Origin: a virus
Lineage: Duplodnaviria; Caudoviricetes
Virus record (IMG/VR): IMGVR_UViG_3300020814_000535
DNA length: 64,000 bases
Direction: 5' to 3' (one strand)
Shown: in pieces, positions 1-64,000 of the stretch
Layout of the letters: each line of letters starts with the position of its first letter
Position numbering within the stretch: the stretch's first letter is position 1
Program-made: the position numbers and the translations under genes
Notes under the pieces: model-generated
Databases searched by the model: none
Seen by the model: the letters and a program-made list of their open reading frames with translations, nothing else
What the model was told of the DNA's origin: nothing

Positions 1-839
1 GGTCTAAATCTTGGTCTAAGAAAAAGAGCGCTCAAGCTGTTGAGAAACTCAAAAGTTATGTTTTGCAAGAATTTTCGTCATTAAAAGAATGGTGCTCTTA
101 TGCAAACGAAAGAAGATTTGTTAAAACTTCTATCGCAAAGTTCATTCCCTTTGACGACGATTTCTTGTGGCTCGTTGGGAAATGGACCGCAGATGGGTGG
201 TTTAAAAAAGAGGGGAGCAGAGAATGGGGAATTTGTTTTAATAGCAACGAGGTTGATCAAATTTCTAGGGTTGAGGACTGGTTAACCAAGAACTCACTTG
301 CCTACACCAAGAGAGATGGCTACAAAGGCAAAAAACTAGTTCAAATTCGTGTCAATTCGGGAATATTCTCCAAGTGGTGGAAAATACTTTTCGATAAATA
401 CAGGTGTAGCTCTCAAACAAAACACTTTCCTTCGTTCGTTTTCTCGCTACCAGATGACAAGTTGAGAATAGTAATTAAAGGATACATGGACGGGGACGGC
501 CACTATGGAGCAAACAAAAATAGAGCCACTACAACATCCTATATTTTGGCTTATCAACTAAGGTTTTTGTTACTAAGTCTTGGACTGCCATCCTCATTAC
601 AGTATTCTATTCGCGAAGAAAAAAGGTGGATCTGTTTAAATCCAATAAGAGAAAGCTATGTGATAGATTTTCCCAAAAACGATGGAATTACAAAATATAA
701 ATATCGATGGAGTCCTCATCCCGATGGAATTTGGACACAAATTTGGAAAATCGCAAAGGTTGTAGATAAAAAGAAGGTGTATGATATTTCGGTAGAAAAA
801 GATTCTTCTTATCTAACCACCTCTGGCGTAGTACACAAT
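1..839 (+). mobile_element. Intein with LAGLIDADG endonuclease in DnaE (N-terminal part outside window)
   Basis: Endonuclease blocks LVGKWTADG and IKGYMDGDG. C-terminal splice motif VYDISVEKDSSYLTTSGVVHN followed by extein SVGGSL, which corresponds to the GRG/SAAGS motif of DnaE. Confidence 0.93.
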
Positions 840-3221
840 AGCGTAGGCGGGTCTTTAGCTGCATACTCGTTACGTATCTCCCACGTCGATCCGATAAGGT
901 ACAAACTTATCTTTGAGCGCTTTTTAAATCCAGACAGAGTTAGTATGTGTGACATTGATATGGACTATCCCGACGATCGGCGAGAAGAAGTCATAGAGTA
1001 TTTGGTCGACAAGTTCGGAGAAAACTCTGTCTCTCGTATTGGCACTTTTGGTACAATGAAAGCCAAGGGTGCTATTCGAGATATCACCCGTTGTTTAGGC
1101 TACGATTATGAAATTGGAGACAAACTCTCTAATCTTGTTCTTCCACCCGTCTCGGGCCAACCCCAATCCTTGGAAACTTGTTATGAGCAAGTTGCCGAAC
1201 TTAAGCAACTTCGCGATACTCCTGGGACTCCTGAAGCAGAAGTTCTTCGCTGGGCCGAAAGACTAGAAAATAGAATTCGCACTTCGGGAACTCACGCTTC
1301 CGGAGTTGTGATTTCAGAGGGGCCAGTTTACGAGCGAATCCCTCTGATGTTAGGGAAGGATAAAAAGCCAACCACCCAGTTTGAGATGAACAATGTTGAA
1401 GAGGTGGGGCTGATCAAGTTTGATATCTTGGGCCTAAAAGCTTTAACGACGGTAGATAGATGTTGCAAGCTTATTGAGCAAACTCGTGGCACCAAAATAG
1501 ATCCACTAGAAATCCCGCTGGATGACGAAGAAACGTTCGAGCTACTGTCTCGAGGAGAAACCGATGGAATTTTTCAACTTGAAGGATCTTCTGGACTCCA
1601 AGATCTGACGATCCGTTTAAGGCCCAGGTGTTTGGAAGACATCTCGCTTCTCGTGGCACTCTATCGTCCAGGGCCACTAGCAACAGGAATGGTAGACCAG
1701 GTGATTAAGGTTAGGAATCTGGAGGTGCAGGCAGAATATTATATTCCCGAATTAAGGCCAATTTTGGAGGAAACGGCTGGCTGTATCGTCTACCAGGAAC
1801 AGGCAATGCAAATTGCTAGAGACCTGGCTGGATATTCCATGGGTGAGGCGGACACGATGAGAAAAGCTATTGGTAAAAAGAAGGCGGCTCTGATGGAGGA
1901 GCAGCGAGTTAAGTTCGTTTCAGGAATGGTTACCAATGGTTTTGAGGAGGCGAAAGCCCAACGTCTCTTTGGCGAAATAGAAGGTTTTGCAGCTTACAGT
2001 TTTAATAGGAGCCATTCGCTAACTTACGGATATCTCGGATATATTACCGCCTACCTTAAAGCTCACTATCCTTCAGAGTTCATGTGCGCGTGCATGACTA
2101 CGGATTCGGATGAACCTGAAAAAGTAGTAAGGTATATCTCTTATTGCAAGTCTCATGGAATTGAGGTTTCACCTCCAGATGTGAATGCTTCCAGAGATTC
2201 TTTTACTGTAGATAAAAATGGGAAGATTTGTTTTGGTTTGGCGGCTATTAAAAATCTAGGGGCTGGACCAGTAAAGCTTATTGTCCGAGAGAGGGAAAGA
2301 GGCGGGGAGTTTGTTGATATATTTGATTTCTGCCGGCGTGTCGACAACTCCATTGTTAATTCTAAGAAGCTAGAGTCTCTGATTCTTTGCGGGGCGTTTG
2401 ATAAAGTCCATCAGGGAATGAATCGAACAGCTCTTCTGATGGCTATGGACGACGTCTGGAAGTACAAAGAAGAGATCAAACGTTATGAATCCAAGATGGA
2501 GACCTACAATAAACGGCTGGAAGCTTGGAATCAACGAGAAGAAGAGCGCAAGACGGGTGTAAAGAAGCCATCCCTCAAGTTTCCCGAGAAACCAGAGAAA
2601 CCTGGAGACCCAAAAATTCTCGAAGGTGTGCCGTCTATTCCTGTGCTCGAGAAGTTGAAACACGAACGAGAACTGTTGGGTTTTTATTTATCGGGCCATC
2701 CGGTGGAATTTGTTGAAAAAGTCTGGCACCGAAAGATTTGTGAATTAGGGGATAGCGGGCAAAACGAAGTAATCATTATTGCTGTCCCTACAATTATCAA
2801 GGAGCTTACGACACGCAGAAAAAAGGAAAGGATGGCTCAGCTTACTGTTGAGGACAACACGGGCTCGATGGAAGTCGTTGCTTTCCCGAAATCCTGGAGC
2901 AAGTTTGCTTCGACGATCGCCGAGGGGACCCCTCTGATTCTCGATATTAAAATGGAAGCAAATGACGAGGCTAGCGATCTAAAGAGAGGAATTCTCGTAG
3001 ACGCTAAACCAGCCCCTCTGAGTACGGCTGGACCAATGGAGCTAGTTATTTCTGTGGATGCGGTTCCACGGATGATAAATGCGCTGAAAGACAGCGAAAC
3101 AAACGATAACAAAGGAGAGATGTTCGACATAGTAATCAAAGCAAGATCTGGAGGAAGTTTGAAGTTGTCAGCTCGAGGAAAGATTGATCACCTCACCTTA
3201 ACGCGGCGGATGGGAGGGTAG
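3..3221 (+). CDS. dnaE: DNA polymerase III alpha subunit (DnaE-type), 5'-truncated, intein-containing
   Basis: Motifs FERFLNPDR, DIDMD, HASGVVIS, KFDILGL, GIFQLE, ALYRPGP, VYQEQ, YSFNRSH and a C-terminal OB fold. The frame is open back to the window start. Confidence 0.96.
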   Translation, partial: SKSWSKKKSAQAVEKLKSYVLQEFSSLKEWCSYANERRFVKTSIAKFIPFDDDFLWLVGKWTADGWFKKEGSREWGICFNSNEVDQISRVEDWLTKNSLAYTKRDGYKGKKLVQIRVNSGIFSKWWKILFDKYRCSSQTKHFPSFVFSLPDDKLRIVIKGYMDGDGHYGANKNRATTTSYILAYQLRFLLLSLGLPSSLQYSIREEKRWICLNPIRESYVIDFPKNDGITKYKYRWSPHPDGIWTQIWKIAKVVDKKKVYDISVEKDSSYLTTSGVVHNSVGGSLAAYSLRISHVDPIRYKLIFERFLNPDRVSMCDIDMDYPDDRREEVIEYLVDKFGENSVSRIGTFGTMKAKGAIRDITRCLGYDYEIGDKLSNLVLPPVSGQPQSLETCYEQVAELKQLRDTPGTPEAEVLRWAERLENRIRTSGTHASGVVISEGPVYERIPLMLGKDKKPTTQFEMNNVEEVGLIKFDILGLKALTTVDRCCKLIEQTRGTKIDPLEIPLDDEETFELLSRGETDGIFQLEGSSGLQDLTIRLRPRCLEDISLLVALYRPGPLATGMVDQVIKVRNLEVQAEYYIPELRPILEETAGCIVYQEQAMQIARDLAGYSMGEADTMRKAIGKKKAALMEEQRVKFVSGMVTNGFEEAKAQRLFGEIEGFAAYSFNRSHSLTYGYLGYITAYLKAHYPSEFMCACMTTDSDEPEKVVRYISYCKSHGIEVSPPDVNASRDSFTVDKNGKICFGLAAIKNLGAGPVKLIVRERERGGEFVDIFDFCRRVDNSIVNSKKLESLILCGAFDKVHQGMNRTALLMAMDDVWKYKEEIKRYESKMETYNKRLEAWNQREEERKTGVKKPSLKFPEKPEKPGDPKILEGVPSIPVLEKLKHERELLGFYLSGHPVEFVEKVWHRKICELGDSGQNEVIIIAVPTIIKELTTRRKKERMAQLTVEDNTGSMEVVAFPKSWSKFASTIAEGTPLILDIKMEANDEASDLKRGILVDAKPAPLSTAGPMELVISVDAVPRMINALKDSETNDNKGEMFDIVIKARSGGSLKLSARGKIDHLTLTRRMGG

Positions 3222-3225
3222 GACG

Positions 3226-3411
3226 ATGCAAGCATTACTTGATATCCTTTTCAAATTGGCGGGATCGATGGTTTGGTGGGCCGAAATTATCTCGGCTTTG
3301 GCTGGCTTGGCAGCAGCCATTTGGAGTTCGTGGAAGGTTTATCAGGTAACCAACAGCGGAAAAGCGTTTAGGGTGACCCGTGGCCTCCTCCCAATACCAG
3401 CGCATCGTTAA
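3226..3411 (+). CDS. Small membrane protein
   Basis: 61 aa with a hydrophobic helix (IISALAGLAAAIW), a purine-rich SD upstream, and it fills the gap after dnaE. Confidence 0.6.
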   Translation: MQALLDILFKLAGSMVWWAEIISALAGLAAAIWSSWKVYQVTNSGKAFRVTRGLLPIPAHR

Positions 3412-4210
3412 GCTCACCAAGAAGATTCAGGGCGGCCGTAGTCTGCCTCCGATGCTTGCGGATGACGAATCTATTCTCAGTAAAAATCTCAAAACAGGTT
3501 ATTCACTCAATTTTCCTATTGCTCTGACCTGTAACCCCACCAAGGTTTGTATGAGATTGTGTTACGGCTCAAAACCTGGGGCACCAATTAATTGGGATGC
3601 AAGTATCGCAAAACAGCTGAGGCTTTGGTCGTTCTTTCAACAAGCTTCTACAGAAGAAGTAGCACAACGAATTATTCGAGAGTATGATATGAAAGAGCTA
3701 GATTGGTTGCGGTGGAACGGGGTGGGCGATCTTTTCCCGAGGAGTACGAAGGTAATTAATTATATTACCGAAGAGCGGCCAGATGTTAGGTTGCTTGTCG
3801 TCTCCCGGAAACCTCAAGAGGTTGCAAAACTGAATCCTGGCCCAAACCTCTATATCATGTTCTCGCTTGACAATGCTTCTCGAGATAGGTTAGAAAAGTT
3901 TAATAGGCTAATGCCAAAGGGACATCCAAGACTATTTTTTTCTTTTCTACGAGAAAATCCAGACGATGACACCATGGGTGCGCAAATTATCTTCAACGCA
4001 CATCAGAACAGAGATCAGCTTCCTTATGATTCCAAGCGAAAGTGCTGTCCAGTAGATGCAGGAGTTCTCGACATTGAAGGAGGATGTGATTCCTGTAAAA
4101 AGTGTTTTACTAACTCTATCCTAAAATCGTCTCGGAAGGAGTTTAATGACTACCGAGCCCCTGCAAACTGTCTGGAGTCAACAGGAAACAGATATTCTAA
4201 AGCTGCTTAG
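3380..4210 (+). CDS. Phage GP88-like Cys-cluster protein
   Basis: SKNLK...TCNPTKVCMRLCYG, RWNGVGD, FSLD and C-terminal CP...CDSCKKC resemble the gene-product-88 family. Confidence 0.65.
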   Translation: MASSQYQRIVKLTKKIQGGRSLPPMLADDESILSKNLKTGYSLNFPIALTCNPTKVCMRLCYGSKPGAPINWDASIAKQLRLWSFFQQASTEEVAQRIIREYDMKELDWLRWNGVGDLFPRSTKVINYITEERPDVRLLVVSRKPQEVAKLNPGPNLYIMFSLDNASRDRLEKFNRLMPKGHPRLFFSFLRENPDDDTMGAQIIFNAHQNRDQLPYDSKRKCCPVDAGVLDIEGGCDSCKKCFTNSILKSSRKEFNDYRAPANCLESTGNRYSKAA

Positions 4211-5339
4211 GCCCGTTTGTACTACTCTTGAAATCAAAAGCATCTTTGACAATCTAGGTTTTGAACGGTCTCTAGGCTCAATCCGACGAAAGAGCGACAG
4301 AGGTCGTCTCGCTTTTATAGAGCTTGGATTCCCTGAATTAGATACGGTTTCAGACGAAGTCTCTCAGGCAATCCGAATGGCAATTGGAGACCGAGAGGAG
4401 ACCTTCATCTCGTCTCTGATCAAACCTAAACGCTATTCTAAGATCGACCTCCAAGAAGCAGAACAATGGTTTGACGTTCTCTTGGAGATGCGCCAGAAAA
4501 CACCTCGCTTTCCCCTCAAGCCATCCACCCAATCTAACAACTCAGCCCTAGCAATTCTTTTCTCCGATTGGCACGCGGGGAGAGTCTTGTACAACGAGGC
4601 TGGGGAGACGATCTACAATATGCAGATTATGAGCAAGCGAGCGGAGCTTTTTGCCGAGAAGATCGCTTGCTTCTCGAGTGGGTACAACTTCGACGAAATC
4701 TTAGTCTTAATTGATGGAGATATGGCCGATGGAAAAGATATCTTTCCGGCTCAGGGAGAATCCACTCCAGTTACTCCACTCTACCAGGTACATCACGTCG
4801 TCAAAACAATCTGGACGTTTATTCTTTCGCTCAACAGTTTCTTTCCGCGCGTGCGTATCCGCGTGGTAACGTGTCCAGGCAACCACGGTCGAATCGAGAA
4901 TTCCAAGATCAGCAACTTCGACAATTTCATTTATCAGGAGCTAGAACTTCTTGTATGGATGAGTTCGCTGGACAAGAAGACTCGACTTGATGTTAGCATC
5001 TCCAATAACTTTGGGTTTGAATACAACAATGTAGTGTCTAAAGGCTTCAAGATCCACATGCGTCATTTTGCGCCTAAGGAAACAGACACATCAGCAGGAA
5101 GAAGCAGGTTCTTGGGTTGGTATCAGAAGCATGATTATGATTTGATTTGTTCGGGGCATTGGCATCATTTTGGGCATTCACCAGTTAATGGAAAACCGGC
5201 TGTTCGGAATGGAAGTCTTATGGGTGGAGATAATTATGCTGAAGAGTTCGGCGCAGATGATCCTCCATCTCAGAGTATTATTGTCCTTTCACCCAATGGC
5301 CCAATCCCTATCCTTGCAGCTCCTGTACCTCTAAGTTAA
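4146..5339 (+). CDS. Calcineurin-like metallophosphoesterase with N-terminal HTH
   Basis: Motifs SDWHAG, GDMADG, PGNHGR, GHWHH and NGS. Confidence 0.85.
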   Translation: MTTEPLQTVWSQQETDILKLLRPVCTTLEIKSIFDNLGFERSLGSIRRKSDRGRLAFIELGFPELDTVSDEVSQAIRMAIGDREETFISSLIKPKRYSKIDLQEAEQWFDVLLEMRQKTPRFPLKPSTQSNNSALAILFSDWHAGRVLYNEAGETIYNMQIMSKRAELFAEKIACFSSGYNFDEILVLIDGDMADGKDIFPAQGESTPVTPLYQVHHVVKTIWTFILSLNSFFPRVRIRVVTCPGNHGRIENSKISNFDNFIYQELELLVWMSSLDKKTRLDVSISNNFGFEYNNVVSKGFKIHMRHFAPKETDTSAGRSRFLGWYQKHDYDLICSGHWHHFGHSPVNGKPAVRNGSLMGGDNYAEEFGADDPPSQSIIVLSPNGPIPILAAPVPLS

Positions 5340-5350
5340 GTAGGTTCCTA

Positions 5351-5809
5351 GTGTCCGACAGACCAAACTGGCATGAATACTTCATGGCTATTTGCGATCA
5401 AGTAGCCCTACGTTCCACCTGCGATCGAAAACATGTTGGCGCCGTGATCGTTGACGAAGAAAATCATATCCTTGCTTCTGGATACAACGGAACCCTTCCC
5501 GGTCAGCCTCACTGTAACGAAGTAAACCATTATATGGAGAACGGACACTGCACCAATGTTCTTCATGCAGAAATTAACGTAGTCGCCCATGCAGCCAAAC
5601 GAGGAATCTGTCTAAGGGGGACAACTCTATATTGTAATGTTTTGCCTTGTTGGAATTGCGCGAAAGTTATTGCTGCGGCGGGGATCAAGCGAGTGATCTT
5701 CCGAGAAACCTACGGAGCAGATCCAAGAGTTTTCGACATTCTTTTCATTCAAAGACTCGATCAGGCAGTTGAGTATGATAATCAATGGAAAGGCGACTTT
5801 GACAAATAA
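5351..5809 (+). CDS. dCMP deaminase
   Basis: RSTC, SGYNG, HAEIN and PCWNC zinc-deaminase motifs. Confidence 0.93.
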   Translation: MSDRPNWHEYFMAICDQVALRSTCDRKHVGAVIVDEENHILASGYNGTLPGQPHCNEVNHYMENGHCTNVLHAEINVVAHAAKRGICLRGTTLYCNVLPCWNCAKVIAAAGIKRVIFRETYGADPRVFDILFIQRLDQAVEYDNQWKGDFDK

Positions 5810-5810
5810 T

Positions 5811-6503
5811 ATGGAACGCCTCAATCCTCACGGTCTTCTAAGGCGTCTTGCCGCTCAAAAAGTGAAGCCTGACGCTTTCCATGGGATGTTGTTAACTCAC
5901 GGATGTTCAGGCTGTAATCTCGGCTTCCAAGAACAGGCTCATGGCCCAGTTTTCTACCGTGGTGATGTTAATTCTAAGTGGGCTATTATAGGTGAGGCGT
6001 TGGGTGAAACTGAAGTTGAATTACGATTGCCTTTTCAAGGTCCAGCTGGTAAATTGCTAGATCAAATGCTGGGGTTTCTAAATGTGCCATGGGAGCCTCT
6101 GATCAGTAACGTTTGTTTGTGCAGGCCAATTGCTCCAGCAGGTTCGGGCCGACAAAACCTGACTCCAACGGAGGAACAACTCAGTGCTTGCAGGCCTTAT
6201 ATTTCTTACTTGCTTAATTGGGTTCAACCTGATCTCGTGGTACTTTGTGGCGGCACCGCAGTTAAAAGCCTATTACCGAAATTTGCGGGGGAGAAGATAG
6301 GAGATCTGGTCGGGCAATTTATAATCTCCGAGGAATTCGAAGGAATACTGTTTACGGTACTTTATCATCCAGCGTTTTTGCTGCGCAAAAAGAACAATCC
6401 GATTATCTATAAACCATATCAAGAGAAAACAGTAGATGCTCTTAACCGCATCAAAGAGGTCCTCAAGGAAATCTATGAAACTGAAGAAACATCCGCGTCC
6501 TGA
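5811..6503 (+). CDS. Uracil-DNA glycosylase family 4
   Basis: CxxC, GEALG, PFQGPAGKLL, NVCLCRP, YHPA. Start moved to the ATG at 5811, just after the dCMP deaminase stop. Confidence 0.88.
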   Translation: MERLNPHGLLRRLAAQKVKPDAFHGMLLTHGCSGCNLGFQEQAHGPVFYRGDVNSKWAIIGEALGETEVELRLPFQGPAGKLLDQMLGFLNVPWEPLISNVCLCRPIAPAGSGRQNLTPTEEQLSACRPYISYLLNWVQPDLVVLCGGTAVKSLLPKFAGEKIGDLVGQFIISEEFEGILFTVLYHPAFLLRKKNNPIIYKPYQEKTVDALNRIKEVLKEIYETEETSAS

Positions 6504-6966
6504 CAGAACGCCTCGCGACTCGCAGCAAGCAGAGGGAACTGAAGAGAAGAAGCCTCTTACTATGGAAGAGGCTCTGGTTATTAAACTGAAGTCTCGCCAG
6601 AAGATGCGCGAAGGGGTCCTGAAGAGACTGAAGAACCAGTCTGAGTTAACGGGAACCAAGACTCGTAACTTTGACAAGTCAGTAATGGAGATCGCGAGTC
6701 TACACGAAGAAATGCTTAGTCCTATGATTCTAGATATGGTGAACCTGGTCAAGAAGGTTGGAGTGAATCGTGGGGAGACTTATGAGTTGGCGGCGAATCT
6801 CCGACTCCTGATTGAGATCCTCGTTAAGAAGGGCCTGGTTACCAAGGAGGACTTCGAGGAAGCTCTGAAGGACGTCGAGAAGCGACAGGCTGCCGAAGAA
6901 ACACCAGTGGAAGAAGTTGCTGCTGAAACTCCTGTAGTCACCGAGGAACCGCCTGCCGCTGAATAA
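6475..6966 (+). CDS. Hypothetical helical protein with acidic repetitive tail
   Basis: ATG at 6475 follows AAGGAA. C-terminus AAEETPVEEVAAETPVVTEEPPAAE. Confidence 0.7.
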   Translation: MKLKKHPRPDRTPRDSQQAEGTEEKKPLTMEEALVIKLKSRQKMREGVLKRLKNQSELTGTKTRNFDKSVMEIASLHEEMLSPMILDMVNLVKKVGVNRGETYELAANLRLLIEILVKKGLVTKEDFEEALKDVEKRQAAEETPVEEVAAETPVVTEEPPAAE

Positions 6967-6972
6967 TTTGCC

Positions 6973-7434
6973 GTGAGCGAGATTGTCTCTCTCAATCCCT
7001 GCCGAGTTACCGTTGAGTATGGTGGCGACCTTACTGTTCGTCAATACGCAACTTACTTCCTTTCTAATAGAGCCAAAATAATTCAGAACGGCAGTCTCGT
7101 AATTATTACGGGCAGATTTCTTTCAATAAATAAACTAGAGGCGGCAACCATCCAGGTGCCATCACTACTTACAGTGACTTCGGAAACGGATTTTGGTGGG
7201 GGACCTCCATCTGGGACACTTCTATTTGAGAGTCAAATGCGTCTGGTGATCGTTCATGGGAGAGAGAGCAATAAGACCTATAACGCTTATCATCACACAG
7301 GCATAACAGGAATCAATCCTCCTGTGTATGATAATCTATTTGAATTGACCGGCTACATCAAACCAGTTGAGCCCGAAAAGAAAACCACATTTGCTGGTAT
7401 GTTAGGGAAAATAATTGCCGACGATGAAGAATAA
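6973..7434 (+). CDS. Hypothetical protein
   Basis: 153 aa ORF in operon-like tiling. Confidence 0.6.
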   Translation: MSEIVSLNPCRVTVEYGGDLTVRQYATYFLSNRAKIIQNGSLVIITGRFLSINKLEAATIQVPSLLTVTSETDFGGGPPSGTLLFESQMRLVIVHGRESNKTYNAYHHTGITGINPPVYDNLFELTGYIKPVEPEKKTTFAGMLGKIIADDEE

Positions 7435-7873
7435 TACAATTAAACTTAGCGAGATCCCAGATATAGATGAATTTCTGCTACAAGAGCATAAAACTATAGT
7501 GATAAATACGGGTGGAAAGAATATAGTCCTTCTGATGGAAATACTTCAGTCAAAGGGATGGGAACTTAATGGGCTTAAGCCCCTTGAATTTATTAAAGTG
7601 GTTTTTCACGACAAGGCAAGGAGCGTCTCGGATTTAAAAGTTGTTATTTTGCGCAAGATTCCTAATGTCAGTAAGCCCTATATGAGCTGGTGTCCAAGCG
7701 GTTGTGACAATCTTTACTGTATAAATGAATCTTTTTTCGTAGACTGTCACCCAAAAAACTCATTTCACTTAAAACTAGTCATAGACGAAGCTTCTCAAAA
7801 AGTTCCTCAAAAGAGTGAATCTCTCGTTAGTTTGTTTGGAAGGCTAATAGCTGGCAATGACGACTTTAAATAA
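7424..7873 (+). CDS. Hypothetical protein
   Basis: About 149 aa ORF overlapping both neighbours; the ATG at 7424 was preferred as start. Confidence 0.55.
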   Translation: MKNNTIKLSEIPDIDEFLLQEHKTIVINTGGKNIVLLMEILQSKGWELNGLKPLEFIKVVFHDKARSVSDLKVVILRKIPNVSKPYMSWCPSGCDNLYCINESFFVDCHPKNSFHLKLVIDEASQKVPQKSESLVSLFGRLIAGNDDFK

Positions 7874-8111
7874 AGAAGCAGCCCTCAATCGTGCCAAAGA
7901 ACAAGGCATCGACGAATTAACTGACGATCACTGGAAAGTCATCCAGTATCTTCATGACTACTACACCAAATACGACTTAGCTCCAATGGTCAGGACATTA
8001 CTAAAAGAGACAGGAATTACATTGAAGAGGCTGTATGAATTATTCCCTGCAGGACCAGCTAAGGGGGCTTGTTTTGTGGCGGGGTTACCGAAGTCGCAAA
8101 GCTGCGTCTAA
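7857..8111 (+). CDS. dsrC: DsrC/TusE family sulfur relay protein (short form)
   Basis: ELTDDHWKVIQYL, APMVR, LYELFPAGPAKGAC...AGLPKSQSCV, with both C-terminal cysteines in a CX10C arrangement. Confidence 0.9.
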   Translation: MTTLNKEAALNRAKEQGIDELTDDHWKVIQYLHDYYTKYDLAPMVRTLLKETGITLKRLYELFPAGPAKGACFVAGLPKSQSCV

Positions 8112-8540
8112 TTACTTTAGCAATTCAGTTCTCGGGCTCATTACATCAATAACCATTCCCTTGATCTCTGGGCTACGACGAATACGGCCCCATTCCTTGA
8201 AAGCTTCATCTTTGGTTCCAAGAATTAGCTTCCTGGTGTCGTAATCCGGGAGAGGGATATTTCTTCCGTAACGGTCTAGTATTGGAGAACGTCGATAGAT
8301 GACTGTCATGTAGGGGAGGTTGATATTTACCTCGATTTTGATGATTCGTTGGCGGCACCTACGAAGCAGATTCCAAACTTCAAAAGAATCTTCCAGCTCT
8401 CCGTATAGAAGCATTTGCAGACTGTCTCTCTGAATAGGGATTCGCTCTTCGCACTCCTTTGGATCGAATCCTGAAATACGATTCTCTTCCTCGAGTTTCT
8501 GTTCTACGATAATGTCCTGGGGGATGATTTTCTCGGCCAC
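8112..8540 (-). CDS. Hypothetical protein
   Basis: 142 aa with a GTG start after AAGGAG; last gene of the minus-strand run. Confidence 0.7.
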   Translation of the reverse strand: MAEKIIPQDIIVEQKLEEENRISGFDPKECEERIPIQRDSLQMLLYGELEDSFEVWNLLRRCRQRIIKIEVNINLPYMTVIYRRSPILDRYGRNIPLPDYDTRKLILGTKDEAFKEWGRIRRSPEIKGMVIDVMSPRTELLK

Positions 8541-8544
8541 AATC

Positions 8545-9246
8545 TTACTCCTTTTTACTCCTTTGATTTACCCTTGGAGGTAAACCAGCAAATTTCTCTA
8601 ACCTGTGGATTCGGATGAGTTTGATATTTAGTTTTTGCTCGCAGATACCAAGGATTCTGGCTGATTCCTCCGCTGTAAAGTTTTCAGCATGATGTAAGTA
8701 AAGTGCTACACAGTCAGTGTAGCTCAGGTCCTTGAAGAAGTCAAAGTCCAGAGATTCTTCACAAAATTTTTCTACCAAAGCATCTTCGGGCAATTCTTCC
8801 CAAGAGACTTCGTCTTCTAAGCTTCTCAAGTACTGTTTGGGCCTTGTCATTCTGTAGACCAGGTGTTTACTAAGAATGTTGACCACTATGTGCCCGCGCG
8901 GACGGTAGTGCGGAAATCTATTCTCATAGCACATCAAATACATTTCGTTAATTAGTTCGTCGTCTTCTACCCACCAAGACTTCTCCAGAAACTCTTGGAC
9001 TTCATCCAGGGACGTCCACTTGTATCTCTGGTCTACTTGGCTGAGAAACAGGGCTAGAAACCGTTTGGCGGGCTTCCTGTTTCGGTAGGTTCGCCGGCAT
9101 TTAAACTGATCGACTAGGAAATTGATCTGGGGAATGTAACGAAGGTGTTTATATCTTCTGGAGTAAGATCTTTTACGATTCCCATTCCGGGATGGTATGC
9201 TTGCATTTCTTAGCCAGTTCGGAATAGTAGAAGAGGGTTGTGACAT
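8545..9246 (-). CDS. Putative sigma-70-like factor (region-4 HTH)
   Basis: C-terminal LSYTDCVALYLHHAENFTAEESARILGICEQKL resembles sigma region 4. Start position uncertain. Confidence 0.5.
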   Translation of the reverse strand: MSQPSSTIPNWLRNASIPSRNGNRKRSYSRRYKHLRYIPQINFLVDQFKCRRTYRNRKPAKRFLALFLSQVDQRYKWTSLDEVQEFLEKSWWVEDDELINEMYLMCYENRFPHYRPRGHIVVNILSKHLVYRMTRPKQYLRSLEDEVSWEELPEDALVEKFCEESLDFDFFKDLSYTDCVALYLHHAENFTAEESARILGICEQKLNIKLIRIHRLEKFAGLPPRVNQRSKKE

Positions 9247-9784
9247 TTTGTTCTGAAAAGAATTTTGCCGCCCCCGTTTTCGCAGACCCGACTACACAAT
9301 ACAGTTTAGCAAACTCTTCTGGATAATACTTCTTAAATCTTTTGATCTTGGTTCTATCTTGTTTGGGAAGGAACCCCTTAATCTCTATCCAGATGTATTC
9401 GCCAGATTTAAAAGTCACTTTGAAATCAGGGGTATAACTGACTGTGCCGTGAAGAATCCCGAAAGGAGCAAAGGAGAACGTGGTCGGCTCAACTTCGATA
9501 TGATGAACATTATCTTGTGTTTTCAAATATCTGTAGGTGTTTGCCTCCCATGTTGAGCGCATAACTTGGTTATCACAATCTTTACGTCTGCCGATCTTGC
9601 TGACCTGTCGTTTCTTGGGTCCGCGCGAAGGTGTTTCGCCATCTAATTCTGCTAGCTTAGTTTGAATAGCGTAGCGACTCTTGGCCATATAGGCACAAAG
9701 CTGGTTAATCTCCAAGCTCTTATGTGTTTTCAGATAATCTTCTTCGAGAGGAGACCAGGTGGTTGGCTTAAAGTGTTTTCCCAT
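9173..9784 (-). CDS. PD-(D/E)XK endonuclease with N-terminal HTH
   Basis: MRSTWEAN, YTPDFKV and WIEIKG. Confidence 0.85.
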   Translation of the reverse strand: MGKHFKPTTWSPLEEDYLKTHKSLEINQLCAYMAKSRYAIQTKLAELDGETPSRGPKKRQVSKIGRRKDCDNQVMRSTWEANTYRYLKTQDNVHHIEVEPTTFSFAPFGILHGTVSYTPDFKVTFKSGEYIWIEIKGFLPKQDRTKIKRFKKYYPEEFAKLYCVVGSAKTGAAKFFSEQNVTTLFYYSELAKKCKHTIPEWES

Positions 9785-10475
9785 TCTTCTTCAGAAATTC
9801 CTCTTTCCAAGCTTTGAGTGCAGCAATTGATTTAGAGCCGAAATCTCCATCAATTTTTGCTAAATAAAAGCCATCGCCAGCCAGTTTCTTTTGCAGTCTC
9901 AGAGTTACTTCTTTGCGCAGTTTACTTAAATCTACAGCCATTCCAGGACAAATGTGTTTGTACTTCTTAGAACCATTTCCGAGTAAAATAACCATCCCAG
10001 GAACTTCCCTGTGGCCATAAATGACCTTGGGTTGGAGGGTAAAAAATAAACACAGCTTCACTAGGTGTTCTAGTAGACTCTCATATTGTACCTGCGGAGG
10101 AGCTTCTTTTCCTCCAGGATAAGCCATTACAACTCCAACAGATGTTTTATTCCAGGCCCCACAATGCCAAGTCCAATCGTCATATTCGTTACAGTGAAAT
10201 ACCACTCCGTCCTTGTCAATAAAGTCAGCGTAGCAAATACGAGGACAGCCCTTTTTGGAGATATGATTAGGCCCAATGTGATAGGTATTCGTTTCAAAGG
10301 GATCTTGGTTTGTCCCGCCGGTACAATGGACGATAATACGCAGAATCTGTTTGCGTTTAGCCCATTTTCTAGTCGGGTGACGAGGCAGAGTTGCTCTAAG
10401 ATCTACTAGTTTATAAGCCAAAACAATTCCCCCTTTCGTTGCCTCTATCTTCTCATAATTTGGCTTGCAAACCAA
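9768..10475 (-). CDS. N-acetylmuramoyl-L-alanine amidase (endolysin) with peptidoglycan-binding domain
   Basis: IIVHCT, WHC, GHRE and CPG Amidase_2 motifs; C-terminal LQKKL...IDGDFGSKS. The true start may lie slightly downstream. Confidence 0.88.
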   Translation of the reverse strand: MVCKPNYEKIEATKGGIVLAYKLVDLRATLPRHPTRKWAKRKQILRIIVHCTGGTNQDPFETNTYHIGPNHISKKGCPRICYADFIDKDGVVFHCNEYDDWTWHCGAWNKTSVGVVMAYPGGKEAPPQVQYESLLEHLVKLCLFFTLQPKVIYGHREVPGMVILLGNGSKKYKHICPGMAVDLSKLRKEVTLRLQKKLAGDGFYLAKIDGDFGSKSIAALKAWKEEFLKKNGKTL

Positions 10476-10855
10476 TCCTCCGAGATAGTATCAACGTCAT
10501 TAGCATCGATAACTATATATACGAACCCTATCTCTTCTGCTGCTTTCTTCTTGATACCGTCTCTATAGATAATCTCTTGATATCTGGTCTCAGCTTCCTC
10601 CTGGGTGGTGCTTTTGGACCAGTAGGTGGGCTTGTAATGTTGTGCGCCCATCACTTCGATAACGACTCGAAGATCTAGAATTACCCAGTCAAACTTACAT
10701 CGGCCATCCCTGAAGGAGGGGTTAATCTTATTAACCGGATACTCCTGGTAGATCCTGTAATTTTTATAGGAGGACGCCCTTAAAAATTCGCCCACTTTTT
10801 TATGGGGGTAACTGGCTGAGGAAGAGGGGGAATACTTGAAACGCTTGGTTTTCAA
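10445..10855 (-). CDS. Vsr/DUF559-like endonuclease
   Basis: QEYPV, FDW, VIEVMGAQHY and RDGIKK. Confidence 0.75.
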   Translation of the reverse strand: MKTKRFKYSPSSSASYPHKKVGEFLRASSYKNYRIYQEYPVNKINPSFRDGRCKFDWVILDLRVVIEVMGAQHYKPTYWSKSTTQEEAETRYQEIIYRDGIKKKAAEEIGFVYIVIDANDVDTISEDWFASQIMRR

Positions 10856-11151
10856 GTGAAATACTTTTTATCGATAGGATTCTTTAGCCACTCGTTATCT
10901 GGCAGATCTGGCTTGCTGGGATCGAGGATACCTTTCTGAGTCAGGTATTGTTCCAGGGCCAAAGCCAGGTTATCGTCCGTGATGAAAGCAAAGTCGCTAC
11001 CACCCGTGTCTTCTTCTATATATTTTTTCCCACTAAATCGATCCGTAAAAGCGACGAAGGTTCTGAAGCCATAAGATACCGTGGCTAGGTGAAGACGACC
11101 TAGAAAACCTGGAATAGAATACTTTCTATTATCTTTCAGAACAAAATTCAT
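10852..11151 (-). CDS. Hypothetical protein
   Basis: 99 aa, with 4-nt overlaps to both neighbours. Confidence 0.65.
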   Translation of the reverse strand: MNFVLKDNRKYSIPGFLGRLHLATVSYGFRTFVAFTDRFSGKKYIEEDTGGSDFAFITDDNLALALEQYLTQKGILDPSKPDLPDNEWLKNPIDKKYFT

Positions 11152-11450
11152 TGTACCTTAGGAAAGGGAGGGAGAGGCAAATCGTCCTTGCCAAGTTCCT
11201 TTTCCATCTGCTCATAGAGCTTCCAAGTCTGGTCAGTTCTTCCTGGCTCCAGAGAAGGGAGAAGAATATTGCCGCACTTTGGACATAAGTAAGCAACGAA
11301 GTTAATGTCTTTTACCTTGGGAATAGTTTGTCCAAGAATAACGTTGTGAAAAGCTTTAAATTGAGAAAGCTTCATTTCATACAGAAAACTATTATCGCAT
11401 CGTTCGCAGCGCAAGGGTTCGTTCATGGGATCTAGGGGTTCTCGGGCCAA
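11148..11450 (-). CDS. Zinc-ribbon protein
   Basis: CERC...CPKC; TTG start after GAGGAG. Confidence 0.7.
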   Translation of the reverse strand: MAREPLDPMNEPLRCERCDNSFLYEMKLSQFKAFHNVILGQTIPKVKDINFVAYLCPKCGNILLPSLEPGRTDQTWKLYEQMEKELGKDDLPLPPFPKVQ

Positions 11451-11452
11451 GA

Positions 11453-11620
11453 TTAGCTCTCCTCTTGTTCTTTTAGATCACAATCAACACAGATTCCTCG
11501 GTCTGTTATAGCATCAACTAGGACTTTGTTGCCACACTTTTTACAAACAGCCTTGATTTCGGGTTCGGCGTCTTCCCAAACAAAACGTACTTTTCCGTTC
11601 TTATCGACTACTTCTAGCAA
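11453..11620 (-). CDS. Small zinc-finger protein (55 aa, not in ORF track)
   Basis: Manually translated MLEVVDKNGKVRFVWEDAEPEIKAVCKKCGNKVLVDAITDRGICVDCDLKEQEES; TTG start after AAGGAG. Confidence 0.7.
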   Translation of the reverse strand: MLEVVDKNGKVRFVWEDAEPEIKAVCKKCGNKVLVDAITDRGICVDCDLKEQEES

Positions 11621-11651
11621 GGGGCTCCTTTCTCTCTTTTAAATACAAATA

Positions 11652-11680
11652 TTGCAAAAAGTAACTATATATGGTATTTT
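11652..11680 (+). promoter_or_regulatory. Sigma70-like promoter for tnpB (probably leaderless mRNA)
   Basis: TTGCAA-N17-TATTTT with an extended -10 TG; the ATG lies 7 nt after the -10 box and there is no SD. Confidence 0.55.
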
Positions 11681-11687
11681 ACAATAA

Positions 11688-12839
11688 ATGCCTTACAGAG
11701 TATTTAGATTACCTCTATTTCCCACAAAGAAACAAGTATCTATATTAAAACACACGTCTCAAGAATTTACTAGGGCATTTAATTTTGTCTGTGAGATTGG
11801 TTGGGAGAACCATTGTAAAAATGGAGTTATTCTTCACCATTTAACCTATAAGGAATCAAAAACTAAATTTCCTAGCCTTGTATCAGACTTCCACGTACAA
11901 GCACGGGTCAAAGCTACAGGAGCCTTAAAAGCTCTTTTTACAAAAGCCAACAAGGGTCAAAAGGTATCGCAACCTAAATCGCTTGGCATTTCTCCTTTAT
12001 ACGAAAAACATACATTTAAAATATATTGGGACAGAGGCTTCGTCCGTCTATCGACCACTTCTGGCAGGCAATCGATATTATTTAGCATTCCAAAATATGT
12101 CGCAAAATACTCTTCGTGCAAAGAACGTTCAGCCGAATTAAAAGAGAGAGACGGCAAATGGTTCCTTAATGTTTCTGTAAAATTAGAAATTCCCGAAATC
12201 CAGAAGTCAGCCCAAATCACAGGCGTCGATCTTGGTCTTTCAAACCCCGCAGTAACTAGCAACAACAAATTCTTTGGGAAACGTCGCTGGAAAGCCACTG
12301 AGAAAAAGCATTTCAATCTTCGAAGGAATCTTCAAAAAGCGGGCACCAAAAGTGCTAAACGACACCTGAAACGCCTTCGCAGGAAACTTGCTAGATTTCA
12401 TCGGGATTGCGACCATGTCCTTTCGAAACAAATTGTTCAGTCTGTAGAGCCTGGAAGCACTATTGTTCTTGAGAATCTAAAAAACATTCGTAAAACTGCC
12501 AAGGTCCACTATGGCGCTCAAGCACGACGTCTTCATTCCTGGAGTTTTGCACAACTAAAATCCTTTATTGAGTACAAAGCAGAAGAACGCGGTTGTACGG
12601 TGGTTGGGATTGATCCCCGACATACCTCGCAGACCTGCAGTCGCTGTGGGCACGTAGCCCGCAACAATCGGCGTTCTCGTGCATGGTTTAAATGTAGAAA
12701 GTGTGGTTTTCAACTCCATGCCGATCTCAATGGTGCAAGAAATATTACTGCAAAGTACCTTGCTAACGAGAGTAAATCCCTCGTTAGTGGGCTGCCTGTC
12801 GATCAGCCTATTGTAGATATATCTCTATCTACAAGTTAG
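11688..12839 (+). CDS. tnpB: IS200/IS605-family TnpB RNA-guided endonuclease
   Basis: RuvC motifs GVDLG, VLENL and HADLNGARNI; zinc ribbon TSQTCSRCG...FKCRKCG. Confidence 0.95.
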   Translation: MPYRVFRLPLFPTKKQVSILKHTSQEFTRAFNFVCEIGWENHCKNGVILHHLTYKESKTKFPSLVSDFHVQARVKATGALKALFTKANKGQKVSQPKSLGISPLYEKHTFKIYWDRGFVRLSTTSGRQSILFSIPKYVAKYSSCKERSAELKERDGKWFLNVSVKLEIPEIQKSAQITGVDLGLSNPAVTSNNKFFGKRRWKATEKKHFNLRRNLQKAGTKSAKRHLKRLRRKLARFHRDCDHVLSKQIVQSVEPGSTIVLENLKNIRKTAKVHYGAQARRLHSWSFAQLKSFIEYKAEERGCTVVGIDPRHTSQTCSRCGHVARNNRRSRAWFKCRKCGFQLHADLNGARNITAKYLANESKSLVSGLPVDQPIVDISLSTS

Positions 12840-12878
12840 ATTTATTCTAGCAATCGACTCTTAGAAGTTGCACTTCTC
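12760..12878 (+). ncRNA. Putative TnpB omegaRNA/reRNA scaffold plus guide
   Basis: Stacked stems CTAACGAG/CTCGTTAG (12763-12787), GGCTG/CAGCC (12790-12808), TTGTAGATA/TATCTACAA (12811-12834) and TAGA/TCTA. The guide is inferred to start near 12859. Confidence 0.6.
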
Positions 12879-13616
12879 CCTAAATTCACAGGTTAAACAC
12901 TGGTTGGTGACAGATGGATAATAGAGATCGTTTGCGATGTTCTTCAGGATGGATTCTATTTTTTGAAACTCGTTCATATCTTTAATGAAAAAGGTCCTAG
13001 TGCTTACCTTATTTGTATCACAGTCTATGAAATGTCTAACTAATTTGTAGGGTTTAATTCCAGAGGCCTTCCAAAAGCTGAATATTCTCGTGCGAGTAAA
13101 GATATCTCTCAGGAATTCTTGGGCTGTTTGAGGAATGTCGGAGAAATCTACAAGGATAATTTTATCTTCGTCTCTCAAAATCAGGGGAATGAAATCTTCA
13201 TAGGTCTTATGAAGACTCATAAAGTTGAAGCTATGCCTCACGGGCAACTCGCCTAAAAGAAACTTCTCGTGTTCATGTGGAAGATAGATTTCGTGGAACC
13301 AATGGTAGAGAGCAGTGAATAGAGGCTCTAGATCGTAGGGTAAGTCCCAGCCTTTCTTACCTAGGTCCGTAAGGACATAGCCTGCAAGTTGTCGTACTTT
13401 GGGCCAACCGTGTTTTTGCGCTCCATTCGAACGTTCCGCATAGACATTTTTCTGGATATGGAACTTCCGAATGGTTTCGGCCAGGAAGTGGCCAAGGAAA
13501 GAGTTGAGAAGGGAGAAGTTGCTTTTCTTAGCGTAGAAGAGGCGCTGAGGACACTGAGTGTAGAGCAGTACGTCAGCGGGGGAAATTAATCTGATTGATT
13601 TAGAGATGTACGCCAC
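12861..13616 (-). CDS. Cas4/AddB-like PD-(D/E)XK fold protein, catalytic motif degenerate
   Basis: N-terminal TQCPQR and C-terminal CLTCEFREKC cysteine staple; ILVDFS stands in place of IIDYKT. Confidence 0.65.
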   Translation of the reverse strand: MAYISKSIRLISPADVLLYTQCPQRLFYAKKSNFSLLNSFLGHFLAETIRKFHIQKNVYAERSNGAQKHGWPKVRQLAGYVLTDLGKKGWDLPYDLEPLFTALYHWFHEIYLPHEHEKFLLGELPVRHSFNFMSLHKTYEDFIPLILRDEDKIILVDFSDIPQTAQEFLRDIFTRTRIFSFWKASGIKPYKLVRHFIDCDTNKVSTRTFFIKDMNEFQKIESILKNIANDLYYPSVTNQCLTCEFREKCNF

Positions 13617-13786
13617 AGAGCCCAGGAGAGATGTTTTTCTTTCATTCCGCCAAGAAGTTTCTCAGCAATGGCACCGCATTCGGGACATAGCTTTTCGTGC
13701 CCAATATCAACTTCCATCAAAGACAAATCGTCTTCAAAGATTTCTACCTCACAATCTTTATTTAGGCAAGCAAAATCGAAAAGCAT
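13586..13786 (-). CDS. FmdB-like zinc-ribbon protein
   Basis: FDFAC...C...FE and CPECG; ATG start after AAGGAGG. Confidence 0.75.
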   Translation of the reverse strand: MLFDFACLNKDCEVEIFEDDLSLMEVDIGHEKLCPECGAIAEKLLGGMKEKHLSWALWRTSLNQSD

Positions 13787-13795
13787 GTGACCTCC

Positions 13796-14983
13796 TTAGA
13801 GCGTAGGTGCGTACAGTACCTTCGTGCCCTTAATTAGCTTGCGATTCACAGAGGTACTCTGAATGAAGATCTGATAGTTTCCGTGGTCGCCAGGCTTTAC
13901 ACGAATATCCTGGGACGGGAGCTTAAGAAGTTGTCTCGCTTGGTGCCCGCCATAAATACGAGAGCCATTCTTTTCCATAATCAAGATCTTCTTGTAACTA
14001 TGAATCTTTTCAGGCTTTGTTAGCTCGTAGTAAAGCCCGCCAAGAACATAATTCCCAAAGCGCCCAACACAGAAAGTCTTTACGTCAGTATCTTCGGATA
14101 CCGAGGCTTCCTGAACCTTGGGACTTAGGTCGTCGAGATTGGTTACTTGCTTCTTGGTTACATGGGAAAGATCTGTATAGAAAGTTTGCGTTGACGTCTT
14201 GCCAAGAGAACGAGTCAGATAGAAATTCTGCACGCCAGTGTTGAGGTTCATAGAAACAGTATTCATTCCTTCAACTGTCCCGATTTCCCACTCAGCGATA
14301 TTGCCTTGCGGAATGCCAAGCTTTCTCATTAGGACATGCTTGTAGGCCCCGCCGCCTGGAACCATAAAAGCAAAGGTCCAACGGTCAGTAAGCTGCATAT
14401 CAGTAATGCGTTGTCTCAAAGTTTCGGCAACACGATATGCCCCACGAGAAGCGTTCTCGTATCCATCAGTCACAATCATAAAAACATAGCTCTCATCGCT
14501 ATTTGCCTTTGCGTCCTTTAACAACCGATCAATCGTTGTTCCTACTGAATCAAAGAGGGCTGTACATCCAGTAATAAGATAGTCTGACCTTGGAATTGCC
14601 TTTACTTCCTTCGCTGGCCTCTTATAGAAAATATTCCTAACATAGTCGCCAAACGTAAGAAATGTAATCGTCGAATTCATCCCCGTCCGATAAGCCTCAG
14701 ACTTAATCGTTTCGATATTTTTGTTTACAGCTGTAAGAGCTTCGGTAGCCAGAGTACTCATAGAATATGACCCATCGAGGATAATCACAAAGTGATTTAC
14801 TTTCTCGTCCTGCGGAGGAGCTGGTGGCGCAGGAGGAGCTACAACTACGACCGTCATTGCCTTTAGACAGGCCGCCCGAAGCTCTTCCTTACTCATGTGT
14901 CCGCGTCCCTGAATGTTAAGCTGCTTGGCTACTACACGAAGTTCGTCACGGGTCATGTTTTCTAGGTTTTTACTGATTTTCAT
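13796..14983 (-). CDS. Rho-N-like domain plus von Willebrand factor A protein
   Basis: LENMTRDELRVVAKQLNIQGRGHMSKEEL, a Pro-rich linker, and MIDAS elements DGSYSM, TALFD and TDGYEN. ATG at 14983 follows AAGGAG. Confidence 0.85.
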   Translation of the reverse strand: MKISKNLENMTRDELRVVAKQLNIQGRGHMSKEELRAACLKAMTVVVVAPPAPPAPPQDEKVNHFVIILDGSYSMSTLATEALTAVNKNIETIKSEAYRTGMNSTITFLTFGDYVRNIFYKRPAKEVKAIPRSDYLITGCTALFDSVGTTIDRLLKDAKANSDESYVFMIVTDGYENASRGAYRVAETLRQRITDMQLTDRWTFAFMVPGGGAYKHVLMRKLGIPQGNIAEWEIGTVEGMNTVSMNLNTGVQNFYLTRSLGKTSTQTFYTDLSHVTKKQVTNLDDLSPKVQEASVSEDTDVKTFCVGRFGNYVLGGLYYELTKPEKIHSYKKILIMEKNGSRIYGGHQARQLLKLPSQDIRVKPGDHGNYQIFIQSTSVNRKLIKGTKVLYAPTL

Positions 14984-14999
14984 TAATTCTCCTTGAGCT

Positions 15000-17492
15000 T
15001 TAACGATCGAATGCTTGGCTGAAGACGTCTCCATTCCCATCTTCTTTGCCACCACTCTCTCTAATTTTCTTCATCTCTGCTTGTTCTCTCAGAACAGTCG
15101 ACTGAGGCACACAGTTATAATCGCTAGAATCGGGGTAGAAATTCAAGAAAAAAGTGTTCTTCGTGGAAGCAATTTTGTTTTTGCCGATAATGACCTCAAT
15201 TCTAGGGAGATAGATTTGTTCGTTTCGGGCATTCATTCCACGGTGGCAAACCGTGAAAGAATCTGGAAGGTCCGTAACGTCATTGTAGATATGAGCCGAG
15301 AAGTTGGCGTCATAAGAAATCTGGTTGGTTTCGCCGATGTTGGAATCATTGGGGCGAGTTCCTGGAGTGAGTTTTGGATACTCTACCGTAGAGAAGATAG
15401 AGACGTGATATCGCTCAGCAAACTTCTTCATCTGTTGCGAGGTTAACTGCCAACGAATACGAGCATCCTTAACATTCTCAAACCACATCAGTTTGTGGAA
15501 GTTGTCTAACATGTAGAGGACTTTTCCGTTAGCGGAATGGTAGGCAATAAGGCTTTCGATATAAGACATCGACTCGCCATTGTTTACGTCTTTCACAATT
15601 AGTCGTTTTGTTCTGACTAGGTTAAGTAGACGTTCATAACCAATCCTTCTCATCTCAGGAATCAGAGGGGCTAGAGGGATGTTTTGTCTGGACCAGTAAC
15701 GGGGATTCATTACGTGGGCCATAGCTAAAGATTTCGTCCCTTCAGCAATGGTCACCAGGCGGGGAGTTACTTGTGCGCGCGTGTCATCGATTGTGTGAAG
15801 AATAACTGTTACATCTTCATTGTACTCAGCTACCGAATAGGCAATTTTGGAGAAGAGAGCAGATTTGCCGCAATTGGGCCGACCACCCAAAACCATAAAC
15901 ACATCCTTGGTCCAGTCACCAGGAAGATTGTCTTGCAGAAAACGCAGGTCTTCTCCTAGCTGGAATCCTTCATAAGTATCTGGCTTAGTCTCTTCTTTCT
16001 CCCTCTGAGACTCAATAGCCTGAATAAAGTCATCGGCTCCAAAAGAATCCTTGTTGTATTTGATCGAAAGATTAACTAGGTCGGTGTAGGTATCGCGAAC
16101 AATCTCTTCCGCCGAATCAGGACGCTCTCTCAAAGAATAGGTCAGCTTCTCAATAATCGTCTCTCGTTCTTTTGAAACCTGGAAAGCCTTGGCGTCAAGA
16201 AGAACTCTTACATCCTCACGGATAGTCTGAATAGGAAAATCTGTTCGTTCAGAAAGGGTTCGACACAAACTTTCTCTTCTGACAGAAGATGGTTCTGTAG
16301 CAATGAGAGGAATCATTGCTTTACAGATTTCTTCTGGAGTGGCGTTCTCGTCAAAGCAATTCATTCTCCATTCAAAAGCAGTCCATCTAGAAAGCTTCAG
16401 AAATTCATCTAGTCCAAACTTACGAATGAAACTGTCTGGATCTTCATCTCTAGGAAGGACAACGATTTTGACGTCTAGGTCTTTGTGGCCCGCGAATCGT
16501 TCATCCAAAACTTTCTTGAGAGTCTTCTGCCCTGGCTCGTCTCCATCGGGACAAAGAATAATCTCGTAGACGCCTTTCTGTTTAATCAGGATGATCTGGT
16601 CTTCAGAAAGGATTCCTCCTGAGTGGCAAGCACAGTTGAGAAGCCCAGCTTGTTTAGCGGTAATAACATCAGACTGTCCTTCAAAGATCCAGAGGGGAGG
16701 ACAATGAGGAAGAGCTGTATCTAGACCATAGAGCCTAGAGTTCTTCTGGAAGATGTTACATTTCTGTCCAGTTGTTTTTAGTGCATCGTATTTGTGAGGT
16801 TTGGCTAATGTGGCATCTGCATCTGCTTGTTTCTTTTGCTCTTCATATTTCAAGTTCCGAGAGGAGAAACCAATCGGACGTCCATATTCATCTCTCCAGG
16901 TAAAGATCAGATTATCCGAGCTGAATAGATTGCGGCGGGTAAGATCGATTTCCCTTAGAAACTGGAGTTGGAATCCTTGATTGCGCAGGTTATTAATGAA
17001 ATCGTTGTAATCAAAGATCGCTCCGATGTTGTATTTCTGGAGTGTTTCTTTGGTCCAGCCCCGTCTTGCTACTTCCGCTTTGGCTGCTTGCTGAACCTGC
17101 TCGCCATTAAAATCAACCCACAAGAGATCTGCTGCTGCCTTGTAGGCTCGGTAGGTATCTAGTTCGTACAGATCGTCTTGGGTTAACTCTTCTACTTCAA
17201 GCTTAATCTCGTACTTGTCACACAGATACTTGATTGTATCTGTCATCCAGAGCTTTCCGCCTCTGGGCTTCTTTTCTAGAATACAAACAGCATCCAGGAT
17301 ATCCAACCCCTTGTTGCACCCAAAACACCAAGCCTTCTCGTCGTTGATTAGCTTACAAGAGGGAGTTGAGTCTTCATGGTCTGGATGAATGCAACAGAAG
17401 TTCCTGGTGGTATCAATACCTCGTTCCTGGAGGTATTCGCGTAGATGGTGCTTGAGCTGCTTGATGATTTCACCAAGTTGGCGGATTCTCAA
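15000..17492 (-). CDS. DNA primase-helicase fusion (CHC2 zinc finger, TOPRIM, DnaB-like helicase)
   Basis: CIHPDH...CFGC, EGQSD, PDGDEPG, EDPDS, Walker A GRPNCGKS, LDNFH, and IGKNK. Confidence 0.92.
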   Translation of the reverse strand: MRIRQLGEIIKQLKHHLREYLQERGIDTTRNFCCIHPDHEDSTPSCKLINDEKAWCFGCNKGLDILDAVCILEKKPRGGKLWMTDTIKYLCDKYEIKLEVEELTQDDLYELDTYRAYKAAADLLWVDFNGEQVQQAAKAEVARRGWTKETLQKYNIGAIFDYNDFINNLRNQGFQLQFLREIDLTRRNLFSSDNLIFTWRDEYGRPIGFSSRNLKYEEQKKQADADATLAKPHKYDALKTTGQKCNIFQKNSRLYGLDTALPHCPPLWIFEGQSDVITAKQAGLLNCACHSGGILSEDQIILIKQKGVYEIILCPDGDEPGQKTLKKVLDERFAGHKDLDVKIVVLPRDEDPDSFIRKFGLDEFLKLSRWTAFEWRMNCFDENATPEEICKAMIPLIATEPSSVRRESLCRTLSERTDFPIQTIREDVRVLLDAKAFQVSKERETIIEKLTYSLRERPDSAEEIVRDTYTDLVNLSIKYNKDSFGADDFIQAIESQREKEETKPDTYEGFQLGEDLRFLQDNLPGDWTKDVFMVLGGRPNCGKSALFSKIAYSVAEYNEDVTVILHTIDDTRAQVTPRLVTIAEGTKSLAMAHVMNPRYWSRQNIPLAPLIPEMRRIGYERLLNLVRTKRLIVKDVNNGESMSYIESLIAYHSANGKVLYMLDNFHKLMWFENVKDARIRWQLTSQQMKKFAERYHVSIFSTVEYPKLTPGTRPNDSNIGETNQISYDANFSAHIYNDVTDLPDSFTVCHRGMNARNEQIYLPRIEVIIGKNKIASTKNTFFLNFYPDSSDYNCVPQSTVLREQAEMKKIRESGGKEDGNGDVFSQAFDR

Positions 17493-17507
17493 GATTTAAA
17501 CCTAGCC

Positions 17508-18401
17508 TTAGATGCGAGGACGGCCGTCCTTGTACCAACATAGTTTTTCGTATGGACATCCGGCGCGGCATTGCCAGTCACCTGGAATCTCTTCGCCCTT
17601 CTTGTATTTGTCCATCGCGGTTTTGGACAGGTCACCGATTTCGGCATAGAGCTTAATCTTCTCGGGAGAGTAGATAAGCTCATAGTCGTTCTGAGGGATA
17701 GTGTCGGACTTGGCGCACTGATCAAGGAGTCTATATCTAGCATAGATGTCTTCTATTGTGAAGCGGAAGTCTGTAACTCCGTTAATCGTAAAGCGAGTTC
17801 CTTCGAGGGTATCTTTCAGATCGAGATCGAATTCTGCGCGCTTGCTCGAATCGCGTGCGTAGTAAATCAATTTGGCATAACCAAAAATGTTTCTAAACTT
17901 GTGCAAATAGAGAAGAGCCTGAAGAGCATTATGAGTTTTTGGTTGGCCAGGATAGCCTCGCGAACCACAGACCTCTTTAGTGGCAAACCATCCGTATATA
18001 GTTTTGCACTCTACAACAACCAGCTCACTGGTATTCGGATCTTTTACAACACAATCTACTTCTCCAGAAATATTCAACTCCTCATCATAGAAGCGAAGAT
18101 TATTTTCAACCCAAATACCAGCTTGCTTCCATTCTTCAATCATCATCTGCTCAATAACTTTGCCTAATCGGAAGAAGTTCCATTCTGTATAAGCATCAGC
18201 TTTCCCACCTGGCTGACCTTTAATCCTGAAGTAGGACTTGCGAAGACAGGTTCCTGCTACACGTTTAATGTCGTGAGCATCGATCCATTCTACAGAAGCC
18301 TCAGAGGGGTAGTAATGTTTTCCGCGAGGGAGAGATAATTTATCGCGCGTAATCCACTTGTCGGTGAATTCCACCAAACTAAATCTACTTTTGTTTTCCA
18401 A
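17508..18401 (-). CDS. Cas4-like PD-(D/E)XK exonuclease
   Basis: YPSEAS...CLRK, SGEVD, VECKT, QALLY and C-terminal CRAGCPYEKLC. Confidence 0.8.
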   Translation of the reverse strand: MENKSRFSLVEFTDKWITRDKLSLPRGKHYYPSEASVEWIDAHDIKRVAGTCLRKSYFRIKGQPGGKADAYTEWNFFRLGKVIEQMMIEEWKQAGIWVENNLRFYDEELNISGEVDCVVKDPNTSELVVVECKTIYGWFATKEVCGSRGYPGQPKTHNALQALLYLHKFRNIFGYAKLIYYARDSSKRAEFDLDLKDTLEGTRFTINGVTDFRFTIEDIYARYRLLDQCAKSDTIPQNDYELIYSPEKIKLYAEIGDLSKTAMDKYKKGEEIPGDWQCRAGCPYEKLCWYKDGRPRI

Positions 18402-18409
18402 TAAGATTC

Positions 18410-18631
18410 CTATGACTTACTTTGTATCTGATTCAATCGATTGGTGAGGAGAGTTACTGATGTCTCTAGAGCAGTGAGGCGAGTAGTTATGTCGTCAAAT
18501 TCGTTCTGACGGATAAGGAGTAGTTGGCGGAACTGTTTGTCAGAAACAGTATTCCTGAGCCAAACCAACATCTTATTGATCGTTGTTTCGATCAGAGACA
18601 TGCGAGATTCTTCGGAACTAGTAAAAGCCAT
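18410..18631 (-). CDS. Small coiled-coil protein
   Basis: 73 aa with a heptad pattern ITTRLTALETSVTLLTNRL. Confidence 0.6.
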   Translation of the reverse strand: MAFTSSEESRMSLIETTINKMLVWLRNTVSDKQFRQLLLIRQNEFDDITTRLTALETSVTLLTNRLNQIQSKS

Positions 18632-18634
18632 TAA

Positions 18635-18937
18635 CTACTTCCAAATCGGGCAAGAGGTGAAAAGCATCAGGATTGCGCCAAGAATACTTGTTAATACCGT
18701 GCCATACATGCCAAAGATGAGCTTTTGTTTAAAACCGATAGTAGCTGTTCTATCTCTAAGGGTATTTACTTCGCCACAAACCTTAGTTTCAAACTTATCA
18801 AACTTTTCATCCAGAGACTGAAAGCCTCTGTCAATCTTGTCTTCCATCCGTTGCATTTGGAGTTCGCGCTTGTTTTCATCTTCTTTAAGGCCAGCTACTT
18901 GGGTTTCGAGAACAATAACCCTACTAGATAGTTCCAA
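18635..18937 (-). CDS. Coiled-coil protein with C-terminal TM helix (holin-like candidate)
   Basis: TTG at 18937 follows GGAGG; coiled coil followed by IFGMYGTVLTSILGAILMLF. Confidence 0.55.
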   Translation of the reverse strand: MELSSRVIVLETQVAGLKEDENKRELQMQRMEDKIDRGFQSLDEKFDKFETKVCGEVNTLRDRTATIGFKQKLIFGMYGTVLTSILGAILMLFTSCPIWK

Positions 18938-18989
18938 GCCTGACCTCCCTAAACTAGTGTCAATAGGTATATAGATTATTATATTTGAA

Positions 18990-19559
18990 TTATTTAGAAT
19001 TGCTAGATTTGTTGATAAACTCTTGTTTAACAAAATCTTTTAGAACAGGAAGAAGGGAGTCGCGAAGAAAAACATATTCTGTATTTGGCTTGTAAACTAT
19101 CCATTCGTAGAGATTATACCAAGCCTCCCAAAGACAATCAGGAGCATTGCTAAGAAACAGGTCTTCGCTCCTTGTATCCAGGGTGTCATCACTCAAGGAA
19201 TCCCAAATCTCTCTAGCTTTTTCTTTTGAGATAAAGTCGTTCTTGCGGTTACAGATCACTTGCGTCTTGAGATTCAGGATAGTCTCTTTTGCATCGAATT
19301 CCCTATTTTTATGAAGGGGTGCTAATTTAGCAGCCAGATACTCGTTCCCAGCAGTTGTAAAGAAGTTCCACCAGTCTTCTTCAGTTCGCCTCCAGGTATA
19401 TGCCCAAGTTCCCCAATCAGAGTTAATCATCAAACAAAACACCTTGCGTGGACAAACGTCTTTGAAGATAACGTAAGCCCAACCAAAAGATTTGAACTCA
19501 AAATGATACAGCGTTACAGGTTCTACAAAAACGCCTTCTGTTTCCAATGGATAGGCCAA
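18990..19559 (-). CDS. Hypothetical phage protein
   Basis: 189 aa with a TTG start after AAGGGTG. Confidence 0.7.
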   Translation of the reverse strand: MAYPLETEGVFVEPVTLYHFEFKSFGWAYVIFKDVCPRKVFCLMINSDWGTWAYTWRRTEEDWWNFFTTAGNEYLAAKLAPLHKNREFDAKETILNLKTQVICNRKNDFISKEKAREIWDSLSDDTLDTRSEDLFLSNAPDCLWEAWYNLYEWIVYKPNTEYVFLRDSLLPVLKDFVKQEFINKSSNSK

Positions 19560-19569
19560 ATATCACCCT

Positions 19570-21594
19570 TTACTTAAAATTACTCAAATCATAATCGACC
19601 ATCCGATGAACTAGCGTCTTGAAATCAACCTCTGGCTTCCAACCGAGTTCCTGTCTTATTTTGGTGGAGTCGCCGATTAACACATCTACCTCTGCGGGGC
19701 GAAAGAATCGAGGATCGATCTTTACATACTGTTGGTAGTCTCCCAATCCAGCGTATTCAAAAGCTATCTCACAGAACTCTCTTACTGAGTGAGTTTCCCC
19801 AGAAGCTAGAACGTAATCCTTGGGTTCAGGAGATTTGGTCAACATCAGGATCTGCCCCTTACAAACGTCAGAAGCACAAGACCAATCTCTTTTGGCGTCT
19901 AGGTTTCCGAGAAAGATAAAATTCGTGCGCTTGTTCTTAATAGACGCAACACCAAGTGTAATCTTTCGGGTAACAAAGTTGGGGCCGCGCTTTCCTGGAG
20001 AATTAGATACAACCAAATTTCCTACGCCAGCCATCAATTTTCCGCTTTCGGTTTCTACATTGAAAACAAAAGTATGTTCGTTGTCTCTTGTAAAAGAGAA
20101 TTTCTTCTTCAATATATCTGTTTCTTTTTTTGCAAAACCACGCCCTTCGTGCAAGTCAGAATGCAGATTCACTTGATAATACAGTCTGTCTCGTTGTTCA
20201 AACTTATTGATATTAAAAGTTTGTCCCGTTATGTTTTGAACCAAGAACAATAACCCTTGACAAAGAAGAGCGGAATTACTTTTAAATGACTTAAACTCAT
20301 ACACGCAGGAATCTTTTTTGAGACCATCGCCAGCGTAGTATCCCCTAAAAAATGCTAATTGAACTTCTTTGGTAGCATTTAGAATAATAGAGGGCACCTT
20401 CTTGTGTTTTGTATTTTTGTCGTAAAGCTCCTTTCTCAGGAAGTCTTTCTGCTCCTTCGGAATCCCATTGACGCAAATACGCTCACTAGAAGAATTTTCA
20501 AACCCAGATTCTCCAATTCTCTTCACAAAGGTCACATCGCAAAAACACTTTTTTGTAATTTCAATAAAATATTGTTGTAAATCTGGGTCGATATTTGAGA
20601 AGCCCACATCGTGAGAGTCTTCTGCGATGTGGCCTTCTGAAGTCAACATTCCTAAGAATTCTGCAAAAGGAAGAGACATCTCCTTGGCATTAATGTGAGG
20701 TGGAAAAGTTCCAAGCTTAAGTATGTCTCCTTCGGAAAGATTAAAACACTCCGTTTTCTCTTCCGTCTGTAATATCATTTTGTGATTAGGCGTTACATCT
20801 ACACACCCACCCCGACAGTTCACAATCTCTCTAGACTGATACTTTTCCTCTAATGTTTTAATTTTTCTTTTTGATACAAGAATCAATTTAACAAACTTTT
20901 CTCCATCCCAAATTTCAGTATCTGCTTCTGAATAATCTTTTTCCTTATATAAAATATCCGATTTATTTGTTACCAAAGATGAAACGTAAACGATGTCAAT
21001 ATCTTCTTTATTTCGCCTAATAATAATAGGCGTGTCAGGAAAGAAACACTCATGGTTAAAAGAAATGCTATTACAAGCAAAAATCTTATATGATTCTCTA
21101 TAGTTTACACATGCCCAGAATCCAAAAAGTTTTGCTACCCCATACGGACTTCTTGGATGAAAAGGAGATTCCTCATTGCAAAGGTTGTCAGACATCCCTC
21201 CAAACAATTCGCTTGTGCTGGCCTGAAGAAATTTTGTATGAATGCCTGACTGTCGAATAGCTTCAAGGCAATTGATAACACCCACGCCGGTTACTTCGGC
21301 AGTAAAAATAGGTTGTTCAAAGGAAGTTCCAACGTGGGATTGTGCAGCTTCATTAAAAAAGAGATCAGCTTTCGCTAATTTACACAACCTCAATAAGCTT
21401 GGTAGGTCCGTCAAATCGCCTTCAACTACCTCGAGATTCTTGTTTCCCTCGAGATTTGCGGCGCAACCCAAATCCAACCCACGAGACGAACGCCTGATAA
21501 AACCAAAGACTTTGTATCCATCTTTCAATAGTAGTTCAGCCAGGATACTTCCATCCTGTCCTGTTAGACCAGTAACAATAGCTGTTTTCTGCAA
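19570..21594 (-). CDS. gmd: GDP-mannose 4,6-dehydratase with intein
   Basis: TGLTGQDG, AAQSHV, QASTSELFG, PRSPYGVAK, FNHE/SP, FVTRKI, GNLDAKRDW and RPAEVD. Confidence 0.95.
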   Translation of the reverse strand: MQKTAIVTGLTGQDGSILAELLLKDGYKVFGFIRRSSRGLDLGCAANLEGNKNLEVVEGDLTDLPSLLRLCKLAKADLFFNEAAQSHVGTSFEQPIFTAEVTGVGVINCLEAIRQSGIHTKFLQASTSELFGGMSDNLCNEESPFHPRSPYGVAKLFGFWACVNYRESYKIFACNSISFNHECFFPDTPIIIRRNKEDIDIVYVSSLVTNKSDILYKEKDYSEADTEIWDGEKFVKLILVSKRKIKTLEEKYQSREIVNCRGGCVDVTPNHKMILQTEEKTECFNLSEGDILKLGTFPPHINAKEMSLPFAEFLGMLTSEGHIAEDSHDVGFSNIDPDLQQYFIEITKKCFCDVTFVKRIGESGFENSSSERICVNGIPKEQKDFLRKELYDKNTKHKKVPSIILNATKEVQLAFFRGYYAGDGLKKDSCVYEFKSFKSNSALLCQGLLFLVQNITGQTFNINKFEQRDRLYYQVNLHSDLHEGRGFAKKETDILKKKFSFTRDNEHTFVFNVETESGKLMAGVGNLVVSNSPGKRGPNFVTRKITLGVASIKNKRTNFIFLGNLDAKRDWSCASDVCKGQILMLTKSPEPKDYVLASGETHSVREFCEIAFEYAGLGDYQQYVKIDPRFFRPAEVDVLIGDSTKIRQELGWKPEVDFKTLVHRMVDYDLSNFK
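20002..21048 (-). mobile_element. Intein with LAGLIDADG endonuclease (349 aa) in Gmd
   Basis: Starts CFFPDTPI; block B VTPNH; FLGMLTSEG and FFRGYYAGDG; ends VFNVETESG...VVSN/S. Removing it restores FNHESP. Confidence 0.92.
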
Positions 21595-21649
21595 TGGGAC
21601 TCCTTAGAAGCTTATTTCTAGGACTATCAGGTTTGAAGAGGATTGTAAA

Positions 21650-22342
21650 CTAGAAAGTAAACTCAGGATGGGGAGCAATGCCGACGATTGGGTTGTCGGA
21701 TAGCTGGATCGTTTTGGTGTTACCGGCCGATTCTAAGACTAGGGTACCGTCGCCATATCCAACAATGAAGCCTGTTTTCAATTCGACACAAGAAGTTATA
21801 GTTTGTTCTCTACGTCTACCTCTATATGAAATTTCGGCCAAAGAAGAAATGTTAAAATATGCCATTCCTGCAAGATTTGTATCTAAGTTAACTTTAGACA
21901 AACACCCATTAGCTTTGATCAACACATTCGGAGGCACAACGTCCAAGATCTCACCAGGAAGGCTGCCCAAATCTTTCAGCAGATAGAACTCTCCCCACGG
22001 GTTGAGATAGAAGACTTTCTTGTTCCCGCCGGAAACAACTAAAGTCCCTCCGTCAGTTGGATGGATAGCTTTAATATCCCAGCAGTCGAAATACTTGTAG
22101 GCAGCTTGGATATCGAGTGTGTCGGCATTAAGCCTGACCACGGCATTGCCAAATGCCACCCAAATTGCATTGTTAAAAAAGGCGCAGCCGACTATCTCGT
22201 AATGCGGATTTATTCCTCCAAGAAATGGGAAGTCTAAAAGTTTCCGAGAAATCGGCCAACCACTAAAATCCCAGCAGATCACCTCTCCCGGATACATATT
22301 TGAAGGAGCAAACTTTGTTGCTACATAAATCCTATTACTCAT
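21650..22342 (-). CDS. Hypothetical beta-strand-rich (propeller-like) protein
   Basis: 230 aa with repeated short hydrophobic strands, lying inside the glycan cluster. Confidence 0.6.
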   Translation of the reverse strand: MSNRIYVATKFAPSNMYPGEVICWDFSGWPISRKLLDFPFLGGINPHYEIVGCAFFNNAIWVAFGNAVVRLNADTLDIQAAYKYFDCWDIKAIHPTDGGTLVVSGGNKKVFYLNPWGEFYLLKDLGSLPGEILDVVPPNVLIKANGCLSKVNLDTNLAGMAYFNISSLAEISYRGRRREQTITSCVELKTGFIVGYGDGTLVLESAGNTKTIQLSDNPIVGIAPHPEFTF

Positions 22343-24561
22343 CGCAAATTACTCAAAAATACTTTAATATTCTCAAACTCAGCATCAAAATCAACAATCT
22401 GTTTAAACCTCTTATAAGCATTCTCACACATCTTTCTGTGGTTATCTGGTTGAGAAAAGAAACGAATCAATTGAGAGTTTTCGTGAATTGAACGTCTGGA
22501 GATATCGATGCAGGTGGAACCGTCAATAAGAAGAGGTTCGGCTAGCTTGCCTTTATAGTAATTTACTTTCATAAAAGCAGGGCGTCCGACAGCATAGGCA
22601 TTATGAAGGCTATTGCCCGTCACAACCGGGATCCCATTTCTTCTTGTAACAACCAATGAGTTGGGGACAGTCACGCAATAAACCATCCCTTTGTAGGAGA
22701 CCAATTTATAAGGCTCAAACAGCTTTCTTTTTGTCAGAAGATGAGAATAACTTGGGCTTAATTCTGTGCTTATACTCAAACTCCAGAGATATTGTTTCCC
22801 AATATTTACAGGGTTCTTTCTCCTCATCCGAGAGCGAAGGCCTAGTTTAATTGCTATCTCTTGCAAGCTATCTGCCATTCTTTTGGAAGAAATGCTTATT
22901 GTAATAGCGGTAGATTTCCCCTTTTGGATCTTATTAATTCCGTCCTCTTGAGCAACAGAATCTATTCGTTTGAATCTACACATCTTTTCCTCACCACCCG
23001 ACCTTTGATCGATAGTTCCGTCTCCAAGGGTAAAAGCTTCAAGGAAGCTCCATAATATCTCGCGGTTCCCGTTAAGAATTTCCGGGGGAATAAATTTGTC
23101 GTAACATTTTCCATATTCCTTAAAAACGTCATACAACTCCTTGCTTCCAACCCATAAGCGATAAACCTGCTTCTTAGGGCAAGGATCTCCGTTTTTGCGA
23201 TAGAGCTGTCTTTTTCTTTCCATAGAACATTTTGATATGGAACTATTTGTATAGCCTAAACTATTCAGAAGTTTTTGAACCTCTTCAATATACTGAAAGT
23301 TTGTATTGTCTATTATAACTGCGTGAGCGCCCTCTTTGGCCTCGCCAGTGATCCTGCTTTTGTAATTAGTTTTCTTGACACAACCTTCTGCTAAATACCA
23401 GCCAAGGAAGCGGGCTTTTTCTATAGAGCAGGTGTTTCCGCCCTTCCATTCGTCAGCAGCTACCTTGAATCCAACTCTTTTACGAGGAGACCGACTTATA
23501 TAATTTAGATCTTTGGCCTCTTTGAAACGCCATCCTTTAGAGGAACTGTCGTCGGCATATTCTTCAATCCACATTCGATGGTTCGGGGTTACCAATACAT
23601 CCATGATTCGACTATCAAAATGACACATATCTCCTTTGTATTCGAAGGCATGATAAGCGGTTGGTTGCTGATATTGCAGTTCTCCTGTTTTCTGGTTTAG
23701 AGTGGCAACCTTGTCTTTTGGATTTAACTCGGGGAACAACTTCCAGCCGGAATCCGTAAGCACTTCAGTGTCTTCTGAGTGACAGTGGCCCATTCCGTCC
23801 CCCTCCGGCTTCGTGCTGTAAAACCATCCCATTTCCCTGCATGCATCTGCTATATCTCCCATGTAACACAAATCATATTCCATCCCCGCTCCGTACGTCT
23901 TAAACTCAAATTCAGGAAGAGCCTGCTTGTAAGCTCGGTGGAGTTCCATCTCTCTCATGTAGTGGATGAACGAGTAGACCTTGTTGTGGCTTGTCGGCGG
24001 TTCGTAACGAAAGACGTCCAGGTCGAATTCCTGGTGATAATAACAAACATTAATATCTGGAGGCACTGCGAACGGAGCTGTAGATGCCAGGATATTCTTT
24101 ACACCAGGCAGATGTCCCCAGGCATTCCCCACTTGGAAGATATGTTTCGCTTGCGGCTGAAACTGGGCAATAAGATTATTGTAAATAGGAATATGGGAAG
24201 GTACGGAAGAAATAATGATATCAAACTTTGTCTCTTTGAACTTCTCTAGAGTAATCCCTCTGTGGACCTTTTTAGTAGAAGGATCTTCGATGTAATAAAT
24301 ACCGTCTTCTACTGTGTAATGGTCGTTTAGCTTCATGCGTTCCGGGAGGAGGAAACCATGTACATCTCTTTTGAAGCACTGCTCTAGGGTCAAGTATTGT
24401 CTGGCCGTGCTTTCGTGTACTCCTGGATAAAGTTGCCAGTAGCCTTGTTGATGCCATTCAATACCTGCTGGACGATAAAGTTCGCAGTTCAGTCGTTTCT
24501 CAAAGAGAAGTTGAAGAGAATAAAAGAGCGCACAATGATGAAGATCTGCAAAAACTTTCAT
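22339..24561 (-). CDS. GT-B (GT4-like) glycosyltransferase with intein
   Basis: The spliced C-lobe reads KPEGDGMGHSLHNAYAVGRP...LLIDGST, a GT-B sugar-nucleotide-binding pattern. Confidence 0.8.
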   Translation of the reverse strand: MKVFADLHHCALFYSLQLLFEKRLNCELYRPAGIEWHQQGYWQLYPGVHESTARQYLTLEQCFKRDVHGFLLPERMKLNDHYTVEDGIYYIEDPSTKKVHRGITLEKFKETKFDIIISSVPSHIPIYNNLIAQFQPQAKHIFQVGNAWGHLPGVKNILASTAPFAVPPDINVCYYHQEFDLDVFRYEPPTSHNKVYSFIHYMREMELHRAYKQALPEFEFKTYGAGMEYDLCYMGDIADACREMGWFYSTKPEGDGMGHCHSEDTEVLTDSGWKLFPELNPKDKVATLNQKTGELQYQQPTAYHAFEYKGDMCHFDSRIMDVLVTPNHRMWIEEYADDSSSKGWRFKEAKDLNYISRSPRKRVGFKVAADEWKGGNTCSIEKARFLGWYLAEGCVKKTNYKSRITGEAKEGAHAVIIDNTNFQYIEEVQKLLNSLGYTNSSISKCSMERKRQLYRKNGDPCPKKQVYRLWVGSKELYDVFKEYGKCYDKFIPPEILNGNREILWSFLEAFTLGDGTIDQRSGGEEKMCRFKRIDSVAQEDGINKIQKGKSTAITISISSKRMADSLQEIAIKLGLRSRMRRKNPVNIGKQYLWSLSISTELSPSYSHLLTKRKLFEPYKLVSYKGMVYCVTVPNSLVVTRRNGIPVVTGNSLHNAYAVGRPAFMKVNYYKGKLAEPLLIDGSTCIDISRRSIHENSQLIRFFSQPDNHRKMCENAYKRFKQIVDFDAEFENIKVFLSNLR
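22612..23784 (-). mobile_element. Intein with LAGLIDADG endonuclease (391 aa)
   Basis: Starts CHSEDTEVLTDSGWK; VTPNHRM; FLGWYLAEG and FLEAFTLGDG; ends VYCVTVPN...VVTGN/S. Confidence 0.92.
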
Positions 24562-24564
24562 AGT

Positions 24565-25359
24565 TTACCTTCGACCTTTATTGCCGACAATGGCTCCTTT
24601 TAAGACTGGCGACTTAATGTTGTAATCTTCGAACAAGGTGTAAAGATCTCTGCTGTCTTTCGGCAAGCATTTTCCACCAAAACCTCTAAATCCATCTGGA
24701 CCTGGGACATGAGTATGTTGATCTAGAACCCATGCGTTCTTGCCTTCCCATACAAAATTCTCTCTGAATTCTGAATAGTCGATTCCCATTACTTCACATA
24801 AATCAAACAGCTCGTTCATGTATTCGACCTTAATGGCATACAAGCTATTTCGCGCCATCTTAATTAACTCAGCCACTTTTGGTGTTGTGATTTTTATTTT
24901 AACGCCTGGACCAAGAAGATCTCTGTAAAGCACAGAAACCTTTTCTGCGGCCTCCTGATTAATCGTTCCAATGATAACTTCGTCTGCATGTAGAAAATCT
25001 GTATTAGCTGTTCGCTCCGTAAGAAATTCTGGGTTAAAGACAATTCTGTCTGTCCCGAAGTATGTTATTAAATCTTCGGTCACTCCAACGGGGATCGTAG
25101 ACTTGATAACAAGAATGCCTTCTCTATTGCTCCGCTTCTCCCATAACTCCACAGATTCTTTAACAGCTGACAAATCAAGTTTCTTGCCATTTAGATTTGT
25201 TGGGACACACACAAAGACGACATCTTGTTCAACCACAGACAAAGAGTTGTCTTTGTGTTCATCGATAAATTTGTCATATATAACAATTGGCGAATTTAGT
25301 CTCATCGCACTCGTCGCTTTTCCGACAAAGCCGTAACCAATAATCCCTACAGTTATCAT
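24565..25359 (-). CDS. UDP-glucose/GDP-mannose dehydrogenase family (short form)
   Basis: GYGFVG, VCVPT, KSTIPVG, NPEFL and GFGGKCLPKD; lacks the C-terminal domain. Confidence 0.92.
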   Translation of the reverse strand: MITVGIIGYGFVGKATSAMRLNSPIVIYDKFIDEHKDNSLSVVEQDVVFVCVPTNLNGKKLDLSAVKESVELWEKRSNREGILVIKSTIPVGVTEDLITYFGTDRIVFNPEFLTERTANTDFLHADEVIIGTINQEAAEKVSVLYRDLLGPGVKIKITTPKVAELIKMARNSLYAIKVEYMNELFDLCEVMGIDYSEFRENFVWEGKNAWVLDQHTHVPGPDGFRGFGGKCLPKDSRDLYTLFEDYNIKSPVLKGAIVGNKGRR

Positions 25360-25368
25360 GCTTCTCCT

Positions 25369-26187
25369 TTAGTACCTAAGAGCTGGAGGAGGATTCCAAT
25401 TTCCGGGAAACTTGGGATGATAGAAAGGCTCACAGACACTCCATTCATTTACCCCTTTAATCGGATCGTTAAACGGAGTGCAGTATTGTTCGCTTCCATG
25501 GTTCCCACCCCATTTTGCCACATAGTAGGTCGACCATCTATGGCAATTATGTTGATGCAGGCTTAATAAATCTGGATCTGTATTACAAGCTACAGATGCG
25601 CCGTAGGAGTGAACGACGTCTTCTTGTCCCAGACATTTAACAAGAGAAGAGCTTTGAGTATTTATAGTTGAACGCTCTCCAGCTTTTGCAACTCTGTGGC
25701 CTACGCCGTTAAATTTTGACCGATGACTATAGTCTGTATCTTCATAATAAATAGGCCAAAAGTTCTCATCAAAATACCCGCCCATTTCAACTCCGAGCTT
25801 TGTATGAGCGAAACAATGAAGGCTGGCCGAGCTAGAACAAATATACCTGCACATCTTTTCATTTTCTTCTTGTCGAAGAATGGCCTCGACAAACCATTGG
25901 ACAGGCTTATCAAAGACAGCTGATGCAGATAGGATAATCACAAAATCATCTTGATCTTCCATCATCCGACGCATACCCAGGTTCCAGCTGGCCCCTAAGC
26001 CAAGGTTGTAAGTGCAGCCGTAGGTCTCGGCACCTCTACGAGCAAATTCTTTCACAAACTTTTCTGTCTCTGGATCGGTCCAGTTATTTACGACGATCGT
26101 TTGCTTTTCGAGACCAGCAAGATCAGAAAGTTTTTGTTCGACCAAAGAAGCTGGGGTAGTTACGGGAAGAAGAATTTTAAACGACAT
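25369..26187 (-). CDS. GT2-like glycosyltransferase
   Basis: IVVNN, NLGLGASWN, GYFDENFWPIYYEDTDY and AKWG. Confidence 0.8.
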   Translation of the reverse strand: MSFKILLPVTTPASLVEQKLSDLAGLEKQTIVVNNWTDPETEKFVKEFARRGAETYGCTYNLGLGASWNLGMRRMMEDQDDFVIILSASAVFDKPVQWFVEAILRQEENEKMCRYICSSSASLHCFAHTKLGVEMGGYFDENFWPIYYEDTDYSHRSKFNGVGHRVAKAGERSTINTQSSSLVKCLGQEDVVHSYGASVACNTDPDLLSLHQHNCHRWSTYYVAKWGGNHGSEQYCTPFNDPIKGVNEWSVCEPFYHPKFPGNWNPPPALRY

Positions 26188-26738
26188 TATAGCTTTCTGT
26201 ACGCAATCACTTGATTTCTAGGACTATTTTCATCAGTATCTCCAAACCAACCAACAAGCTCTATGGGTAAATACTTGCATAATTCAAACCAAAAGTCTCT
26301 AAGAAACCTCACACAATCAACAGGTATTCTGTGCAGCTGAAAATCTGGACCAACGGTATGAATAAAAATATAGCCACCTTGCTTGCACATATTAGCCATA
26401 TTTTCGACAAATATGCTAGGTCGGCATACATGCTCAAGTGTAGCTTGGGAGAAAATAGAGTCGTATTTTTTTGTAACCGGCTGAATAATGCACAGATCTT
26501 TCTCTGGAGTTTCTCCTTTTTCTCCCTCATATCCTAAAGCGTAAAAAACTATATCAGGAAACTGACCTTGAAGAACGGAGATAACTTCTTTTGGTTCTGC
26601 CACCAAAAGACACTCTCCGGCCGGGGAGTAGTGCTCAAGCATATCTAAAAGCTGTTTTACAAAGAAACGAGAGATGTTCGGGGCTACAAGATGCTCTCTA
26701 GTCGAAGGGATCTTAGACCAGTCTTTAAATTCTGACAT
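26187..26738 (-). CDS. Class I SAM methyltransferase
   Basis: YDSIFSQATLEHV, KQGG and H..PVDC.RF. Confidence 0.75.
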   Translation of the reverse strand: MSEFKDWSKIPSTREHLVAPNISRFFVKQLLDMLEHYSPAGECLLVAEPKEVISVLQGQFPDIVFYALGYEGEKGETPEKDLCIIQPVTKKYDSIFSQATLEHVCRPSIFVENMANMCKQGGYIFIHTVGPDFQLHRIPVDCVRFLRDFWFELCKYLPIELVGWFGDTDENSPRNQVIAYRKL

Positions 26739-27707
26739 CTATTTATTTTCTTTTGTTTTGCTAATTGCAAATTCCACAATATCTTTTAAAGTTCTAGTCG
26801 GCTGCCAACCAGTGTCCTTTTGAACGAGATCGATATTAGGTATCTTTTCCCAAGCTTCTGCGAAAGTTGGCCCATGCTCAATCTGTGGATCAACGATATT
26901 AATTGGAGAGCTTGACCCCGTGTACTCGACAACCATCTTTGCTAAATCCATAATCGAATGCAGATTAGCTGGATTCCCCACATTGTAGATTCGGCCGTTC
27001 GAGCCCTTTCTCATTATAAGAATAATTCCCTCAACAAAGTCTCTAACATCGGTAAAAGTTCTGCGTTGTGTTCCTGGCTGATAAACCGTCAACGGAAGTC
27101 CAGACAGTGCTTGTTGTAGAAAACGAGGCAATACAAACCCTGCAGCCGCCTGTTGTCCGTAAGAAACGATATTATATGGGCGAACAATATTGCAGCGTAA
27201 ACCAAACCTGGTTACGAGATTAGTTAAGAATACCTCGCATAACAACTTAGATACACCGTATTCCAGACGCACGGTTATATTAGAAGGAACAACCTTCTCG
27301 ATATTTTCCTTTTGAGGGATTCCATTCGGGTCTTTTCCGTAAACCTCAGAAGTGCTGATATCAATCAGTTTTGCACCTTGTTCCATGGCCAGCTTTGCCA
27401 TCTTCGCTGTATCCGCCACAATCATTGGCCCCATCTCTCCAGCCCACTTCAAAACTCCAACTGGGCCAACAGGCGAAGCTAGATGGTAGATTTCATCATA
27501 CCTATTGTTGGCCTCAAATTGCTGAACCGAACAAATCTCTATATGGACTCGAGGATCGGATAGAATACTGTCCCCTGAAAGGAGAGAACTGTTCGACAGA
27601 TTGTCGCAGCCATCAATAAGCTCTGTCTCAGAATCTTCGAGGAGATAGTTTGTGAGAACTCTGCCAATGAACCCGGTAATACCAGTAACAAGAATTTTTT
27701 TAGACAA
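26739..27707 (-). CDS. NAD-dependent epimerase/dehydratase, UDP-glucuronate decarboxylase-like
   Basis: TGITGFIG, IYHLASP, STSEVYG, YGVSK, QRRTF and YNVGNP. Confidence 0.85.
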   Translation of the reverse strand: MSKKILVTGITGFIGRVLTNYLLEDSETELIDGCDNLSNSSLLSGDSILSDPRVHIEICSVQQFEANNRYDEIYHLASPVGPVGVLKWAGEMGPMIVADTAKMAKLAMEQGAKLIDISTSEVYGKDPNGIPQKENIEKVVPSNITVRLEYGVSKLLCEVFLTNLVTRFGLRCNIVRPYNIVSYGQQAAAGFVLPRFLQQALSGLPLTVYQPGTQRRTFTDVRDFVEGIILIMRKGSNGRIYNVGNPANLHSIMDLAKMVVEYTGSSSPINIVDPQIEHGPTFAEAWEKIPNIDLVQKDTGWQPTRTLKDIVEFAISKTKENK

Positions 27708-27715
27708 AATCTCTC

Positions 27716-28315
27716 CTATAGTCTAGAGGCGATCTCTTTAAACTCCTCTATTGTGTAAAGACGAAGATCTGCAGTCTTCTTGCGAAAATCTTCGTAAGAT
27801 AAACAAGCGTCAACCTCTTCAGGTTGAATTGAAGAAAGTTTTTCTGCTCCTCGCACAATGGTAACGCCATAATCGCTGTCACAAACCCAAAGGTCAACAA
27901 GCCCTTGCTCAGCTCTAACCTTCAAAGGAAGAAGGACTTTGTAAGCATCTTCGCAGTACCAACGAGCGGTAAGACTGGCTTCCTGTGGAAAGAGATCGTG
28001 CAAAATGATAATTCCGCCTTTTTCCAAGTGAGCAATTGAGTTGTTGAGATCTTGCAGAACGCATCGCCAAGCATGATCCGCATCAATATAAATTAGATCC
28101 CACTTTTGACTTGGAAAAATACTCTGAAAAAACGAACCTGTATCTGTTAAACAGAATTTAAAATCCGGAGATTCTATAAGGTGGCTTTGGATATCTACGC
28201 CAATCTTCTCCCTCGCTCCTACCGACGCAAGGTGATGTCCACCAGCGACCCCAAGCTCTAGATAACGCGCCACTTGAAGCTTCGGCCAATTGCAAATAAA
28301 CCAACTAATCGCCAT
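27716..28315 (-). CDS. Class I SAM methyltransferase (Methyltransf_24-like)
   Basis: YLELGV, DLIYIDADH and GGIIILHD. Confidence 0.85.
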   Translation of the reverse strand: MAISWFICNWPKLQVARYLELGVAGGHHLASVGAREKIGVDIQSHLIESPDFKFCLTDTGSFFQSIFPSQKWDLIYIDADHAWRCVLQDLNNSIAHLEKGGIIILHDLFPQEASLTARWYCEDAYKVLLPLKVRAEQGLVDLWVCDSDYGVTIVRGAEKLSSIQPEEVDACLSYEDFRKKTADLRLYTIEEFKEIASRL

Positions 28316-28992
28316 TAGATTATTCCTTTCATATGGTTAAGGAAAGCAAAATTGTCTCTAGCTTTCTGGAAAAACATCATACCACGGGGATTAGGAAGCG
28401 CGATAGATTGAACCTTCAAAGACTTCATATAAGGCCCAAGGCTCTCTCTAAAATCCCCATAGGGCCAGTCGTAAACATCGTGATAAGTCATGCCATGATG
28501 AGCCATATGATGATCTAAATCGTGAATAAAAATAAAGCCTCCGTCACGAAGGTTGGGCCAAAACTTTTCGAATTCAGCAAAACGATATTGAGGTTCCGAG
28601 TCCAAAAAGAGAATGTCGATCTTTACATCTTTGTCCAAAGAAACGTCCAAAGAAGACTTAAGAACACTGTCGATCTCATTTGCGACATCTACATCAATCC
28701 ATAGAGCCTGCGCCTCTTGTCTTAATCCTTCTAGAACCTCATAAGTCAAAACCTTACCTCTTTTATTTCTTTGACAAGCAAGCGCCATGTAAACAGAAGA
28801 GATTCCTAGATGAGTGCCAGTTTCAAGTATAAGATCAGGCTTGGCCATTCGGACAAAAGAATAAAGAAACTCCCCAACCTCAACTTCGACTCCCCCAGTA
28901 TTATACATTTCAAAGCCGGGCGGAATTTGATACTCTTCTGGCTGTCTCTCTAGTTTATTGGTTTTGCTAAGGATGTAATTAGTAATATCCAC
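28315..28992 (-). CDS. Class I SAM methyltransferase (Methyltransf_24-like)
   Basis: LETGTHLGIS, DILFLDS and GGFIFIHD. Confidence 0.85.
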   Translation of the reverse strand: MDITNYILSKTNKLERQPEEYQIPPGFEMYNTGGVEVEVGEFLYSFVRMAKPDLILETGTHLGISSVYMALACQRNKRGKVLTYEVLEGLRQEAQALWIDVDVANEIDSVLKSSLDVSLDKDVKIDILFLDSEPQYRFAEFEKFWPNLRDGGFIFIHDLDHHMAHHGMTYHDVYDWPYGDFRESLGPYMKSLKVQSIALPNPRGMMFFQKARDNFAFLNHMKGII

Positions 28993-29000
28993 TTTGTTCC

Positions 29001-30923
29001 CTAAATCTTAGACTCAAGAAAAGCTTTCCACGCATACTTAATCATATCTTTGTCAAAATGATGGATAGCCGATTCTCTTCCCTTTTGACCAATCTGTCGG
29101 GCAAACTCTTGGTCATTAAGAAGGAGCTGAATGTACATTCTCAACTCTTCTTTGCTATCAGAAACAAATCCATCTACTCCATTGGTAATCAAGCGGGGGA
29201 TTTCGTAGAGGTTGTGGCCAGCAAAATAACTCGCATTCCCTTTCTCAGGGCCAATAGCTACAATAGGGATACCCGAGTTATGGACTATAAATCCTTCGGC
29301 TCGATAGACTCCGTCTTTTGTTGAAAGATTATATACTCTTCCTTGAAATGGCTTTCTGGTAACAGATTTAATCCTCTTTGGTTTAATGTTCTTATCTTGG
29401 TCAAGCAATCTATTTCGTATTGAGAGTAAGCTGTCCTGTACTTCTGATTCAATCTGCTCTTGATGAAACCAATCAAAATTCCACATTGCTCTTTTTTTAT
29501 CAAGAGACAAGGATGCAATGCCTCCAACAAGTTCAACATCTTTAAGCCCTTCAACCAGAATTCGAAACTTACTTTTCGTCTCTGAAAAAACTCGTTCGAC
29601 CTCTTTGAAATCCCCTGGTTGGCTGTCTCGAATTTCTTCCCAAGCCACTTCGTTAAACATTGATCTGTATTTGTTATCTGCAAAATCGGGACTATTTTTC
29701 TGCGTTTTTTGTCCACCTTGAAGGACAGCGTCCCCTCCCCATCTATGATGCCTGCTAAGTAAGAGATCTCGCATGGCGTCATAGAAAATTCCAGAGGTTT
29801 GAAAGTAATCGAGTTCTGGCGTTTTAAACCCTCTGTTCTGAACTTCATCGTTATTGACCAATAACTCCTGTTCGGGAGCAAAGGCATCAATTCGTTCATC
29901 GGTTTTTTGTAATTCTCTAGCAATATCTCCAATTCTTCTTTTGTCCACTGAGTCACAATTAGCCTCCTGGTATTGATAGATACTATCTAGTATACCAAGA
30001 TTCTGCGCTTCTACAAAACCTCTTTGTGTCAAAAAAGGATGAGTTGGCGTACACGAAACGGATTGGCCATCCTCTGTAACAATTGTCAGCAAATCTCCTT
30101 TGTACTCCTTGATTAAAACATCTTCTATTTCGGTGTCAGAACTCACTAAAGTTTCTTCCGGAAAACACATCCAAGCCTCCATAAAATTCAGCGTGTAACT
30201 AGCTGGATGAGTTCCTGTGTAGAAATAAACTCTATTGCTATTCATCTCTTTCCTGAGATCGTCGTATTCGAGCTTGCCGCCCCAGAAAGGAATCCCGTCA
30301 TTACCGGGTCCATAGAGAACTCGATTGAATGGCCGAGTCACATCTTCAAAGAATGTGTAATTGCACGCGGCATCTCGAATCTGCATCGACTGACAAAAAG
30401 TTACGACCCGTTCTTTCTCTCCCGTCCAAGGTCCATATTCAGCAGGATCTTTGCCAAAACGAATAAAAGCATCCTGTCCAATAAAGCCAGGAATGTTTGC
30501 TTCCATCGGCGAGTAACGAACAACCTGCATTCCTCGTTCTCTGTAGGGACGCATGGTGTTTTCCGTGCTAGCTACAGACTGACCAATTGTTCGCCAGATA
30601 ACTCTCTTGTGTCTAATATTGACCCAATTCTCTGTAATGTATTTAGGCACATGCATTGCGATAATGACATCAAACTTATCTGCAATCTCTCTCGTAATAT
30701 AGGTTTTGCCGTCTTGTCCTGGACGAGCTTCCTCAAGCTTTTGCCACATCTCAACCATTTCGGGATCATACTGGAGATCTGGCATTGGAGGCCGCATGCC
30801 ACCTCCACCCGTAGCTGGATGCCAATAAGCTCCAGGGGAGAAAACCTCGTATCCCAATTCTCGAAAGATTCTTAACTCGTCATACTCGAGAATGGAATGA
30901 CAAGACAGATAAAGAATCTTCAA
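29001..30923 (-). CDS. GT4-like glycosyltransferase with intein
   Basis: The spliced product reads YTLNFMEAWMSGIPIV...ITNGVDGF...IGQKGRE. The start is probably TTG 30923 (AGGAG 7 nt upstream) rather than 30965. Confidence 0.88.
   Translation of the reverse strand: MKILYLSCHSILEYDELRIFRELGYEVFSPGAYWHPATGGGGMRPPMPDLQYDPEMVEMWQKLEEARPGQDGKTYITREIADKFDVIIAMHVPKYITENWVNIRHKRVIWRTIGQSVASTENTMRPYRERGMQVVRYSPMEANIPGFIGQDAFIRFGKDPAEYGPWTGEKERVVTFCQSMQIRDAACNYTFFEDVTRPFNRVLYGPGNDGIPFWGGKLEYDDLRKEMNSNRVYFYTGTHPASYTLNFMEAWMCFPEETLVSSDTEIEDVLIKEYKGDLLTIVTEDGQSVSCTPTHPFLTQRGFVEAQNLGILDSIYQYQEANCDSVDKRRIGDIARELQKTDERIDAFAPEQELLVNNDEVQNRGFKTPELDYFQTSGIFYDAMRDLLLSRHHRWGGDAVLQGGQKTQKNSPDFADNKYRSMFNEVAWEEIRDSQPGDFKEVERVFSETKSKFRILVEGLKDVELVGGIASLSLDKKRAMWNFDWFHQEQIESEVQDSLLSIRNRLLDQDKNIKPKRIKSVTRKPFQGRVYNLSTKDGVYRAEGFIVHNSGIPIVAIGPEKGNASYFAGHNLYEIPRLITNGVDGFVSDSKEELRMYIQLLLNDQEFARQIGQKGRESAIHHFDKDMIKYAWKAFLESKI
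29277..30167 (-). mobile_element. Intein (297 aa) with no in-frame endonuclease motifs
   Basis: Starts CFPEETLV; block B CTPTHPF; ends RVYNLSTKDGVYRAEGFIVHN/S. Confidence 0.92.
29285..29956 (-). CDS. LAGLIDADG homing endonuclease with N-terminal Myb/HTH-like domain, nested in +1 frame inside the intein
   Basis: YLAGIIDGEGT, LQITNTD and PCLLIKKEQ; AGGAGG lies 6 nt upstream of the GTG start. Confidence 0.88.
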   Translation of the reverse strand: MTQWTKEELEILLENYKKPMNELMPLLPNRSYWSITMKFRTEGLKRQNSITFKPLEFSMTPCEISYLAGIIDGEGTLSFKVDKKRRKIVPILQITNTDQCLTKWLGKKFETANQGISKRSNEFFQRRKVSFEFWLKGLKMLNLLEALHPCLLIKKEQCGILIGFIKSRLNQKYRTAYSQYEIDCLTKIRTLNQRGLNLLPESHFKEEYIIFQQKTESIEPKDL

Positions 30924-30933
30924 TGGTTTGCTC

Positions 30934-31464
30934 CTAAGAATTTTTCTTTTGATTTTCATTCGCAACAGTAGTTGTCGTATTGATTAGCTGTTTTACAGAC
31001 TTCTTATATCTTTTGACAGCCGTTCTCGCTGCGCCAACCGTCTTAATATTTCCCTTTTCAAAATGCTTACATGTAGTCAAACGATGAATCGCTCTTTGGT
31101 ATTTGTTACACCAACCATTCTTTCGTTTACCATGAGAGCGAAGAAATTCCTGGGCATCTTTTGATAGCTTGTTAAATTGCGCGTACTTACACCATGTACA
31201 ACATTCAGCTATCTCAAGGTCAGGAAGTTCATAGAGAGCAATCATCGGCTCAACAGAAACATTGTAAAAATCGCCAGGAGACTCGGCCAAACGAACATAA
31301 TCAACAGTTGGCTTTGGTTTGTTAAGCATAATTGGCCTTGAAGACAATAGCTTTCCTTTTTCAACATGGACTCTATCTTGCAAAGCGTCAACCAACATTT
31401 CGGGAGGCAGCGGCCTTCGTTTCTCTTGTTCTTCTCTTGAAAGAGGAGGGAGTCTTTTTCTCAT
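30934..31464 (-). CDS. Hypothetical basic Cys-cluster protein
   Basis: CCTWCKY...WCNKY...TTCKHF. Confidence 0.65.
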   Translation of the reverse strand: MRKRLPPLSREEQEKRRPLPPEMLVDALQDRVHVEKGKLLSSRPIMLNKPKPTVDYVRLAESPGDFYNVSVEPMIALYELPDLEIAECCTWCKYAQFNKLSKDAQEFLRSHGKRKNGWCNKYQRAIHRLTTCKHFEKGNIKTVGAARTAVKRYKKSVKQLINTTTTVANENQKKNS

Positions 31465-32103
31465 TTAGACCTTTCGAACCCATATCGTCTGCTGAAAATC
31501 CAGGAGACAAATCCAGCCCTTCTTCTGGAGATATTCCTTCAGAAACTTGGGCTTGCCACCACTGGGAAGTTGGTTGTCGTCGGCCATTACGATTACGTCC
31601 TTAGGAAGCCTTGGCTCAATCGCCTTGAACTCATTCAAGCAATGGAGTTGAGCGGCGTCCCTCATTTGGATATTATCTTTGTCTTCTCCTACCGGGTAAT
31701 CCAGGCTATCAAGATAAAGAAGGTCGACTCTTCCCTGAAAATCCTTCAGAAAAGAAAGAGAGTCCGAGAGAACGTAATCGATACAGTCACACCATTCAAG
31801 TGTACATTCCTGACAAGTTACCAGATGGGGATGGAAATTGTCTACGGTAATTAGATGGCCGCCGTACTTGTGTAGGAACTCTCCAAAAATACTAGAAGAC
31901 ATTCCTGCCCCAAGATCATTAGCCAACCTTTGACAACCCGTTTCAAGGATTACTGGATCAGTCTTCTTCTTTTGCGAGAGAAGATTCAGGGCAATTTGGA
32001 ATGTGTAATAACGCAGGTTTGCGCCGTTATAGTAATACTTCTTGTAGAACCAGTTTGAATTTCCATCGGAACAATAGATAAAATTGTCGAAAAGTTCGGA
32101 CAT
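31465..32103 (-). CDS. Class I SAM methyltransferase-like protein
   Basis: ILETG, SDSL, VDLLYLDS, DDN and GK. Confidence 0.8.
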   Translation of the reverse strand: MSELFDNFIYCSDGNSNWFYKKYYYNGANLRYYTFQIALNLLSQKKKTDPVILETGCQRLANDLGAGMSSSIFGEFLHKYGGHLITVDNFHPHLVTCQECTLEWCDCIDYVLSDSLSFLKDFQGRVDLLYLDSLDYPVGEDKDNIQMRDAAQLHCLNEFKAIEPRLPKDVIVMADDNQLPSGGKPKFLKEYLQKKGWICLLDFQQTIWVRKV

Positions 32104-32105
32104 GA

Positions 32106-33236
32106 TTAGAGCCCCAGTTTACTTGCGATTTCCGTAATGCGGTCAAACATTAGTTTGCCAATGACATCCCAGCTGAATTTAGTTTCAATAGTTTGCTGTC
32201 CCTTAAGCCCAATTTGTCGAGCTTCTTCTTGGTGCTCGTAACACCAGCGCATCTTGCTTCTGAGATCCATAATACTTGGATCCCCCCATTTCATTTCGCC
32301 CGTGTAATGAGTCATCCACTCCATCCCAAAGACAGGACAATCTCTCGAATCAACAAGCAGGCTATTCTCATCATTCATAAAATCTATGCTGCCGCCGTAT
32401 CGAGGACCAATGGTCGGTTTCCCATGAAGCATTGCATCGGCGAGATTGATCCCAAATCCCTCAGCCCTTGTCGGGCTAACAAAACAACTTCCTGTATTGT
32501 GAAGCATTAACATTTCATCATCGCTCAAGAGTTTTCCAATAAATAGGATAGGCGGATATTTAGAAAGATTCAAAACAGACTTCGTACTGTCGATATCTGC
32601 CTTAATGATATTTCGTTCGGTCTGAGAAGAACCTTTTCTGTAGGCCTTGATAGCCAAAACAACATTATCTGAGTCTCTTTGAAACTCTGTAAAGTAGGCT
32701 GTTAGGAGAGCGAATGGGTTCTTTCTCTCTGTCCATTGGAAGATAGAATAGAACCAGTATTTGTCAGAGTATTCTGGGAATTTTTGAGAAGGATCTGAAT
32801 TCATCTTCTTGAATCCGTGAGGGACACAATGGATAGGTTTTGTTACGCCGCTTCTCTGAAATACCCCAATGTTCCATTGCGAGGGAACCCAAATCTCATT
32901 CATCAGATTACACAGATCTACCCACATGCCGGGGATTGGTTCTGCCTCCCAGGTTGTGTAACCAATGTTGTAGACGCCGGGTCTGGGGTTACGGAAACGA
33001 ATGTAGTTTTCCGGGGTCAGATGAACAATACGAATTCTTGCCCCAGGATCTGGTTTAATGAGGCCCGAGAACTCTCCGATTAGATGATGCCCTGTTTTTT
33101 CTCTCTCAAATGAAACCTGATCGATGGACAGGTCGATATCTTTGTAGTTCATCAACATGCGAACATAGTTTCTGCTCGCCGAAGCGTAACCGCTTGAATC
33201 TCCCAAGGCCCCAACCCAATGAACCTTTATAGACAT
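32106..33236 (-). CDS. GT4 glycosyltransferase
   Basis: SGYA, WVPSQWN, VPHG, ERKN and RAEGFGINLADAM. Confidence 0.92.
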   Translation of the reverse strand: MSIKVHWVGALGDSSGYASASRNYVRMLMNYKDIDLSIDQVSFEREKTGHHLIGEFSGLIKPDPGARIRIVHLTPENYIRFRNPRPGVYNIGYTTWEAEPIPGMWVDLCNLMNEIWVPSQWNIGVFQRSGVTKPIHCVPHGFKKMNSDPSQKFPEYSDKYWFYSIFQWTERKNPFALLTAYFTEFQRDSDNVVLAIKAYRKGSSQTERNIIKADIDSTKSVLNLSKYPPILFIGKLLSDDEMLMLHNTGSCFVSPTRAEGFGINLADAMLHGKPTIGPRYGGSIDFMNDENSLLVDSRDCPVFGMEWMTHYTGEMKWGDPSIMDLRSKMRWCYEHQEEARQIGLKGQQTIETKFSWDVIGKLMFDRITEIASKLGL

Positions 33237-34549
33237 TCAAGAACCCCTTCCTCTTTGGATCGAGAGATATAGGCTTCGTCAAAAACTTTAATCCATTCAT
33301 TAGAAAGCTTGGCCCACGAGTTCTCTTCTGCGAATTTCCGAGCGCGAGAACAAATATCTTTATGCTTGCTGGAAAAACGATTCCTGTAACATTCATCCAT
33401 CTTAGAAACGATATCTTCTAGTCTGGCCACAGGGCGGAAACCTGAAGAATCGATAAAGACCTTTTCCTTGCAGGGATACATGTAACCTCTATCTCCGTCA
33501 GCCCCAATAATCTCAAAGAAGGACGTTGAAGCTGGGACAACAACTGGAACTTCAGCGGACATTGCTTCCAGAGTTGAAAGGCCAAAGCCCTCGCCAGTTG
33601 TTGTGGTGATGTAGGCATCTGCAGAATTGTAAAGTTCGTTCAGATGGACAGGCGGAATCCCATTGGCAGTTTCGTATTTGGCCGGCAAAAGAACCTGCTT
33701 CCCAATCTCCAGACCTACATCGTGAACAGCGACAGCCAAGTCAATCTCAATCCCGCCAGCCCACAATCCATCCCTCACGGCCGTATGTAAATATAATTTA
33801 GAATTGGGGTGAATTTTCAAGAAGTCATTGAAGGCTAGGATTGTACGTGCGATGTCTTTTCGGAGGCTATTTCTATTTACATTAATGAATAAAAAGGTGT
33901 TGTCGTCATCAATTTTAAGGATCTTAGACCTGATGGCTCGTCTGTGTTCAAGTGGCAGCTTTTTGTAAACATGAGTATCAACACCATGACTAATCACCGC
34001 ATCTGGTGTAATCCCAACATTAAGAGACTTGGCTTTCCCGTAATTGTTATAGGCCACCTTCTTATCTGCAATATCTAACAAGCCCTTCCAGGTCGGAAGA
34101 ATGCCACAGTCTACTGGGTAATAGTAGATAATCCTGAATGGATTTTGGCCCGACTCCTTAATCTCGGAACGAACCTGCTGAATCTGCTGAGAGATCTGGG
34201 TCGTAACAAACGTATCATTGACCACAAAAAGCAGGTCGTAATTCTTCTTCTTCAAAGCTCTCAATAGCATCTCGCAGCCGTAGGGATCGGCTTTATTCAA
34301 AAGAGCTGCTGGAGTAATCTGGTAGGGATATTCATTCTTGTCGTAGAAGTCTCCGTAATAGTTAACGCCGATAATATCTACATCGTACTTGCCTGTTTTG
34401 TATAGATACTTCAAGACATTCTTCATCACAATGCCAAATCCAGTGGTTTGGGTTGGCGCGTCTCCCCAGCAAAGCAGTTGAATCTTTTTGGGAGTTGGCC
34501 GTTCTATGGAAGCGGTCTCTTTAAAGCCCGAGGATTTTTTAATTTTCAA
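33227..34549 (-). CDS. GT4 glycosyltransferase
   Basis: DAPTQTTGFG, HGVD, NRNSLRK and GEGFGLSTLEAM. Confidence 0.92.
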   Translation of the reverse strand: MKIKKSSGFKETASIERPTPKKIQLLCWGDAPTQTTGFGIVMKNVLKYLYKTGKYDVDIIGVNYYGDFYDKNEYPYQITPAALLNKADPYGCEMLLRALKKKNYDLLFVVNDTFVTTQISQQIQQVRSEIKESGQNPFRIIYYYPVDCGILPTWKGLLDIADKKVAYNNYGKAKSLNVGITPDAVISHGVDTHVYKKLPLEHRRAIRSKILKIDDDNTFLFINVNRNSLRKDIARTILAFNDFLKIHPNSKLYLHTAVRDGLWAGGIEIDLAVAVHDVGLEIGKQVLLPAKYETANGIPPVHLNELYNSADAYITTTTGEGFGLSTLEAMSAEVPVVVPASTSFFEIIGADGDRGYMYPCKEKVFIDSSGFRPVARLEDIVSKMDECYRNRFSSKHKDICSRARKFAEENSWAKLSNEWIKVFDEAYISRSKEEGVLECL

Positions 34550-34560
34550 GACTGAGAAAC

Positions 34561-35664
34561 CTATAGAACTTCAAACACTGCGGAGGAAGGACCGTTAAGA
34601 TTACTGTAGTTAATCAACCAGGGTCGAGTTACTACTGGGTTGTTCTGTAACATGCAAATCGCTGGTTCTGCAACCATATCAGAAGAAATCTTAGACCAGC
34701 AAGCAAAATTTGAACGACATTGAGACCACCAACAATTCTTACATTTTAGGTCGTAGGCTCCCCAGACGGCGACTGCTTCGGGATGGTAGTTTACGCGCGC
34801 ACGCGGATCTGTAGGACCAAAGAAAGTAACAGTGTTTTTGCGAAGAGCTGAAGCTAGATGAAGGACGGAAGAATCGGGGCAAAGAACTAAATTCGAACAC
34901 TCCACCAAAGCGGCAATGTGTCTGACATCTTGATTCTTTAGTTGAGTGACTCCTTCGAGAGTCCAGTCTACATCAGAGACGTTGTCGCTATGAAGAATGA
35001 CAATTCCTCTAGAGTTCTTTACTGTAGTAAGAACTTTAACCAGGGCTTTCTGAAGAACAATCTGAGGAAGATCTCTTCTAGTGGTAGAGGAGTTTACCTG
35101 AACAAGAACCAGCTTCTTTCCAGAGAGTCTTCGGTAATCAAGCCAATCTCTAGCCCAGTTTCTCTCTTCTTCTTTTACTTCGTAATCCATTCCTGGATCC
35201 GAGAGAGGAATAGTTAATCCCGCGTGTCTTGCAAATAGATCAATACGGTTAATTGGTTGTGCGCCGGGAACTTCGTGAGCTGTACAGGGGCAAGTTAGAT
35301 TGATAACGACGTCAAAGTCTTCTGCCTTGATATCGTGGAAATCAACCAGGCTATCAATGTATTTATTTCCATCCAGCACTTTCATTAGCGCCCCATTTAA
35401 ATAAAGAGGATCTGTCCCATAGGTAATATGGCAATTTGGATAGGTCTTCTTAATTCCCTTGATCGTAGGAGTTGTCATCAGGACGTCGCCAATTCCCCCA
35501 CGAGAACGAATGATAGCAATTGTTGGAGGGGCTCCTTGGAGAAGCTTGTTAAACCTTCCAAGAGGAGAACCTTTTGGAGGACGGACGGCTACAGTATCGT
35601 GACCTGGAAACTGGGTTTTAGCTACTAATCCACCCTGAGTGTCGGTGACAAGAACCTTAGGCAA
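34561..35664 (-). CDS. GT9 (heptosyltransferase-like) glycosyltransferase
   Basis: GGIGDVLMTTP, PDSSVLHLA and FGPTDP. Confidence 0.9.
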   Translation of the reverse strand: MPKVLVTDTQGGLVAKTQFPGHDTVAVRPPKGSPLGRFNKLLQGAPPTIAIIRSRGGIGDVLMTTPTIKGIKKTYPNCHITYGTDPLYLNGALMKVLDGNKYIDSLVDFHDIKAEDFDVVINLTCPCTAHEVPGAQPINRIDLFARHAGLTIPLSDPGMDYEVKEEERNWARDWLDYRRLSGKKLVLVQVNSSTTRRDLPQIVLQKALVKVLTTVKNSRGIVILHSDNVSDVDWTLEGVTQLKNQDVRHIAALVECSNLVLCPDSSVLHLASALRKNTVTFFGPTDPRARVNYHPEAVAVWGAYDLKCKNCWWSQCRSNFACWSKISSDMVAEPAICMLQNNPVVTRPWLINYSNLNGPSSAVFEVL

Positions 35665-35724
35665 GAGATGAATCTCCTAAAGACTTGTTCTAAATTTACT
35701 ACGGAAGAAACGGAGGGGCAATAC

Positions 35725-36306
35725 TTATTGTTCAGATTGAAGAACGGTCTGATAAGTTTTCATTACGCGATCTTCTAATCCACCTGGTTTCCAGACGTCG
35801 GTTTTATATTGAGGGTCGTAGATTCCCAGATAGACATTCAGAACGTTGATTAACTCATGGACAATTGTTGCTTGCCAAACTTCTTTCTGTTCGGCTGGAG
35901 AGTTGACACAGATCTTTTCGTGCTCGTTTTCAATTGGACAAAGTGGCGGCCAAACCCTTGAAACCCAAAGTGTTGTTCCAAAAGAATGAGTACACCCAGC
36001 TTTTCTACCAAGACTTGATCCTCTCGGACACTCTTCAGGCTGATCAATCATGCACATCCAAATCCAATGATCTTTCAAATATTCCGCCCAAGAAGAATAA
36101 TCAATCAGTCCTTCTCTTTGAGCTTCTCGAGCAATAAGAACTAATCCAAGATCAGCATTTCTAACTAGCAGATCTCCATTGTTGCAATCTTGAACAGTCT
36201 GAAGAACACTGTATTTCTCTTCCCCTGCAATAGGAGTTAGACCTTCTGAAGTGGAGGGACGACAAGCTGATAAGGCTAGAAAGAAAGACAAAAGAATATA
36301 TTTCAT
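35725..36306 (-). CDS. Predicted lipoprotein with degenerate zincin-like motif
   Basis: Signal peptide and lipobox MKYILLSFFLALSA-C; IVHELIN. Confidence 0.7.
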   Translation of the reverse strand: MKYILLSFFLALSACRPSTSEGLTPIAGEEKYSVLQTVQDCNNGDLLVRNADLGLVLIAREAQREGLIDYSSWAEYLKDHWIWMCMIDQPEECPRGSSLGRKAGCTHSFGTTLWVSRVWPPLCPIENEHEKICVNSPAEQKEVWQATIVHELINVLNVYLGIYDPQYKTDVWKPGGLEDRVMKTYQTVLQSEQ

Positions 36307-36321
36307 TATTAAAAGACTTGT

Positions 36322-36885
36322 TTACTTTGGGGAAAACAAAACAGAAAAATCAGGATCGGTATCGTCAGTTACTTCTTGAGCAGTCGGCCGATAATCAACA
36401 GTAGCAATCGCGACAGGATCTGAACCAGCGAGACAATGTGGAATCCTCAGAGGAGCACCAGCTTTTGGTCCTGTCGGATTTCCATTAACATCTACTTCCT
36501 GTCCTTTCAAATGACTATTCCCAAGAGAAGCGAACTTTTTGCTGAACTCTTTTGGAGACCAAGGTCCTCGAAGAAGTTTTGGTTGTCTCGGCTGAATTCT
36601 CAATAATCTTCTAAATGCTTTAGGAAGAACAGTCTGATCTAGACTATCTGGAAGCAACAGATAAAGATCCCATAGCCCGCCTGAAGCTTCACTTTGAGTC
36701 CCAATATCAACTCCAGAAACAATAAGTGTCGCTATCAAATCTAACTTGATTCCACTTTCATGGATAGCAATAAGATGCTTGTGGACAAATTGAACCCCAT
36801 CTGGCTCTCTCAAGGCAAAAGTATTAGAAGCCTCGAAAGCCAACTTTTCCTTTCCTTGAGCTACTGCGACTATGCAAGAAATCAT
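36322..36885 (-). CDS. Hypothetical protein (fibre-associated?)
   Basis: The real start is probably ATG 36885 (MISCIVAVAQ), just after the stop of the fibre gene; the GC level matches the backbone. Confidence 0.65.
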   Translation of the reverse strand: MISCIVAVAQGKEKLAFEASNTFALREPDGVQFVHKHLIAIHESGIKLDLIATLIVSGVDIGTQSEASGGLWDLYLLLPDSLDQTVLPKAFRRLLRIQPRQPKLLRGPWSPKEFSKKFASLGNSHLKGQEVDVNGNPTGPKAGAPLRIPHCLAGSDPVAIATVDYRPTAQEVTDDTDPDFSVLFSPK

Positions 36886-36887
36886 GG

Positions 36888-38048
36888 TCAGACCACCGTG
36901 TAAACGCCCGGCTGCTCGGGGCGGATGGGGATGCGCGAGAACTGGGGCAGCAGCTTGTAGGCGCCAGCCCATCCGCCACTGACGCTGTACTCGGAGCGAT
37001 CGACGTTGGGCGGGGTGAAGGTGTCGTCGCAGCCACCCGAGGCCCAGTCCACCCAGGCGCAGAGCATGCCGTTGCGCCCCGAGACGTGCAGCCAATGCAC
37101 GCCGTCGTCGCAGATGTTGATCGGCACGGTGACGAGCCCCGCAGCGCCGCCGGTCGCCGCCGACGTGACTTTGAACTGGCCCGTGGTCTGCGAGTACCAG
37201 AGCGATACGTGGTCGTCCGCCTCGCTGCCGTTCTTGAACAGGCGGTAAATCAGCGTGTCGGCCGCTGGCGTGTGGCGGGGCATCATGAACGGCAGGCAGA
37301 GCGCGAACGAGGTGTAGTCACCGACGAGGGAGTGAACGATCGGCGCGTCAGTCGTGCGGGTTGCTGCAGCCGCTACGGTGTCAATCGGCGACGATGGATA
37401 GGCGCCGATCTCTAGCTGCGCTCCCCAGTACCAGGTGTTGACAGTGACGGTATCGCCGACAAACGTGGTATTTCCAGACGCATCGCACGCGTAGACCGAC
37501 GGGTTCTTATTGCCGGCGGTGACCGTCTTGCGAACGGACGCCCGGCAGATGTCACCGCCGCACTTCACAATCCTTGCCTCGACCGTCGCCGGAAAGCTGT
37601 TTGTGATAACGGCTCCGGTCGCCAGGTTGAAGGTGACAGTGCTCGCCCCGTCGAAATCGAGCTGCACTCCAACCTTGTTTCCCTGCTTCGCGAATATCGA
37701 GAACGTGTAGGCCGCCCCGGAGCATGCAATGTTGGCGTGCGCCAGGCCGTGATATGTGTTGGTCAGGTTCCCGATGGTACCGTCCATTGCGGCTACGCCC
37801 GTCGGTCCTATTGACCCATTCACCGATACCGTGGTCAGGTTTGCCCACCCCCACGGAGTGGTCTGATCCATCGTGCCGGATTGCAGCGCGACGTTCTGTC
37901 GCTCAGGCTCCAACCGCACGCCCGGCAGGTAGAGCCCGCGCGCGGCGTCGTAGGCCATATCGCAGCGAGGCCAGCCCGCCCCGACGAAGAACAGCTGCAC
38001 CGCGTTGCTGAGGTAGCGCTGCAGGTATGCCACAGATGTACGCGCCAT
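36888..38048 (-). CDS. Phage spike/fibre-type protein (high GC)
   Basis: GVRLEPERQN, YTFSIFAK and WGAQLEIGAYPSSPIDT...ATR are patterns seen in phage fibre/spike proteins; lectin-like C-terminus. Confidence 0.7.
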   Translation of the reverse strand: MARTSVAYLQRYLSNAVQLFFVGAGWPRCDMAYDAARGLYLPGVRLEPERQNVALQSGTMDQTTPWGWANLTTVSVNGSIGPTGVAAMDGTIGNLTNTYHGLAHANIACSGAAYTFSIFAKQGNKVGVQLDFDGASTVTFNLATGAVITNSFPATVEARIVKCGGDICRASVRKTVTAGNKNPSVYACDASGNTTFVGDTVTVNTWYWGAQLEIGAYPSSPIDTVAAAATRTTDAPIVHSLVGDYTSFALCLPFMMPRHTPAADTLIYRLFKNGSEADDHVSLWYSQTTGQFKVTSAATGGAAGLVTVPINICDDGVHWLHVSGRNGMLCAWVDWASGGCDDTFTPPNVDRSEYSVSGGWAGAYKLLPQFSRIPIRPEQPGVYTVV

Positions 38049-38056
38049 GCGTCACC

Positions 38057-38881
38057 TCACATCGACGAGGGATAGATGCTGCCGCTGTCGTTGCGGAGCG
38101 CGGCGAGGCCGGTGTAGATCTGGAGCTGCTTCAGCGCTAGAGCCTGCATCTCCGCAGCGCCCGTTGCGCCGGCCGACCATAGGTCTGCGACGGAGTACGC
38201 AAACAACGCCGCGACACCGCCTATGAACGGCAGGGTTCCATCATAGCCACTCCCGAGCATGAGGCTATCTCCGGAATTCGAGAAGGTGCCAAGGGCTGAT
38301 AGGTCGACCCCGGTCCCAACAACCCCGTTCGCAAATCCTCTTCCGCCATAGCCGGTCGCCTCGGTCTTGTTGATGCCGAAGGTGAACAACCCCCACGCAC
38401 CGCCGGACAACGCTGGAGTCGAAACGCTCCCAAACGAGCCCCCGGAGTAGACATACAGAGAGACCCCGTAGGATGCCCCGACGTACAGTTGCCAACCCTG
38501 ATTGGAGGGGGCGAGGTGCATCTGGCTCGCGAGCCGCCTTGTTGCCACGGTTGGGGATGCGATAGCGCCGAACCATAGATCATTGGCCCCGATGTCCCCG
38601 ATCCCGTTTCCGGAGAAATACTTCGCGCCAGGAAAGGCCACGGACTTGCCCGGATGCGCTGGTGAGTATCCTGAAGACGGGTTGGCACCCGCTCCAGCGA
38701 GTGACAGCACCGTCGACGACACGCGGTCAGCGATGGTCAGAGCGGACCAGTTCACATCCGCCGCTGCAAAGAACATCGTCGGGGAGATGTCCATCCCGGC
38801 GCGAACGTGCAGCACGCGAGACTCCCACAGCCGCTCTACCCCGGCGACGACGGGATCGACGATGATTCCCTGGCGGCGCAT
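38057..38881 (-). CDS. LamG/concanavalin-like virion protein (high GC)
   Basis: Gly/Ser-rich beta pattern W...F...ANGV...LMLG...FIGGV resembling LamG-like domains. Confidence 0.55.
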   Translation of the reverse strand: MRRQGIIVDPVVAGVERLWESRVLHVRAGMDISPTMFFAAADVNWSALTIADRVSSTVLSLAGAGANPSSGYSPAHPGKSVAFPGAKYFSGNGIGDIGANDLWFGAIASPTVATRRLASQMHLAPSNQGWQLYVGASYGVSLYVYSGGSFGSVSTPALSGGAWGLFTFGINKTEATGYGGRGFANGVVGTGVDLSALGTFSNSGDSLMLGSGYDGTLPFIGGVAALFAYSVADLWSAGATGAAEMQALALKQLQIYTGLAALRNDSGSIYPSSM

Positions 38882-39507
38882 TACTCACTCACCCCGATTG
38901 TCCCGGTGATCGTGTCGTCGTCGCCATCTGAGGTTCTGTCATACCACACCCCTATATACGGAAAGTCGCATTCAAATTCAAGTTTCTGTACACCTACTGC
39001 GCTAATATTAAGAATAGGAGTTGCTAATGCATCAGCTGTCGTGATCGAATCTGTGTTGCCAGCAAAAACTTTAATAATTCCAACAGCATTAAAAGGTCCT
39101 GCACCACCCATCGCAAAAGTCAAATCTATAGAAACTTTATTTAATCCAGACTTGTTTATCACAGAAGAAGTTCTATCTGTATCCATTGTAGTTCCAGCAG
39201 CAAAAAGAGTTGTTACGGTAGCTGTTGGGGGAGCAATAGCAAGAGAAGTTGCTGGAGTCTTTTGACCCAAAGAAGCAGGAAGCTTTGCATTAATATCAGT
39301 TAACTTGCCACTCTCTTTGGCTGGATCTGTTGGAATGCTATCTGTCTTCGTTTTGATAGAACTAGCTGTAGTAGAAATTGTACTAACTGTAGACGAGATC
39401 GTAGCTAGGATTACTCCAATGGCTTCTGTAGTTGCCGAAACTAGTCTATTAGAAATCTCTCTAAGAAGACCAAGAATGCCAGGGCCGTAATCTGTAGTAA
39501 TAGGCAA
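38881..39507 (-). CDS. Putative virion structural protein
   Basis: Ser/Thr-rich, contains KLPASLGQKT, and lies in the structural module. Confidence 0.6.
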   Translation of the reverse strand: MPITTDYGPGILGLLREISNRLVSATTEAIGVILATISSTVSTISTTASSIKTKTDSIPTDPAKESGKLTDINAKLPASLGQKTPATSLAIAPPTATVTTLFAAGTTMDTDRTSSVINKSGLNKVSIDLTFAMGGAGPFNAVGIIKVFAGNTDSITTADALATPILNISAVGVQKLEFECDFPYIGVWYDRTSDGDDDTITGTIGVSE

Positions 39508-39520
39508 TTAGATCACCTTC

Positions 39521-39910
39521 CTAGAGGGAGAAAATGATTTTTGTTCCCGCCGAAATTGCCACAACCTTGAAGTCTCTAATGTGTTGATTGGTTGACCAAG
39601 TGCTACCTGATGGAACTGTGATCGTATCTCTAAATCCAGCTACTTCTCCAGAAGGCAGAGGAACGCTATAGAAAGCTCCATTAGCCAGCCAGGGATTTAG
39701 GTTTTCATGTGTTCCGCGAATTTGTTCGCATACATTGAGCTGCAGCTGAGTATCTCCGTAAAAAGATTCTACCTCAAGGCTTTTTCCATACCCACCCAAC
39801 GAAGTAAAAACATCAACAATATCTCCAGTAGTTACACCACTGGGCCAGGTTAGATTAGCTTCTACCTTATGATAAGAAGCTTTTGGAAATCTTACTTTTG
39901 TTAAGGACAA
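39521..39910 (-). CDS. Putative virion protein
   Basis: TTG start after AAGGAGG; three PSG motifs. Confidence 0.6.
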   Translation of the reverse strand: MSLTKVRFPKASYHKVEANLTWPSGVTTGDIVDVFTSLGGYGKSLEVESFYGDTQLQLNVCEQIRGTHENLNPWLANGAFYSVPLPSGEVAGFRDTITVPSGSTWSTNQHIRDFKVVAISAGTKIIFSL

Positions 39911-39942
39911 ACCTGGTCCTCCTTACTAATCTTTATTATAGC

Positions 39943-41295
39943 TTACCAGGTGCAAAGCACAATCCCGCTGCCTACAACTCCAGAAGGAGTAACGCCATCG
40001 TTTCTATCTACAAATCTGAGTTCAAATTCATTTGTTGATGTGTGGCTAACTACGTAGGTTAATTCTCCAGATACCAATGGAGATGGAGAAATCTGAATTA
40101 CTTTCACATCTGGAAATGAAGATTGGTTATGTGTTACTGTTGCCCCGGATCCAATTAAAGCAACTTCCATTCTTCTGAAATAGCTAGAAGAGCGTGTTTC
40201 TGCTGGAGTTGCCGCCCAGCCCATTACGTCATCTAAAACACCGATTGAAGTCTCTAGGCTGGTCCCGTCTACCACGTAATCATTGCTCGAATAGTTAGGA
40301 GAATCATCTGAAACGCTTCCCTGGCCAACGAAAGTTTCAATCTTAGTTAGAGCCGTCACTAATCCATCAATGTCTGTATAATTGTAGCCCCAAGGGTTGG
40401 TTGCCGATTTTGTTCCCGTGCCATAAGTATCATTAAGTAGATCTCTAAGAGAATCTGGACCAGCTGCATACAAAGCTGGCATAGCAGTTGTCCATGTTGC
40501 TCCACCTGCATAGGTCTTGATTCTGGTGCGAACCTGATTCAAATCTTCTTGAAGATTTGCTGGGGCTCCAACAAACGAATCATTGTAGAGTGCTGATTGG
40601 GCAACGTCTATTTGGTTTAGATTGATTCCCGAGTGAATTAAAGAAATATCTGAGTTCCAGACTCCTCCGTGAGCGAGAAGAAGAGCGTGGACCATATCCT
40701 TGACTGAGTAGGTTAGGTTTGCCCCGCCATCATCGTCCAGCGAATAACTGCCTCCGTAGACATCCTGAGCCACCTGAACAAGATTCAGTCTGCTTCTTTC
40801 TGATTTCCCGTCGAGAGAAGACGCTGTGGATGTCTGGGTAACATCAAAGATATGAATACCAATTGCGGACTTCTGATCTGCTGTTAGTGCGCCCGAAGAT
40901 GAAGATCCTTCGATGCCAGCGAGAATTGTGTCTGCCGTATCGTCTACATAGGTATATAAATCATCCAGAGCTTCCTTAACTGTCTTTGGACGAGAAAGTG
41001 CTGAATGATAATAGGTTAGAGGATCTGAAGTAGAAGTAACATCTGAATCTACCCAAAGAGTTCTGGCATCTAGACCATTAGCAATTGCATCAACAGAAGA
41101 GTCTTCTTCTCCAATGGGAACCGAGTCCAGAAGGGCCATGAGGCCGTTGTTCCACTGTTTGCTGATTTGGGTCAGATCGCTAATGAGTTCGTCGAAAGTA
41201 TCTGTAATATCTTCAGAAGAGCGAGGGCCTCGGTAGGCTTGAGGCCTCCGAATCATTGAAGGATCAAAGCGCTTAATGATATTACTGCTGGACAA
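39943..41295 (-). CDS. Putative tail fibre/virion structural protein
   Basis: Acidic and S/T/G-rich; C-terminal TVTHN...PDVKV...STNEF is a fibre-like end. Confidence 0.65.
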   Translation of the reverse strand: MSSSNIIKRFDPSMIRRPQAYRGPRSSEDITDTFDELISDLTQISKQWNNGLMALLDSVPIGEEDSSVDAIANGLDARTLWVDSDVTSTSDPLTYYHSALSRPKTVKEALDDLYTYVDDTADTILAGIEGSSSSGALTADQKSAIGIHIFDVTQTSTASSLDGKSERSRLNLVQVAQDVYGGSYSLDDDGGANLTYSVKDMVHALLLAHGGVWNSDISLIHSGINLNQIDVAQSALYNDSFVGAPANLQEDLNQVRTRIKTYAGGATWTTAMPALYAAGPDSLRDLLNDTYGTGTKSATNPWGYNYTDIDGLVTALTKIETFVGQGSVSDDSPNYSSNDYVVDGTSLETSIGVLDDVMGWAATPAETRSSSYFRRMEVALIGSGATVTHNQSSFPDVKVIQISPSPLVSGELTYVVSHTSTNEFELRFVDRNDGVTPSGVVGSGIVLCTW

Positions 41296-41311
41296 GCTCT
41301 AACCTACTTTC

Positions 41312-43495
41312 TTAAGCCCCGAGCTTAATCCTGTAACTTGAGAGCAAAGGAGAAACATTACTGTCTGTGGTTTTTAGTATAGCACGCAATTTTAAATACT
41401 TGTAGGTTGTATCTGATGCGCGCAAACGAATAGTAAAAGCTTCATTAAGGAAGTCTGAATTTGTATCATCTACTTTAACTAAGAATACTTTTGTAGCAGA
41501 AGTTCCAGCTGCAGGAGGAATCCGAGAGGTATCAGATGCATCATAATCCAGGGCGAATCTTGCGTAATCTGTGGCGCTAACGCTATGGATGAGTTCAAAT
41601 GGGCTGACTCTTTTCATCTTGTATTCTGCAACAATATCAAAACCCTTATAGATCTTTTCTTCTTTCAGGTTCCAACCTGTTCTGTAATTAAATCCTTCTA
41701 CTAAATAGCGGTGGTTGTAGGGATAGAGTTTATCCGCCGCCCTCAACTCTGCCAGACTATTAACCGTACTATAATCAACCTCATACCAATTATCTTTGTG
41801 GACTTTGACTGTGTGAGAACCACAAGATATCTTGTTACAGCCGGTTAGAGCGACGTCGTCAATCACTACTGCCTTTGGACCAAAATCAATATCAATTCCA
41901 ACTGCAGATTTAACGAGAACTGTAGTGGTGTAATAATCTTCGCTAAAACCCCAACCATGAGGATTGCCGCGTACCAGTGTGGATCCGCCTTTTGTGTTTA
42001 CATTGCGCCAAACTTCAAGACTATCTTCAACAAAAGAAATCGTGTTCATGATGGCAAAATCAAGAAGCCTGTCTTCTTTATTGAAGAAATCATAACGCTG
42101 GGACGAGGAGGTGGCAGTAAGAATAGTGCCCGTCGATCCAGAAAGAGCAGACAATAGAAAGAAGGCCTGCTTTGGGTTTACGAACTTGCTGTCTGCATTC
42201 AATGGATCGTAGGATATTGGGGCTCCAGATCTCTCGTAAAATGCGGATTCTGAGAAATCAAGGATCGTTGGAGCTGTCGGATTGGTTCGGCTGGCCGGCG
42301 CTATTGATTGCCATTCTGGATTCGAAACAGAAGAATCATTGGATACAGCTACATAGTAATCAATATTGTTAGTGTTTTCTTCTATTAGCTCGCAAGCTTC
42401 GAAAGCAACCTTGCTCCAAGACTGAACTTCCTTGGTTGCGGGGTTGGTTACACTCAAAGCTTTAGAGATTAATTCCTGACCAGAAGTAGTTATGTTGACT
42501 GTCTCATTGTAGAAGGCAATTTCATCTACACCAAATTCGTAAGCATAATTTGTTTTAAAAACTACATCTGGGGCAGACTTGGTTAGAATGAATTTGAAAT
42601 ATTGGGCTTCAATCGCGGGGAAAACGAACATCCCCGTATCAACAATAGAAAGCGTGTAATTAGTAATTGGAAGTCTATACCATGTTTTTCCATCTGCAGA
42701 ATAGAGGGGAAGGATTGTTTTTGCCGCATTGTTGTTGGATGCATGTAGATTGACGTCTATCCGAGAGATGAAAATTGTTGATGTCGACAGCTTTACTTTT
42801 AGTTCTGCGCTCAAGGATACTGGCTTATTGGTGTAGACAATCTGCTGGAAATAGTTTTCCGCCGTATTGAAAGCGTTAACTAACTTAGATTTGGGAGAGC
42901 TGATATTTGCCGTGACTCCATCTTTAGTTAGCATTGAGAATTCAACATCCCCCTCTTTCAAGGAAAGGATTTGTTTGGTCGGGATTGTCGGGGTGTAAGA
43001 AGTTACACCTAGAGACACGACTCCCTGTTTAAGATCAATACGTGCAGTAGTTGACGACTGATCAACCTTAGAGAGGTCTTTAAAGTTGTCCTGGACAAAA
43101 TTGTAGTAACCAGCAGTTTCTGTTTCCAGCAATAGCAGATTAGAAATCCTGTCGACTAGCGTCTTTAGGCGCCCCTCAAGAATCTCGCCCTTCTTCTTCC
43201 AGCGGCTAACTCGTTTGGCCGATTCATCAGCAATATCTAATAAAGACTTGTACATAACAACCAAGTCTTGGTGGATCGAAGTTAGAGTCCCGTTGTACTT
43301 AGAAACGCTAGAAACTTCGTCTTCCTCAACCGTGTGCTCAGAGTATTTGGTGCGCGGTTCTGTTAGATCGTAGTCTTCAAGATAGGCATTTAATTGAGTT
43401 AGTATCTCAGAAGAAGAAGGATAGTCTCCTCCCTCAATAATTCCTTTTACAATCGACTTGATAACTTCTTGTGTATGAAGATCTGAAACGCTCAC
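41312..43495 (-). CDS. Large virion structural protein (paralog family)
   Basis: 727 aa with a helical N-terminus and beta-rich body; ends YLKLRAIL...SPLLSSYRIK. Confidence 0.7.
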   Translation of the reverse strand: MSVSDLHTQEVIKSIVKGIIEGGDYPSSSEILTQLNAYLEDYDLTEPRTKYSEHTVEEDEVSSVSKYNGTLTSIHQDLVVMYKSLLDIADESAKRVSRWKKKGEILEGRLKTLVDRISNLLLLETETAGYYNFVQDNFKDLSKVDQSSTTARIDLKQGVVSLGVTSYTPTIPTKQILSLKEGDVEFSMLTKDGVTANISSPKSKLVNAFNTAENYFQQIVYTNKPVSLSAELKVKLSTSTIFISRIDVNLHASNNNAAKTILPLYSADGKTWYRLPITNYTLSIVDTGMFVFPAIEAQYFKFILTKSAPDVVFKTNYAYEFGVDEIAFYNETVNITTSGQELISKALSVTNPATKEVQSWSKVAFEACELIEENTNNIDYYVAVSNDSSVSNPEWQSIAPASRTNPTAPTILDFSESAFYERSGAPISYDPLNADSKFVNPKQAFFLLSALSGSTGTILTATSSSQRYDFFNKEDRLLDFAIMNTISFVEDSLEVWRNVNTKGGSTLVRGNPHGWGFSEDYYTTTVLVKSAVGIDIDFGPKAVVIDDVALTGCNKISCGSHTVKVHKDNWYEVDYSTVNSLAELRAADKLYPYNHRYLVEGFNYRTGWNLKEEKIYKGFDIVAEYKMKRVSPFELIHSVSATDYARFALDYDASDTSRIPPAAGTSATKVFLVKVDDTNSDFLNEAFTIRLRASDTTYKYLKLRAILKTTDSNVSPLLSSYRIKLGA

Positions 43496-46400
43496 GCTAA
43501 CTTGCTTTCTGTAATAGCTTTAATTGTATAGTCAATTTGGCTGGGAGTCCAAAACGTCTCCAGATCTTTAATATCCTGGTCAATCGTCGGAATGTATTTA
43601 TACGTTATCCTATAATACTCCTTTTTAGTACTAGATTTTTCTACATTCGACTTCTTGAAAATCTCTCTATCCTTTAAGGTAACCTTCTTATTTTTGGTAT
43701 CAACAGTAAAGTCGTCTGGAGAAATCTGTCTAGCTATGGGATAACGAACTCGATAATCTGAATACCTGTAGGTCACGGTCAATCCAGAAGTCGTTGCCGC
43801 TCTGGTGTAAACTTCACCTGTATCATAGTTAACTGAATAGGCCCCAGATAAATCCGAATTCGGATCTTCGTAATAATAAGTAATTGTTCCTGGATCTGCC
43901 ACAGAAGAACTGAGATAAACGATTACACGGGGATTTGTTGGGGTACGATAGATATAGTATCTTCCCGGAACAGTTACTTCTGCAGGATCGCTTCTCTCGC
44001 TGGCAAATGCTGTCTTGTTAGAAAAACCCACATCCAAGTCTGTAGCAGACGAAATGCGAAGTCTGAGTGTTATAGTCTGGACGCCTGGTGCAACAACTGT
44101 AATTGGGTTGAGCTTTTCTGTTGCCTTGAGAACTCCCAGTAGTTCTGTTCGGCCGTCAACGAAAGCTACCTCTTTAGAAAATACTGACGAATAGCCAGTC
44201 CCCGCAAAAATCAACGAATCTTCCACAATGGAAAGATTAGCTAGATTGAAATACTTTACGCTAGCAGGGATAGCTTCTGGGTAATCGGGAGACTGAGTTT
44301 TCCAGTAGGCCTGCGAAATAGAAATAGAATGAGATACATCAACTCCTTCTTCAAAACTGAAACCATCGCTAGGAAGCTTCGTGCGCGGGAAGTATTGAAA
44401 TGTGCAAGAAGTATCGGCATCTGGTTTTGATCTATCGTAAGAATAGACTATTCCATTCTCGTAATCGACCGAGTACTCGCCCGTCCCAGTCAACTCTACA
44501 CTGCCATCTACATAAGGGGTGATCTCGCTAACGAAACAACCAGCTATATCTGAAAACTTCACCGAATAAGTAGAATCTAGATTTGGCAGGAGCCGATGAA
44601 CTTTCGCTCCTTTATCAAGAACTATTGTTTTTACCGTAGCCTTATCTACCTGATAAACTTCCACTTCCTCGCTATCGGAAGCTACTGAGTACTCAAGTTC
44701 GGCTAGATGGCTTGTATCAGATGAAGGGAACAATCTTTCTTCGTCAAAACAAACCTCTACCAGGGCGCCCCCAGGGACGGCCTTTCCCACTGTTCCTCCA
44801 GAGCCATCTGTCTCGCCACCAAATTCAAGGATGCCGTTATTGTGGTCAAGCTGAAAATATTTGGACGTCGTTGAGGCCCCAGAGATCTTTCCCTGAGACC
44901 ATTCGATTCCATCTACGTAAATACGTGCCGCAATTTGCTCATCCAGATGCCACTTGCTACTGGCCCAAGTTTTAACCAATTTTCTTTGTAAGGGACGCCA
45001 GGGTAAACGGATCTTCAGTGTGTCTCCACCCTGAGGAGTACGAGTAGAGTATCTATAGTCGGCCAATCCTCGAGAACCAAGACAAGGGTCGATAACGGTT
45101 ACAGTTCCATCAATAGGTTCATGTTGAAGAACAAACTCTAATGGAGTGGCAGAAGGTGTATCGTAAAGTTCGGTTGCAATCGCAGTTCTTGCCTTCGATG
45201 AATCTGCATCCAAAGCTCCAGTAGCAAAAGCCTGTCCATTCCTTTTCATCTTAACTTTGTATCTTAGAGAAGTTACAGGAGCATTGGTAGCTACAGTATT
45301 CTTGTCGACTCCATTGAAATCAATTAGTTCAGAGATGTCTTGTGTTGTATCGCTGTTTCCATCTGAATCTCTGGGTCTGATAGGAAGCCAACTAACTCCG
45401 TTATCTGGAGATACAAAGTGTTCAATAGTTCCGAAAGGAGAGGAATATGTTGGTTCTGGATCTTGATTAGAGATCAGAAGGATTTTTCGTATTGGGTCCG
45501 AAGTCTCAAATGCTTTGGAAATGAGTTCGCCCGATTCTTTGTAGGGCCGCGCCTCTAGATAGATATCTCGAATTCCAATGGCGTATCTCAACAGCTGCTT
45601 TCCTTTGGAATTAAAGATCGGATAGGCTGTGGACTGCCTCAAGCAGAAACGAACGAATCGAGCTTTGCGCGGCACAAACGAATAGACACCCTGGCCAGCA
45701 TACTTCGATGTCGAAGGAGCCAATGAAAAACGATCAGTCTTTACAAGATCAGAAGCTAGAATGCACTCCTTGATATCGTAGTAAGTCTTCCCGTCAACCG
45801 ACGTCTGGATTGATTGAACTTCCAGTTCTGTCTTGGTTCCGAAGTTGTTCGGATTGATTCGGATAAAATTAACAATCTCTGTCTTCCCGATATTAACTGT
45901 AAAATCAAGAATCAACGGAACGTTATCTTCTACCTCCAGGACCCGTTCATATTCAAACCAAGTGTCAGAATTGTAATCGAGGATCTTTTTGATGTCTGTC
46001 TGAGAAGTTGCTCCAGGCTCATAATTGTTTCCAGGAATCCCATTGCTGTTTGAGTTGATTACTGGAGTCTCCGAAATCTGGATTAGTTTCTGTTTGCCGG
46101 CATCCAGAGGAAGAGTAAGCAAACCTTCGTCCTGGTGGATCTCTAATTGATCCAACTGAAGAAGAGGGGAATTAACCTCAATGCGCTCTAGATTAGCAAA
46201 TGAGTCTGTGAAGAAAGTCCATCTGCGATCTGTGTCTTTTGAATAGAGATAAAAGTCGCCCAACCGAGAAGAGGCTTGCTTTAACCTTCCCATCAGTCGA
46301 TTCAATCTGGAAACCATGTAGTTAAAGTTGCCAAGGAGAACCGATTCTAGATTCTCGAACTCAGCAAAGATAACTTCGATGTCCATATTGATCTGTTCAA

Positions 46401-46692
46401 AAACCTCTGTGTAATCTTCTGGATCTGGGTCGGTATATTTGATCGCCGGCTTGTCATTCTTGAAGACTGGAGATGAAAGGTCCTTGTAGAAAGTGCTGAT
46501 TATCTTGTAGGCACCTTGCAACAATTCCTCTAGAGTCTGGTATTCGCTCGAGCCGTAGGGGTTTGAAGCAGCCTTGAGCTTATCAGCCAGGACTCTGAGT
46601 TTGCCCGAAAGAAGAGCGCTTTCTATTGGTGTAGTTAGACTATTCAAACTTCGTGGTGTCCTTATAGCCTGCGGCAAAAAGAAAGTCTTCAA
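43492..46692 (-). CDS. Large virion structural protein (paralog family)
   Basis: 1066 aa with repeated YSVDYENG/YSVNYDTG/FQLDHNNG motifs. Start uncertain (46647 is possible). Confidence 0.7.
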   Translation of the reverse strand: MKTFFLPQAIRTPRSLNSLTTPIESALLSGKLRVLADKLKAASNPYGSSEYQTLEELLQGAYKIISTFYKDLSSPVFKNDKPAIKYTDPDPEDYTEVFEQINMDIEVIFAEFENLESVLLGNFNYMVSRLNRLMGRLKQASSRLGDFYLYSKDTDRRWTFFTDSFANLERIEVNSPLLQLDQLEIHQDEGLLTLPLDAGKQKLIQISETPVINSNSNGIPGNNYEPGATSQTDIKKILDYNSDTWFEYERVLEVEDNVPLILDFTVNIGKTEIVNFIRINPNNFGTKTELEVQSIQTSVDGKTYYDIKECILASDLVKTDRFSLAPSTSKYAGQGVYSFVPRKARFVRFCLRQSTAYPIFNSKGKQLLRYAIGIRDIYLEARPYKESGELISKAFETSDPIRKILLISNQDPEPTYSSPFGTIEHFVSPDNGVSWLPIRPRDSDGNSDTTQDISELIDFNGVDKNTVATNAPVTSLRYKVKMKRNGQAFATGALDADSSKARTAIATELYDTPSATPLEFVLQHEPIDGTVTVIDPCLGSRGLADYRYSTRTPQGGDTLKIRLPWRPLQRKLVKTWASSKWHLDEQIAARIYVDGIEWSQGKISGASTTSKYFQLDHNNGILEFGGETDGSGGTVGKAVPGGALVEVCFDEERLFPSSDTSHLAELEYSVASDSEEVEVYQVDKATVKTIVLDKGAKVHRLLPNLDSTYSVKFSDIAGCFVSEITPYVDGSVELTGTGEYSVDYENGIVYSYDRSKPDADTSCTFQYFPRTKLPSDGFSFEEGVDVSHSISISQAYWKTQSPDYPEAIPASVKYFNLANLSIVEDSLIFAGTGYSSVFSKEVAFVDGRTELLGVLKATEKLNPITVVAPGVQTITLRLRISSATDLDVGFSNKTAFASERSDPAEVTVPGRYYIYRTPTNPRVIVYLSSSVADPGTITYYYEDPNSDLSGAYSVNYDTGEVYTRAATTSGLTVTYRYSDYRVRYPIARQISPDDFTVDTKNKKVTLKDREIFKKSNVEKSSTKKEYYRITYKYIPTIDQDIKDLETFWTPSQIDYTIKAITESKLA

Positions 46693-48673
46693 GCATCGGG
46701 GTTACAAACGGATTGATGGAGTTTCTTCTCAAGATAATTGTAAGATAAATATCAGCTTTGGCGATATTCTTGTTTATATAAGTTATCGGATCGAGGATAA
46801 CTTTTCCTTCGTTCAGAAGTCTGGCGGACCTATCTCCAACAAGATCAATTATCGTAATCAAATCCGTTACCTTAGGAACAATGTACGAGTTCCCAAATGT
46901 CGGAGTATAACTGGCGGTATAATGATCCAGAGAACTAGAACGATCAGCAATCCTAATCCCACGCTTCATTCTCGACCCACTACCTGCTGTTTCGTTAGTC
47001 AAAGCAGATGCATCTGCTGGGTCTACAAAGAACCAGTTCACTCCGTAGGTTAGTAGATTGCCGTTCTTGTAAACCAAGACATCTGACGAATTCGACGCAG
47101 TGTAGAACATCAAAGAACTTCCGTCCTTTAGGCCCAACCCACTACTTACCCGACCAGAGAAAACTAGCTTTTCATGATAGATCCTTTTGGCTCGCCAAGG
47201 CAGGACGGGGAAAGTTTTCGTCGCAATAATATTGCCACTCTTATCTAAATACTGAGCTGTAGCCCAATACTCAATACTCCCATGATAATAATTCAAATCT
47301 TCCGTTGAGGTTTGGGTCGGATAGGTAAAGGCCGTCATCGCAATAGCACTATCTCCAACTACCTGGACAGGCCTTGTCTCGTTGGTTCTAAGAAGCAATT
47401 GTCCAGGCATATTGATCGTTTGTTTGGAAGAGACATAAATACTAGAATCTGTGTATTCGATCCTGCCGGCCCGAATGTTGTCTAACGCAAGTAGATATTC
47501 ATAGTAGTGATAAGAGTCCTTCTCTGGCTGGCTTAGAGAAAGCTTGTCTTTAATAAATGAAGACGAGAAAGCTTTCAGAAGGTCTTCTTCCGCGAGAGAG
47601 ATATTTGTTTCTAGATATGAGTAATCCAGAGTAGCCTTCTGGAAGTTTGTAAAGTCTTGTGCCTCAAACTGCTTTTCCTGGAAATTTTCTTGTTTGAAAT
47701 TAAGTGTCAATTGGGACGAAGAAACCCTATCAAAGCAAATCCGCTGAGTCTCTTTATCCAGGATTGTAGAAGTTGTATAGGCATTTCGCGCAGTAGCATT
47801 ACCGTCTAAATAAGTAATCGACTCCAGTGACATTGGATGTGGACTAGCTGGATCGATCTCTACAAAATTCACATCCTGGCTCACTGGCAATTCAATAGCG
47901 ATACTAGTGCTAACTCCATCTTCTGGATTGTATGAAAGAAGAACAGGAAGAGACCAGTAGGTGTGTTTCTGCCCGTCAATCAGGTTCTCAATTTCCGAAT
48001 TCATAAAGGTCGCTTCTAGTTCACTGCGCGCACTATCGCTGCCTGCTAAATGAATAGCTCCACGCAAAGTAATGTACTCTACCTTGTCGTAATTAAGAAT
48101 CAGGCGCTCACCTGTTTGGTCCACTACCGCATTCTTTTTTGCTGGAATAAACTTTCCAGTTCTAGGATCAAGATAGACAAAGCCTGCTATTACGTCAGTC
48201 CTGGAAACAGAGTGTGCCGCGACTTCTCTAAAAGTATCGAAAACCGCGTCATCAAAACCCTCTCCGCTTCTACGAATGAATTCGTAGAGTTCAACTTGTG
48301 CCTCCAGTTTATTGAGAGAACATTCAATTATCTTTAGAGAAACATCTTTGATCAAAGTTCCATGTGTATCTAACAAGCTATATAAATCATTTGCCTCAGA
48401 AAAAGCCGTCTCAAGATCGTCTGAAATATGCTCAACCATGTCATTGAATTCTTCAGAACTAATATCGTCTTTAGCAATGGCCTTCCACAACTTCATTGTT
48501 GGTTGAATTCTTTTTTCCAACAGAGCTGTAGTAAGAGTCTTCAGCTTATTCTTTAACTCATCGACAGTACGGATCTGTCCCTTTTCTTTTTGTCGTTGGA
48601 GGATCCGAAGTATTTGCTGGCCCTGAACTCCAGGGAGGGTCGTCTGGAGTTTGTCGAGGTAAGAGTAGGTCAC
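46640..48673 (-). CDS. Large virion structural protein (paralog family)
   Basis: 677 aa containing SSEEFN...DL and ENLIDG...TYW. Confidence 0.7.
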   Translation of the reverse strand: MTYSYLDKLQTTLPGVQGQQILRILQRQKEKGQIRTVDELKNKLKTLTTALLEKRIQPTMKLWKAIAKDDISSEEFNDMVEHISDDLETAFSEANDLYSLLDTHGTLIKDVSLKIIECSLNKLEAQVELYEFIRRSGEGFDDAVFDTFREVAAHSVSRTDVIAGFVYLDPRTGKFIPAKKNAVVDQTGERLILNYDKVEYITLRGAIHLAGSDSARSELEATFMNSEIENLIDGQKHTYWSLPVLLSYNPEDGVSTSIAIELPVSQDVNFVEIDPASPHPMSLESITYLDGNATARNAYTTSTILDKETQRICFDRVSSSQLTLNFKQENFQEKQFEAQDFTNFQKATLDYSYLETNISLAEEDLLKAFSSSFIKDKLSLSQPEKDSYHYYEYLLALDNIRAGRIEYTDSSIYVSSKQTINMPGQLLLRTNETRPVQVVGDSAIAMTAFTYPTQTSTEDLNYYHGSIEYWATAQYLDKSGNIIATKTFPVLPWRAKRIYHEKLVFSGRVSSGLGLKDGSSLMFYTASNSSDVLVYKNGNLLTYGVNWFFVDPADASALTNETAGSGSRMKRGIRIADRSSSLDHYTASYTPTFGNSYIVPKVTDLITIIDLVGDRSARLLNEGKVILDPITYINKNIAKADIYLTIILRRNSINPFVTPMLEDFLFAAGYKDTTKFE

Positions 48674-48676
48674 AAC

Positions 48677-49126
48677 TTAGATTTTACGCGGGCTAAAGAA
48701 ATGCCGCAAGAGCCGCTTGTTTAAATCAACTTCAACCGTTAACCATACTTCTTCTTTTGTCCGATAGCCTGGAAGAGCAATGATTCTTTCGGTCGGCTGT
48801 TCTGGAAAGACAGAAAAAACTTTAATCCCATACTGAGCAGGCGCGGTAACGACTTCTAGAAACTTGTCCGATTCGGTTAGTCTTCTTTGGATTCTTCTTC
48901 TGACCATTTTAGGTGTATCGCTATCCAACATTTCAATATCGTAGGTATCTGACTGCCAGTATTCTCCTGGCCCTTCAATGGAAATCCGATACGGTTTATT
49001 CTCCAATTCAACCTTGATAATTCCTTCGTTTCGGCTTCTTCGCCAAGAAGCCTTTTGCAGTCGAATAGCTTCGTCGGAACCTTCATAGACTGTTCCGTCG
49101 ATGAAATACTTAGTCCATTTGCCCAT
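48677..49126 (-). CDS. Hypothetical protein
   Basis: 149 aa with an ATG start after GAGG. Confidence 0.65.
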   Translation of the reverse strand: MGKWTKYFIDGTVYEGSDEAIRLQKASWRRSRNEGIIKVELENKPYRISIEGPGEYWQSDTYDIEMLDSDTPKMVRRRIQRRLTESDKFLEVVTAPAQYGIKVFSVFPEQPTERIIALPGYRTKEEVWLTVEVDLNKRLLRHFFSPRKI

Positions 49127-49134
49127 GCAGACCT

Positions 49135-49698
49135 CTAACTTGTGTAGGTATAGGTAAGGGTAACCTTGATTTGTCGAATGCCAACTGTATCTTCAGATTG
49201 AGGAACTGTAAACCTACACTTGAACCTCACGTTGGGGCCAGATCCTGTTTGAATGGTTTCGCTAGCAGTGCAACCCATATCTGTAACAAGACTAATCTTA
49301 TTAGCTGTACTGTCTCCAACTCCTGTGCGACATACAACGCCAATAGTCCTTCCAGTGTCAGTAACGCTCTTCGTGGTAACCGAAGGCCACGAGCCAGAAG
49401 GATAACTACTGTCTGCATCTAGATTTAATTCAAAGCCACCGTAATCGGCCGAGACCAAAGCATTTCCCCAGGCCAGAATCTCTGACAAGTCACCAGCTGC
49501 AGTAAAGTCTCCTCCATAACTATCCGAAGCAGCTTGAACATAGAACCCGCAGTCCGTTATCTCGTTAGCTCCATTGTGACGGATATAGATCTGCTGGGCA
49601 GTTGAAGATGAATTATTAGTCAGATCACCGTGATCTACAGAATTCCCTTCAATTGCACTCCCGCCATTTGTCGTACTCCAAGTGATAGAAACTGTCAC
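49135..49698 (-). CDS. Putative virion beta-sandwich protein
   Basis: S/T/G-rich 187 aa with a GTG start after GGAGG. Confidence 0.65.
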   Translation of the reverse strand: MTVSITWSTTNGGSAIEGNSVDHGDLTNNSSSTAQQIYIRHNGANEITDCGFYVQAASDSYGGDFTAAGDLSEILAWGNALVSADYGGFELNLDADSSYPSGSWPSVTTKSVTDTGRTIGVVCRTGVGDSTANKISLVTDMGCTASETIQTGSGPNVRFKCRFTVPQSEDTVGIRQIKVTLTYTYTS

Positions 49699-49710
49699 TG
49701 CGACCTCCAG

Positions 49711-51996
49711 TTAGACGAAGTAGGGATCGGTCCTCAAACAAACAACAGGACTATAAGATGACTCGTCGTCTCTAATCGCTTCTATGTAAAAATAATACAA
49801 GGTTCTAGGATATAGATTACTAACAGAATACGAGTTCATTGGTGTCGCATCTGTTAACTCAGAGCTATTATGGCATGTAAATTGTTTATCGGGCAATGAT
49901 GAATAATAGACATTGTAGGTTGTATAAGGACCATAAGTTGGCCATTTTAATTGGACGGTACCTGAAACAGTAATATTGTCTATTAGATCAGCTTGAACAA
50001 TCCCTGATACAATAACTGGTTTTACAGCTCCATAGGTTCTGATTACTGGATAGTGTGCAAAGTCAACGTGTCTGTTAACAATGTCTTTGACGTCCGCGAG
50101 GGTAAATGTTTCATCCGCCAAAAGTGATTGAGGAATCTCGACAACAAAACTTCCTGCTCCAGGATAAGGTTGTTCGTCGTCCCAATACCAAGCAGCTTCT
50201 GGTTGTTCCGCCAAAGCATCTGTTTGGTGCTCTTCTAAAATTCCTCCCCCACGAACTCTAACATCTAACTCAGTTAGAGCCTGAGGGGCAATCGACTCTC
50301 CAACGTAGGCCTCACAAATAGGAAGGAATTGAGGGTTCTCTTGTAGATTGAGAAGCCATTGTTCAGAGAGTCCTGTTTTGGAGGCCAGACTTGTTTTGAC
50401 CGTATATTTATCAACAAAGGAAATGTTGTCTGCGTAACCCGCAAAAACTCCTGCATATTCATCTGCTGGTCTCCAACGCAAACCACTGGCAGTAGAAGGT
50501 TTGTCGTAATAGATAGTGTGTGTCGGCTCGCCATCCGTATCGAAATCTTCGGCCAATAACTTAACTGTCCCGCCATCAATCGACCCAGTTCCATCTCTTG
50601 CCTGGCTACAAAAAGTAACCTTTCCTTCTTTGTTTACCCTTAAATAATGAAGCGACGAAGACAGAGATCCCGTTGTAGTTGTCTCGGGAACTATATAAAT
50701 AACAATACGCTGATTAAGAATATTGACGTTTGAGAGAGGATTGAAGTCTACCTCAGTGAAATCGTATTCGTCGGCTTCTGTATAATAATTTACATATATT
50801 TTTCTATCTTCAGGAATAGTGTTGGTTATCTGAATAAGCCCATCTTGTTGGTTAACACTTAGAATCCCTGTCTGATAGGTTGCATTTCCAATAGTAGTCC
50901 CGACAAGAGATGAATTGGTTGTGTAGGCTGTTTCTGCCGCCGTTTCATCCGCATCGTAAATTACGACGTCGATATAAAGTCCACCGCCCGCATCATCCAC
51001 AACATTCCTAGAAACCTTAACTAGATTCGCATGAATCCAAGTTGAGAGTTCCTTGTTGATAAATTTATAGGGGTAATATGGATTGAACGACTGGCTCAGG
51101 AACTCGGAGATTTTGTACTTACACGAACGATAGGAAGATTCGCCCACGCGCACGGGCGCAATGAACTCCCCATTTGTAATCCTCAAATACCAAGGTTCAG
51201 ACACATCTTCTGCTGTCGGATACTTCGCATAAATCCTAGAAGTATCTCTTTCTTTGTAGGCATACTTAGCAGCTCCACCAGCAGGAAGAGTAATTGTATA
51301 AGACTGACCCCCAGGTGTAGCTTCAAAGAAATAGGCTTTGCTGGTGATAGAAAGATTGTTCCATTCATTGAGATCATCGTAAGAAGCTTCATGAAACGCA
51401 GGAACATTATTAAGCAATTCGTGATATGTGTACAAAGCCCCGGAAACTTTAACGCTGTATCTTACGTAAAAAACTTCCAGAGGCGTCTCCGAACAAACAA
51501 GATTGTTGTAGAGCTTGCCAGTTGTCGAATCTAGCTTGTATTCCGACAACGTCTGTGGCTCCATCAATTGATTGAGGATTTCAAAGGAGACCAGGACTCT
51601 GTTATCCCAATCAGACAAGCTCGAATTATATCCTTTGAATTCGTGGCAGAAGAACAGAGGGGTCTCTTCTTGTGTCGCTGTATCGGTTGTGAACTGGTCT
51701 GTTACAAGAAAGTCTTTTCCTTTGATAGTAAAACTATAGCCTGAAGTTGTAATGTATTCATCTTCGTAATAGATAGTATTTTGAGGCAGACATCTGCCTT
51801 GATCCGAGAGAAAGAGATTGTCTTCTGGAGATGGTTTTTCTCCCATCAAATGGGCAAGGTTTACATGGGTTGAGTCTGTCAGGCTCTTGTAGAGGATATT
51901 GACTCGCCGCTTCTTGATATTTAAGCGGATGTCTGGATAAGTCTGGTAGGTAATACCAGATAGAGTGAAGGAGTTGTAGAAACTAGAGATAGACAA
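49711..51996 (-). CDS. Virion structural protein with C-terminal fibronectin type III domain
   Basis: VQLKW...YNVYY...YSVSNLYPRTLYYFYIEA; also contains DVRVRGGG. Confidence 0.75.
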   Translation of the reverse strand: MSISSFYNSFTLSGITYQTYPDIRLNIKKRRVNILYKSLTDSTHVNLAHLMGEKPSPEDNLFLSDQGRCLPQNTIYYEDEYITTSGYSFTIKGKDFLVTDQFTTDTATQEETPLFFCHEFKGYNSSLSDWDNRVLVSFEILNQLMEPQTLSEYKLDSTTGKLYNNLVCSETPLEVFYVRYSVKVSGALYTYHELLNNVPAFHEASYDDLNEWNNLSITSKAYFFEATPGGQSYTITLPAGGAAKYAYKERDTSRIYAKYPTAEDVSEPWYLRITNGEFIAPVRVGESSYRSCKYKISEFLSQSFNPYYPYKFINKELSTWIHANLVKVSRNVVDDAGGGLYIDVVIYDADETAAETAYTTNSSLVGTTIGNATYQTGILSVNQQDGLIQITNTIPEDRKIYVNYYTEADEYDFTEVDFNPLSNVNILNQRIVIYIVPETTTTGSLSSSLHYLRVNKEGKVTFCSQARDGTGSIDGGTVKLLAEDFDTDGEPTHTIYYDKPSTASGLRWRPADEYAGVFAGYADNISFVDKYTVKTSLASKTGLSEQWLLNLQENPQFLPICEAYVGESIAPQALTELDVRVRGGGILEEHQTDALAEQPEAAWYWDDEQPYPGAGSFVVEIPQSLLADETFTLADVKDIVNRHVDFAHYPVIRTYGAVKPVIVSGIVQADLIDNITVSGTVQLKWPTYGPYTTYNVYYSSLPDKQFTCHNSSELTDATPMNSYSVSNLYPRTLYYFYIEAIRDDESSYSPVVCLRTDPYFV

Positions 51997-54375
51997 TTAA
52001 TACTCCCAAATACGGTAAACAACGTAGATATGAGCAAGATAAAAATCCCCTGCTCCGGCCTGGCTTTCAAAATGAATAAAAGGAGCTTTTAAATCATAGG
52101 GGTCAACTGTATCTAAATCACTATTGATCTCTGCTAATCCAGTTATGTAAACTGGATCCTCGGGATTGAACAAAAGATGCGAGTCTGTTCTTTGCCAAGC
52201 TGTGCTTTCTCCAGCGAATCTATAAGAAAAGTCAGCAGGGGCGCCTATGGGATCTCGACACAGATCTTTATATACATCTATTTCTGAAGACGGCCTGCTT
52301 GCATCGAGATAATTTTCCCTACCTAACGTGATAGATAGGTCTCCAACATTAAATCCCTCTACGCTTTTTAATGCCATCTTCATATTTACTATAAGGTACC
52401 GAACAAACGGTATCTTTATATAGGCAAAGGCTTGAGTTTGAGTTGCTCCTGTTTTCTTCATCATAACCGCTGCGCCGCCATATGAAGAGAGGATCTCCAC
52501 CTCTTTCGAATCTATTGCCCGACTATCTCCCTCGTTAATGCCTCCGTTGTAGACTGAAAAATCATTGGCGGAAATATGCCATAATCTTGGTTTTCCCCAT
52601 CCGCCAGGTGAAATACCAGTCGAGCCAGAATCGCCGTAAGTTGAATGGTTGTAATGCCCGGCGTAATGCTGATTGGCCTGAATAATGCCGCCTCTGCCTT
52701 CTCCCATCGTTATCGAACGATCTTCAATTGATATTGCGCCATTAGTTCCGAAAACCGGAGCTATTCTTGCCCCTTTTCCAGAAGTACTATCATAAAAATT
52801 AATTGTTTTTTTTGTCGAATTATTCCCGTATAACAACAATCCCTGATAGATGGGGTCGTAAAGCATTCTCGTGCCATTCGTCGAGTCTCCAAAACGGAGT
52901 CCGTAGGAATATCCAAGAAGATTTTGATGGTTGTCTGCGCTATTGACCGAAAGGAAAAAAATATCTCCAAGCATTCCGTTGCAAAATCTGTCTCTCTCTG
53001 CCGCGTTATATCCACCTCTATGTAGATACTGAGGATGATGATCGTTGAGAATAGCCGGACGAGTCCAGACGTCTGTTGCGATTCCTAACAGACCGGCCAT
53101 TTCTTGTGGATAAAAGTTGTCTTTAAGAGAAGCATGGTCGATTGGTTTTGACGGGAAAGTCCCATTTAGATCTGAATGGTCGTGATCAAGAAAGGCTTTG
53201 GTCAGCGCTGAAAGAGTATCTCCAATAGACGTGCCAATAGTGATTAACTTCAATCCAGTCGAAGGGTAATACACAGGAGTATGAGTATCTCTAGACGTTA
53301 AAGCGTCAGCGGGATAAGCAACTCCCACGTTACTTGTACACCACGCATCTAAAGCCGCCCCACTAGCAACAAGAACATATTTACGAGGAGCAACGGGGCT
53401 TAAACTTGAATCCTCGGCATAAAAAGTGACCCCATCTAAAATCGTTCCAGTTCCCGCAGAATCCCAAAGATAAAGCATTCCCGCTGGAAGAACACTTTCA
53501 AACGTCCAATTATCGGTAATAACTTTTGGTAATCTATAGCGATAGTGTTCCCCGTTATCGCCTGTCGCCGCTTGGACAGGAGTCCCGCTATCGTCAAAAT
53601 GTTGCCAAAAAGTTGTATAGGCACTCGTCGGATCTGTTTGCATATTATAAGTATTTGAAGAAGCATCGTAAGGACTTTGTGGCGATCTGTCTAAAAATCT
53701 AGTCGAGTCTAGGGGTCCACGAGGAGGAAGGAAGATTATATATCCAGCCGAATTATCTACATTATTCTTGTAGGCAATCTTGCAACTTGCAAAGCTATAT
53801 GAAACTTCCTGAGCTGGATCTGGAATAATATTAAACGTTGAATTTGCGCTAAGATCTCCGCAAGCAGCTGGAGTATAGGTTAATACCCAATCTGCTTGAG
53901 CTGGTAGATTTGTATAAACTCTTCCCGTACTATCGTCTATCGACCAGTCTGTTAGGCCAGTCATTAAACCTCTAGTAGTAGGCGTATTACTTGGAGTGCT
54001 TGTGCCAGACCACGAAAATGATGACAGGCTATGGGCGGGTAAGCTTAAAGTAATCTCATATTGCCCAACATCAGAAGAAACCACTTTATGCGAATAAACC
54101 TGCGTTGTATCCAAATAAGGAATCATTGGGCCAGACAACTTTGAAGATCCCAGATATCTTGCAATATTAGGAATCATTAGGGCATAGGTAGAAACCCCAG
54201 CGCTTCTTAAAAAAGAATCTCCGGCTTGATTCCAGATATCTCCAATTGCGTATTCCGCAATACCAAAAGCATTCCTGGTCTCAGTAGAAAAACCCTGCAT
54301 CTTGGTCGGAGCGACAACCTCGCCCTGCGAGAATGTAACTGCAATCGGGAAAGTCCTTCTTAGTTTATCTGCCAA
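51997..54375 (-). CDS. Putative tail fibre protein
   Basis: HDH and DHHPQYLHR motifs typical of fibres; 792 aa. Confidence 0.65.
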   Translation of the reverse strand: MADKLRRTFPIAVTFSQGEVVAPTKMQGFSTETRNAFGIAEYAIGDIWNQAGDSFLRSAGVSTYALMIPNIARYLGSSKLSGPMIPYLDTTQVYSHKVVSSDVGQYEITLSLPAHSLSSFSWSGTSTPSNTPTTRGLMTGLTDWSIDDSTGRVYTNLPAQADWVLTYTPAACGDLSANSTFNIIPDPAQEVSYSFASCKIAYKNNVDNSAGYIIFLPPRGPLDSTRFLDRSPQSPYDASSNTYNMQTDPTSAYTTFWQHFDDSGTPVQAATGDNGEHYRYRLPKVITDNWTFESVLPAGMLYLWDSAGTGTILDGVTFYAEDSSLSPVAPRKYVLVASGAALDAWCTSNVGVAYPADALTSRDTHTPVYYPSTGLKLITIGTSIGDTLSALTKAFLDHDHSDLNGTFPSKPIDHASLKDNFYPQEMAGLLGIATDVWTRPAILNDHHPQYLHRGGYNAAERDRFCNGMLGDIFFLSVNSADNHQNLLGYSYGLRFGDSTNGTRMLYDPIYQGLLLYGNNSTKKTINFYDSTSGKGARIAPVFGTNGAISIEDRSITMGEGRGGIIQANQHYAGHYNHSTYGDSGSTGISPGGWGKPRLWHISANDFSVYNGGINEGDSRAIDSKEVEILSSYGGAAVMMKKTGATQTQAFAYIKIPFVRYLIVNMKMALKSVEGFNVGDLSITLGRENYLDASRPSSEIDVYKDLCRDPIGAPADFSYRFAGESTAWQRTDSHLLFNPEDPVYITGLAEINSDLDTVDPYDLKAPFIHFESQAGAGDFYLAHIYVVYRIWEY

Positions 54376-54384
54376 AGTATCCTC

Positions 54385-56811
54385 CTAGCTAATAGAGGTA
54401 ATATCAAAGCTATGAACCAAGCTTCGTCCTGGCCAAATGTCTGGGTCTGAAGTCTCATTGACATCTAGGAAACAGATTCCACCAAGTGCCGAAGCCAGTG
54501 TAATAGTTGATGACTTCAATCTCCAACCGAACGGAATTCGTTTTCCAATCAGGTCTCCAGGCAACATCGCAGCCAAAATACTCGAAATCTCAGACAACGA
54601 AATATTGTTCAGATCTTCAATAATCCACAAACCACTCATGTGAGGTGGAATCGTTATCTGAAGACTAATCTCATTACTGTAAACCCATTCTCTTGTTATT
54701 GCGTTCCAGGCCTTCGCCTTAATTTTAACAGAAGTTGGCGCAACAATAAAATAGGAATAAAAATCGCCGGATGGAGCATCTAGAGTAAATGAGCTTGTAT
54801 CGTAAACAATGTCATATCCAGTTGGGTCCAACGCAATAATATCAATCGGTTGGAATGGAGAAACAGACGGAGTTGTGTAATCATGAGGGTCTAGGGCTGT
54901 ATTGTCGTCCGTAGCCACAAGAATCTTCTTGCCTGTATTCGTGCTTCCGAATAGAGCTGGACGAGCCAGATCCCACAGCAATCGATGGGTAGCTTCGTAA
55001 TCAATTGCTTTTGGAGAAGTAGTTGTTGTGCCGGGAACATTTCCAGTAGACCCCGTAATAGACTCTTCATCAAAGAACTGAGAATAGTAAGACTCTAGTT
55101 GGTCTTCCTCTGTATCTGGAACTGTGTAATCTCGATAGCCAAGGAAAGGATCATCAGTCAGAACTTTAAATAGAAAGACTTCGTCTTCTCCACCTTCGAT
55201 TTGAAGGCTAGAGAGTCGGAGCTTAGTTATTTGGGTTACGCCTGGATATTCAGGAGGAGCGACAGTGGTAGCCATCGTAGTTGTCTGCTCACCAATCTCA
55301 TCAATCATTGCAGGGGTATTATAATAGGTTTTTGCCTGGCCTTCAGCATTGGTTACAGCTTCAATAGAAGTCTCGCCGCCACTAAAATACCCAATCGTAG
55401 GCGAGCTAGTAATCTCAAAAGTTACATCGATATCTTCAAGCGGAAGTCCTCTTCTGTTATAGACTGTGGCAATTAGGCTGGCATACACATTGCCAAGATA
55501 AACGGGGCCAAAGACATCTTCACTGATTTCATCCAACTCGGCTTCTAATATGATCGAGAAAGGCTGATAGGATTCGTCAGTTACAAATACAAACCCTCGA
55601 TCAGAATACTTTCGAATCATATTGGCGTTTACGTCTAGGCAAAGAAGATCGTCTGTTGCATCTTCTGCTTCGTATTCAATCTGCAGGGTTTTGTAATACG
55701 AGGCGTATACGGAATAACCAGCCAAAGAAGCGAACCCAGAAACGTCTCCTCCACCAGTCGCAACAATCACACCAGGAAACTTAAAGATACCAAGATCATA
55801 ATCAACTCCAACTTGATATTCTTCTAACTCCGTATCCAAGCCAGCAATAACCGTCCATTCTTGATACACTCCAGAACCTTCTAAAGTTGTATAGACCTTT
55901 ACATTTTTAGAACTATCTATCGGGGAATATTGAGTATAGATTAGCTGCCCATCCGAACCATTAAGATATCCAATCAGCACACTTGTCTCTCCTGTAAACC
56001 CTCCTACTGCTTCACAGAATTGATCGTTAAAAACAAGAGATGGATAGGTTGCTAATCCAGACCAAGTAATCACAAATTCTGGTCTGCCAGCGTCGATGTT
56101 GTGATAAAGGATTGCTTCGGTATCTTCGTTGTAAGTATCTTGGCGAACATTGTCGGCATCTCGAATTCCTGTGAATCGAGACTTCTGTCTAACGTCAGTA
56201 CTGACTAAATACTTACATTGTTCGCTATCCCAAGCGTACTGCCTAGCTACAATTGGAACGCCGATCTTTGGGCGGTTCGTTAAAGTCACCTTATTCATTG
56301 AAGTCGAAATGCCGGGAACTACATCTGCATACTCTAAGTTAATGTATTCAGAATCATCGCTGTGTAGATAACTTCTCTCGTCGTAAATAAAGTAGTTGCC
56401 GTGCTTTATCCTCAAGGCCCAAATGTTTTGATAGGTGTCTGCGTGCCACAATCCAGAGACCGTAACCTTTTCAATCTCGTCGAGTTCAAGGTCTGTTCCG
56501 CCGCCAATTCCTGAACGGAAATAGCTCTCTGTAATGCCAGAAGTTGTGGCATCATAAATTGTAGGAACAGCAAAGTTGTTCTTCATTTCTTCGTCAATCC
56601 AAACCATCTGGTCCCACTTCCAGCCTTCAATTTTGTTAGCTGTAATAGGATGAGCTTCGTCTGTGTATTTAGATCTAAAAGCTATCTTAGCTGAGTCATA
56701 GGAGTTTGAGCCATGATAGCTCCCTAGCTCAGCAAAGGTGATGCCTGGAGGAGAGATCCCGACGGGAGAGACGGCTGCAGACGAAACTACGTATCCAGAA
56801 GGTACGGTCAA
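54385..56811 (-). CDS. Virion structural protein with bacterial Ig-like (Big-1) domain
   Basis: LIATVYNRRGLPLEDIDVTF...AVTNAEGQA and VDYDLG; very acidic. Confidence 0.75.
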   Translation of the reverse strand: MTVPSGYVVSSAAVSPVGISPPGITFAELGSYHGSNSYDSAKIAFRSKYTDEAHPITANKIEGWKWDQMVWIDEEMKNNFAVPTIYDATTSGITESYFRSGIGGGTDLELDEIEKVTVSGLWHADTYQNIWALRIKHGNYFIYDERSYLHSDDSEYINLEYADVVPGISTSMNKVTLTNRPKIGVPIVARQYAWDSEQCKYLVSTDVRQKSRFTGIRDADNVRQDTYNEDTEAILYHNIDAGRPEFVITWSGLATYPSLVFNDQFCEAVGGFTGETSVLIGYLNGSDGQLIYTQYSPIDSSKNVKVYTTLEGSGVYQEWTVIAGLDTELEEYQVGVDYDLGIFKFPGVIVATGGGDVSGFASLAGYSVYASYYKTLQIEYEAEDATDDLLCLDVNANMIRKYSDRGFVFVTDESYQPFSIILEAELDEISEDVFGPVYLGNVYASLIATVYNRRGLPLEDIDVTFEITSSPTIGYFSGGETSIEAVTNAEGQAKTYYNTPAMIDEIGEQTTTMATTVAPPEYPGVTQITKLRLSSLQIEGGEDEVFLFKVLTDDPFLGYRDYTVPDTEEDQLESYYSQFFDEESITGSTGNVPGTTTTSPKAIDYEATHRLLWDLARPALFGSTNTGKKILVATDDNTALDPHDYTTPSVSPFQPIDIIALDPTGYDIVYDTSSFTLDAPSGDFYSYFIVAPTSVKIKAKAWNAITREWVYSNEISLQITIPPHMSGLWIIEDLNNISLSEISSILAAMLPGDLIGKRIPFGWRLKSSTITLASALGGICFLDVNETSDPDIWPGRSLVHSFDITSIS

Positions 56812-57747
56812 TTACTCACCCCAGTATCCTGGAAATACACTTACAAGTTCGTTGATAATGTCTGCCCCGACCATCGTTGTTTCTCCATGTTCATATGTTC
56901 CATCGTCTTGAAGGATCTGTTCAAACATCTTAACTCTAAAGTTGTCGTTTGTTACATCATGCAATATTACAGGAGAAGCCAGTGCGTTAAAAGGAAAAAC
57001 GGTATAACAGTATCTTACCGTAGTATTAAGAACAGGAATAGAATAGACATCCACAATCCCAGTTGTGTAATCAATATAATAGTCGCCCGCGCTATCAACC
57101 TCGCCAGCTGTATCTTTCTCTTCTTTAAATACAACTCTGTCTTCAAAATAGACTGTTCCTGGGCATAACCAGCGTCTAATGCGGAACCTGTTGCTTTGCG
57201 GGACGTCTTCAACATCTATCCATTTTCGATTGTCCTGATTCACAATAGTCATTGAGCTTGTCCACTGATCAACCTCGGGACAAACGCCGGCTTCAAAATA
57301 GGCAGACTGATTAATTCTGCTGACCAGCCTACTGTATACCTCAAAACCCCCTGCATCATATCTGTCCAGAGTACAATCCAAAGTTCCATTTCGATAGTCT
57401 GAATAGAGATAAACATACACGCCATCAAACTTCACATAGGGATCTGGGGCAATAAAAGCTCCATTCCTCAACTTTGGATTAACCCAAATACCGTCATAAA
57501 CACTGAGGCCCAATTCTCTAGTGATGCCATAGATAAGTCCGAGGTAAGCGGAATTGGCGCGGCGTGAATAAACTTCCTCTAAACGAATCTTGTATTCATA
57601 ATCAGATTCATTCTTTAGTCGTTTTAGACTAAGAGGAATCCCATGTTCATCTAAGGCTCCAAATGCCGTATAGGGAGTTGGAGTTGAAATGATTCTGGTT
57701 TCATAGAGATTAAAATAATGATGGATAGAAGAGGTGGTCGTTGGCAT
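56812..57747 (-). CDS. Baseplate wedge-like protein
   Basis: LDEHG...RLKNESDYEYKIRL motif, located downstream of the baseplate J gene. Confidence 0.65.
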   Translation of the reverse strand: MPTTTSSIHHYFNLYETRIISTPTPYTAFGALDEHGIPLSLKRLKNESDYEYKIRLEEVYSRRANSAYLGLIYGITRELGLSVYDGIWVNPKLRNGAFIAPDPYVKFDGVYVYLYSDYRNGTLDCTLDRYDAGGFEVYSRLVSRINQSAYFEAGVCPEVDQWTSSMTIVNQDNRKWIDVEDVPQSNRFRIRRWLCPGTVYFEDRVVFKEEKDTAGEVDSAGDYYIDYTTGIVDVYSIPVLNTTVRYCYTVFPFNALASPVILHDVTNDNFRVKMFEQILQDDGTYEHGETTMVGADIINELVSVFPGYWGE

Positions 57748-59399
57748 TATTCTTCTCTCCAAACAGTCACGCTATCATATTCGTCTCTCAAGAAGAGAAT
57801 CTTCTTTTCATAGTCGATCAACATAGTGTCGTAAAATCGGCCGATCTTGTGAACTGCTCCTGTTTGATCTCTTAACCAAATGAAGTTGTCGGAATCAAAA
57901 TCAATTCCCGTGACAAGATTGGAGAGCCCGAGAGTTTCTAGATCGTATTCTCCGACAGGAAGAAGCTTTGGCGAATAGACTACACAACGTTTATCTGTCT
58001 CTTTTGTTCCGTCCTCGAAGTAGGTCTCTAGGATAAATGTGTAGGTGCCCGCTGTAGAAAGAGTTAGTTCAACCGGCTGTCTTAGATAGCGAGTTCTTGG
58101 CTCTCCGTAGACATAATAGTCTGTCGCGGAATTGTAGGCCTCCATGGTCCCGTCTTCTAGAAGACCCCATCTATTCCCATTCTCGTGCTCAATAAAGACC
58201 CTGTGTCTATCGATACCCTTCGAGGGATTTCTCCAGAAGAGTTCCAAGGTCAGAACCTCTCCTGAGATAACGAAATCAGAATCTGTTTCAATCCGACAAA
58301 CAGGATCTGCATCTTTCCCCGCAAGGGTTTGAAGATTGATATACGGGAGATCTGCGCTGTAGCAGTAGAGCTTATGATGGGTTGTTACCCAGATTCGATC
58401 TGAATGTGGTTCTACAGCCAAGTCGGTAGCGTCAATTGCAATCTCGTCGCTATCAACTAACTCTTGAGAAATCTTTGCGTGCGTGCCCACAAACCCATCT
58501 ACTTTCATTTCCAATTCAGGATGGTCGTAGACAACAAAGTCCAGGGTTGCTGCTCCCGGAGAACCACTTCCAATGGCCCAGAAAGAAGGAATGTCTAAAC
58601 CAGTGTCCTCGTCATAATCAATGTAATAATTTGTTTTGTAAGGGGGATTCTGGAAATCAAACATTGTGACTCTTACATCTACATCATCTGACGGGTCTGC
58701 ATTGTAAATATACAAGCCGCTTACGGAATAGAATTTATTTGTCGTCTGCCACTTTTCGTCATAAATTAATCCGTGTTCCTCGGTTAGTTCGGTGCCAGAT
58801 TGAGTCTCTCCGATCAATTGGACTGTTCCGCGCCGAACCTCGTTCATTGTATTCAGACTTAAGTAGGTTGTCCCGCCGCTTACAGTAACATGGAGTTTGT
58901 TTGGGATTCCCACCAAACCAGAATTGGCCAGAGGCTGGAGTGGGCTTGTAGAGGCAAATCCAGAGAAAAGCGTATTGACTGTGTTGATATGGCCAGCTGT
59001 ATAGTCTTCCAAAATAGAGATTCTCGAAGGAACGGCTTCCTTCCAGAAGTTAAAAACACTATTGTCATCCGCCAAACTTACTTCAAAGAATTGAGTCCCA
59101 ACCATTCCTGAAACAGTCGGGGGCAAATAATTACTTTCCATGTCGTCTTCATCTTGTTTGGCAAATTCAAAATCTCCAGGAAGATTAACCCTGTAGTGGA
59201 GACCTAAGTCATTTGGATAGGTCGTTGAGAGATGGAAGTTTTCGGTTGTGTCCTGCAGTTGTTTGAAGACATCTTCGAATGCGACTCCTATCGCATTAAA
59301 GAACTGGAAACCAACACTCTGGATATCCCTTCTGGTATCCGACCAGTCAGGAAAAGAGTTAACTAATCGCTGAGTTATTCTAGCTCTTTGATTAGCCAT
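57747..59399 (-). CDS. Baseplate-associated structural protein
   Basis: 550 aa directly downstream of baseplate J; N-terminal LVNSFPDW resembles wedge proteins. Confidence 0.6.
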   Translation of the reverse strand: MANQRARITQRLVNSFPDWSDTRRDIQSVGFQFFNAIGVAFEDVFKQLQDTTENFHLSTTYPNDLGLHYRVNLPGDFEFAKQDEDDMESNYLPPTVSGMVGTQFFEVSLADDNSVFNFWKEAVPSRISILEDYTAGHINTVNTLFSGFASTSPLQPLANSGLVGIPNKLHVTVSGGTTYLSLNTMNEVRRGTVQLIGETQSGTELTEEHGLIYDEKWQTTNKFYSVSGLYIYNADPSDDVDVRVTMFDFQNPPYKTNYYIDYDEDTGLDIPSFWAIGSGSPGAATLDFVVYDHPELEMKVDGFVGTHAKISQELVDSDEIAIDATDLAVEPHSDRIWVTTHHKLYCYSADLPYINLQTLAGKDADPVCRIETDSDFVISGEVLTLELFWRNPSKGIDRHRVFIEHENGNRWGLLEDGTMEAYNSATDYYVYGEPRTRYLRQPVELTLSTAGTYTFILETYFEDGTKETDKRCVVYSPKLLPVGEYDLETLGLSNLVTGIDFDSDNFIWLRDQTGAVHKIGRFYDTMLIDYEKKILFLRDEYDSVTVWREE

Positions 59400-60635
59400 T
59401 TATTCATTAGTCCTCAAGCCAAACTTGCGTTCAAACACAACTGGATCTGCGGAAGTAGATTCAATGATTATTCGTTCATCTTCATTCGGAGTATAGTCTC
59501 CAAGCAGTTGTTCTGGAACTCTATTATCTTCTAAGCGACTGAGTTTGTAGATCCAAGACTCATCGATTGGATTTTGATAAGATCCGAAAGCGGAGATATT
59601 GTCATCAATGTCGTAAAGTCCGCCCATCATCCTATCCGCAATAAACGTCTCACCAAGGTCTAGGCCATTAATAAAATCTTTTACACTGTCCTTAAGCATA
59701 TTCTCAATTTCATCTAACTCATCTTCTGTTTGTCTCCTCTTGTACCAAACCCTTGTCTTCATCGAAAAGCCAAGCTCTTTTTGCTTCTTAATAAAGGCAA
59801 TTGAACCATAGCTTTGCTTGAGAGAAACTCGGCTAGTTACATTATCAACCAAAGTGTCAGAAGCTGTTGGTGTAACAGACTTAAGGATAATACCAAAAGT
59901 TCCAATGCCTTTATAGTTCTTTTTCATAATGACATCTGCAACTCCAGGAACTGAAAGGGCTGCTAGACGAAGGGATGTTTCATTGGCCGCTTCTGCATCA
60001 AAGACTTTCTTAGAGAGCCTGTATTTGTAATTGGTATCACTTTCTACATCTTTTCCACTTCCGATAGGATAAACGTTCGTAACCAGAAGAGTTGAATTCA
60101 GATAATCTGTGTAACTTATGAAATCATGATAGACCAACATGTTTGAGCCAACATTGTAGGAAGATCCAGGGCTAATCGCCTCTACTGAGGCCCAGGCCTG
60201 ATTTGCAGAGGCTCCACATGTCAGATCCGACATAAGGCGATAGACAATGCCGCTAGCACTCGCTTTGGAAGAGATGAGGGTTCCACGAGAGATAATGATC
60301 GGATTGCTGCTATTGATATTGCCGAAAGTTCCCGACTTTACATAGAACTTAACGTTCTGGAGATCTGATTCTGCCACAGCGGCATAACTTGGCTCTCTCG
60401 GCTCTCCCAACATGACCCCAAAGAGATCTAGGAACTGGCCTGAAGCTCCAGACAGAAAAGCCCTCATCAGGTTGATATCGAACTCCTGATAGGCAACCCT
60501 GAGAAGCTTGCTGACGATATCAAGAATAGCCCTAGCTTTCCCGCCAGGGGTTAGACGTGTAATGGCCGTATTCTCCGTTAACATCTGGAAAACTTCTTGT
60601 TGAATCTCTCTTTCTGTTTTAGCTAGGAACGGCAA
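59400..60635 (-). CDS. Baseplate J / gp6-like wedge protein
   Basis: ASGQFLDLFG, GSSYNV, ESDTNYKYRL and AALSVPGV. Confidence 0.88.
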   Translation of the reverse strand: MPFLAKTEREIQQEVFQMLTENTAITRLTPGGKARAILDIVSKLLRVAYQEFDINLMRAFLSGASGQFLDLFGVMLGEPREPSYAAVAESDLQNVKFYVKSGTFGNINSSNPIIISRGTLISSKASASGIVYRLMSDLTCGASANQAWASVEAISPGSSYNVGSNMLVYHDFISYTDYLNSTLLVTNVYPIGSGKDVESDTNYKYRLSKKVFDAEAANETSLRLAALSVPGVADVIMKKNYKGIGTFGIILKSVTPTASDTLVDNVTSRVSLKQSYGSIAFIKKQKELGFSMKTRVWYKRRQTEDELDEIENMLKDSVKDFINGLDLGETFIADRMMGGLYDIDDNISAFGSYQNPIDESWIYKLSRLEDNRVPEQLLGDYTPNEDERIIIESTSADPVVFERKFGLRTNE

Positions 60636-60646
60636 CTGTGGCCTCC

Positions 60647-61117
60647 TTAAATGTCAGCAGTTAGCTGGGGAGGTTCTTGAAGGAAGAAAACACCCTTCTC
60701 CATGTAGTTAAAAATAAACTGAATAACCAACAGTTGGTTGTTCTTTAATCTGTTGTAAGCCGTTGAAAGGGCTCCAATGCGAAGGATAATCAAAAGCTCG
60801 TGTCGATGTACGGGCAGTATGCCAATCGAAATATCTTTCTCGTTAACAACACCGAGCGCAGCAATGCAAGCTTTAAGGCGATCGTGAATTCTATTGGAGG
60901 TCTCTTTTACATTCGCTTCCCCAACAAAATCATCCAATCCAGCACCAATGCCAGGATAAAGCTCCCAGTCATAAAGACTGCTTTTTACAACAGTCTGAAT
61001 TTCCTGGACCAACGACATAAGGGTATCTTCTGAGGTGTCTGCTAAATCACCATCTTCGATTACAAGATCGCCACTGCTCGTCCATTTAAGGTCTATAGAA
61101 TCGTAATTGTCGGCCAA
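60647..61117 (-). CDS. gp25/W-like baseplate (sheath initiator) protein
   Basis: GDLVIEDGDL...YPGIGAGL..FVG, directly upstream of baseplate J. Confidence 0.75.
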   Translation of the reverse strand: MADNYDSIDLKWTSSGDLVIEDGDLADTSEDTLMSLVQEIQTVVKSSLYDWELYPGIGAGLDDFVGEANVKETSNRIHDRLKACIAALGVVNEKDISIGILPVHRHELLIILRIGALSTAYNRLKNNQLLVIQFIFNYMEKGVFFLQEPPQLTADI

Positions 61118-61129
61118 TATCCTAGCCTC

Positions 61130-61465
61130 TTAAACTAGCAAGCTCATAAAGAAAGCCACATCTTTTGCTATGTTAACCAATCCTACAATAGGAGGAATTG
61201 GGAGATGAGAGGGAAGTGGAGAAATAATTGTCGAAGGAATCATTTTGGTCATGTCGGGCATCTCAACAAACAAGCCGCCCCTGCGCACGCCTGTACCGTC
61301 TGTAATAAAAGAAACTTTTCCCTTTAGGAAAATACCATTCTCCGTTACAGAGATAAAATTATTTGCATTCCCAATGATTTGGGCAGCTTTATTAGAGAGG
61401 GTAATTCCTGCCTCTGCATCTTTGGATGCCTTAATGACTCTTTTTCTAGGATCCTTTTTTGCCAT
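61130..61465 (-). CDS. Putative baseplate spike-associated protein
   Basis: Short beta-repeat pattern in baseplate context; ATG 61465 follows AGGAAAGGA. Confidence 0.5.
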   Translation of the reverse strand: MAKKDPRKRVIKASKDAEAGITLSNKAAQIIGNANNFISVTENGIFLKGKVSFITDGTGVRRGGLFVEMPDMTKMIPSTIISPLPSHLPIPPIVGLVNIAKDVAFFMSLLV

Positions 61466-61476
61466 TAATTCCTTTC

Positions 61477-61887
61477 CTATGGCGTAAAAATTTCCCAAAG
61501 TCCCGTTTCTACATCGTTCAACAACTCTTCTTCTTGGCCTGGTTTTGCATCAGGAGCATGTGTAATTGTGGCCATCGCGTCAGAACCATCTGGAAATCTA
61601 TATTCTACATGAACTCCCCAACCAATAGTAACTGTTCCGAACTTCTCTCTAATTTCTTCTGCTGAATGAACAAGCCTAATCCATTTATCCTGCGCTATCA
61701 TAGATCCGTCGTTTCTATTGTAAGCTTTAATAGAGAGAGGAGATTGTCTAACTTGAGATATTATGCCATCTATTTTATGTAAAGATTCTAATGCTCCAAC
61801 AGAGCCAAGACCTGATTGTCTCTTTTGTTCGCCCGCGAGCGTAGACGCATACCCCATAACAGGACTAAGTTTGCCCGTAGAAGACAT
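61477..61887 (-). CDS. Putative baseplate protein (OB-fold-like)
   Basis: 136 aa between the hub-like and gp25-like genes. Confidence 0.5.
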   Translation of the reverse strand: MSSTGKLSPVMGYASTLAGEQKRQSGLGSVGALESLHKIDGIISQVRQSPLSIKAYNRNDGSMIAQDKWIRLVHSAEEIREKFGTVTIGWGVHVEYRFPDGSDAMATITHAPDAKPGQEEELLNDVETGLWEIFTP

Positions 61888-61926
61888 ACTACGATTATTT
61901 CAGTTTTTTAGATTTCTGCCAAGAAG

Positions 61927-63999
61927 CTAACCACCAATAGTACCTACGGCATATCGACCAGTCCACTTTTTGAGCGTACCAACGATATTGTCCATCGTAT
62001 CTTCAAACCAGGCGTCATAACCAAGATCTGCCTCTGGCTTCCATTCTCCAAACAAGGTGCTCCAGGTAGACGCAGGCATTTTTCTTGTAGGAATCCCGCC
62101 CGTAAATGGACGTCCATGATGCAACAATGGGTTCATCGTGATGGGTTCTCCCCAAGGCGTGTAATTAAGGATCTTTTTGGCCACAAAAAGACCGACAGCT
62201 CCCATGGCCGCACTTATTGGAGCAGACAGCATAGTTGAGTATGGACTACTTAAAGCCCTCAGCTTACTGGCGGCTTGTTCACCCCAAACCTTCTTGTAAA
62301 CGCCTTCGGTAATAACCCCCAAAGCCTCCATCGAGCTAAGGAGACACCAGTCGTTAACATACACACACATATCTGGAGTAACCTCGGTTAGAAAACCGCT
62401 CTCACGAGTGAAGGTGTGAACTACCTGCTCTACGTCTATAGGACCAACCATATCCGAATAATCGTCTACAATAAAAATCGTGTCATAAGGCTTGATGCTC
62501 GCATCGCCAATACCGATAATATCTCCTTTGTAAATATCTTTCGCATCTCTAGCTAACAAACTCAATGCGTAGCGTCTTGCCATGTTTTCGTTGTTTACAT
62601 TAACAAACTCACCTACTCTAACTCTTGTATCTTCTGTTGGCAGAGCATTATCAAGTTTCAAAGTAAAAGACTCCATCTCAGTTTGCATTTGCAAATCAAC
62701 AGATTCTTTCTTTTCAGAATCTACCTGGCTTTTTGGATACTTAATAACAATTGTATTGGCAACATCTCTTGCATCGGCCTTGATATTATTCGCTACGATA
62801 TGAGAAGCCCCCGTCCATAGATGATACTGTCTAAATGGGCGAATAAATCCTGCTTCTTTAGCCAACTGCAAACGCTGTTCGTTGTATTTGGCAAATGTCT
62901 TCTTTACTTCTTTTGTCTTGTTAAAGATCTGTTCAACACTATTTAAACTACCAGCACTAGTCCCCATTGGCGTAACTGCAGCAAGAACTTGGTGGGCATT
63001 TATTTGTTTCCGCGACTCAATCGTCTCTTCTTCCGCAATAGCTTTAACCTTAGCTTGAGCAGACTGTTCGTCTGAAGTAGCTGTTCTAGCAAAATACATC
63101 TGATTGGGAAGGCCAAAGAAGTAAGTCATCCGCTCGCCGTATTTGTCAGGATAAGGAACAGGAGAGCCAATAAAGTTTGGATGTCTTAGCTCGAGTTCCT
63201 TGAAGATATCCCAAATTGTTGTCTGATAAATAAAGTACTTCAATTCCTTAAAGATTATCCCAGACCCAAACTTAGCTAGATCCTCTTCTGCTCGAGGAGC
63301 AAAGATATTGTCGTCTTCCGGAGCAGGAACGAATTGCCACTTGTGGGTTAACAGATCTCGTTCACTCGTTGTATCTCCGCGCGCCCACCGACCAAAGTGG
63401 AGAATCTCAGGTTGAGCCAACATCTCCTCAAAGATACGTCCTGTTGTAGCGTTGTCAGTAAAACCCCACCAGCACCAGGTCCCAAGTCCCCAGGTATTCT
63501 TGGATGTCGGCTTATCTAGTCCTTTAATATCTTGTTGCAATTCAGTCGCGTGGCTTTGAGCAACAATGGTTACTAGATCGTCTGTATCCGAGAAGAGGAC
63601 AGCCTGTATCTTGCCTGTGAAAACTCCGTCTAGCAGTTTGGGATCCGCCGAATAACCCAATTTAAGATGAATGTCCATTCCTTCTTGAAGTAGAAGGGAG
63701 GCTATTGGATTCTCTTGAAGTGTATTTGCTTTCGAAGGATCATCTAAAGCTCCCATTTCCGACACCAAGTTGCCCTTGCTGTCTCTTGGAGCGTTGCCTT
63801 TTGAATCATATCTTCCTCTCTGCGAATCATCTTCATGTTTGAATTTTCTATTACTAAGAACTCCAGAAACATTTGTTAGCTCAATTACACAGAGATCTGC
63901 AGCAATCTTTCTGCTTTTGATAACGCGAATTGATTGAACAGAATTGTAAGAAAAGAAATCGTCATAGGCCAGGCGCTTTCTCTGACCCGAATCATCTTC
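61927..63999 (-). CDS. Large baseplate hub-like virion protein, 5'-truncated
   Basis: The frame is open to the window end. IHLKLGY...VFTGKI and GDIIGIGDASIKPYD...VEQVVHTF are hub (gp27/gp44-like) patterns. Confidence 0.7.
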   Translation of the reverse strand, partial: EDDSGQRKRLAYDDFFSYNSVQSIRVIKSRKIAADLCVIELTNVSGVLSNRKFKHEDDSQRGRYDSKGNAPRDSKGNLVSEMGALDDPSKANTLQENPIASLLLQEGMDIHLKLGYSADPKLLDGVFTGKIQAVLFSDTDDLVTIVAQSHATELQQDIKGLDKPTSKNTWGLGTWCWWGFTDNATTGRIFEEMLAQPEILHFGRWARGDTTSERDLLTHKWQFVPAPEDDNIFAPRAEEDLAKFGSGIIFKELKYFIYQTTIWDIFKELELRHPNFIGSPVPYPDKYGERMTYFFGLPNQMYFARTATSDEQSAQAKVKAIAEEETIESRKQINAHQVLAAVTPMGTSAGSLNSVEQIFNKTKEVKKTFAKYNEQRLQLAKEAGFIRPFRQYHLWTGASHIVANNIKADARDVANTIVIKYPKSQVDSEKKESVDLQMQTEMESFTLKLDNALPTEDTRVRVGEFVNVNNENMARRYALSLLARDAKDIYKGDIIGIGDASIKPYDTIFIVDDYSDMVGPIDVEQVVHTFTRESGFLTEVTPDMCVYVNDWCLLSSMEALGVITEGVYKKVWGEQAASKLRALSSPYSTMLSAPISAAMGAVGLFVAKKILNYTPWGEPITMNPLLHHGRPFTGGIPTRKMPASTWSTLFGEWKPEADLGYDAWFEDTMDNIVGTLKKWTGRYAVGTIGG

Positions 64000-64000
64000 G

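Follow-up and report, generated by a model that had tools for sequence, protein, structure and literature searches.

A glycosyltransferase intein of a large tailed phage with a predicted homing endonuclease gene nested in its +1 reading frame

The window analyzed here is a 64,000-nucleotide stretch of phage DNA that contains a glycosyltransferase gene interrupted by an intein. Intein endonucleases are normally in-frame monomers with two motifs. The center of this intein carries no endonuclease motif in its own frame, and a second long open reading frame covers that center on the same strand. A sequence-only reading had proposed that a free-standing endonuclease gene had invaded a mini-intein out of frame and that both frames are now kept open. 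The locus thus raises the question of whether an intein can be mobile when its homing endonuclease is a separate gene nested inside it.

Host gene, intein, and nested nuclease

The contig around the window, from a phage of ~189 kb, is 188,653 bp long and has a short terminal repeat. It also codes for a major head protein, terminase, portal, tail sheath, and baseplate wedge, indicating a large tailed phage. The host gene (29001..30965, minus strand) encodes a GT-B/GT4-like glycosyltransferase precursor of 654 amino acids from a TTG start (640 amino acids in database calls). It lies in a row of glycosyltransferase and methyltransferase genes, a phage glycan-synthesis cluster. The C-extein has a weak Pfam match to PF00534, and intein-less host homologues are 359 to 391 amino acids long, several with PF00534 or PF13524. 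The neighboring gene also has an intein, there carrying an in-frame PF14528 domain; a common origin of the two inteins was rejected, since they show no significant similarity.

The insertion in the host protein is a class-1 intein of 297 amino acids (29277..30167, minus strand) at the junction EAWM-SG, a few residues past the Glu that matches the GT4 EX7E motif. It matched Pfam Intein_splicing (PF14890; 41.7 bits, over the cut-off) and NCBIfam TIGR01445, and it corresponds to an exact gap in the homologues P0065, P0066, P0067, and P0069 when aligned with these empty alleles. Cys1, block B (TPTH), block F (VYNL), the terminal His-Asn, and Ser+1 are all present, and C1, H43, H296, and N297 are invariant across six alleles. 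The N-terminal splicing region (residues ~1 to 68; 29964..30167, minus strand), with Cys1 and block B, was modeled as beta strands at pLDDT 77 to 95. The C-terminal splicing region (29277..29384, minus strand), with block F and the terminal His-Asn, overlaps in the +1 frame with the last motif and the tail of the nuclease. The model of the intein had confident beta strands at both ends, with residues 91 to 191 at pLDDT <50. Its top fold matches were all inteins and the listed matches were inteins or hedgehog HINT domains, at E values of only ~1e-3 because of the filler. Pfam found no endonuclease family in the intein frame, in agreement with the earlier view of intact splicing motifs around a center without a nuclease. 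The layout is not the canonical bifunctional (DOD) one, as the intein frame has no two-motif LAGLIDADG, unlike that of the allele L005. It is not that of a fractured gene with a split intein either, as there is a single open frame of 654 amino acids in which stops are actively avoided. It does have the continuous intein frame and unstructured filler of the dnaX type discussed below. By sequence and fold this is a class-1 intein, and its splicing activity is predicted.

The nested gene (29285..29956, minus strand) encodes 223 amino acids from a GTG start, which is preceded at 6 nt by AGGAGG (29963..29968, minus strand), and its TAG stop lies 8 nt short of the intein end. Coordinates, frame offset, start, spacing, and stop were all as the sequence-only reading had described them, and so were the Myb/HTH-like domain and the single LAGLIDADG motif. 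The first ~44 residues (29825..29956, minus strand) form a Myb-like domain of three helices (6 to 15, 20 to 26, and 32 to 42) for which the family profile matched c-Myb repeat 3 at E 1e-7; a profile built from the first 50 residues matched c-Myb repeats at E 1e-7 to 3e-9. The LAGLIDADG motif is YLAGIIDGEG (29732..29761, minus strand), in which Glu74 is the putative metal-binding residue. A second motif, IKKEQ (29486..29500, minus strand), aligned to I-MsoI and contains Lys154, which we take to be the counterpart of the I-CreI active-site lysine. A68, D72, G73, E74, G75, and K154 are invariant in 58 homologues. A point against the homing-endonuclease reading is that the position equivalent to I-CreI Gln47 is Asn or Ser.

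A LAGLIDADG profile match to the +1 frame, as had been foreseen, was obtained with the family profile, which matched I-MsoI and I-CreI. It was not obtained with the standard libraries: the 223-amino-acid protein of the window itself had no match to PF00961 or PF14528 in Pfam and none in NCBIfam, its relatives having weak matches. The identification therefore rests on homologues (61, many annotated PF00961 or PF14528), PDB sequence matches, and fold. The model of the protein (pLDDT 92) best matched I-CreI, I-CvuI, and I-MsoI (E ~1e-7), with a single LAGLIDADG helix ending in an acidic residue and the alpha-beta-beta-alpha-beta-beta-alpha fold. Two other labels were rejected: Gad1 (E 0.044, below the cut-off) and the PHROGs label "HNH endonuclease," which is contradicted by motif and fold. 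The last 28 residues extend over the C-terminal splicing region; with their poor conservation and their absence from L007 and L013, they are incidental read-through. On the strength of the model and the profile matches, the nested protein is probably an I-CreI-type homing endonuclease, for which dimerization and DNA cleavage are predicted.

The dual-coding arrangement recurs in the diverged host homologues P0063, P0064, P0145, and P0161, each of which has an intein of 295 to 297 amino acids at the same site and, in +1, a nuclease gene that is intact. Comparisons between the window, L001, L002, and L007 gave a dN/dS of 0.10 to 0.26 in the +1 frame versus 1.1 to 2.0 in the intein frame. Comparison of the window with L001 gave amino acid identities of 0.76 in the +1 frame and 0.56 in the intein frame, and substitutions by nuclease codon position numbered 33/28/75, third positions being hit most. 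The high dN/dS of the intein frame is a shadow of selection on the nuclease frame, as has been argued likewise for dnaX (bioRxiv 10.64898/2026.09.14.751524).

Stop codons in the intein frame are avoided systematically. At nuclease codon junctions where a third-position T would create such a stop, T was found at none of 37 in the window, compared with 32 of 71 safe junctions. The corresponding counts in the five alleles, the window included, were 0/37, 0/34, 0/32, 0/28, and 0/33, with T at 28 to 45% of safe junctions. Not one of 20,000 synonymous resamplings of the nuclease gene, drawn for all five alleles with the codon usage of the window genome, left the intein frame open, and 18 stops were expected. 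All eight codon pairs that had been quoted as evidence of such avoidance are present, but their description as C-ending is incomplete, as the risk junctions of the window end in C, A, or G (18, 12, and 7 cases). The 233-codon +1 stretch is also the longest same-strand alternative-frame stretch within any long gene of the genome. Frame-specific dN/dS and stop avoidance together bear out the proposal that selection keeps both frames open. Judged from these comparisons, selection acts on the protein sequence of the nuclease, whereas in the intein frame of the overlap it acts mainly against stops and not for the sequence of the filler.

Expression of the nested gene

A start codon is kept 3 to 6 codons 5' of a conserved Trp in all six alleles of this site type. 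AGGAG is kept in L001 and L002, and L007, L008, and L009 have no clear Shine-Dalgarno sequence, so the AGGAGG that had been noted before the GTG holds for the window but not as a family-wide feature. Independent translation of the nested gene is likely, as predicted from the conserved start codon.

Upstream of the start lies a 36-nt block (29964..29999, minus strand) that is invariant and includes an extended -10 element, a palindrome, and the arms of a predicted hairpin. TG at 29997 and TATACT at 29994-29989 form TG-G-TATACT, and the 13-bp palindrome TAGATA-G-TATCTA lies at 29989-29977. Within the block, 12 of 12 degenerate codons are identical in the window, L001, and L002; in the rest of the gene, 50 of 212 comparable codons are. 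By our own arithmetic, the chance of 12/12 is ~3e-8, or ~1e-5 when the post hoc choice of the block is allowed for.

The simple promoter scan did not list the site in the window, owing to its weak -35 box. At the same position L007 has TTTACA-17-TATAAT, the best site of its locus, and L093 has TATAAT with a -35 box matching at five of six positions 17 nt upstream. Promoter-like scores, calculated with approximate sigma70 frequencies as weights, exceeded those of synonymous shuffles (p<0.1) in 16 of 30 +1 inteins versus 0 of 10 others. Fisher p values were 2e-4 for the 14 LAGLIDADG cases, 3e-6 for the 16 Vsr-like cases, and 0.57 for the 10 others. The signal persisted after removal of near relatives (Fisher 4e-6), but the direct contrast of +1 inteins with controls was then borderline (p 0.052). 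Genome-wide, the extended -10 motif occurs at nine sites, three of them within 100 nt of a start, so it is no obvious phage-wide promoter. A candidate internal extended -10 promoter in the N-terminal coding sequence of the intein is fairly well supported by sequence comparison, and the palindrome may be an operator.

The 5' arm of the predicted hairpin includes the -10 box, and its 3' arm pairs with the first half of the Shine-Dalgarno sequence. Its stability is modest (z -1.0 to -1.7), and its arms are invariant and hence show no covariation. A transcript beginning 6 to 8 nt past the -10 box would be without the 5' arm. Between the long and the short transcript, the predicted energy needed to open the Shine-Dalgarno sequence dropped in L001 (4.4 to 0.7 kcal/mol) and in L002 (6.6 to 3.0 kcal/mol). 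In the window it went from 3.6 to 2.2-3.0 kcal/mol, a release of only ~1 kcal/mol, and mean accessibility of the Shine-Dalgarno sequence in folding was not higher on the short transcript. By analogy with T4 I-TevI, we hypothesize that the hairpin acts as a switch over the Shine-Dalgarno sequence.

The nuclease might instead be made by +1 ribosomal frameshifting shortly before its start, which would fuse it to the N-extein and N-intein, or through internal initiation on the long mRNA without a promoter of its own. This would suit the alleles that have no clear Shine-Dalgarno sequence and the finding that all 31 nested ORFs from other loci lie at +1, with none at +2. The +1 frame of the window and of its three nearest relatives also opens ~10 to 12 codons before the start. 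However, the start codon stands just 5' of the first conserved residue in every allele, the closest alleles do have a Shine-Dalgarno sequence, -10 hexamers recur at the expected place, and visual inspection of the DNA alignment revealed no conserved slippery site. We therefore regard this route as improbable.

Alleles at the insertion site and mobility

Both homologous inteins and intein-less alleles, whose collection had been suggested as a check, were found at the same site. Empty alleles are abundant (L004 and most other host homologues), and full alleles with the +1 gene occur in the window, L001, L002/L003/L006, and L008. L009, a relative of L008, is a mini allele that has lost ~420 nt covering the nuclease core and retains a 72-codon +1 ORF in which the start codon, the Myb part, and the last LNxRG helix survive. 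L005 is a canonical allele, with a distant intein (24% identity in the splicing domain) and an in-frame two-motif nuclease (PF14528) at the same junction. A search of the empty target site revealed no clear palindrome, which counts against cleavage there by an I-CreI-like dimer.

Nuclease identity to the window is 74% in L001, 68% in L002/L003/L006, about 53 to 55% in L007, and 30% in L008, and the layout recurs in 11 inteins that are more distant. L001 is 87% identical to the window in the splicing domain and 62% in the extein. Related inteins also occupy the homologous junction in GT4 paralogues that differ greatly from the host gene (L007, L013, L015, and L093). L007 is 59% identical to the window in the splicing domain and 53% in the nuclease, but only 19% in the extein; L008, which belongs to the host family of the window (extein 44%), is 42% identical in the splicing domain. 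In the splicing-domain tree, L007 and the window formed a group (95/95), and in the nuclease tree they were neighbors. AU tests rejected host-congruent trees (p 0.011 for the splicing domain, 0.009 for the nuclease, and 2e-5 for the extein), which we treat as moderate evidence, as they involved nine sequences or fewer in groups chosen after the trees had been viewed. These identities and tests indicate that nuclease and splicing domain move as one unit, also between GT4 paralogues. The suggestion that the element uncouples homing from splicing therefore does not hold beyond the separate expression of the two parts.

The nested protein may no longer home and may serve as a DNA-binding regulator or a competition nuclease, or the window may hold an early-decay copy in a vertically inherited intein. 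The Myb-like domain, the palindrome beside the promoter, and the survival of the Myb part in L009 after loss of the core would fit such a role, and the GTG start of the window copy and its 3-residue insertion without counterpart in relatives would fit decay. Against this, the catalytic positions are invariant and purifying selection acts on the entire nuclease core; moreover, the intein trees conflict with the host tree, and empty alleles lie interspersed among full ones. We assign this alternative only a slight probability, and from these patterns the element is probably still mobile.

That two compensating assembly indels pushed an in-frame nuclease out of frame has next to no probability and is already refuted by homologues with 36 to 62% host identity that have the full intein in the same +1 register in other assemblies, by the identical 640-amino-acid host product in the JGI and Logan assemblies, and by more than 190 codons open in both frames with systematic stop avoidance, which indels cannot yield. 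The dual-coding layout is a conserved feature and not an artifact.

Proposed mechanism, related systems, and implications

We consider it highly probable that the locus is a mobile intein that carries its homing endonuclease as a distinct gene nested within it. The host frame itself reads extein, splicing region, ~190 amino acids of filler, splicing region, and extein, without stops. The precursor would splice out the full 297-amino-acid intein, filler included, and so restore the glycosyltransferase. The filler would be free to vary provided that it stays open, which would cost the nuclease gene nothing beyond avoiding third-position T before AA, AG, or GA. The nuclease would be translated from its own GTG, probably on a short transcript from the sigma70-type extended -10 promoter within the N-terminal intein codons. 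On the long host mRNA, the hairpin would cover the Shine-Dalgarno sequence, as in T4 I-TevI control, perhaps with the palindrome as operator. The protein would dimerize like I-CreI and, at co-infection, cut intein-less GT4 alleles near EAxM-S/T/C-G, whereupon repair would copy the entire intein with its nested gene. Such an element would have arisen when a free-standing Myb-LAGLIDADG gene entered between the splicing halves with the frame kept, and it would decay by in-frame deletion to mini-inteins such as L009.

The free-standing relatives that this origin presupposes were found. Myb-LAGLIDADG genes with the same domain layout occur, for example, in L226 and L227, where they lie between a cysD-like and a cysN-like gene, and the surroundings of four free-standing relatives contained neither a group I intron nor another Rfam family. 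In the nuclease tree, the nested copies fall into a single region together with free-standing Myb-LAGLIDADG genes; as this tree is poorly resolved and unrooted for origin, the direction is inferred. Of 196 distinct nuclease homologues in the fetched loci, 15 were nested at +1 in inteins and none at +2; their hosts are GT4, other glycosyltransferases, and DUF2201 proteins. No single-motif homologue in frame with an intein was found among the fetched loci, which argues against a frameshifted canonical ancestor.

A splicing-motif scan added ~16 further inteins, mostly at the DExH motif of SF2 helicases, with +1 ORFs of 207 to 295 codons. These ORFs are Vsr-like: four that were tested matched DUF559 over the cut-off, and a profile from some of them matched twelve. 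Both the LAGLIDADG and the splicing-motif scans are motif-biased and do not amount to a census. Scans of viral contigs with single sequences returned nothing, alignments being needed. Many LAGLIDADG homologues are overlain by long open frames in antisense, which had no intein match and were not counted. P0001 is a fragment with 77% identity.

The sequence-only reading had implied a novel architecture, but same-strand out-of-frame nucleases, their putative Shine-Dalgarno sequences, frame-specific dN/dS, and secondary invasion have already been published. Phillips, DeSimone, and Gogarten described a cyanobacterial dnaX intein with an out-of-frame LAGLIDADG ORF on the same strand (bioRxiv 10.64898/2026.09.14.751524), which, as cited in that preprint, was first proposed by Gorbalenya in 1998. 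Like the intein in the window, it has an intact frame with disordered filler, an overlapping LAGLIDADG ORF with a putative Shine-Dalgarno sequence, omega below 1 for the nuclease frame but above 1 for the host frame, and empty, mini, and full alleles, and a secondary-invasion model was put forward. Its "+2 ORF" probably has the same 1-nt offset as the gene described here. The system described here differs in its phage GT4 hosts, in its occurrence in more than one host family, in transfer between paralogues, in the evidence for an internal promoter and hairpin, and in the canonical in-frame intein at the same site. Its nuclease is clearly of the single-motif I-CreI type with a Myb-like domain, whereas that of dnaX was overlaid on I-WcaI, as far as the two can be told apart by their descriptions.

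Gosselin, Arsenault, and Gogarten reported actinobacteriophage non-canonical inteins with an endonuclease in another frame (bioRxiv 10.1101/2025.01.02.630785). These also have LAGLIDADG matches to I-CreI, extra terminal domains, the same origin model, and continued spread. However, their LAGLIDADG and Vsr-like nucleases are antisense and their sole same-strand case is endonuclease VII-like in frame 3, whereas both types are same-strand +1 here. In the fractured genes of Dassa et al. 2009 (PMC2677866), split inteins flank a free-standing endonuclease gene, which is likewise preceded by a hairpin and a promoter and overlaps the C-terminal intein part at its 3' end. There the intein is divided over two ORFs that trans-splice, with Vsr-like or GIY-YIG nucleases, whereas the intein frame in the window is continuous.

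For T4 I-TevI and Aeh1 mobE, an internal promoter yields a short transcript that lacks the 5' arm of a hairpin sequestering the ribosome binding site (PMC2988022), and an operator overlaps the promoter, as may be the case in the 36-nt block. Those genes encode intron-encoded or free-standing GIY-YIG/HNH enzymes under T4 late promoters, and their control was shown experimentally, whereas the elements in the window are predicted, sigma70-like, and within intein codons. I-CreI, I-MsoI, and I-CvuI share the fold and the single motif per chain with the nested nuclease, which is 16 to 19% identical to them and differs in its Myb-like N-terminus, its predicted rather than established dimer, and its nesting in an intein instead of an intron.

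A literature search returned no paper on glycosyltransferase inteins of this +1 type. With the architecture known, the additions made here are same-strand Myb and single-motif LAGLIDADG nucleases in GT4 inteins, the promoter block, the jump between paralogues, and the breadth of the arrangement. The layout frees a homodimeric single-motif enzyme from having to sit within the splicing domain. The four states at one site (empty, +1-full, deletion-mini, and canonical in-frame) offer a test case for models of endonuclease gain and loss. The invariant 36-nt block provides an experimental handle on expression of the hidden gene, for which both preprints appear to offer a putative Shine-Dalgarno sequence only.

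Out-of-frame intein endonucleases were considered rare in both preprints (bioRxiv 10.64898/2026.09.14.751524; bioRxiv 10.1101/2025.01.02.630785). The ~30 distinct +1 cases from two small scans suggest that "decayed" inteins may often hide an active nuclease. Tentatively, at somewhat less than even chances, same-strand +1 nesting may be a second standard way, and a common one, in which phage inteins are built. In such inteins, a promoter, a hairpin switch, and perhaps an operator would have been written over N-terminal coding sequence, so that varied free-standing nucleases could be expressed independently of host-protein synthesis and splicing. If this is true, protein-level intein surveys would miscount +1-nested inteins as degenerate.

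Intein states at the glycosyltransferase site

The glycosyltransferase junction that holds the +1 element is occupied in the locus L005 by a canonical DOD intein that is in frame (L005:6757-7899). An allele at the same type of insertion site, L009, carries a mini-intein (L009:1334-1804) from which the nuclease core was removed by an in-frame deletion, and a 72-codon +1 ORF with a Myb-like domain is still open. In L015, a related intein in a different GT4 paralogue, the nuclease ATG is only 7 nt 3' of TTGACC-18-TATAAT (L015:2450-2490), a spacing that suggests a leaderless nuclease transcript.

Other elements of the window

A second intein of ~391 aa (window 23784-22612, - strand) lies inside ORF 24561-22339, a glycosyltransferase-like gene near the main element. 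Its similarity to the main 297-aa intein was not significant. Its LAGLIDADG domain (PF14528) is of the canonical type, with two motifs and in frame with the intein, and its last two residues are Gly-Asn, not His-Asn. A 383-aa ORF (window 11688-12839, + strand) has an N-terminus that we take to be similar to IS200/IS605 TnpB, and another ORF with a presumably TnpB-like N-terminus of this type lies beyond the window.

Vsr-like nucleases in +1 and antisense frames

Phage inteins with a +1 Vsr-like gene were found in L101, L103-L106, L111, L112, L116, L117, L120, L121, L124, L125, L127, L138, and L145, most of them in SF2 helicases, where the insertion point is DE|CHH or DE|CQF. The nested genes span 207-295 codons, often downstream of a strong predicted sigma70-like promoter, and encode a Cys-rich N-terminus followed by a DUF559/Vsr-like nuclease. 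Inteins of ~320 aa in L095, L096, L100, and L140 have an antisense frame that is open throughout. That of L140 matches a profile built from some of the +1 Vsr-like inteins (E 6e-7), a layout similar to the inteins with antisense Vsr genes that Gosselin 2025 describes (bioRxiv 10.1101/2025.01.02.630785).

Myb-LAGLIDADG genes beyond phages

Free-standing Myb-LAGLIDADG genes were identified in one archaeal and one bacterial MAG (L226:1803-2567 and L227:1839-2585), flanked by sulfate adenylyltransferase genes named cysD-like and cysN-like by motif resemblance. A +1 Myb-LAGLIDADG intein occurs in a MAG of the archaeon Ca. Terraquivivens (L228:725-3034), and the nested layout is thus also present in an archaeal assembly.
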